A DNA stretch of 24,000 nt, taken from assembly GCA_016702705.1 (NCBI GenBank), contig JADJDM010000009.1, positions 58,596 through 82,595 on the forward strand. Reading direction: 5' to 3'. The notes beneath the pieces were generated by a model. That model ran no database searches, had not been told where the DNA came from, and worked only from the letters and a program-made list of their open reading frames with translations. Shown piece after piece: positions 1 to 24,000 of this stretch. The stretch comes from Bacteroidota bacterium. Lineage in GTDB: Bacteria > Bacteroidota > Bacteroidia > B-17B0 > Aurantibacillaceae. Positions within the stretch are counted from its first letter, which is position 1. Each line of letters begins with the position of its first letter. The translations under genes and the position numbers were made by a program.

Positions 1-2457
1 ATCTAAAACTAACTCCTCCTAATACATTCGTTCCCGCTTGAGGATAATAATGATTATATGTGTATTGCTGTCCACCATAAATCCAGCCATAGGTATAGCC
101 GTTAGAGCTGTATAGTTTATTAAATACATTGTTTACACTAACAGTAAAACGAATTTCTTTTATTGATTTTAATTTGAGTGTATATCCTAAACGTATATCA
201 GCAACATAGTAAGGGTCTAGTTTTCTTTTTTCGTTAGATGTGTTGTCTAAATATTGTTTACCAACATATTTGTTAATCATTGTAATATCAAAGTTTTTGC
301 AAGGAGTGAAAATTAAACTTACCGATGAAATTACATTTGGAGAGTAGGCAATATCAGTATTTGCGTAAACAATTGTATCCGCCAAATCATCAGTATCATA
401 ATTAGCTACGATTTCGTTAAAGTTTTTAATTTTATTTTGACTCAATGTTATGTTTCCATTTACGCTAAAATATTTTGATGCTTTGTAGCCAGCTTCTAGC
501 TCAATACCCATGCGGTAACTTTTATCTACATTCATTCTTCTCGAACCTCCAACATCATTTAGTTCTCCTGTAAGTACTAATTGATTTTTGTAGAACATTC
601 CGTATAAGTTAACTCCGTAGGCAAAATTCTTGAAGTTTTGATTGATGCCCATTTCAAAGTCATTCAATTGCTCAGCTTTTGGTTGACTTTTAAATTTATT
701 TTCAGTAAAATCTCCTCTGCTAGGCTCACGATTACCACGACTGTATGAAGCGTATATTTTTGCATTATCTGCTGGGTTATAAATTAAGCCTGCTTTAGGG
801 TTTATGAAATTAAATATTGCTGTTTGTGTTGAGTCACTTTTGTTGTTATCAATACCAACAAAATTATATTTTACATAACGGTGTTGAATATCAGCAAATA
901 AATTAAATCTCTTGGTTACTTCGTAATTTAATTTTAGGTAATTGTTTACATCTAATTTAAATCCTGTGTCATTATAATAACGGTGATTTATTTCGCTGTT
1001 ACTTGCATAACGCGACCAAATTACTTCACCATAATGTTGACCAACATAATTGTTTACCCCGCCGCCAATTGTCATTTGCAACTTGTTTATTGGTTTTGCA
1101 ATTAATGAATAAACTACACCATAAAAATCATTGTTTAACCATTTTCTTCTGATAAGGTCGCTGCTTGTAATAGTATCAGCTCCAACAACTACATCATTCA
1201 TGTTGTAGTCAGAAAGTGATTGATTATATTTATACTCTTCATAATAACCTTTTCCTTTCGTGTAATGAGCAGCAATATTTAGTGTGTACTTTTTGTTGAA
1301 CTCATGTATTAAATGTAATTGATAATTATCTTGCTTATAATTATCAGTTTGGTTTTTGTATCTATAGATATTATAAGTTCTATTGTCTGCAGTTTTAATG
1401 TTCATGGTGTCTTCAGGGGTAACGTATCCTAAATTATTGTATAAATAATTAAACAAACTATCTTTCGGTTCTCCATTTAATTTTGTTTCAGGGATACCAT
1501 TCCAAGCTTGGTAAGTTTGTTCATTACCTGAGAAAGCAACCCCTTTAATGGTTGTTTTTTTTCCGTAATAACCACCTGATACAAACCAAGAATATAATTT
1601 TGAAAAACCTCTATCTATAAAACCATCACTCGAAATACTTGAAGCTCTTGCATCAATTGCCCATGCTCGTTCATTAAACCTGTTCCAGCATTTAGTGTAG
1701 TTCGCAAAGTGTTAAACGAGCCGCCGCTATTAATTATTTCTGCATATGCTTTTGTATTTAATGTATTTGTTTGCACATTAATACTTCCTCCAAATGCTCC
1801 AGCACCGTTGGTTGAGCTACCAACACCTCTTTGTATTTGAATACTATTTGTACTCGATGCTAGATCCGGAAAATCAACCCAATAGGTTCCTTGGCTTTCT
1901 GCATCGTTGGTTGGAATACCATTTACAGTAACATTAATTCTACTTGCATCGCTGCCTCTAATGCGTAAACCTGTATATCCAATTCCTGTTCCTGCATCTG
2001 AGGTGCTTACTACAGAAGTTTGATTTCCTAATAAGTAAGGAACATCTTGGCCAAGATTTTGTTTTTGGATGTCTTCCTTATTCATGGTAGAATAAGCAAA
2101 TCCTGAATTGTTTGTTCGTGTTGATTGAACAATAACTTCATCAATTACAATTTGTGATTGTTTAAGTGTAATGTTTTTTTCTATACTTGCCCCGCTTAAA
2201 ATAACTGTGTCGATTTGTTTTTCGTAGCCTAAATAAAAACACTCAATCACATAAGTTCCGTCTTTTAAATTTTTAAGTAAATAGCTTCCATCACTTTTAC
2301 TGGATGTTGAAAGTAAAGTATTTTTAATACTTACAGCGGCATAAGAAATCTCTTCTCCTTTTTCATTTGTTACTTTACCTGTAATGTTGTTTTGCGAATT
2401 AATTCCACTAACGGCTGCAAAACATAGCGCCATTAAAACGATAATACGTTTTTTCAT
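1..2457 (-). pseudogene. TonB-dependent receptor (signal peptide, CarboxypepD_reg-like domain, plug, beta-barrel). The frame is broken by an apparent 1-nt deletion near 1659-1666, and the 3' end runs a few codons off the window.
   Basis: ORF 1615..2457 begins MKKRIIVLMALCFAAVSG (signal peptide). It continues with ITGKVTNEKGEEISYAAVSIK...DGSYLLKNLKDGTYVIECFYLGYEK (CarboxypepD_reg-like) and GLRIRGSDASRINVTVNGIP...IQIQRGVGSSTNGAGAFGGSINV (plug). After ...LNAGTGLMNEH this frame reaches a stop at 1615. My hand translation of the adjacent frame is open from about 1690 to base 1: (A)WAIDARASSISSDGFIDRGFSKLYSWFVSGGYYGKK...YRMGIELEAGYK...YPQAGTNVLGGVSFR, which is the barrel almost to its C-terminus. 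Confidence 0.7.
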
Positions 2458-2477
2458 TTCTTTTTTCTTTTTACATT

Positions 2478-2531
2478 AATAAATAAAACAAAAGCAGGGA
2501 TCGCAATTGTTTGATATTTATTTCCCTACGC
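2478..2531 (-). terminator. Possible riboswitch expression platform / intrinsic terminator
   Basis: On the minus strand, GCGUAGGGA (the 3' end of the aptamer) can pair with UCCCUGC (revcomp of 2494-2500). UUUUGUUUUAUUU follows, about 25 nt before the receptor ATG at 2457. The stem is short and bulged. Confidence 0.35.
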
Positions 2532-2697
2532 AGGCATTACCCTGATCAGGTCCGTAATACAATATGATTGGCATATGATATTACTGGGTATAATCTCAGC
2601 CTAATCATTTTAGATGTTAGATATAAGATTTTTGATTTAATACTAAATCTAAAATCTGAAATCTTCCATCTGAAATGCAAAGCACCCCTTAAGACGT
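2521..2697 (-). promoter_or_regulatory. TPP (THI-box) riboswitch aptamer in the 5' leader of the TonB-dependent receptor
   Basis: The minus strand reads AAGGGGTGCT...[82-nt insert]...GCTGAGATTATACCC...[34-nt hairpin]...ACCTGATCAGGGTAATGCCTGCGTAGGGAA. This contains all the conserved THI-box blocks: GGGGUGC, CUGAGA..ACCC and ACCUGAUC-NGG-UAAU-GCC-NGCGUAGGGAA, with CAGG/CCUG pairing in P5. I could not place the P1 helix with confidence. Confidence 0.85.
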
Positions 2698-2699
2698 GG

Positions 2700-2707
2700 C
2701 AAATGTA
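2700..2707 (-). promoter_or_regulatory. Candidate Bacteroidota -7 promoter box (TACATTTG) for the riboswitch-receptor transcript
   Basis: The minus strand reads TACATTTG, matching the TAnnTTTG consensus. It sits about 10 nt upstream of the first conserved riboswitch block. Confidence 0.35.
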
Positions 2708-2716
2708 TAAAAATAT

Positions 2717-2923
2717 TTAGATTTTACGCCAAGAAATTATTGGGTAATGGTAACTATCGTTGCGGGTGAATTCCCATTTTTTGTTGCACAACAGACATTT
2801 TAATACGGTTTTTTCTTCGTAATCTTCATCAACAGAAGAAATTACTTCCAGCACCTTTTCTTTAACCAAGTCGTAGTGAAGGTCTTTTTTAGCTGCTGCT
2901 ACTGTGCATTTGCAATCTGCCAT
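2717..2923 (-). CDS. Small Cys-containing hypothetical protein (68 aa, CxC...CxxC)
   Basis: This is the internal ATG of track ORF 2717..3067: MADCKCTVAAAKKDLHYDLVKEKVLEVISSVDEDYEEKTVLKCLLCNKKWEFTRNDSYHYPIISWRKI. A TAAATTTG box lies 18 nt upstream. The longer track ORF would overlap the divergent E1 gene and its N-terminal extension looks like non-coding junk. Confidence 0.45.
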   Translation of the reverse strand: MADCKCTVAAAKKDLHYDLVKEKVLEVISSVDEDYEEKTVLKCLLCNKKWEFTRNDSYHYPIISWRKI

Positions 2924-2941
2924 GTTGAGGTTTTTGTTTTT

Positions 2942-2982
2942 CAAATTTAAGCATAAATCACTACATTTGAAGTCTAAATTTG
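2942..2982. promoter_or_regulatory. Divergent promoter region carrying three TAnnTTTG -7 boxes
   Basis: One box is on the minus strand (TAAATTTG, 2942-2949, serving the small CDS). Two are on the plus strand (TACATTTG at 2962-2969 and TAAATTTG at 2975-2982), upstream of the ATG at 2988. Confidence 0.35.
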
Positions 2983-2987
2983 CAATT

Positions 2988-4985
2988 ATGATTACTGCTG
3001 AAATGCCTGTTAAATTCGAAAGAAAAAAACATAAAGATGAAACTTTATTACAGTTATATAGAAACATATTAAAGCCTCGTATGATTGAAGAAAAGATGTT
3101 AATCTTACTTCGTCAAGGAAAAATTTCGAAATGGTTTTCGGGTATTGGACAAGAAGCAATTTCCGTTGGTGTTGCAACTGCAATGGATAAAGAAGAATTT
3201 ATCTTACCAATGCATCGTAACCTTGGAGTTTTCACAACTCGTGGAATTCCTCTTAATCGTTTGTTCTCTCAGTTCACTGGTAAGCCAGGCGGATTTACAA
3301 AAGGACGTGATCGCTCATTTCATTTTGGAACACAAGAATATAAAATTGTTGGTATGATTTCTCATCTTGGTCCGCAAATGGGTGTGGCAGATGGAATTAG
3401 CTTAGCAAATAAATTAAAAGGAGCAAAATTAGCAACGGCAGTTTTCACGGGCGATGGGGCAACTAGCGAAGGTGATTTTCATGAAAGTATGAACGTTGCT
3501 GCTGTGTGGGATTTACCAGTAATTTTTGTAATTGAAAATAATGGTTACGGACTTTCAACACCAAGTGCAGAGCAATTTAAGTGCAAACAATTTATTGATA
3601 AGGCTATTGGTTACGGAATTGAAGGATTTCAAGTTGATGGAAATAATGTATTAAAAGTATTTGAAGCAGTTAAACGTATTACAGAAGAAATAAGAGAAAG
3701 ACCTCGCCCTGTTTTATTAGAGTGTATGACTTTCCGTATGCGTGGACACGAAGAGGCATCAGGGACAAAATATATTCCTAAAGAATTATTTGAGCAATGG
3801 GGTAAAAAAGATCCAGTTCAAAATTTCGAAAAATGGTTGTTAGATGAAGGTGTGTTGACAGAAGAAATTATCGAAAACATACGTGCTGAATACAAAAAGG
3901 AAATTGAAGATGGTTTAGAAATTACATTTAATGAAACTATCCCAACTCCTGATACAGCATTGGAATTGCGCGATATGTACAAACCATTTGTTAATCCAAA
4001 TATTCAACCAAGTGGAAATAAAACTAACAAACGTTTTATTGATGCCTTATCGGATGGTATGCGCCAAGCAATGCAAAAGCATTCGAATTTGGTGTTGATG
4101 GGACAAGATATTGCAGAGTACGGTGGGGCATTTAAAATTACGGATGGTTTTGTCGCTGAGTTTGGTAAGGCAAGAGTGCGTAATACTCCATTGTGCGAAT
4201 CAGCAATTTTAGGAACAGGTTTTGGTTTAAGTATTAACGGACACAAAGCGATGGTAGAAATGCAGTTCGCTGATTTCGTTTCGGAAGGTATTACACAAAT
4301 TGTAAATAATTTAGCTAAATCGCATTACCGTTGGGGACAACATGCAGATGTAGTTGTGCGTATGCCTACAGGTGCAGGTGTTGCAGCTGGACCATTCCAT
4401 TCACAAAGTAACGAAGCTTGGTTTTTTAAAACACCAGGATTAAAAATTGCTTATCCAGCTTTTCCATCTGATGCAAAAGGATTATTGTTAAGTGCCTTTG
4501 AAGATCCAAATCCTGTTATGTTTTTTGAGCATAAAGGTTTGTATAGAAGTATTACAGAAGATATCTCTGACGATTATTATACTATTCCTTTTGGACAAGC
4601 ACGCCTTGTAAAAGAAGGAACTCAAGTTTCTATTATAACTTACGGAATGGGTGTGCATTGGGCAATTGAGTTGTTAGAAAAACATCCAGAAATTTCTGCA
4701 GACTTAGTTGACTTAAGAACATTAGCACCATTGGATGTAGAAACAATTCATGCTTCTGTCAAGAAAACTGGTAGAGCATTTATTTTGCATGAAGATACCA
4801 TCACTGGTGGAATAGGAGGAGAGTTAAGCGCATTGATTTCTGAACATTGTTTTGAATACTTGGATGCACCTGTTGCACGTGAAGGAAGTTTAGATACTCC
4901 AGTTCCAATGAATGCAGATTTAGAAATTAATTTTTTGCCAAAGGAAAGGTTTGCAAAAAAACTAATTGATTTAATTAACTACTAA
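2988..4985 (+). CDS. Fused E1 alpha/beta component of a 2-oxoacid (branched-chain/2-oxoisovalerate type) dehydrogenase, TPP-dependent
   Basis: This is track ORF 2904..4985, with the start moved to MITAEMPVKFERKK at 2988 because promoter boxes lie inside the longer version. The alpha part has a TPP-binding motif (GDGATSEGDFHESMNVAAVWDLPVIFVIENNGYG). The beta part follows (VLMGQDIAEYGGAFKITDGF...NTPLCESAILGTGFGLS...DLRTLAPLD). Confidence 0.9.
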   Translation: MITAEMPVKFERKKHKDETLLQLYRNILKPRMIEEKMLILLRQGKISKWFSGIGQEAISVGVATAMDKEEFILPMHRNLGVFTTRGIPLNRLFSQFTGKPGGFTKGRDRSFHFGTQEYKIVGMISHLGPQMGVADGISLANKLKGAKLATAVFTGDGATSEGDFHESMNVAAVWDLPVIFVIENNGYGLSTPSAEQFKCKQFIDKAIGYGIEGFQVDGNNVLKVFEAVKRITEEIRERPRPVLLECMTFRMRGHEEASGTKYIPKELFEQWGKKDPVQNFEKWLLDEGVLTEEIIENIRAEYKKEIEDGLEITFNETIPTPDTALELRDMYKPFVNPNIQPSGNKTNKRFIDALSDGMRQAMQKHSNLVLMGQDIAEYGGAFKITDGFVAEFGKARVRNTPLCESAILGTGFGLSINGHKAMVEMQFADFVSEGITQIVNNLAKSHYRWGQHADVVVRMPTGAGVAAGPFHSQSNEAWFFKTPGLKIAYPAFPSDAKGLLLSAFEDPNPVMFFEHKGLYRSITEDISDDYYTIPFGQARLVKEGTQVSIITYGMGVHWAIELLEKHPEISADLVDLRTLAPLDVETIHASVKKTGRAFILHEDTITGGIGGELSALISEHCFEYLDAPVAREGSLDTPVPMNADLEINFLPKERFAKKLIDLINY

Positions 4986-4996
4986 AAATAAAAGAG

Positions 4997-5260
4997 ATGA
5001 AATATATTTTAATCTTAGTAAGTGCTATTCTTCTATTTGCGGCATGTTCTGCAAACATTTCGGAGGTTAAACCTGGTATGACAACTGCTGAAGTTGAAAA
5101 AATATTGGGAAAAGCAAATCAAACTAGTTCTTCTTCAAGTAGTAGCTCAATTAATGATAGTACAGTTACTGAAGTAAGTTCAGCCGAATGGAAATACAAT
5201 GATAAGGGGACAGTTAACTTTGAAAATGACAAGGTTGTAAGCATAGTTCCTGGGAAATAA
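4997..5260 (+). CDS. Small lipoprotein, BamE/SmpA-OmlA-like
   Basis: Lipobox LLFAAC, then KPGMTTAEVEKILGKAN, which resembles the BamE-type motif. It also has a poly-Ser linker. Confidence 0.6.
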   Translation: MKYILILVSAILLFAACSANISEVKPGMTTAEVEKILGKANQTSSSSSSSSINDSTVTEVSSAEWKYNDKGTVNFENDKVVSIVPGK

Positions 5261-5409
5261 TTCATTTATTTTTACCACTTATGGATTGATTTATCGTTTA
5301 AACTAATTAAACCCTGCCGTTTAATAAAAAAGTGTTGCGCGAATAAGTATTTCCTTTACTTTCGCTCTCGGATTCGATAATTACCCTAATCAAACCGATA
5401 AGAACAAAA

Positions 5410-5949
5410 ATGTACTCGATAGAAACGCCACCAATCAAATCTGGGAACACGTATTTTTTTAATACGGATTCAGGTATGAGGTACGAAGTAAGGTTTGGCA
5501 GAAAAAAAGAGAATGCATTATGTGCAACATTGGTATTTGGAGTTGTCAATTGCGATGATGCTGATGAGTATAGCTTAACCAACAGAGGTGAAGTTTGGCA
5601 AGTAATGAATACGATTGTTGAAATTGGTAGAGTATTTATGAGCGAGCACCCAGCAATTTGTTACTACGAAATTTATGCTTTAGAGAAAGAAGATGAAAGT
5701 GAATTCGAAACAAGTTCAAGAATGAATTTGTATTTCAGATTTATTCCACGTCTTTTTAATGATAATTGGAAATTGTTTGTTCTTAATAATAAAGCAATCG
5801 TTCTTAAGAAGGATGTCGAGCATTTGTATGCTTCTGTAATAGCAGATGAATTAAGTCCTAAAGAAACTATAAGTAAAGAAGAAAAGGAAGTAAGTCCGTT
5901 TAGCCTTAATAGATTACTTTCTTTTATTGATAGAAGAAGAATGAATTAA
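5410..5949 (+). CDS. Hypothetical protein (179 aa), no recognisable domain
   Basis: Clean ORF with protein-like composition, followed by a strong terminator. I recognise no motif. Confidence 0.55.
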   Translation: MYSIETPPIKSGNTYFFNTDSGMRYEVRFGRKKENALCATLVFGVVNCDDADEYSLTNRGEVWQVMNTIVEIGRVFMSEHPAICYYEIYALEKEDESEFETSSRMNLYFRFIPRLFNDNWKLFVLNNKAIVLKKDVEHLYASVIADELSPKETISKEEKEVSPFSLNRLLSFIDRRRMN

Positions 5950-5974
5950 TTTTCAAAAGAGGTTTAGTTAAAAG

Positions 5975-6020
5975 CAAAAAAGTCCCGCTATCTTGAACTT
6001 GTCAAGGGCGGGACTTTTTT
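5975..6020. terminator. Bidirectional intrinsic terminator between convergent genes
   Basis: AAAAAAGTCCCGC..(CTTGA ACTTG TCAAG)..GCGGGACTTTTTT. An 8-bp GC stem plus an inner 5-bp stem, with an A-run on the 5' side and a T-run on the 3' side. Confidence 0.8.
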
Positions 6021-6037
6021 ATTAATTAGTTTTTTGA

Positions 6038-7975
6038 TTAGATCACATCACCTTTTTTGTCATCCTTTTTAGCAGTTTTACTGTTTTCTTCAATTGTTTT
6101 CTTTGTCATATCATCCATTAATTTTAAACCAAGTAAACCGCTAATTGGTCCGTTTGGTCCGCCATCTCCAGAGATTAACACATCAGGGATAACTTTGATT
6201 TTATCCTTACCAATTGCTTCCGTAATTTTTAACCGTGTAAAGTTATCGCCACCCATTGCAGTTACCGCAAGGTTATATGATTCTGCATTTGATTTACCAA
6301 TTGCTAAAATCTTCTCTGCTTCTGCTTTACCTGTTACACTAATTTGTTCAGCATTTGCATTAGCTAAAGCTTTAATTTTTTCTGCTTCAGCGTTTGCAGT
6401 TACTTTTGTTTTTTCTGCATCTGCACTTGCAATTACTTTTAACCTGTCAGCTTCTGCATTCGAAGAAATTTTTACACTTTGCGCTTCACCCGTTGCTTTC
6501 TTAACCGCAGCATCTGCAATACGTTCAGAGATTAATACACCTTGATCTGCTTTCACAATTTCTTTTTGCATATCAGCTACCGCAGTTTCTTTTTCTAATG
6601 CCTGACGTGTAACCTCTGCTCTTTTTTGTGTTTCAAAAGTGGTGTTTTGCTCCTCCGCAATTTTACGATCAGTTAATGTTTTCATTAAACTTTCTGGCGG
6701 AACAATATCTCCAATTAAAGTATCTACACCATTTACATTGTATTGATCTAATACTTCACTTATACGTTTTTTCGCTGCGTCTTGTCTTTCCTTACGTGAA
6801 CTTAAGAACGCAATTACATCACTGTCTTGCGCTGAGTTACGGAAGTAGTTACCAATGGTTGGTTCTAATACTTGTCCAACTAAGTTCATCATACTACCAA
6901 AACGTGCAATTACTTTTGGAGCTTCCGTTGTAGGAATGTGAATGATTTGCGATACATCTAAATTAAAAGGGAAACCATCTTTTGAACGCACAGTAATAGT
7001 AGATAAATTTTTATCTAATTGATGTGATTCACTTCTTGCATTTGCCCAGTTTAAAACTAAGTTAGTTGTTGGCACTAATTCAACACGCATAATAAAAGTA
7101 TTGATCGGGTATTTACCTGGCCCTAAAGGCTCAGCCCACACACCTTTTTCACCTTTACTTACAATATTACCATGTTTAAATTCTGCCCCGCTTAAATCTT
7201 TACCATCTTGTCCAACATACGAAATAACAACACCAACATAACCAATTGGAATCTCTGTCATTTTAATTTGCTCTACTTGGATAAACCAAGGATTTAAATA
7301 ATATGAACCCGCTAAAATAATTTCGGGTTGTAAACCTTTGTTACCTCCATTAGCTAAGAAAGCGTCGCAATCTTGGAAATTGTTATGACCTTTAGTTGGT
7401 TTACCTGCAATATTTCCTTCATCAATTGGTAAACCATCCATTGTTGTTACTACACCAACCATGTTTTCGGTAATGTGTGTCATATCATACGTCATGATAT
7501 CAAACAAAAACGTATTGATACGATATGTACCCGCAGTAATAATTGCCGACTGACGTCCTTTACGTCCACCATGATTAAAAAAGGCAGCAGCATCTTGAAA
7601 AGAATCACACTCCACTTTACGAGCTAATATAAATCCTGTTTCTAATTCTGCACCATCTTTCGCCACTAATAAACCAATTTTACCTTCAGGGATAACAGTA
7701 AAACTTTGTTGTTTAATTTCAAATTGCCACACCCAGTACCAAAAGTAAATTCCTGGTGCTAAGCTTTGCGCTTGAAAACCTGCTTCACCATTTACTGCAA
7801 TAATTCTACCTGCAGGTAATTCTTTGTTGGCTCCAAATAAAACAAATTTCTTCGTTACAAGTCCAATCTTGTCTTCAGGGATAATAATAATTCCGAACAG
7901 TCGGAAAATAAGTTTGTAAAAAATTAAACAAACGATTGGGATGAGTACCCACCAATACTTTAATAAAGCTTCCAT
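6038..7975 (-). CDS. Flotillin / SPFH (band-7) family membrane protein, YqiK-like
   Basis: N-terminal TM segment (YWWVLIPIVCLIFYKLIF). SPFH core (ITVRSKDGFPFNLDVSQIIHI...). Ala/Glu-rich flotillin tail (ANAEAEKIKALANANAEQISVTGKAEAEKILAIGKSNAESY). Confidence 0.85.
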   Translation of the reverse strand: MEALLKYWWVLIPIVCLIFYKLIFRLFGIIIIPEDKIGLVTKKFVLFGANKELPAGRIIAVNGEAGFQAQSLAPGIYFWYWVWQFEIKQQSFTVIPEGKIGLLVAKDGAELETGFILARKVECDSFQDAAAFFNHGGRKGRQSAIITAGTYRINTFLFDIMTYDMTHITENMVGVVTTMDGLPIDEGNIAGKPTKGHNNFQDCDAFLANGGNKGLQPEIILAGSYYLNPWFIQVEQIKMTEIPIGYVGVVISYVGQDGKDLSGAEFKHGNIVSKGEKGVWAEPLGPGKYPINTFIMRVELVPTTNLVLNWANARSESHQLDKNLSTITVRSKDGFPFNLDVSQIIHIPTTEAPKVIARFGSMMNLVGQVLEPTIGNYFRNSAQDSDVIAFLSSRKERQDAAKKRISEVLDQYNVNGVDTLIGDIVPPESLMKTLTDRKIAEEQNTTFETQKRAEVTRQALEKETAVADMQKEIVKADQGVLISERIADAAVKKATGEAQSVKISSNAEADRLKVIASADAEKTKVTANAEAEKIKALANANAEQISVTGKAEAEKILAIGKSNAESYNLAVTAMGGDNFTRLKITEAIGKDKIKVIPDVLISGDGGPNGPISGLLGLKLMDDMTKKTIEENSKTAKKDDKKGDVI

Positions 7976-8090
7976 AATAGTATATAAATTTAGTAGAGTA
8001 AATGTACGTGGTCTTGAAATCGCTTTTAAGATTTTATACCGAATAATTTATGAACCGAGAAACGGCTTTATGAACAAAGAAGAAGATTTT

Positions 8091-8714
8091 CTAAGCGTCG
8101 ATTTCACTTACTTTAACAAGAACAAATTTGCAGTTTTCATTACTTGTAATATTAATTTTGTCGCCAACTGTTTTGTTTTCGAAGAGTAGAAAATCTTTTT
8201 GATTTAGTAATTGGTCGTTTGCTATTAAGCTACCTTCGAGCAAATATAAACCTATGAATTTACTTTCGTTGTATAAGTATGATTTGTTAGCGTCTGCAGA
8301 TAGTGTATCAATAGAAAGACTTCCATTCCAGCCGACTTTCATCATTAAATTAAAATCAACCACTTTACCTTTTGCTTTTGTTTCCCATTCTCCATGAAAC
8401 TCATCACATTGGTATTGTTGTAAAATTTTGTTGTGTTGGTTTTTGTGTTCGATAAAAAGTTCGCCTTGCAATATCATCAGTATGCGCTTGTATCCGGGTA
8501 GTTGAGTGAAATTGCTTTCTTCAACTTCAACGGTTGCAGTACTTATTCTGAAATCAAAATTTCGTTCGCTGTATTCAGCTTCTTCAGGATAAATAAATAA
8601 CTCTGTTGTAGTGCCGCCACTCCAGGTACTTATTTTTTGTTGAGCGTAAGAAGTTAATTGCAAGGTTAATTTATTTTTATTTAAAGATAGATTATTTCTC
8701 TTTATCTGCACCAA
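8091..8714 (-). CDS. HutD-family protein
   Basis: STWSGGTTTELFIYPEEA...FDFRISTATVEVEESNFTQLPGYKRILMILQGEL...GKVVDFNLMM matches the HutD pattern (W.GG.T.E, FS.F.G..R, DFNLM). The start is uncertain: the TTG at 8714 overlaps the upstream gene by 23 bp, while an in-frame TTG at 8663 would give about 190 aa. Confidence 0.75.
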   Translation of the reverse strand: MVQIKRNNLSLNKNKLTLQLTSYAQQKISTWSGGTTTELFIYPEEAEYSERNFDFRISTATVEVEESNFTQLPGYKRILMILQGELFIEHKNQHNKILQQYQCDEFHGEWETKAKGKVVDFNLMMKVGWNGSLSIDTLSADANKSYLYNESKFIGLYLLEGSLIANDQLLNQKDFLLFENKTVGDKINITSNENCKFVLVKVSEIDA

Positions 8715-9363
8715 ACTTTGTTGGAAATCTTTGCATTTCGGTTATAGAGTCGGTAAGTGTTATTTGTGTAATGGTAGTGTCACTTAGTCCGCAATAAAAT
8801 TTAATTTCAAGTCCTTTGTTTGGGTAGAAAAATTTGTAATCTGTTTCGCGCGGGGTGTGAAAGAAATTATCGTGCAGCCCAACTTTTTTCTCTACCATAC
8901 TTGGTGTATCGGTATATTTTAAGTTATAGGGTAGCGGTTTTTTGTAATCCTCTGGATAAATAACAATGGATTCGGTTTTAAAACTAGAAGTATATTCATC
9001 ATATGTTTTTTGTAATTCACTTCTTTCTATGTTCATGCCAGCACCTCGCACGCAAATATACATAGAGCCAAACTCATAGTTTAGGTAAGCTGCTGTTGTT
9101 GGGTATGGATAATATTCATCCATAGATGTTGTAAATTTAAAATCACCTAATTGTTTAATTACATTTTTCATGCTATCACTAGCAAGGGGCAAACCAATTA
9201 AACTATATAAATTATCTCCATCAATATTTACTGCAAATGCTTTTGAAGGTTCTCCAATGTTGAGTGGCATACTAAGCTTATCTTTCTTGCCGCTAAAAAA
9301 GCAGGAGGATAGAAGGAGAGTTCCTCCAATAAATAGAATAAAAGGGATTGTGTTTAATCTCAT
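8692..9363 (-). CDS. Hypothetical lipoprotein (223 aa)
   Basis: Signal peptide plus lipobox (FIGGTLLLSSC). No recognisable domain. Confidence 0.7.
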   Translation of the reverse strand: MRLNTIPFILFIGGTLLLSSCFFSGKKDKLSMPLNIGEPSKAFAVNIDGDNLYSLIGLPLASDSMKNVIKQLGDFKFTTSMDEYYPYPTTAAYLNYEFGSMYICVRGAGMNIERSELQKTYDEYTSSFKTESIVIYPEDYKKPLPYNLKYTDTPSMVEKKVGLHDNFFHTPRETDYKFFYPNKGLEIKFYCGLSDTTITQITLTDSITEMQRFPTKFGADKEK

Positions 9364-9470
9364 CTGTTTTCTTAACTTTTTTGATTACAAAAGGAAATTT
9401 AAAGATAATATAATTTACAAAATGAATATTGATTTTATTTATTTCTAACTTCTTGAATAAACAAAACATT

Positions 9471-9541
9471 GGCTCCATCGGAGCCTCCTATTTCTATACT
9501 ACATCAATACTAATGCAGTCAAGCCCCAGCGGGGCGACCTG
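9471..9541. repeat. Left REP doublet (two GC hairpins)
   Basis: GGCTCC-ATC-GGAGCC (9471-9485), then CCTATTTCTA spacer, then AAGCCCCAGCGGGGCGACCTG (9521-9541), which contains the hairpin GCCCC-AGC-GGGGC. The last 21 nt are the exact reverse complement of 10010-10030. Confidence 0.85.
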
Positions 9542-9542
9542 T

Positions 9543-10004
9543 TCATTCTTCGAAGTCGAAAAGATATTTCTGGTCGTAACTAATATCAAAGTCTTTAAGT
9601 AATTCAAGATACTCTTCTTTAAAACGTTTCTTTGTATGATGTCCTTTCTGATTAAGAATATATTTTGCTACTTTGTCTAAATCCCAATGACCATATGAAA
9701 AAGCACCGAAGCCTTCTTGCCAATTAAACTTTCCTTGTATCCAGTTTTGTTCGTTTATGAATTTAGAGTAAGCTGCTTTAATGTCTCTTACTAAATCTGA
9801 AATACTTATTGATGGTTTAAAGCCTACTAATACATGTGTGTGGTCGGGCATACAATAGATGGCAATTAATTTTTGACCTCTGTTTTGTACTATACCCGAA
9901 ATGAACTTTTGCAACTCTTCTCTATTGGTTTCAGAAATAAGATTTTGTCGTCCTTTAACTACGAAGACAATTTGAAGATATATCTGAGTATATGTATTTG
10001 CTAT
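9543..10004 (-). CDS. REP-associated tyrosine transposase (RAYT, IS200/IS605 TnpA-like Y1 HUH enzyme), with no canonical start codon at the family N-terminus
   Basis: Track ORF 9543..9914 starts at a TTG. The frame is open upstream and reads (I)ANTYTQIYLQIVFVVKGRQNLISETNREELQKFISGIVQNRGQKLIAIYCMPDHTHVLVGFKP...AKYILNQKGHH. This carries the HUH motif (HTH) and the catalytic Tyr motif (YxxxQ). The family normally begins M-(A/S)-NTYTQI; here that codon is ATA (10002-10004). Confidence 0.75.
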   Translation of the reverse strand: MANTYTQIYLQIVFVVKGRQNLISETNREELQKFISGIVQNRGQKLIAIYCMPDHTHVLVGFKPSISISDLVRDIKAAYSKFINEQNWIQGKFNWQEGFGAFSYGHWDLDKVAKYILNQKGHHTKKRFKEEYLELLKDFDISYDQKYLFDFEE

Positions 10005-10009
10005 ACTTA

Positions 10010-10080
10010 CAGGTCGCCCCGCTGGGGCTTAATAGGTTTTTGTTTCTAGTTAGTTAGAAATAGGTTGCCCCGATGGGGCT
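10010..10080. repeat. Right REP doublet (inverted copy of the left one)
   Basis: CAGGTCGCCCCGCTGGGGCTT (10010-10030), then TAGAAATAGG spacer, then GCCCC-GAT-GGGGC (10067-10079). The reverse complement aligns with 9471-9541 along its whole length. Confidence 0.85.
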
Positions 10081-10138
10081 TTTAATTTACTTTATGTTCG
10101 CGTTCGCTCGCCATTGTAGTTTTGTACAAACTATATAT

Positions 10139-12379
10139 TTATACCACAATATTTATAATCTTCCCTGGCACCACAATTACTTTCTTAGGTGCTTTACCAT
10201 CTAAGTAAGTTCCTGTTTGTTGTAAAGCAAGAATTTCTTTTTCTACATCTTCTTTGCTTAAGCTTAAATCAAACTCCACGTTAAATCTAACTTTACCATT
10301 AAACGAAACTGGGTAATTGAAAGATGATTCTTTTACAAACTCCTCGTTAAACATAGGGAACGGGGCAAATGCAATGCTTTCTGTATTACCCAATTTTTCC
10401 CAAAGCTCTTCTGTAATATGCGGGGCATAAGGAGAAATTAAAACCAATAGTTGTTCTAAAACTGATTTCTTATTGCATTTTAAATCTGTTAACTCATTTA
10501 CACAAATCATAAAACTACTTACCGACGTGTTAAACGAAAAACGATCGATATCATCTGTGATTTTTTTAATTGTTTTATGTAGTGTTTTTAATTCGTCTTT
10601 TGTTGGAGCTTCAGCGTTTACTTTAGCGCTTCCATCTTCTTGTATATTAAATAATCTCCAAAGTTTTTTTAAGAAACCTGCAACACCTGTAATACCATTC
10701 GTATTCCAAGGCTTGCTTAACTCTAATGGACCTAAAAACATTTCGTAAAGGCGTAATGTATCTGCCCCGAATTTCACACAAATGTCATCAGGAGAAACAA
10801 CGTTCCATTTCGACTTGGACATTTTTTCCACTTCCCATCCACAAATAAATTCGCCATTCTCTTCTTTTTCAAATATTGCTGATTTAAATTCAGGTCTCCA
10901 TTTTATAAATTCATCAATACTTAGAGTATCATTGTGAACAATATTAACATCAACATGAGATTTTGTAATATTAAAACTGGTCAAGTGAATGTCGGAGTTA
11001 GCACCATAAGTTGATGCTATATTTTCTTTTATTACTTTTTCTATTTTGAAATAAGTTTCAGAATCTTTCTTTTCTAATAATTCTGCTATTGATTTAGTGA
11101 CAAAGATTCTTTTTAACTCATTAAAATCAGTATCTCCAGGTCTAACCAACATTGGAGCAACCCAATAGGTATAATTACTTCTGCCTTGTATCATCCCTTG
11201 ATTAATCAACTTCTTAGCAGGTTCATCAAAATTTATAAAACCTCTGTCTTTTAAAAACATGGTCCAAAAACGTACATACAACAAATGCCCCGTTGCATGC
11301 TCGCTACCGCCTAAATACAAATCAACTTGTTGCCAGTAGTCGACTGCGTTTTTACTTACAAATTCTTTTTCGTTGTTGGCATCCATGTAACGCAAAAAGT
11401 ACCACGAGCTTCCTGCCCAGCCTGGCATAGTAGTGTGCTCGTATTCAAATTGCCCTTTGTATTTCCAATCCTTCGCACGTGCTAGTGGCGGCTCACCATC
11501 TTCAGTTGGTAAAAATTTATCTACTTCAGGTAAACGCAATGGCAATTCATCTTCTGGTAACACATGTGGTACTCCGTTTTTGTAATACACTGGAATTGGT
11601 TCACCCCAATAACGCTGGCGACCAAATACGGCATCGCGTAAACGATAATTTATTTTACCTTTACCAATTTCTTTTTTCTCTATTTCTTCAATTGCTTTTT
11701 TAATAGCAGCTTTTACTTCAAGTCCGTTTAAGAAATCGGAGTTAATCATTTTTCCTTCTTTCTCGCCCCAAGCATCTTCATCAAATGAATGAGCAGTAGT
11801 AGGTTCAATTACTTGCGGAAGCGCTAATCCAAAATGTTTTGCAAATTTATAATCGCGGACATCATGCGCGGGAACTGCCATTACAGCGCCTGTTCCGTAA
11901 CCGGCCAATACATAATCACCAACCCAAACTGGAATTGGTTTTCCAGTAAACGGATGCTCAACATAAGCACCAGTAAATACACCAGTAATTTTATTTACAT
12001 CAGCTTGGCGCTCGCGTTCGCTTCTGTTTTTTGCTTTAATAACGTATTCATCAACTGCAGCTTTTTGTTCAGCTGTTGTAATTTCAGTTACTAATTCATG
12101 CTCAGGTGCAAGTGTTACAAACGAAACTCCGAAAATGGTATCAGGGCGAGTGGTGAACACTTCGATGGTTTTAGCCTCTCCCTCCGCCTCCCTCTCCACG
12201 GGAGAGGGAATCGATGCTACTCGAGATTTAATAGAAGCTAAAACAGTATCGTGGTCGTTTAACACTTGTTCGTTTGTAAAGCGAATAACTTCAAAACCTA
12301 ACTTGTTTAATACATCAGTTCTTGCAGCATCTCTTTCTTGTGTTGAATTATGAATTTCACCATCAACTTCGATAATCAA
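10139..12379 (-). CDS. leuS: Leucyl-tRNA synthetase, C-terminal ORF (CP1 editing domain, KMSKS, anticodon-binding and C-terminal domains). The first 69 codons belong to the inserted DUF559 cassette.
   Basis: After MIIEVDGEIH...EAEGEA (cassette) it reads KTIEVFTTRPDTIFGVSFVTLAPEHE (Thr-rich editing motif) ...AVPAHDVRDYKFA...GGSEHATGHLLYVRFW...VEKMSKSKWNVV. The track start is a TTG, in the same frame as the upstream ORF. Confidence 0.9.
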   Translation of the reverse strand: MIIEVDGEIHNSTQERDAARTDVLNKLGFEVIRFTNEQVLNDHDTVLASIKSRVASIPSPVEREAEGEAKTIEVFTTRPDTIFGVSFVTLAPEHELVTEITTAEQKAAVDEYVIKAKNRSERERQADVNKITGVFTGAYVEHPFTGKPIPVWVGDYVLAGYGTGAVMAVPAHDVRDYKFAKHFGLALPQVIEPTTAHSFDEDAWGEKEGKMINSDFLNGLEVKAAIKKAIEEIEKKEIGKGKINYRLRDAVFGRQRYWGEPIPVYYKNGVPHVLPEDELPLRLPEVDKFLPTEDGEPPLARAKDWKYKGQFEYEHTTMPGWAGSSWYFLRYMDANNEKEFVSKNAVDYWQQVDLYLGGSEHATGHLLYVRFWTMFLKDRGFINFDEPAKKLINQGMIQGRSNYTYWVAPMLVRPGDTDFNELKRIFVTKSIAELLEKKDSETYFKIEKVIKENIASTYGANSDIHLTSFNITKSHVDVNIVHNDTLSIDEFIKWRPEFKSAIFEKEENGEFICGWEVEKMSKSKWNVVSPDDICVKFGADTLRLYEMFLGPLELSKPWNTNGITGVAGFLKKLWRLFNIQEDGSAKVNAEAPTKDELKTLHKTIKKITDDIDRFSFNTSVSSFMICVNELTDLKCNKKSVLEQLLVLISPYAPHITEELWEKLGNTESIAFAPFPMFNEEFVKESSFNYPVSFNGKVRFNVEFDLSLSKEDVEKEILALQQTGTYLDGKAPKKVIVVPGKIINIVV

Positions 12380-12613
12380 GTTTTTTTCAATGCAAATAAA
12401 ATCTGCAATGTAAGTTTAGATTGCATGTTGTCTTCTAAACTTAACACCCAAATTTTTATTTCTTACACTTTGCCACAAGGCATCTTCAGCCTCAGTTTGT
12501 GGTTGTCTATTCTCACGCGCAAATTGTTTAAGTAATGTATAGATTTCAGCATTGGCAGTCTGCCAAGAAAACCTATCCCCCTTCTCCCGTGGAGAAGGAC
12601 CGGGGATGAGGCT
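12173..12613 (-). mobile_element. In-frame 441-bp cassette inside leuS: a DUF559 (Vsr-like PD-(D/E)xK) endonuclease domain bracketed by hairpin-forming inverted repeats and interrupted by one TAA
   Basis: The inserted codons read ...[95 protein letters not shown]..., the DUF559 signature. The terminal hairpins are CCCTCTCC-ACG-GGAGAGGG (12190-12208) and CCTTCTCC-CGT-GGAGAAGG (12580-12598), with outer AGCCTC/GAGGCT ends. The outer boundaries are uncertain by a few nt. Confidence 0.75.
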
Positions 12614-13498
12614 GAATCTCAGACTCGACCCCTCACTTCTTCCTATCCAATATCTCTGCGCTTCTTTTAAACTATCTGTCCAATCAATTTTATCTAATCC
12701 ATCTAACAAACGTTGAGAGTATGCAGTAATACGCATGCTCCATTGTTTCATTAATTTTCTTTCTACTGGATATCCACCACGCTCACTAACTCCGTCTTTT
12801 ACTTCATCATTGGCAAGCACTGTTCCTAAAGCGGGGCACCAGTTTACATAAGCTTCACCTAAATAAGCAATACGAAAATTCATTAAAATTTCGCTGCGCT
12901 TTTTCTCAGGAAAGTTTTTCCAATCATTAGGAGAGAAGGCAGTTAATTCTTTTTCAATTTCTCCAGTTAAAATATCATGTGTTAATCCTTTAAAACCTTC
13001 TGTATCGAAAATATGCATCAAGGTTTCAATTGCTTCAGCTTTATTAGTGCGTGGGTTGTACCAGCTGTTGAACAACTGAATAAAAATCCATTGCGTCCAT
13101 TTATAATATTCAGGGTCAGAAGTTCTTACTTCTCTGTCCCAATCAAATGAAAAACCAATTTTGTCTAGTTGCTCGCGGTAACGTGCAATGTTTTGTTCGG
13201 TTGTAATTGCAGGATGTTGCCCCGTTTGTATTGCATATTGCTCAGCAGGTAAACCAAATGAGTCGTAACCCATTGGATGCAATACATTAAATCCTTTATG
13301 ACGTTTGTAACGAGATACAATATCAGAAGCAATATAACCCAGCGGATGACCTACGTGTAAGCCTGCTCCAGATGGGTAAGGAAACATATCTAATACATAG
13401 TATTTTGGTTTTGAACCATCATTACTTGCTTTAAATGTTTTATTAGTAGCCCAGTTCTTTTGCCACTTCTTTTCTATCTCCGTAAAATTGTATTCCAT
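12416..13498 (-). CDS. leuS: Leucyl-tRNA synthetase, N-terminal ORF (first half of the Rossmann fold with HIGH motif). The last 65 codons belong to the inserted cassette, and the ORF ends at an in-frame TAA.
   Basis: [16 protein letters not shown]...[18 protein letters not shown] (HIGH)...[15 protein letters not shown]...[18 protein letters not shown], then cassette sequence up to FRRQHAI-stop. Confidence 0.9.
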
Positions 13499-13592
13499 AA
13501 GTCAAAAATAAGAGGTCGAATTTACGAAAAATAGGGGTTTCGGGGCTCATTTTTTAAGAAAATGATTACATTTAAACTATATAAATTATTGC

Positions 13593-15698
13593 ATGAATAA
13601 AATAGTAAAACTGTTGCTTGTGTTTTTAATTACTGGTTCTTCTTTGTTTGCACAAAAGCAAAGGAAGATAGATAGTTTAAAAACGATGCTTTCGGGCAGT
13701 ATTCATGATACAATAAGAACAAAAACATTAAATGCTTTAGCAAAATTGTATTGGACAAATAATCCAGATACCGCAATGGTATTGGTTCTTCAATCAGAAA
13801 AAGTAGCCGAAAAATTGAAGGATAAAAAGTACCAATGTATTACAACAATTTACAAAGCATATATAATTTCGGCACTAGGTAATTATGATAGTGCTATTGT
13901 AGTTTACCAGCAAGCAATTGATTTATCTAAAAAAAATAAAAAGGATAAACCACTTGGGCAAGCATTAACCGCTTTAGGTAATGTGTATAATATTATTGGC
14001 GATTATGATAGTGCAATTAAATATTATATGGAAGCCTTAACAATTCAGGAGCGACTGGCAGATAAAGTTGGAATGGCAAAAACTTATAATAGTTTGGGTG
14101 TTTTGTTCGAGTGGCAAAAGGATTATAAAAGTGCGCTTAACTACCATAAACAAGCCTTCGTAATAAAAACGGAATTAGAAGATTCTGTTGAAATGGCAAC
14201 ATCTTTAAATAATATGGGAATTGTTTATGAATCGATGAAGGATACGGAGAATGCATTAAAGCATCACCTACAATCATTGGAAATTAGGAAACTTATTGAT
14301 GATAAGAATGGTTTGATTATGTCCTACACAAATTTGGGAAATATTTATTCTCATAATAATAAATCAAAAGAGGCAATTGATTTTTTAAGTAAGGCTTATG
14401 CCTTAGCAATTGAAATAAAAGATAGACTTAATTTGGCTAGAGTTGCCTTTGATTTGGGAAATCATTACTTTATAATTAAAGAGTATGAGAAGGGAGTAAA
14501 ATATATTTTGGAGGCTGAGGGGATTTCAGAGGAAATGGAGATTAAAGAATTACAGAGAGATGTTTATAAAGAGCTTTCAGATTATTTTATAATGAAGAAA
14601 GATTACAAGGCTGCTTTGGATTATTCCTTAAAGTATAGAGATGTAAATGATAGTTTGTACAATGAAAATAAAACAAAGGAGATACAAGGTTTAAATTCGA
14701 AATACCAAAGTGAAAAGAAAGAACAAGAAATAAATTCGCTTAATCAACAAAGTAAAATTCAGCAATTGGATATTAAGCAAAAGAGAACATCTATGTACTC
14801 TTTGTTTGCAGGAGTTTTGTTGTTAATATTAATCGCAATCATTTTATTTAATAGAAATAGAATTAAGCAAAAGGCGAATAAAGAATTAGCCGAAAAAAAT
14901 AATTTGATTGAACATCAAAAGCATCTTGTTGAAGAAAAAAACCATGAAATTACCGATAGTATTAATTACGCTAAACGTATTCAAACTGCTTTGCTGCCTT
15001 CAGAGGATTCATTTAAAGAATTAATCCCGCAATCCTTCGTTTTATTTAAACCAAAGGATATTGTTTCCGGCGATTTCTTTTGGATAAATGGAAAGGATAA
15101 TTTTATTTTTTATGTAGCTGCTGATTGCACCGGGCATGGTGTTCCAGGAGCATTTATGAGTATGTTAGGAACCTCGTTTTTAAATGAAATTATTAATGAA
15201 AAAGATGTTATTGAACCTGGCGATATTTTGGATTTATTGAAAATAAAAATCATCAAATCACTAAAGCAAAAGGGTGAAGTGGGTAGCAATAAAGATGGAA
15301 TGGATATGGTACTTTGCAGGATAGACACTTCAAAAAACGAATTAGTTTTTGCTGCAGCAAATAATCCTTTATGGTTATTAAGAGATGGTGAAATAATTGA
15401 ATACAAAGCCGATAAACAACCTGTAGGTATTGGTTCAGAAGGATTTGAGCATTTTAATCAACATACTATCCAATTACTAAAAGGCGACTTAGTTTATACT
15501 TTTAGTGATGGTTATGCAGATCAATTTGGTGGACCTAAAGGAAAGAAATTTAAGTACAAACAAATGGAGGAAATTATACTTGCAAATGCGAACGAATCAA
15601 TGGAATTCCAAAAGAATGGTTTGGATGAGCGTTTTGAAAAGTGGAGAGGTGAATTGGAGCAAGTAGATGATGTTTGCATCATTGGAGTGAAAATATAA
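13593..15698 (+). CDS. TPR-repeat sensor with one transmembrane segment and a C-terminal PP2C/SpoIIE-type serine phosphatase domain
   Basis: Signal peptide, then multiple TPR units (ALGNVYNIIGDYDSAIKYYMEAL, etc.), a coiled coil and a TM segment (MYSLFAGVLLLILIAIILF). The SpoIIE motifs follow (INYAKRIQTALLP, SGDFFW, ADCTGHGVPGAFMSM, DGMDM, SDGYADQFGG, QVDDVCIIGVKI). Confidence 0.88.
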   Translation: MNKIVKLLLVFLITGSSLFAQKQRKIDSLKTMLSGSIHDTIRTKTLNALAKLYWTNNPDTAMVLVLQSEKVAEKLKDKKYQCITTIYKAYIISALGNYDSAIVVYQQAIDLSKKNKKDKPLGQALTALGNVYNIIGDYDSAIKYYMEALTIQERLADKVGMAKTYNSLGVLFEWQKDYKSALNYHKQAFVIKTELEDSVEMATSLNNMGIVYESMKDTENALKHHLQSLEIRKLIDDKNGLIMSYTNLGNIYSHNNKSKEAIDFLSKAYALAIEIKDRLNLARVAFDLGNHYFIIKEYEKGVKYILEAEGISEEMEIKELQRDVYKELSDYFIMKKDYKAALDYSLKYRDVNDSLYNENKTKEIQGLNSKYQSEKKEQEINSLNQQSKIQQLDIKQKRTSMYSLFAGVLLLILIAIILFNRNRIKQKANKELAEKNNLIEHQKHLVEEKNHEITDSINYAKRIQTALLPSEDSFKELIPQSFVLFKPKDIVSGDFFWINGKDNFIFYVAADCTGHGVPGAFMSMLGTSFLNEIINEKDVIEPGDILDLLKIKIIKSLKQKGEVGSNKDGMDMVLCRIDTSKNELVFAAANNPLWLLRDGEIIEYKADKQPVGIGSEGFEHFNQHTIQLLKGDLVYTFSDGYADQFGGPKGKKFKYKQMEEIILANANESMEFQKNGLDERFEKWRGELEQVDDVCIIGVKI

Positions 15699-15700
15699 AG

Positions 15701-15732
15701 ATAAGGCTTCAATTATGAAGCCTTATCTTTTT
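15701..15732. terminator. Bidirectional intrinsic terminator between convergent genes
   Basis: ATAAGGCTTC-AATTAT-GAAGCCTTAT forms a 10-bp stem and is followed by CTTTTT. The opposite flank is also T-rich. Confidence 0.8.
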
Positions 15733-15748
15733 AAAACGGAGTTAATAA

Positions 15749-16546
15749 CTAGCCGGGTCTAAAATTTATAGGAAGATTAAAATAAACAGGAACAAAGTTA
15801 TTTCCTTGTTTGCCAGGCTTCCATTTTGGCATTCCTCTTACAACTCTTAATGCTTCTTTTGATAATCCTTCACCACCAGTAACTCCTTTTAAAACTTCAG
15901 CAGTTGAGATGGACCCATCCGCATTTACAACAAATTTCACAAATACTCTTCCGCCAATTCCTGCTTCTAATTCCATTTGAGGATATTTGGTGTTGTTTTG
16001 AAGGTAAGTCATTAATGCATTTATTCCACCAGGAAATTCCGGCATTACTTCTGCAATTGCTATGGGCTCCACTATCGTTACGGAGGGTGTCGCAACCACT
16101 GTAATTGTGCTTGTGCCTGGTCCAACTGCATTTGGATCAATAACATTGCTTGTGTCGCCAGTGGAAGTTACTAAACTTAAACTAGTGTTTGGGTTGATTG
16201 GTTCAATAGGTTCGTTTGTAAATACTGTACTAATTGCAGTTGAAGCTGGACCCGAAGCTGATTGTTCGATTTTTTGTTCAGGTTGTTCAATTGGGGTAAC
16301 ATCAATTGGTACAATGGTTTCAATTTGTTCTGCAAATGTTACCTTCTCAATTGGTTTTTCTTTAAAATAGTTATTGTAAGCTAAAGAAGAACCAACTAAC
16401 AAAAGTAAAGAGGATGCAACTATTGTTAAAGCTTTAATCACTGTGTCGTTGTATGCATTTCTAATTGCATATGCGCCGTAATTTTTGTTCTTGTTTTCAA
16501 AAATCATGTCTAACATGTTTTCTGGATTGCTGTTGTAAGTTTTCAT
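15749..16546 (-). CDS. tonB: Energy transducer TonB family protein
   Basis: N-terminal YGAYAIR region plus a TM segment, then a Pro/Glu/Thr-rich linker. The C-terminal TonB domain reads EVMPEFPGGINALMTYLQNNTKYPQMELEAGIGGRVFVKFVVNADGSIS...PVYFNLPINFR. Confidence 0.88.
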   Translation of the reverse strand: MKTYNSNPENMLDMIFENKNKNYGAYAIRNAYNDTVIKALTIVASSLLLLVGSSLAYNNYFKEKPIEKVTFAEQIETIVPIDVTPIEQPEQKIEQSASGPASTAISTVFTNEPIEPINPNTSLSLVTSTGDTSNVIDPNAVGPGTSTITVVATPSVTIVEPIAIAEVMPEFPGGINALMTYLQNNTKYPQMELEAGIGGRVFVKFVVNADGSISTAEVLKGVTGGEGLSKEALRVVRGMPKWKPGKQGNNFVPVYFNLPINFRPG

Positions 16547-16837
16547 ACTACATTTTTTTAAGGTGATTAATAAAATAAGTAAAGCGCTTTACTATCTTTC
16601 GATTTTTAGTGTTGCGCAGCACTTCCAATCAATCGACAATTCAAAAGTATATATAGCACATTCATAAAACTACATTCATCTGTGATGTGGCAGCAACTAT
16701 TTTTTAAGTGGTAGCTTTTAGGTGATATTTGGTAAGAACAGATATTGAGTTGTTGAATTAATGAGTTATTGAATTTATTATCAATTGTATGAAAATTATT
16801 TCTCACTAAATTCATTTGACTTGTAAATCAATAATTC

Positions 16838-16960
16838 AAGGGAATCTCAAGTGATTCATTTATCGAGGCGAACAAAAAATTAAAACGTAGTGTGCTACGG
16901 CACATGAGGCTTTAAATTTTGAAGTTCAACGATGAGAAATGGATTAATTGAGATTCCCTT
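16838..16960. repeat. 123-nt rod-like inverted repeat (MITE-like element or large 3' stem-loop) abutting the stop codon of the upstream OMP gene
   Basis: Perfect 13-bp termini, AAGGGAATCTCAA (16838-16850) and TTGAGATTCCCTT (16948-16960). Inward of these are about 15 further mostly paired positions (with G-U pairs and a few mismatches) and an apical hairpin TGTGC-TACG-GCACA (16891-16904). Confidence 0.6.
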
Positions 16961-19900
16961 AAAAGAAAGCGCGTACTTGTGCTCCACCAATATGTATGAT
17001 GCGGTTTCCAGGGGATTTACGTCCTTCGTAATTAAAGCTTATTTGCAAATAAGCACTTAGGTTTTGTTGGTAATTAAGGTTCCAAGTAAAGTTATCTCCT
17101 GGTTTTAAGGAGTTCAACATTTCGAAAGCAATTGGTGAGTTTAATACATCATTGTATGAAATTCGTAAATAATCGGCACGCAGTATAAAACTTCCTTTTG
17201 ATAGTTTGTTGTATTTTAATTCAAGTAAAATATCATCAATACTTGCTTTTTGATTGCCATATTCTTTTGCGTTTTTTTTCTCACTTCGTTTGTATCCAAT
17301 GCTTGTTCTAAAGGCTGTGTTAGGTTGATAAGAAATACGCGGCTCTGTTTCATAAAACTCAATATTATAATTTCTGTTACCTAAATAGGCGGCAAAAGAG
17401 TTTTTGTTTCCTGCAGTTGAATTAGTAAAAAATCCCCAAGCTTTGGTAAAGTTAATTCGTGTTCTTAATTCGTGTTGTATGGTTGCTCTGCTTTCTAATC
17501 CATTTACTAAAAGTTGCTTTATTTTATTGTCCTGGTAATTATAATCAAAACCACCAATAGCAGAGTTTTGATTGAAGAAAAATGCTTGTCTAAATGATGA
17601 GTTGTTACTCATTAATGTTGAATCGGGAATGCTAGTGTCAAATGGATTGTAAATCCTGTCGTTACTAGTTGCAATCGATTTGTTATCTGTTCTGTAAACT
17701 GTTTGTGTTGAAAAGCGCGACATGAGTTTAACAAACTTATTCGACTTTTCATTTTTAAATACGCTTGGTCGCAAATAAATACTTCCACTAAATTGATTGT
17801 GTGCCGCTTTTACATAGCTATTAGTTGGCGTAAATATTTTAATGAATGTTGCTTGGTCGGTGTATTGGGCAATTTCAAATTCGTTTAGTTCTTTAATTCC
17901 GTTTCCATTATAATCATTCCAATAATATTGTCCTTGCCCCGCTGCAACTTGTATAAAAGAATATTCTTTGCGTTGCTCTAATCCATATCCAATTTCGTAG
18001 AAAATATTTCCTTGAATAAATCCTTTCCAAATTTTTGGAGCATATTCTAATCTACTTAATAAAGTATTATCTGGTTTTGTGCTAATTAAAAGTGAATCTA
18101 ATATTTGTAACTGACGATAAATTACCGTTGTTTTTATTGTGTGATTTCTAATGCTATTGATGTCAGCGCTAAATCCATAGTTTTGCGCATAAGCGGTTGA
18201 TTTAAGCCTGTTGCCACTTGCTTTTTTATCTGTACGCTCACGATAAAAAATTTTAAATACGTTTCCAGTTGTATCTGCTTTGCTAATGTTTCCTTCACGT
18301 TCCCAAAAAGCATAACTATTGGCGAGCACCGAATCTTTTGATTTATAGTTGAATTGGTTTTGTTCTAACTCATCAATGTAACCGAAAGCAACTTTCCTAA
18401 AAACATATTTTGCATTTGTTTTGTGTCGATAAAATTGCGTGTTAGTATTTGTGAATTTATCTTTTGATTGCAAGTATGTTGGATTAAACTGAATGCTTAA
18501 TGGTCCAACTAAATAACTGTTCATTAATTGATGACGGAAACCTTCGTAATTGCCTTCTTCAATAAAAGCATTTCCAGTATAAATGCTTTTCATTTTTCCT
18601 TTTATATCAAAACCAATTTGAGCGCCTGCAATGTGCTGAATGTTTTTGACCGAGTCGTTTCTTCTGTTCCAATCACGTGTAAATTCGATGGCTCTAAAAC
18701 GCTCTATTTGCGAAAAATGTTTGTCGATTACTTCGTAAGAAGCATTTGTAATGATAAATGATTTTGTTTGTGAGCTATCTGTTTTTTTTATTTCGAATTT
18801 TTTATCAAAATTTATTTTACCTCCGTAGCCTTTGTCATCATTACTGTTGGCAGATGAAAAAGTATTGATGTCATTTTTGGTGAGTGCACCTTCCCAAGTT
18901 ATTGCCCCGTTCTTTTTTAGTTTGTATGCGCCAGTGGTTACATACATTTGTTTTTGTTTGGGCGTAACAATAATTACAATAGGTTCATAATTCCCTTGTT
19001 TAATTCCTAAAATAGGTTCTGTCCATTGGTATACTTTTCCATTTGCCAAGCTTTGTATTTGTTTGTAATTTCCATTTCCTTCGCCAACATAACTAAAGCG
19101 TACACGATAAGCAGTGTCGGGCGATGTAGAATATTTATAAATTGGATACGTGCCACTTGCAGCTATGGAATCTAATTTGTCATAAAACACTTCGGTAGTA
19201 TTAAAGTCGGAAACGCTTGCGCCATCTGTAATTGCCAAGCTTAATGTGTCACCAATGTTTCTTAAAAGTAATTTTTCGCTTGCACTTAACTCTTGTTGAA
19301 AGGGTTTGTTTTTATTGTCTTGTTCGCTAAAAATATGAAATCCTAAATCTAAATTTGTCGATTGATATTCTTCTCCAATATAATATAGCGAACGGTTGTA
19401 ATTTCTTTCTGAGTATTGAAATTCAACCGTGATACGTTTATCTTTTGTAATAATTTGTTTTGCTGTAAATGTAATTTCCGAAGTGTTATAATCAATTACA
19501 TACTCATTCTCTTGCCCACGTTGTACAAGCTTTCCATCAATGTAAACTTTTTCCGTTCCAGATAAAACAATAATAAATAATTCGTTATCTGCTCCTCGTA
19601 AACGATAAGGACCTTGGTTGTTTTCAATTCCTATAATAGTATTACGCGCAAACTTTCCTCTTGAAATTGCTCCCGATACTTTAGTGCTAAGTTTGGAAGT
19701 TTTTATTGCATTTGAATCTAAAACAAAATTGTTTTCGAAATATAAACCTTGGGTGCGTTTGTAATAATTCATGAAATAACTCTTTGGCCGGCTCAACTGA
19801 AAATCACCCATAATAAGTTTATTGTTATCATCGCTTAGCTGAATAAAAACCTTATCAAACTCCTGTAATTGCTGTGTATTTCCGTCGGGTTGAATTGGAA

Positions 19901-20441
19901 TGTTATTATCCGTTGCAGCTAATACCAAATCAATATCGTTACTTAATTTACCTGCAACTTGCAAATTCATATTTGAATTTACAACAACATCTTGGTTGTT
20001 TCCAAAACTAATTCCACGTGATATACTACCGTTTTTACTTAATCCATCATTTTGGAAAATAGGAGTAATAGGATTAATTGCATTGTAATTAATAATAAAT
20101 GGATTTTGCCCCAAACTTTGATCTCTGTTAAGCATTGAGATGTCCTTATTAAAATGTTCCTTATTAAAATTAATAGGATACACTTTGTAAGATATGCGAA
20201 CGCTATCGCTAGTGTTTTTTAAAATCAGAAAATTCTTTTTAGAATCGAAAATATAATCTTTGTTAGAAATTAATTTGTTGCCACTTGTAATAATTAAACT
20301 TCCATCGACAATACTTAACGAATCTAAAAAAATTGTGTCTTTACTTGCTTTTAAAAATAAGTTGCGTTGAGAGCCGGTTTGCGCTTTAACTTGTATTACT
20401 ACAATAAAAAAGAATAGTATGGCTTTTATATACTTCAACAC
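16959..20441 (-). CDS. Large (1160 aa) predicted outer-membrane beta-barrel protein, function unknown
   Basis: GTG start, signal peptide (AILFFFIVVIQVKAQ), and Asn/Tyr/Ser/Gly-rich sequence with the alternating pattern typical of beta strands. The C-terminus (...GGAQVRAFF) ends in an aromatic residue, as OMP sorting signals do. Confidence 0.8.
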   Translation of the reverse strand: MLKYIKAILFFFIVVIQVKAQTGSQRNLFLKASKDTIFLDSLSIVDGSLIITSGNKLISNKDYIFDSKKNFLILKNTSDSVRISYKVYPINFNKEHFNKDISMLNRDQSLGQNPFIINYNAINPITPIFQNDGLSKNGSISRGISFGNNQDVVVNSNMNLQVAGKLSNDIDLVLAATDNNIPIQPDGNTQQLQEFDKVFIQLSDDNNKLIMGDFQLSRPKSYFMNYYKRTQGLYFENNFVLDSNAIKTSKLSTKVSGAISRGKFARNTIIGIENNQGPYRLRGADNELFIIVLSGTEKVYIDGKLVQRGQENEYVIDYNTSEITFTAKQIITKDKRITVEFQYSERNYNRSLYYIGEEYQSTNLDLGFHIFSEQDNKNKPFQQELSASEKLLLRNIGDTLSLAITDGASVSDFNTTEVFYDKLDSIAASGTYPIYKYSTSPDTAYRVRFSYVGEGNGNYKQIQSLANGKVYQWTEPILGIKQGNYEPIVIIVTPKQKQMYVTTGAYKLKKNGAITWEGALTKNDINTFSSANSNDDKGYGGKINFDKKFEIKKTDSSQTKSFIITNASYEVIDKHFSQIERFRAIEFTRDWNRRNDSVKNIQHIAGAQIGFDIKGKMKSIYTGNAFIEEGNYEGFRHQLMNSYLVGPLSIQFNPTYLQSKDKFTNTNTQFYRHKTNAKYVFRKVAFGYIDELEQNQFNYKSKDSVLANSYAFWEREGNISKADTTGNVFKIFYRERTDKKASGNRLKSTAYAQNYGFSADINSIRNHTIKTTVIYRQLQILDSLLISTKPDNTLLSRLEYAPKIWKGFIQGNIFYEIGYGLEQRKEYSFIQVAAGQGQYYWNDYNGNGIKELNEFEIAQYTDQATFIKIFTPTNSYVKAAHNQFSGSIYLRPSVFKNEKSNKFVKLMSRFSTQTVYRTDNKSIATSNDRIYNPFDTSIPDSTLMSNNSSFRQAFFFNQNSAIGGFDYNYQDNKIKQLLVNGLESRATIQHELRTRINFTKAWGFFTNSTAGNKNSFAAYLGNRNYNIEFYETEPRISYQPNTAFRTSIGYKRSEKKNAKEYGNQKASIDDILLELKYNKLSKGSFILRADYLRISYNDVLNSPIAFEMLNSLKPGDNFTWNLNYQQNLSAYLQISFNYEGRKSPGNRIIHIGGAQVRAFF

Positions 20442-20494
20442 TTAATAGGGATAACGCAATTTAAAAATACAAAATTGTGTAAATTATATGTAAT

Positions 20495-20526
20495 AATAGG
20501 CAATTTGCGAATTCTGTTTAAATTTG
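20495..20526 (+). promoter_or_regulatory. Candidate Bacteroidota promoter for xth (TTG ... TAAATTTG)
   Basis: TTG at 20495-20497, a 21-nt spacer, then TAAATTTG at 20519-20526 (TAnnTTTG consensus), 17 nt before the ATG. Confidence 0.4.
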
Positions 20527-20542
20527 GAAAAATTAAATTGCA

Positions 20543-21310
20543 ATGCGCAGAATTATAACTTATAACGTAAATGGCATAAGAGCCGCAATGGGAAAGGGAC
20601 TTATTGATTGGATGAAGAGTACTGACCCAGATATTTTATGTGTTCAGGAAATTAAAGCAAGCCCCGAACAAGTTGGTGTGTTTGAGTTTGAGGAGATGGG
20701 TTATCATCATTATTGGTATCCGGCACAAAAAAAAGGGTACAGCGGAGTTGCTATTTTTAGCAAGCAAAAGCCTGATAATGTTGTTTATGGTTGTGGTATA
20801 AAGGAATATGATGATGAGGGAAGATTTATTCGTGCAGATTATGGTGATATTTCGGTGATCAGTGTTTATCATCCAAGTGGTAGTAGTGGTGATGATAGAC
20901 AAGCATTTAAAATGAAGTGGCTGGCAGATTTCGCGAATTACATTGAAGAATTAAGAAGCGAACGACCAAAATTGATTATTTCGGGCGATTACAATATTTG
21001 TCACAAAGCAATTGATATTCACAACCCAAAATCAAATGCAAATACATCTGGTTTTTTACCCGAAGAGCGCGATTGGTTTGATAAATTTGTTGATTTGGGA
21101 TACATTGATACTTTTCGATTTTTTAATCAGGAACCGCACCAATATTCTTGGTGGAGTTACCGTGCCGGTTCAAGGGGCAAAAATTTGGGTTGGCGCATAG
21201 ATTACAATATGGTTACCCAAAATTTGGAGAAAAATCTAAAGCGGTCGGTTATTTTAAATCAAGCGATGCATTCCGATCATTGCCCTGTTATGTTAGAGAT
21301 TGATTTTTAA
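20543..21310 (+). CDS. xth: Exodeoxyribonuclease III (AP endonuclease, EEP family)
   Basis: MRRIITYNVNGIRAA...DILCVQEIKA...GYSGVAIFSK...SGDYNICH...SWWSYRAG...GWRIDY...SDHCPVMLEIDF are the ExoIII family motifs. Confidence 0.92.
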   Translation: MRRIITYNVNGIRAAMGKGLIDWMKSTDPDILCVQEIKASPEQVGVFEFEEMGYHHYWYPAQKKGYSGVAIFSKQKPDNVVYGCGIKEYDDEGRFIRADYGDISVISVYHPSGSSGDDRQAFKMKWLADFANYIEELRSERPKLIISGDYNICHKAIDIHNPKSNANTSGFLPEERDWFDKFVDLGYIDTFRFFNQEPHQYSWWSYRAGSRGKNLGWRIDYNMVTQNLEKNLKRSVILNQAMHSDHCPVMLEIDF

Positions 21311-21322
21311 GTAGTTAATATT

Positions 21323-21373
21323 TACCTTTGATGTAATAAATAGTAGCTTTTTTGCAGAATTCACTTATATTTG
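21323..21373 (+). promoter_or_regulatory. Two candidate -7 boxes upstream of the solute-binding protein gene
   Basis: TACCTTTG (21323-21330) and TATATTTG (21366-21373) both fit TAnnTTTG. I cannot tell which, if either, is used. Confidence 0.3.
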
Positions 21374-21412
21374 CACTTGGCAAAATTATAGTAAACCGAT
21401 TACTTTCCATTT

Positions 21413-23170
21413 ATGAAAAAAATTATAGCATTAGCACTGGCAGTAAGCATCTTCGCTTCATGCGGAGGAGATAAAAAAGAACAAACTTCAACCGAAGCAA
21501 AAGGTGGAGTTTATTACGGTGGAGTTTTTAGAATGAATGAGTTAGAAGATTTCAAAAATCTTTATCCATTATCTACAATTGATGTTGGTTCACATCGTAT
21601 TGCTAATCAAGTTTATGAAGGTTTAGTTAAATTAAATCCAGCTGATTTATCTGTTGTTCCTGGTGTTGCTTATCGTTGGGAAAGTAATGAAACTCAAGAT
21701 GTATGGACATTCCATTTACGTGCAGGCGTTAAGTTTCACGATGACCCTTGTTTTGCTGATGGAAAAGGAAGAGTAGTTACTGCTCAAGATTTTAAATATT
21801 GTTTTGATAAATCGTGTGAGGCAAGTGCAAATAACTCCGCATTTGATATCACATTCAAAAATAAAGTAAAAGGTGCTAACGAAGCATTTGCTGCATCAAA
21901 ATTAAGTAAGAAAGAAGAAAATGTTACGGGTGTTGTTGTTGTAAACGATTCTACCTTAACTATTTCATTAACTACTCCAAATGCAGAGTTTTTAAATGTA
22001 TTATCAACTCCAGGTTGTTATGTTTACCCTAAAGAAGCATTCGTAAAGTACGGTGTTGATATGAGAACTAAGTGCGTTGGTACTGGTCCTTTTATGGTAA
22101 AAACAGTAAAAGAGGGTGAAGTTGTTATCCTTGAAAAAAATAAAAATTATTGGGGTGTTGATGAGCACGGTAATCAATTACCGTATTTAGATGCGATTAA
22201 ATACACTTTCATTAAAGAGAAAAAATCTGAGATGTTAGAGTTTCAACGTGGTAATCTTGATATGGTGTTCCGTATTCCTATCGAGATGTACAAAGAGATT
22301 ATGGGTGACTATCAAAATGCAAACGCTCGTAAAACAGATTTCGAAATACAAACTACTGCTGCTTTAGCAACAAACATGTATGGTCTTTTAGTTACAAGTC
22401 CAGGCTTTGCTAAAAAGGAAGCACGTTTAGCTTTCAACTACGCAATTGATAGAAATAAAATTGTTGATTTTACATTACAAGGTCAAGGTGTTGCAGGTAT
22501 TTACGGTGTTATTCCTCCAGTTGAAGCATTTAAAAAAGCTGGTCTTGATTTCGATGGAATTACTGGTTATACTTATGATGTTGACAAAGCGAAAGCATAT
22601 ATGAAACAAGCAGGTTATCCTGGTGGAGCTGGTTTCCCTAAAATCACATTAACTATTAATAGTGGTGGTGGAGAGCGTAACCAACAAGTTGCTGAAGTAA
22701 TTCAAAAAATGTTAGAAGAAAATATTGGGGTAAAAGTTGAAATTAATGTTGTTCCTTTTGCAGAACAAATTGATGGAATGCAATCAGGAAAACAAGAGTT
22801 TTTCCGTACAGCTTGGATTGCTGATTACCCAGATCCTATTTCTTTCTTATCATTGTTCTACGGTAAAAATGCACCTACATCACCTGAAGAAAAGTCGTTC
22901 ATTAATTTCTCTCGTTTTAAAAGCGATGTATTTGATGCTAAATTTGAAGCAGCAGTTAGAGAAATTGATCAAGCTAAGCGCTATGCATTGTTTAAAGAAT
23001 GCGATCAAATCTTAATTAATGAAGGAGCTTTAATTCCTTTGTTTTATGATGAGAACGATCGTTTAGTACAAAAGAATGTTCGTAATTTTCCAATAAACGC
23101 AATGGAGTACAGAGATTTTTCTAAAGTGTATATTGTACCAAAAGATAAAATGAACACTGCTAAAAAATAA
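21413..23170 (+). CDS. ABC-transporter family-5 (OppA/DppA-like) solute-binding lipoprotein
   Basis: Lipobox IFASCGG, followed by SBP_bac_5-type motifs: YRWESNETQDVWTFHLRAGVKFHD, KNKNYWG, YPGGAGFPKITL, WIADYPDPISFL. Confidence 0.85.
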   Translation: MKKIIALALAVSIFASCGGDKKEQTSTEAKGGVYYGGVFRMNELEDFKNLYPLSTIDVGSHRIANQVYEGLVKLNPADLSVVPGVAYRWESNETQDVWTFHLRAGVKFHDDPCFADGKGRVVTAQDFKYCFDKSCEASANNSAFDITFKNKVKGANEAFAASKLSKKEENVTGVVVVNDSTLTISLTTPNAEFLNVLSTPGCYVYPKEAFVKYGVDMRTKCVGTGPFMVKTVKEGEVVILEKNKNYWGVDEHGNQLPYLDAIKYTFIKEKKSEMLEFQRGNLDMVFRIPIEMYKEIMGDYQNANARKTDFEIQTTAALATNMYGLLVTSPGFAKKEARLAFNYAIDRNKIVDFTLQGQGVAGIYGVIPPVEAFKKAGLDFDGITGYTYDVDKAKAYMKQAGYPGGAGFPKITLTINSGGGERNQQVAEVIQKMLEENIGVKVEINVVPFAEQIDGMQSGKQEFFRTAWIADYPDPISFLSLFYGKNAPTSPEEKSFINFSRFKSDVFDAKFEAAVREIDQAKRYALFKECDQILINEGALIPLFYDENDRLVQKNVRNFPINAMEYRDFSKVYIVPKDKMNTAKK

Positions 23171-23178
23171 AAATTAAA

Positions 23179-23204
23179 CAGCCCCGATTCGGGGCTGTTT
23201 TTTT
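23179..23204 (+). terminator. Intrinsic terminator
   Basis: CAGCCCCG-ATT-CGGGGCTG forms an 8-bp GC stem, followed by T7, 9 nt after the stop codon. Confidence 0.9.
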
Positions 23205-23220
23205 ATATGTTAATTTTATT

Positions 23221-23772
23221 ATGAATAAAATACTTTCTTGTTTGTTAGCTACTAGCATTGTTTTCAGTTCTTGTTCAGAAAAGGAAAAAGATGCCAAGTC
23301 TTATTTTGATGAAGTGATTTCCAAAACAGATTCAGTTGTTGTTGTGTTTAATAGTTTTATTGATGGCTCAACTTATTTTCAAGTTGATTCGTTAAATAAG
23401 TCAATAACTAAAATTGACGCAACCATTAAAGAACAAGGCGCATTAATTGCCAATATGGAAGACTACAAAGGCGATGCTGCTATAAGAATTGCTGCCATTA
23501 CGTTTATCAATCAATTAAGCGAGGTAAGCAATAGTGAGTTTAAAAAGATGGTAAATATTTGTTCTATTTCTGATGCTATTTCTGAACAAGAAAAAAGTAG
23601 TAAGATAGATTCCTTGGCATCGGTGATGGGATTAAAAGTAAATATGGCAAGCAAACCATTTATTAAAGCGCAAACAGAATTTGCAGCAAAAAATAGTATC
23701 AAATTGAATTTCGATTATGAAATTGCACCAGCAATGAAAAATGAGCTGGATACTACTGTACTTGTAAAATAA
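23221..23772 (+). CDS. Hypothetical lipoprotein (183 aa)
   Basis: Lipobox VFSSCSEKEKD. The remainder looks helical and I recognise no domain. Confidence 0.65.
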   Translation: MNKILSCLLATSIVFSSCSEKEKDAKSYFDEVISKTDSVVVVFNSFIDGSTYFQVDSLNKSITKIDATIKEQGALIANMEDYKGDAAIRIAAITFINQLSEVSNSEFKKMVNICSISDAISEQEKSSKIDSLASVMGLKVNMASKPFIKAQTEFAAKNSIKLNFDYEIAPAMKNELDTTVLVK

Positions 23773-23787
23773 ATTTACAGAACTAAA

Positions 23788-24000
23788 CTAGTATTTTGCC
23801 CCACCAATTCCAATCTTTTCAATCGGATGCCAAGTAGTTTTTATTTCTTGCAAATCCATAATTAAATATGGGTTTTGACTTTCAGCTTTTGTCCAATCCT
23901 TTTGCCAAAAGAAAACACGCTTTACATTTAAAGAGCCATTTTCTGCAACTAATTTTTGTTCAGCTGCATTTGTTCTGCAATAAATCATTGCATTAACATC
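23788..24000 (-). CDS. 3' part of a gene whose start lies beyond the window; hypothetical protein
   Basis: The minus-strand frame is open from base 24000 (..DVNAMIYCRTNAAEQKLVAENGS...WHPIEKIGIGGAKY-stop at 23788). The ATG at 23988 in the track is probably internal. Confidence 0.5.
   Translation of the reverse strand, partial: DVNAMIYCRTNAAEQKLVAENGSLNVKRVFFWQKDWTKAESQNPYLIMDLQEIKTTWHPIEKIGIGGAKY

Follow-up and report, generated by a model that had tools for sequence, protein, structure and literature searches.

The leuS gene in this 24-kb window (the whole stretch of DNA that was analysed) runs on the minus strand from its ATG at 13498 to 10139 and contains in its middle a segment that is not leucyl-tRNA synthetase (LeuRS). 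What is this segment, how did it enter an essential gene, and how does it stay there? Our answer, which we regard as probable, is that it is a copy of a widespread selfish cassette of the Bacteroidota, translated through and gained by homing-like gene conversion.

An in-frame nuclease segment within leuS

The LeuRS frame is read from the ATG up to the insert and picks up again at 12172 with KTIEVFTTRPDT, leaving in between 147 non-LeuRS codons (441 nt, 12613→12173, minus strand, with the outer AGCCTC and GAGGCT as limits). These boundaries had been proposed in a sequence-only reading of the DNA and were confirmed on the sequence, and both junctions are clean and in frame. Upstream, leuS part 1 (12614..13498, minus strand, Pfam tRNA-synt_1) encodes LeuRS residues 1-295, the N-terminal half of the catalytic domain, HIGH region included, and its protein is 97-98% identical to P0004 and P0005. 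Downstream, part 2 (10139..12172, minus strand, Pfam tRNA-synt_1_2 and Anticodon_1) encodes the editing domain, the remaining catalytic core and the anticodon-binding and C-terminal domains. The site had been predicted to link the catalytic core to the editing domain; placed on the structure of Thermus thermophilus LeuRS (1h3n/2v0c), it aligns between F234 and I243, directly N-terminal to the TTRPDT motif (ending in T252), and is thus the connection into the CP1 editing domain.

Residues 28-131 of the insert (12221..12532, minus strand) form a DUF559 (Vsr-like PD-(D/E)xK) nuclease domain with neither a start codon nor a terminal stop codon of its own. This identity, suggested by the sequence-only reading, was borne out by a Pfam search of the insert, run with an in-frame stop codon changed to X: PF04480 matched with E = 7.1e-37 (126.1 bits, cut-off 20.6) over profile positions 3-107 of 109, and DUF559 and MTES_1575 were the only Pfam matches. 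The NCBIfam model PRK09767 (DUF559) scored 68.6 bits, under its equivalog cut-off of 218, and PDB entry 3hrl was matched on sequence (E = 4.5e-20); similarity of the insert sequence to I-Bth0305I was undetectable with phmmer. The predicted structure of P0130, a free-standing homolog ~50% identical to the insert (AF2, pLDDT 82.7), resembles Vsr-like folds, with Foldseek matches to 3hrl (E = 1.6e-7), to 3r3p, the catalytic domain of the homing endonuclease I-Bth0305I (E = 4.6e-5, TM 0.79), and to 1cw0 (Vsr, E = 0.07). By way of this homolog, the predicted fold of the insert nuclease matches the Vsr-like PD-(D/E)xK type. An AlphaFold model of LeuRS with its insert (P0001) was poor overall (pLDDT 61.6, pTM 0.42), with a confident DUF559 part (73-89) and both linker segments below 50.

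The D..E-x-D-G..H residues are invariant in the DUF559 cassette family, and the family-invariant D71, E82, D84, G85, H88, R111 and N114 are all kept in the window copy, in which a TAA interrupts the domain. Between the window and L085, an insert-bearing leuS from another species, dN/dS is 0.06 on each side of this TAA. The low dN/dS and the invariant residues argue for a functional nuclease in the family. DUF559 is the sole protein encoded by the cassette, no recognised transposase being found with Pfam or NCBIfam. PADLOC returned only a marginal match to a methyl-directed restriction enzyme model and no link to defence systems, and no published specificity for a DUF559 protein was found in the literature searched. 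To our knowledge, neither a cleavage activity nor a target has been established for any DUF559 protein, and we therefore use 'homing' as a term drawn from sequence footprints only.

Inverted hairpin units at the cassette ends

GC-rich hairpins had been described as bracketing the insert, and both were found, at 12580-12598 (CCTTCTCC-CGT-GGAGAAGG) and at 12189-12209 (TCCCTCTCC-ACG-GGAGAGGGA). The 24-kb window has two occurrences of the hairpin pattern, where shuffles predict 0.01, and GC is 0.57-0.60 at both insert ends versus 0.34 for the window. The 5' terminal unit (12580..12613, minus strand, 12 translated residues) consists on the coding strand of the box AGCCTCATCCCC, GGT and the hairpin CCTTCTCC-ACG-GGAGAAGG, while the 3' unit (12173..12208, minus strand) is its inverted copy, with the hairpin CCCTCTCC-CGT-GGAGAGGG followed by AGGCGGAGGGAGAGGCT, and is translated as PSPVEREAEGEA. 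Each terminus repeats the other in inverted orientation, down to the loops (ACG/CGT on the coding strand), and as RNA the two would pair into a single long stem (z = -4.2).

The 5' unit fits the family terminal consensus, (A/G)GCCTCACCCC-N3-CCCCTCTCC-N3-GGAGAGGGG. Terminal units measure ~35-45 nt and combine the 11-nt box AGCCTCAYCCC with a hairpin that has only pyrimidines in one arm and only purines in the other; a stop codon is impossible in them in any frame on either strand, and they encode Pro/Ser/Gly/Glu-rich linkers. Since they are translated in differing frames at different loci, the units are conserved as DNA. No further hairpin units were found in the rest of the 24-kb window or in the empty alleles L002 and L086, and an exact scan of the JGI metagenomes for the 5' terminus gave 0 matches, and hence no donor or sister copies.

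According to PMC9881135, DUF559 genes are over-represented among predicted inversion targets with flanking inverted repeats. Programmed inversion between the termini, an idea taken from that work, was rejected, as the inverted cassette brings at least four stops into the host frame and would make no useful switch in leuS.

A cassette family across the Bacteroidota

The family survey covered 80 tblastn-selected DUF559 loci from reference genomes, 69 of which lie in frame within long stop-free host ORFs (67 with at least 50 aa on both sides, two cut by contig ends). Perfect GC-rich hairpins of 7 bp or more flank 62 of the 80 copies versus 1.8% of 1276 control segments. The box-plus-hairpin consensus is common to copies in different host genes, and in 12 of 29 loci, as in the window, the loop at one end is the exact reverse complement of that at the other. 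The termini thus recur elsewhere: dozens of Bacteroidota genomes have DUF559 copies with box-plus-hairpin ends, also in genes other than leuS and almost always in frame, so that the phenomenon reaches far beyond leuS. Host proteins were clustered with the insert removed. The copies lie in ~19 protein families, among them four class Ia tRNA synthetases (LeuRS, IleRS, ValRS and MetRS), MetH, RecG, RecJ and IcmF, with several insertion sites per host protein. The sites adjoin highly conserved motifs, such as WIGRSEG/FTTRPDT in LeuRS and DEQH/TATPIPRT in RecG. Cultured examples include leuS in Cellulophaga baltica DSM 24729, leuS site 2 in Pedobacter sp. Leaf194 and metH in Flavobacterium sp. RS13.1, and the insert-in-gene architecture is present in >20 independent assemblies, type strains included. 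We found no description of the family or its architecture in the searchable literature.

Four copies with cassette termini are free-standing and intergenic (L024, L035, L065 and L084). Inspection of the borders of 81 elements, at approximate boundaries, revealed neither a target-site duplication nor a common target motif. Phage and plasmid BLAST searches returned only distant free-standing DUF559 genes from other phyla; distant relatives on viral contigs, which served as a control and not as a lead to a vector, are almost all free-standing and without hairpins, 1 of 36 being embedded in frame (in ValRS). The nearest DUF559 relative lies in the same host gene for 51 of 81 copies versus ~15% by chance. 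Cassettes at LeuRS site 2 fall into no common cluster, and Chitinophagales cassettes from four different genes (MetH, MetRS, adenine deaminase, CinA) share ~69% identity; this scatter and this similarity point to apparent moves between genes that homing alone would leave unexplained.

The stop-free state of the family bears on whether the insert might be removed before the protein acts, either as an intron whose paired termini join the exon ends in RNA or as an intein-like element. The termini can form a long RNA stem bringing the exon ends together, and the TAA would be harmless if the segment were excised. The sequence-only reading had seen no intein junction residues and judged the cassette too small for a group I or II intron plus an ORF, and the searches agree: Pfam detected no Hint or intein domain, and an Rfam scan of 11500-13600 at E ≤ 1 gave two chance matches outside the insert and no group I or group II intron. 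Junction residues vary and the termini lie in different frames, hence no splice residues are conserved. Moreover, the 69 embedded copies are in frame with the downstream host sequence, which efficient excision would not need, and RNA excision via the long terminal stem was rejected as the main reading on this ground. Nothing indicates an intron or intein, and we consider removal the least probable of the explanations discussed here.

Recent arrival by allele replacement

Empty sites, which leuS orthologs had been expected to reveal, were found in LeuRS 97-99% identical as protein and 94-96% as DNA, in the same gene neighbourhood. LeuRS proteins P0003-P0009, 98-99% identical to that of the window, are without the insert, as are the syntenic alleles L002-L004 and L086 (94-96% DNA identity). 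Presence at this site is polymorphic among close relatives, and many other Bacteroidota carry an insert at the identical position.

Immediately 5' of the cassette lies a donor-like, co-converted leuS stretch of 45 nt (12614..12658, minus strand). Identity profiles place it at 55-67% to L002/L086, nearly all of its codons being synonymously different from the closest empty alleles, and at 96% to L085, whereas leuS outside this tract is 93-100% identical to L002/L086 and 70-90% to L085. On the 3' side, the allele alignment leaves AAA ACC ATC (K-T-I; 12164..12172, minus strand), donor-like, as the sole remaining loop codons; empty alleles have eight loop codons at the site (KIQNSKFK or KTQDAKHT), which in the window are cut to two, six host codons being gone. 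These alignments show a recent gain of the cassette by the window lineage via gene conversion from a leuS allele already filled, and the event is clearly an allele replacement, not an insertion into the resident allele. The cassette was no simple drop-in, six loop codons having been replaced and ~45 nt of foreign leuS brought along. The 45-nt tract differs from L085 at 1 position, fewer than expected from the dS of ~1.1-1.3 between these alleles, so that extra nucleotide-level constraint or mosaic recombination was involved.

An in-frame stop codon in the window copy

The TAA inside the nuclease domain lies at 12416..12418 (minus strand; QHAI*TYIADF, between insert residues 65 and 67), where L085 has GGT (Gly). 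It had been printed as an asterisk in the earlier translation and left undiscussed there. An alternative genetic code was rejected, since TAA is the usual stop of this genome and ends 11 of the 15 ORFs in the window. Thus the leuS frame is kept across the insertion, as claimed, but a preserved frame does not equal an intact LeuRS here, and the window nuclease, truncated by the TAA, cannot drive anything at present.

Because of the TAA at 12418-12416, mechanical annotation divides leuS into a 360-aa ORF (12416-13498) and a 746-aa ORF that begins with TTG (10139-12379). This TTG (12377..12379, minus strand), preceded by GAAAAAAAC, is the first in-frame candidate restart codon after the TAA and a hypothetical start of a C-terminal LeuRS fragment. 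Lineage-specific changes in leuS part 2 comprise 49 synonymous versus 4 non-synonymous, and window-specific changes in leuS 61 versus 6, similar to relatives. Given that both nuclease halves and the remainder of leuS are under purifying selection, the TAA is very recent, tolerated (as a two-piece enzyme) or a sequence error. The split is exceptional, 19 of 19 complete LeuRS-plus-insert ORFs examined being uninterrupted. Maribacter sp. Hal144 was set aside as an isolate with a broken leuS, as its adjoining truB is also split, which suggests assembly frameshifts.

It could be argued from the stop codon that the window leuS is dead or mis-assembled and the insert incidental damage or a chimeric assembly. 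An exact look-up of the 360-aa ORF found no identical ORF on record, the terminus is without an exact match in the JGI metagenomes, and a neighbouring RAYT gene also lacks its ATG. We nevertheless find this very unlikely, since the same architecture occurs in the >20 independent assemblies, purifying selection acts on the two leuS parts, which show no other damage, and the junctions are clean and in frame.

The strong purifying selection (dN/dS 0.06), together with a frame kept in cultured organisms, would also suit a lineage-specific accessory domain useful to the host, such as a module recruited by LeuRS to cut or bind nucleic acids. Against this, the domain is missing from LeuRS 98-99% identical to the window's, occurs in ~19 proteins of unrelated function and at several positions within a protein, came with foreign flanking sequence, is bounded by DNA-level inverted repeats in varying frames, and is broken by a stop codon in the window, making a host-benefit role highly improbable. 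All that the sequence-only reading had stated about the sequence held; of the three observations it had named as speaking against it, namely a missing PF04480 match, a homologous segment without inverted repeats in all related LeuRS and termini confined to this locus, none was made.

Cargo-less units

Hairpin units and pairs without a nuclease likewise lie in frame in genes, and across 530 kb of loci 43 units were more than 200 nt away from the nearest DUF559. L022 contains near-identical cargo-less copies at 4745-4850 and 7170-7270, and in L017 one solo unit occurs twice within a single leuS (4794 and 5295). Such near-identical copies in one genome look like transposition of a non-autonomous form.

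The primary mobile entity might accordingly be the hairpin units themselves, REP/MITE-like and adapted to coding sequence, with DUF559 mobilising or maintaining them in a RAYT-like role. The nuclease gene between two inverted units would then be the 'autonomous' form, new sites would be reached via transposition or repair-mediated copying at hairpins, and the window leuS event would be secondary spread by recombination, compatible with the explanation that we prefer. Such an account fits a nuclease gene between inverted units alongside dispersed solo units and cargo-free back-to-back pairs, the near-identical copies in L022 and in the L017 leuS, a terminal consensus common to ~19 host gene families, the moves between genes seen as ~69% identity across four Chitinophagales genes, and the same termini on the intergenic copies L024, L035, L065 and L084; the enrichment of DUF559 among inverted-repeat-flanked predicted inversion targets (PMC9881135) agrees with it as well. 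On the other side, the inspected borders show no evident target-site duplication or common target motif, the window event is an allele replacement with lost loop codons and a foreign flank, no other units lie in the 24-kb window, L002 or L086, and solo units could equally well be footprints of nuclease-gene loss. Transposition by such a nuclease alone would also be without precedent, as we know of no PD-(D/E)xK nuclease that transposes DNA by itself. We regard this account as possible but rather unlikely.

Proposed mechanism and its meaning

Under the preferred reading, a selfish cassette gained by homing-like conversion, the element would consist of a DUF559 reading frame without its own start or stop, bounded by two ~35-nt inverted terminal units. 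It would persist in a surface loop of the host protein, read straight through as an extra domain with nothing spliced out. Its arrival in the window was a conversion from a filled leuS allele, carrying ~45 nt of foreign 5' flank and replacing six host loop codons, and the presumed trigger would be cutting of the empty allele by the encoded nuclease, in the style of intron-less homing. The invasion of the window is dated as recent and filled and empty alleles are both at hand, so homing is directly testable.

Whether these nuclease cassettes with hairpin inverted termini, together with their miniature cargo-less derivatives, form an unrecognised class of mobile element specialised for coding sequence is a further step, which we put forward as a serious candidate at somewhat under even chances. 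Elements of such a class would borrow the promoter, start and stop codons of the host, would be translated as an inserted domain between linkers stop-free in all six frames, would spread from allele to allele by nuclease-triggered gene conversion and reach new genes via a hairpin-dependent step, and would have colonised at least ~19 conserved protein families across the Bacteroidota. Selfish nucleases inside genes are known to survive by being spliced out, at the level of RNA (introns) or protein (inteins). The cassette nuclease seems instead to remain part of the host protein, as an added surface domain, and its DNA termini appear built for translation in any frame, which, if true, would add to introns and inteins a third means by which homing-type elements avoid harming the genes they occupy. 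If confirmed, this would account for many odd 'DUF559 domain-containing' or over-long tRNA synthetase, MetH and RecG annotations in Bacteroidota, would show protein engineers which loops of essential enzymes naturally tolerate insertions, and would offer a compact nuclease family whose specificity is worth determining.

Comparison with known elements

Homing endonuclease genes, above all those of the Vsr-fold I-Bth0305I family (PDB 3r3p) and of free-standing, intron-less homing enzymes, share with the cassette the nuclease fold (Foldseek TM 0.79, homolog P0130), presence or absence at one precise conserved-gene site among close relatives, co-conversion of host flank, and sites adjoining highly conserved motifs. 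Unlike them, the cassette lies neither in an intron or intein nor in intergenic sequence, being translated as an internal domain that stays in the host protein, and its ends are conserved inverted hairpin units. Homing leaves these ends unexplained, since classical homing endonuclease genes do without terminal inverted repeats. Inteins interrupt essential genes in frame at conserved positions, are sporadic and often carry a homing nuclease; the cassette is alike in placement, sporadic distribution and nuclease cargo, but has no Hint domain and nothing to catalyse protein splicing, and no conserved junction residues (it ends ...AEGEA, then K, and this varies among homologous inserts).

Rickettsia palindromic elements (RPEs), as Ogata et al. 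are said to have described in Science in 2000, insert in frame in protein-coding genes. The shared trait is short palindromic DNA tolerated within ORFs and translated into surface peptides, and cargo-less units behave so. RPEs encode no protein, whereas the window cassette has a nuclease gene between two such units; they belong to another phylum and presumably differ in sequence, and the pyrimidine-arm/purine-arm design, stop-free in six frames, is found in the cassette family only. With TIR transposons and MITEs the cassette shares terminal inverted repeats (~35-45 nt, shared consensus), but it shows no visible target-site duplication and no recognised transposase.

The LeuRS of Aquifex aeolicus naturally has two subunits, and phage Aeh1 nrdA is reportedly split by mobE, a case ascribed to Friedrich et al. 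(PNAS, 2007). Genes split by nuclease-gene insertion have been discussed as 'fractured genes' (PMC2677866), and an insertional fission of cox2 has been described (PMC5374615). The window insert likewise leaves an essential gene as two ORFs that might still assemble, but here the split is due to a nonsense codon in an otherwise read-through cassette.

REP/REPIN sequences with RAYT transposases also place an enzyme gene between inverted hairpin repeats with dispersed copies (PMC3116915), an arrangement that the cassette shares, solo and doublet copies included. RAYTs are HUH Y1 transposases and REPs are extragenic, whereas the cassette enzyme is a PD-(D/E)xK nuclease and its units are intragenic and translated. 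A genuine RAYT gene lies next to leuS (9543-9914), without its ATG and with different repeats (GCCCCAGCGGGGC...) that are unrelated in sequence to the cassette termini.

A DUF559-type nuclease is encoded in frame inside leuS

The leuS gene of the window is read on the minus strand from 13498 to 10139, and its frame continues through a foreign segment of 147 codons (12613->12173, minus strand), after which the LeuRS frame picks up again with KTIEVFTTRPDT. When searched against Pfam with its internal stop masked, the insert matched DUF559 along its whole length (E = 7.1e-37; 126 bits, cut-off 20.6), and a sequence search matched it to the solved DUF559-type protein 3hrl (E = 4.5e-20), bearing out the proposal of the sequence-only reading that such a nuclease lies in frame within leuS. 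The GC-rich hairpins that this reading saw bracketing the insert were located at 12580-12598 and 12189-12209; their pattern occurs twice in the 24-kb window, which has a GC content of 34%, against 0.01 expected occurrences. The insertion point, previously placed at the link to the editing domain, aligns between F234 and I243 of Thermus thermophilus LeuRS, directly before TTRPDT (T252), where, on this alignment, the chain enters the editing domain. There is no Met codon anywhere in the insert, so the cassette relies on host translation signals.

Gene conversion from a filled allele

A protein search returned LeuRS proteins 98-99% identical to that of the window and free of the insert (P0003-P0009), and together with alignment it revealed many Bacteroidota LeuRS carrying DUF559 at the same position. 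Four relatives with an empty leuS (L002-L004 and L086) share with the window the gene order TPR/SpoIIE protein, leuS, Y1 transposase, and are 94-96% identical to it at the DNA level across leuS. Comparison with the empty site, which in L002 lies around CGCTCAGAAGGATCTTCGCTACAATTCAAGATT, revealed that 51 nt of the empty allele are replaced by 474 nt in the window, and that a loop of eight codons (KIQNSKFK or KTQDAKHT) is reduced to two (KT). Up to about coding position 825 the window gene is 93-100% identical to the empty alleles, but over the 45 nt that directly precede the cassette this figure falls to 55-67%; nearly all codons there differ synonymously, some of the changes being switches of Ser and Arg codon family. 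Over these 45 nt the window is 96% identical to L085, a filled leuS of a different species, which elsewhere matches the window gene at just 70-90%. A short donor-like stretch (AAA ACC ATC) is present on the 3′ side of the cassette. The lost loop codons, the divergent flank and the donor-like flank therefore indicate that the cassette entered together with flanking sequence of an already filled allele; judged from these alignments, its gain in the window is a gene conversion with the footprint that homing would leave.

Between the window and L085, the flank at 12614-12658 and the 5′ terminal unit at 12580-12613 differ at one of about 55 nt, while synonymous divergence elsewhere is saturated (dS about 1.1-2.5), suggesting either constraint at the nucleotide level or mosaic recombination among filled alleles. 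Separately, the LeuRS of L086 (P0004) departs in its C-terminal half from those of the window and L002, to which it is otherwise 98% identical: in the variable domain upstream of KMSKS, at about codons 310-450 after the TTRPDT region, a segment of about 140 aa is wholly different, with 4-25 matching residues in each block of 50. It has the look of another mosaic or replacement event in leuS, independent of the first.

Purifying selection and an in-frame stop codon

Between the window and L085, dN/dS is 0.12 for the insert overall, 0.06 for the nuclease core on each side of an in-frame TAA (12418-12416, minus strand) and 0.057 for leuS itself. The family-invariant residues, D71, E82, D84, G85, H88, R111 and N114 among them, are all kept in the window copy, and changes in the window lineage outside the insert number 61 synonymous to 6 non-synonymous (51:1 and 53:3 in two empty relatives). 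These substitution patterns indicate that purifying selection acts on the nuclease-family ORF of the cassette.

The description of the leuS frame in the sequence-only reading was accurate, but it left undiscussed the TAA, which appeared as '*' in its translation. TAA terminates 11 of 15 ORFs counted for this genome; here it splits leuS into ORFs of 360 and 746 aa. L085 has GGT at this position, and all 19 complete ORFs of LeuRS plus insert in our sample (from the best 80 of at least 579 relatives) are uninterrupted; the window copy, with its stop codon, is an exception within its family. Since neither leuS nor the nuclease has decayed, the TAA is very recent, tolerated or an error. A two-piece LeuRS with a restart at TTG 12379, a codon that follows an A-rich stretch, is plausible, as class I synthetases are tolerant of splits around CP1 and the LeuRS of Aquifex consists of two subunits in nature. 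A sequencing error is possible, as is another leuS elsewhere in the genome.

Family and host genes

A translated search in which each species was represented by one genome yielded at least 579 relatives, of which the best 80 were analysed. DUF559 lies in frame in a long stop-free ORF in 69 of these 80, with at least 50 aa of host protein on each side in 67 (the other two end at contig ends); the remaining 11 copies are free-standing and mostly from Prevotellaceae and Bacteroidaceae. Among 36 more distant relatives from viral contigs, taken as a control, a single DUF559 is embedded in this manner. With the insert removed, the host proteins of the best 80 form 18 clusters. Pfam identified as hosts LeuRS (two sites), MetH (at least four positions) and an IcmF-like fused mutase (two sites); RecG, IleRS, MetRS, RecJ, TGT, an AddB-like nuclease and a MiaB-like radical-SAM enzyme; and UDP-GlcNAc 2-epimerase, GH31, DegT, MazG, NAD-epimerase, MurF-Alr, adenine deaminase and CinA, to which protein matches added an HsdM-like methylase. 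A ValRS on a contig classed as viral (L087, 1-3177; IMG/VR IMGVR_UViG_2894185313_000007) carries the cassette just before ATTRPET, paralogous to the LeuRS site of the window, with two more solo hairpin units downstream, so the family is present in all four class Ia synthetases seen (Leu, Ile, Val and Met). Because several cassette-bearing hosts are cultured strains, among them Cellulophaga baltica DSM 24729 (L067), whose leuS copy is intact, and Flavobacterium sp. RS13.1 (complete genome NZ_CP182487.1), the fused genes must be functional. The small free-standing homolog P0130 bears the database name 'methionine synthase/leucyl-tRNA synthetase/RecG', a sign that such fusions have already passed through annotation pipelines uninterpreted.

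In the complete genome of Maribacter sp. Hal144 (CP107030.2), a leuS with the cassette at the window's position (L001, 5001-8502) appears as three separate ORFs of 703, 311 and 123 aa, and truB close by is likewise broken into two; assembly frameshift errors are the probable cause, though these could be further interruptions.

Terminal units are conserved as DNA

A perfect GC-rich hairpin of at least 7 bp was found within 150 nt of DUF559 in 62 of the 80 loci, on both sides in 29; such a hairpin occurred in just 1.8% of 1276 control segments taken from these loci. Without exception, the 5′ arm consists of pyrimidines and the 3′ arm of purines (CCCTCTCC/GGAGAGGG, CCTTCTCC/GGAGAAGG, CCTCCCC/GGGGAGG, TCCCCCC/GGGGGGA and others), and the stems vary by lineage with complementarity kept. 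When left ends were aligned with reverse-complemented right ends, the consensus (A/G)GCCTCACCCC-N3-CCCCTCTCC-N3-GGAGAGGGG emerged, which recurs in different host genes and beside free-standing copies. In the window and in 12 of the 29 loci, the loop at one end is the exact reverse complement of the loop at the other, so the cassette ends are true inverted repeats. The units are read in different frames at different loci (GGEA or GVRL, for example), which argues for conservation as DNA and not as peptide, and with their composition no reading frame on either strand can contain a stop codon. AlphaFold modelled an intact LeuRS with insert at low overall confidence; the DUF559 part was confident (73-89) and both unit-encoded segments scored below 50, consistent with flexible linkers. 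The purine arms (GGAGAGGG, GGAGG), such as that at 12189-12209, resemble Shine-Dalgarno sequences; Shine-Dalgarno pairing is largely unused in Bacteroidota, and, speculatively, its rarity might be why their genes tolerate the units.

Units also occur without the nuclease: in 530 kb of loci, 43 are separated from any DUF559 by over 200 nt, and no others were found elsewhere in the window, L002 or L086. Cargo-less pairs or solo units are in frame in GH31, LeuRS and MurF-Alr genes (L022, L017 and L040), as in the MurF-Alr of L040 (1775-1850), where a left and a right unit stand back to back over about 90 nt. One pair is present in L022 as two near-identical copies 2.4 kb apart (4745-4850 and 7170-7270), one solo unit occurs twice in the single leuS of L017 (4794-4813 and 5295-5314), and the second LeuRS site holds solo units in some genomes and a full cassette in others. 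Such units either mark places from which the nuclease was lost or are mobile derivatives of a non-autonomous kind.

Mechanism and relation to known systems

The comparisons indicate that the cassette is kept in frame and that the window acquired it by conversion from a filled allele. The predicted fold of a family homolog matches the catalytic domain of the homing endonuclease I-Bth0305I, cassette sites adjoin highly conserved motifs, and in 51 of 81 cases (about 15% expected) a cassette and its closest relative share a host gene. On this basis, the nuclease of the fusion protein would cut empty alleles and repair would then copy the cassette, as in intron-less homing, an explanation that we consider fairly probable. 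Homing does not account for several findings: the inverted termini are conserved, copies without cargo exist, cassettes at the second LeuRS site do not cluster, and Chitinophagales cassettes from four different genes are roughly 69% identical to one another. These findings suggest a second route, transposition-like or targeted to hairpins. An explanation centred on the hairpins seems to us rather unlikely, though it and homing are mutually compatible.

An intein is ruled out by the lack of a Hint domain (Pfam) and of conserved junction residues, in agreement with the initial reading, and an intron by an Rfam scan that hit nothing in the insert at E ≤ 1 and by the 69 of 80 copies in frame. The cassette combines the logic of homing endonuclease genes with the in-frame tolerance of Rickettsia palindromic elements; the second route resembles RAYT/REPIN systems in architecture, whereas the enzyme is unrelated. 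No published description of this architecture was found in the searchable literature, the only trace being a statistical remark (PMC9881135) on the enrichment of DUF559 genes in a set of 'programmed inversion' candidates flanked by inverted repeats; inversion of the cassette would destroy leuS, which rules out that reading here. There is a substantial chance, if somewhat short of even, that the family deserves the name of a new class of element.

Other features of the window

Immediately downstream of leuS is a Y1 transposase gene of the IS200/RAYT type (9521-10030, ORF 9543-9914, minus strand), flanked by perfect 22-nt inverted REP-like repeats (AAGCCCCAGCGGGGCGACCTGT) with a third copy at about 10060-10085, all unrelated in sequence to the cassette termini. 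Its start codon is ATG in the L002 ortholog and ATA in the window, where the ORF has 123 aa instead of 153 aa. A 30-nt inverted repeat (16835-16864/16934-16963, 83% complementary) is located just before an ORF of 1160 aa (16959-20441, minus strand), and an 18-nt hairpin at 15694-15733, between convergent genes at 15698 and 15749, is probably a terminator.

Follow-up and report, generated by a model that had tools for sequence, protein, structure and literature searches.

RESULTS

Organization of the leuS locus

The locus lies in a 24,000-nucleotide stretch of DNA from a Bacteroidota bacterium, referred to here as the window. Read on the minus strand from the ATG at 13498 to the TAA at 10139-10141, leuS comprises 1,119 sense-or-stop codons with one internal stop (Table 1); the closest solved structures to its product are the LeuRS enzymes of T. 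thermophilus and E. coli. Recomputation of coordinates and frame bore out the original prediction, made from the sequence, that one TAA parts two leuS ORFs in the same frame, 13 codons before a TTG. Twelve sense codons lie between the stop and this TTG, which is therefore the 13th codon past the stop, and they would be present in neither product if translation restarted there. Domain matches agreed with the predicted placement of HIGH on the first fragment and of the editing domain, KMSKS, and the anticodon-binding domain on the second. The share of an inserted nuclease domain encoded by the N-terminal ORF consists of helices α1 and α2 and strand β1. The C-terminal ORF further holds the KMSKS-bearing latter half of the catalytic core as well as the anticodon-binding and C-terminal domains.

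With just one stop interrupting 3.3 kb of an ORF that is intact elsewhere and strongly constrained, the break is a discrete lesion, unlike what chance ORF structure would produce. Of 13 natural ORFs in the window, 10 terminate in TAA; in five cases, leuS itself included, the sequence is TAA-A. The base next to the internal TAA was confirmed to be A, as had been noted. An alternative genetic code was rejected, TAA being the usual terminator here. A second gene in the window, for a TonB-dependent receptor, is also broken as sequenced, by a -1 frameshift.

Table 1. Positions (window numbering) of features at the leuS locus and in its relatives
Feature	Position	Strand	Remarks
leuS, interrupted once, plus terminal TAA	10139-13498	-	tRNA-synt_1/1g, LeuRS editing domain, Anticodon_1
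N-terminal ORF, 360 aa	12416-13498	-	First half of catalytic core (HIGH, HVGHPLGY) plus cassette linker
C-terminal ORF, 746 aa, TTG start	10139-12379	-	Remainder of nuclease, 3′ linker, CP1 editing domain (PF13603)
In-frame TAA, codon 361	12416-12418	-	
Twelve sense codons, TYIADFICIEKN, from stop to TTG	12380-12415	-	Nuclease strand β2, near-invariant Asp366
TTG, first canonical in-frame start past the stop	12377-12379	-	Ordinary nuclease Leu codon
Segment with no counterpart in cassette-less sister alleles L163 and L164	12169-12642	-	Inserted cassette plus replaced loop
DUF559/Vsr-like PD-(D/E)XK nuclease core	12221-12532	-	Pfam PF04480
5′ boundary palindrome, CCTTCTCC-ACG-GGAGAAGG	12580-12598		Encodes PSPREKG
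3′ boundary palindrome, CCCTCTCC-CGT-GGAGAGGG	12190-12208		Encodes PSPVERE
Inverted-repeat left arm, AAGTTTAGA	12434-12442	-	Codons K-F-R; unchanged in L168
Inverted-repeat right arm, TCTAAACTT, with the TAA	12412-12420	-	L168 version, TTTCAACCT
Upstream mosaic, co-conversion-like tract	12599-12658	-	~58% to cassette-less sisters versus 90% to cassette-bearing L003
Downstream tract of reduced identity	12119-12178	-	~78% to cassette-less sisters versus 92 to 97% further on; weaker signal
Empty (cassette-less) site in L163			...TCGTTGCAATTCAAAACTCAAGATTCAAAACATACTATTGAAGTA...

The nuclease cassette and its boundaries

The stop falls within a cassette of ~440 nt that sits in frame in leuS, at the N-terminal edge of the CP1 editing domain. 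The insertion brought a net gain of 141 codons (159 versus 18 residues from WIGRS to FTTRPDT), and one related locus (L063) is without positions 12169 to 12606. Its site coincides with the start of crystallized isolated CP1 domains, and the break corresponds approximately to residues 236 to 241 of T. thermophilus LeuRS, before CP1.

A profile search run with X at the stop position matched the cassette to DUF559 (PF04480) with an E value of 7e-37 and a score of 126 bits (cutoff, 20.6) over profile positions 3 to 107 of 109. The match spans the stop, in agreement with its predicted location between FRRQHAI and TYIADF inside DUF559. The nuclease segment also matched PDB entry 3HRL (phmmer; E = 4.6e-19). 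For structural comparison, an AF2 model of an 88%-identical homologue (P0121) was used in place of the stop-bearing cassette of the window; in this model, the nuclease domain had pLDDT values of 88 to 97 with disordered linkers, and Foldseek aligned it to 3HRL with a TM score of 0.90 and an rmsd of 1.6 Å over 98 columns. All core residues (the D in ADF; E-x-D-G; H; D; R) are present in the reading frame of the window. The sequence score, the 3HRL-like modeled fold, and the complete core mark the cassette as a predicted nuclease of the DUF559/Vsr-like group. Since Asp366 is encoded within the 12 codons past the stop, neither fragment would contain the complete set of core residues.

GC-rich palindromes of the boundary type occur at two sites in the window, where chance would predict none. 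Palindromes of 8 to 10 bp with covarying arms flank both cassette ends at ~35 of 41 loci.

Distribution of the cassette among relatives

About half of 80 related genomes carry the cassette, and it is missing from the sister alleles P0122/L163 and P0123/L164 (99% amino acid identity, N-terminal part). The 48 to 60 nt upstream of the cassette are only 56 to 61% identical to these sisters, versus 96% for the next 230 nt. Similar cassettes reside in leuS at two different sites, sometimes at both, and also in valS, metH, hsdM, hisF, and gmk, while L048, L079, L082, and L085 contain in-frame palindrome "footprints" without the nuclease. Scans of genome and metagenome contigs returned no locus of the same strain; the best match, from a related genome (L046; 93% nucleotide identity), is on a contig that breaks inside the cassette.

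A nuclease ORF in a conserved host site, its patchy presence, and flanks with signs of co-conversion are all properties of homing elements. No intron or ribozyme was found with Rfam, and a Pfam search returned no intein/Hint domain; housing of the cassette in a self-splicing intron or intein was rejected, since every carrier keeps the cassette in frame and translates it. From sequence comparison, therefore, the cassette behaves like a homing element, albeit a putative one, that needs neither intron nor intein, and we found no description of such a cassette in the searchable literature.

Reading frame and constraint in cassette-bearing genes

Among cassette-bearing leuS loci of other Bacteroidota species, none of the 42 checked has a stop in the cassette (one, from a nanopore bin, is frameshifted outside it), and ~17 metagenome leuS loci are intact as well. 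The dN/dS ratio of the cassette, 0.08 to 0.21, is similar to that of flanking leuS. Because it is in frame and constrained at the amino acid level in all carriers, the cassette must be translated and not removed. In the lineage of the window, flanking leuS sequence to either side of the stop has accumulated 37 synonymous changes and 1 nonsynonymous change, so the gene is not decaying. Apart from the stop, the window cassette has one unique residue change and is not an outlier.

These data bear on two alternatives raised by the original prediction. In the first, this leuS is a decaying or dead copy, and activity is supplied by a second or imported leuS. We consider this improbable, since purifying selection on the gene has been very strong up to the present (the 37:1 ratio), the cassette holds just one other unique residue change, and there is one lesion only in 3.3 kb; that is, neither relaxed constraint nor multiple lesions were found. 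Moreover, no genome among the 80 loci contributed two leuS loci, and the same locus is intact in a contig of the same species (L168, described below).

In the second, the stop or the cassette is bypassed by programmed recoding, readthrough, or removal, or the two ORFs form an evolved, maintained split enzyme like that of Aquifex. Two local features could be read in favor of recoding: the stop sits in a hairpin (z = -2.3), and the Ile codon ATC before the stop recurs in frame 15 codons later, on paper resembling the take-off and landing sites of a ribosomal hop. However, relatives have no such hairpin, and the stop itself is missing from the 98.8%-identical L168 and from every other carrier, so that neither a conserved stop nor a special context or reassigned codon is found. 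TAA-A is a normal terminator in the window, as noted above. No Rfam intron or ribozyme and no Pfam intein domain is available for removal of the cassette, which is constrained as protein wherever it occurs, and the window contains no tRNA gene and hence no nearby suppressor tRNA. An evolved two-piece enzyme is disfavored because L168 and ~40 other species read through the cassette. Bypass is thus unsupported, and we regard this whole group of explanations as very improbable.

Origin of the internal stop

Exact look-ups of the 360-aa and 746-aa ORFs, a 701-aa neighbor, the 280-aa receptor fragment, and the E1 dehydrogenase gave no match, and contigs of the same species were reached only by way of two small neighbors. 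One of these contigs, L168, aligns collinearly with 9.3 kb of the window at 98.8% identity, and the single gap column is intergenic; the immediate ancestral state was inferred from this one relative. L168 carries the same cassette in an unbroken leuS (1,080 aa up to the contig edge) and has TCA (Ser) at codon 361, a position occupied in other species by GGA, GAA, GAT, CAT, AAA, or GCA. An origin of the stop by GAA to TAA, suggested by species L005, was dropped since L168 has TCA.

From 12653 to 11697 (956 nt), the window and L168 differ only at 12419, 12417, 12413, and 12407, and 434 of 438 cassette nucleotides are identical, the exceptions being this four-base cluster. The changes at 12419, 12417, and 12413 raise the complementarity of the right arm to the left arm of an inverted repeat, with a loop of 13 nt, from 6 of 9 positions in L168 to 9 of 9 in the window. 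Single-mismatch sites of such repeats make up only ~0.8% of window positions. An extended hairpin at the stop is found in the window alone (z = -2.3 and -3.1), with z values in relatives ranging from -1.4 to +1.6. By outgroup comparison, the window has the derived base at both 12419 and 12417. The fourth difference, at 12407 (A/T), lies outside a simple template-switch register and could represent a synonymous polymorphism of separate origin.

Such a cluster, three bases of which perfect an inverted repeat, appears to carry the signature of one quasi-palindrome template-switch event, an established mutagenic mechanism (PMC7202029). In one polymerase template switch, the complement of the left arm would have been copied into the right arm, turning ATT TCA ACC into ATC TAA ACT and so Ser361 into a stop.

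The original prediction also listed a simple sequencing error. One half of this idea stands, as the independent L168 contig does have a sense codon, TCA, at this position, a result near to the one by which the prediction was to be refuted. The other half is doubtful: three coordinated, repeat-perfecting changes make a random miscall unlikely, and we give a plain base miscall very little credence. A polymerase template switch, in the cell or in the course of amplification or assembly, describes the changes better. A different kind of artifact is harder to dismiss. The TAA sequence could lie outside the working leuS, either because an assembler or polisher patched it in from a second, near-identical cassette copy or a minority variant or because the template switch occurred during whole-genome or PCR amplification and its product dominated a site of low coverage, in which case a single-chain LeuRS would be made. 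The cassette is mobile and occurs repeatedly, in many genes; the L046 contig ends within it; leuS genes broken by assembly errors are frequent in public assemblies of these organisms; and a nonsense codon in an essential gene is suspect a priori. In addition, the inverted repeat at the stop belongs to a class of sequences known to trigger sequence-specific Illumina errors and false SNPs (PMC3141275). Yet the match of 434 of 438 cassette nucleotides to L168 means that a donor copy must be an extremely recent duplicate, and none of the loci retrieved contains another copy of this version of the cassette. The window and L168 show no indel disagreements, and three coordinated changes are unlike lagging-phase miscalls. 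On this evidence, we see such an artifact as a tenable but not a probable explanation.

Two related ideas about assembly quality were set aside. That the assembly is error prone in general, as the frameshifted receptor and a transposase gene without an ATG had suggested, was weakened by the comparison with L168, which has an identical transposase region and no coding indels over 9.3 kb. Truncated LeuRS-DUF559 proteins on long public contigs, considered as possible recurrent splits, all end in frameshift garbage and so represent assembly noise.

Possible consequences of a genuine stop for LeuRS

If the stop is real and tolerated, translation would end at the TAA and begin again at TTG 12379 or a nearby codon, and the 360-aa and 746-aa fragments would reassemble into an active enzyme, with the cassette serving as a permissive fission site. 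The position of the stop suits this possibility: the domain that it interrupts is an insertion and dispensable, and it occupies the hinge preceding CP1, the very point at which constructs of the isolated CP1 domain start. Both leuS halves have been strongly constrained to the present (37:1), and the window agrees with the independent L168 assembly over 9.3 kb without coding indels, so the sequence is probably accurate. The leader of the TTG is A rich and AT rich and resembles real starts in the window; the 15 nt upstream are 53% A, versus a mean of 42% at gene starts in the window. A natural α/β LeuRS exists in Aquifex (PMC3643597).

Against this, no other strain or species checked has the two-ORF arrangement. 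The TTG shows no adaptation as a start: it is a common Leu codon at this position, being TTG in 21 of 67 homologues, and it predates the stop; its candidacy as an adapted start was rejected. The original prediction had further proposed that the two half-nuclease segments hold the fragments together. This idea is weakened, since a restart at the TTG drops 12 codons that include strand β2 and the near-invariant Asp, making the nuclease halves unlikely as a clamp. The proposed two-piece heterodimer is thus conceivable as an accident of one strain and not as an evolved state, the stop being present in 0 of 42 other loci and 0 of ~17 metagenome loci. Overall, we consider a tolerated, reassembling split possible but doubtful. 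A nonsense allele of an essential gene at consensus frequency is expected only if it is tolerated, an observation that argues for either tolerance or artifact.

DISCUSSION

We propose that the TAA in leuS is a one-off, recent lesion of the template-switch type in a gene whose normal state is a single chain, and we assign this reading a probability of about 0.8. That figure covers the core claim only; both of its possible consequences, a tolerated split or a stop sequence lying outside the working leuS, are contained within it. In its normal state, the cassette-bearing leuS is translated as one chain of ~1,119 residues in which the nuclease forms an extra globular domain on flexible linkers. 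As to the change itself, we lean slightly toward its being truly present in the leuS of this strain. The converse, that it is absent and arose by an amplification template switch or as a patch from a near-identical cassette copy or a co-occurring variant, is less probable but carries real weight. Should the change be real, the likeliest route to survival would be termination at the TAA and reinitiation 36 nt downstream at TTG 12379, giving fragments of ~40 kDa (the HIGH half) and ~85 kDa (CP1, KMSKS, and the anticodon-binding domain) that would rejoin through the interface of the catalytic core. The nuclease would be dead in the split state.

The stop is thus most likely an event of an ordinary type, a strain-specific nonsense lesion produced by a quasi-palindrome template switch or an artifact, and neither a natural split LeuRS nor recoding should be claimed for this leuS. 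If it is real in living cells, it would provide a natural test of the splitting of essential multidomain enzymes; if the fragments do function together, gene fission would have been caught in the act, and such cassettes would prove to open essential genes to tolerated breaks. More unusual than the stop is its setting, a palindrome-bounded nuclease translated in frame, under purifying selection, and polymorphic between near-identical strains. Annotation pipelines label such genes "DUF559 domain-containing protein" or split them, with the result that an essential synthetase can look missing or broken.

As in the quasi-palindrome template-switch mutations of E. coli and yeast, clustered changes at the stop, a few nucleotides apart, convert an imperfect repeat into a perfect one in what looks like one event. 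Unlike that work, our comparison involves two natural sequences and no reporter, an in vitro origin is equally possible, and the simple register accounts for three of the clustered differences but not the fourth.

A break in or beside CP1 can be tolerated because the two Rossmann-fold halves reassemble. E. coli IleRS and MetRS split in or near CP1 reportedly reassembled in vivo (Shiba and Schimmel, 1992; Burbaum and Schimmel, 1991), and the location of the break is what leuS shares with these artificially split enzymes. Those were engineered genes in which each piece had its own start signal. The α/β LeuRS of Aquifex aeolicus likewise consists of two polypeptides, one bearing HIGH and the other KMSKS together with the tRNA-binding parts. 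The original prediction correctly stated that it is split at a different site, in the leucine-specific domain, and in that species the split is the normal state (PMC3643597). In leuS, by contrast, the break precedes CP1, lies in a foreign domain, and occurs in one strain only, with no dedicated start for the second piece; neither a conserved two-ORF arrangement nor a split in the leucine-specific domain was found.

The cassette has relatives of its own. Vsr, DUF559, and I-Bth0305I have been grouped in one clade (PMC3424549), and Vsr-like/EDxHD homing endonucleases such as I-Bth0305I, as well as "fractured genes" with split inteins, similarly place a Vsr-clade PD-(D/E)XK nuclease in conserved regions of essential genes. 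Patchy occurrence among close relatives and co-converted-looking flanks are further points in common with I-Bth0305I-type systems. The leuS cassette departs from these systems in having no intron and no intein, in that its predicted nuclease is translated within the host protein, and in the GC-rich palindromes at both of its ends. In this last respect it resembles Rickettsia palindromic elements (RPEs) and MITE-like repeats, which are also palindrome-bounded mobile DNA inserted in frame in surface loops of housekeeping proteins. RPEs encode no enzyme, whereas the leuS cassette carries a conserved, selected nuclease domain.

The leuS stop lies within a DUF559 nuclease domain

The window's leuS is a single reading frame with one internal stop, which mechanical ORF calling divides in two, with twelve sense codons (TYIADFICIEKN) between the stop and the TTG. 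The 148-residue insert, with X at the stop, aligned to positions 3-107 of the 109 in PF04480 (E = 7e-37, 126 bits), placing the stop inside the DUF559 domain. These frame coordinates and the PF04480 match bore out, in every detail, the original prediction of the stop, the two ORFs, and the location of the DUF559 domain. TAA is this genome's normal terminator: of the window's 13 natural ORFs, 10 end in it, and in five of these, leuS among them, the next base is A (TAA-A).

Features of leuS and its cassette (window coordinates)
Feature	Position	Strand	Description
leuS	ATG 13498 to own TAA 10141-10139	minus	Single frame, 1,119 codons, one internal stop
Internal TAA	12416-12418	minus	Codon 361 of leuS
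First mechanical ORF	12416..13498	minus	360 aa, carries HIGH
Second mechanical ORF	TTG 12379..10139	minus	746 aa; LeuRS editing domain, KMSKS, anticodon-binding domain
5′ palindrome of cassette	12580-12598		CCTTCTCC-ACG-GGAGAAGG, GC-rich
3′ palindrome of cassette	12190-12208		CCCTCTCC-CGT-GGAGAGGG, GC-rich

The DUF559 domain is part of a cassette inserted into leuS and delimited by the two palindromes. By comparison of loci, window positions 12169-12642 have no counterpart in cassette-less relatives, and the interval from WIGRS to FTTRPDT spans 159 residues in the window versus 18 in those relatives. The two palindromes are the only such sites in the whole window. In about 35 of 41 loci, the cassettes were flanked by GC-rich palindromes of 8 to 10 bp, with arm variants covarying between lineages; the median best stem of control regions was 5 bp. 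Alignment to solved LeuRS structures placed the insertion point in the loop that immediately precedes the threonine-rich FTTRPDT motif, at roughly T. thermophilus residues 236-241, exactly where crystallized isolated CP1 editing domains start. The nuclease core is homologous to PDB 3HRL (E = 4.6e-19). In the AlphaFold model of P0121, an 88%-identical homologue, the nuclease domain (pLDDT 88-97) lies between two linkers with pLDDT below 50 and superposes on 3HRL with a TM score of 0.90 and an rmsd of 1.6 Å.

The cassette is read through in other carriers

One genome per species was scanned, yielding 80 related leuS loci, of which ~43 carried the cassette at this site, including those of cultured Mariniflexile and Chitinophagaceae strains. 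No stop was present in the cassette in any of the 42 cassette-bearing loci checked, and leuS was an uninterrupted single ORF in all of these except one nanopore bin, which was frameshifted outside the cassette. Metagenome contigs supplied ~17 further intact cassette-bearing genes. Pairwise dN/dS of the cassette was 0.08 to 0.21, like that of adjacent leuS (0.03 to 0.15); the nuclease domain is therefore maintained as protein and not merely kept open. Neither an intron or ribozyme nor an intein domain was detected. Since the cassettes are also open in carriers, the conserved state is a single-chain LeuRS with an embedded nuclease domain.

Across >40 Bacteroidota species (L003-L043, L083-L096), leuS has an in-frame DUF559 cassette at the CP1 hinge, always open and under purifying selection. 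In public assemblies, leuS is often broken or frameshifted in or near the cassette (L046, at a contig end; L001, L002, L045, L163, L164, P0138, P0149, P0183, and P0213), and NCBI names such products "DUF559 domain-containing protein, partial." For annotation and assembly alike, this makes an essential marker gene easy to misread.

A same-species contig lacks the stop

Same-species contigs in NCBI metagenome assemblies were reached by exact look-up of two small neighboring proteins. Contig L168 (JAHZTO010020013.1, 9,321 nt) and window 13381..4061 are collinear and 98.8% identical, differing by 109 mismatches and a single gap column in an intergenic stretch. L168 has the same cassette, and its leuS is one ORF of 1,080 residues from the contig edge to the natural stop, with TCA (Ser) at codon 361 (CAT GCA ATT TCA ACC TAC ATA GCA in L168 versus CAT GCA ATC TAA ACT TAC ATT GCA in the window). 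From 12653 to 11697 (956 nt, the whole cassette and 470 nt beyond), the two differ only at 12419, 12417, 12413, and 12407. The first three changes convert the right arm from TTTCAACCT in L168 to TCTAAACTT. This makes it the full reverse complement of the left arm, AAGTTTAGA, found 13 nt upstream at 12434-12442 and shared by both sequences; complementarity of the inverted repeat rises from 6/9 to 9/9. By outgroup comparison, the window carries the derived base at 12419 and 12417 at the least. Such inverted repeats have single-mismatch sites at only about 0.8% of window positions, and the extended hairpin at the stop occurs in the window alone (z = -2.3 and -3.1; 21 relatives gave -1.4 to +1.6).

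The window and L168 diverge very unevenly: about 6% in the N-terminal 720 nt of leuS (13381-12653) versus 0 to 0.4% in the cassette and remaining leuS. This pattern points to strain-level recombination whose breakpoint lies at the 5′ edge of the cassette or close to it.

The stop bears the signature of a template switch

Replication template switching is known to leave coordinated, clustered changes that perfect a quasi-palindrome (PMC7202029), and the leuS lesion matches this class of mutagenesis. A template switch across the quasi-palindrome would perfect the right arm and thereby create the TAA at codon 361. A random base miscall would not yield three coordinated changes, and we regard a plain miscall as very improbable. 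From the sequence comparisons, we put a probability of about 0.8 on a one-off lesion of template-switch type, instantaneous on an evolutionary scale and recognizable by its mutational signature, in a gene that is otherwise healthy and normally encodes one chain.

We lean toward the template-switch change being really present in leuS. It is possible, at lower confidence, that the stop is an artefact, produced by an amplification event or by assembly or polishing that spliced in a minority variant or a second, near-identical copy of the cassette. The cassette is a repeated element, the contig of a related genome (L046) breaks inside it, and inverted repeats are a known source of Illumina artefacts (PMC3141275). 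That the assembly is error-ridden in general is unlikely: over 9.3 kb, no coding indel separates the window from L168, and both have the odd IS200-like gene that lacks an ATG.

Recoding or bypass of the stop, also offered by the original prediction, is unsupported, as neither the stop nor its hairpin is conserved, TAA is the standard terminator, and all carriers translate the cassette; any programmed mechanism seems remote. An evolved or maintained split LeuRS was likewise rejected, and with it an evolved heterodimer, since the nearest relative and every other carrier lack the arrangement.

Possible consequences of a split leuS

Long-standing pseudogenization was rejected: lineage-specific leuS substitutions were 17:0 (synonymous to nonsynonymous) upstream and 20:1 downstream of the cassette. 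Among cassette columns that are otherwise invariant, the window stands alone at just one further site, where L is replaced by I. A real stop would mean a tolerated allele. Overall, rescue by a second leuS is improbable; an accidental working two-piece LeuRS is the likelier of the two, though less likely than not. The most plausible route, given a real stop, would be termination at the TAA and reinitiation at TTG 12379, after which the two fragments would reassemble. Downstream of the stop, no canonical in-frame start comes before this TTG, and its leader is A-rich (53% A versus a window mean of 42%). The break point also favors this route, as it falls at the CP1 hinge inside a foreign domain. 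However, TTG is a common Leu codon of the family at this position (21/67). In the model, the stop lies in the β1/β2 turn of the nuclease and the TTG at the start of β3, and the skipped codons 362-373 encode β2, on which the nearly invariant Asp366 lies. Their loss would leave the nuclease inactive and makes it unlikely that its two halves hold the LeuRS fragments together as had been suggested.

Features neighboring leuS

The IS200/Y1-transposase-like (RAYT-like) gene (9500-10140, minus strand) has its conserved N terminus (ANTYTQIYLQIVF) in frame with ATA in place of ATG, and GC-rich hairpins (AAGCCCCAGCGGGGCGACCTG) flank it, two upstream and one downstream. L168 matches this region exactly and sister contig L164 lacks it, which marks it as a recent insertion of the REP/RAYT type beside leuS. 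A 701-aa TPR-SpoIIE phosphatase gene (13593-15698) adjoining leuS is present in L163 and L165 but missing from the related contig L046, so close lineages differ slightly here in gene content. A TonB-dependent receptor gene (CarboxypepD_reg plus Plug; ~1615-2457 onward to the window start, minus strand) has an apparent -1 frameshift near 1660-1670 (GGTTTAATGAACGAG); the part encoding its barrel carries on in a different frame past the window edge.

Mobility of the cassette and comparison with known systems

The LeuRS N-terminal parts of sisters L163 and L164 are 99% identical to the window's yet lack the cassette (...GSSLQFKTQDSKHTIEVFTTRPDT...). Identity to these sisters is 95 to 100% up to 12659, falls to about 58 to 60% in 12658-12599 and about 78% in 12178-12119, and then returns to ~95%; the upstream tract (12599-12658) is 90% identical to cassette-bearing L003. 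These mosaic flanks of 50 to 60 nt look like the outcome of co-conversion as the cassette was gained or lost by homologous exchange.

The nuclease family also occurs as free-standing ORFs of 120 to 170 aa, at a second in-frame leuS site after AKDWKY (L090, L091, and L110), and at both leuS sites at once (L085 and L089). Its other hosts include several essential or housekeeping genes: it lies in frame in metH (L097/L098), valS (L158), and hsdM (L099), in a large ORF that appears restriction-modification-like by sequence (L116), in a GAF protein (P0019), and as N-terminal fusions to hisF (L157) and gmk (P0034 and P0089). Every nuclease-bearing gene examined outside the usual leuS site was uninterrupted. 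Short in-frame "footprints" without the nuclease, encoding only palindrome-derived peptides (e.g., APSNSPKGGESSSANPSPLGRSGGA and SPSPVGEGRGEV), occur at the leuS site in L048, L079, and L082, with further short palindrome-peptide inserts in L085, L089, L097, and L158; they may be either MITE-like derivatives or remnants of cassette loss.

We found no prior description of the cassette in the literature searched, although one may exist, and we consider it a more novel object than the stop. The Aquifex α/β LeuRS is split in the leucine-specific domain as that species' normal state (PMC3643597); the window's leuS, broken at the CP1 hinge (a different site, as the original prediction had said), differs from it in both conservation and position of the split. 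DUF559, Vsr, and the intron-encoded homing endonuclease I-Bth0305I belong to one PD-(D/E)XK clade (PMC3424549; PMC3239194). The cassette appears to behave like a homing element without intron or intein: its nuclease is of the Vsr clade, its target in essential genes is conserved, its distribution is patchy, and one flank is co-converted, all as in homing-endonuclease elements, but it does not reside in an intron or intein, the usual defining feature of such elements. Rickettsia palindromic elements are likewise tolerated in frame but, unlike the cassette, encode no enzyme.
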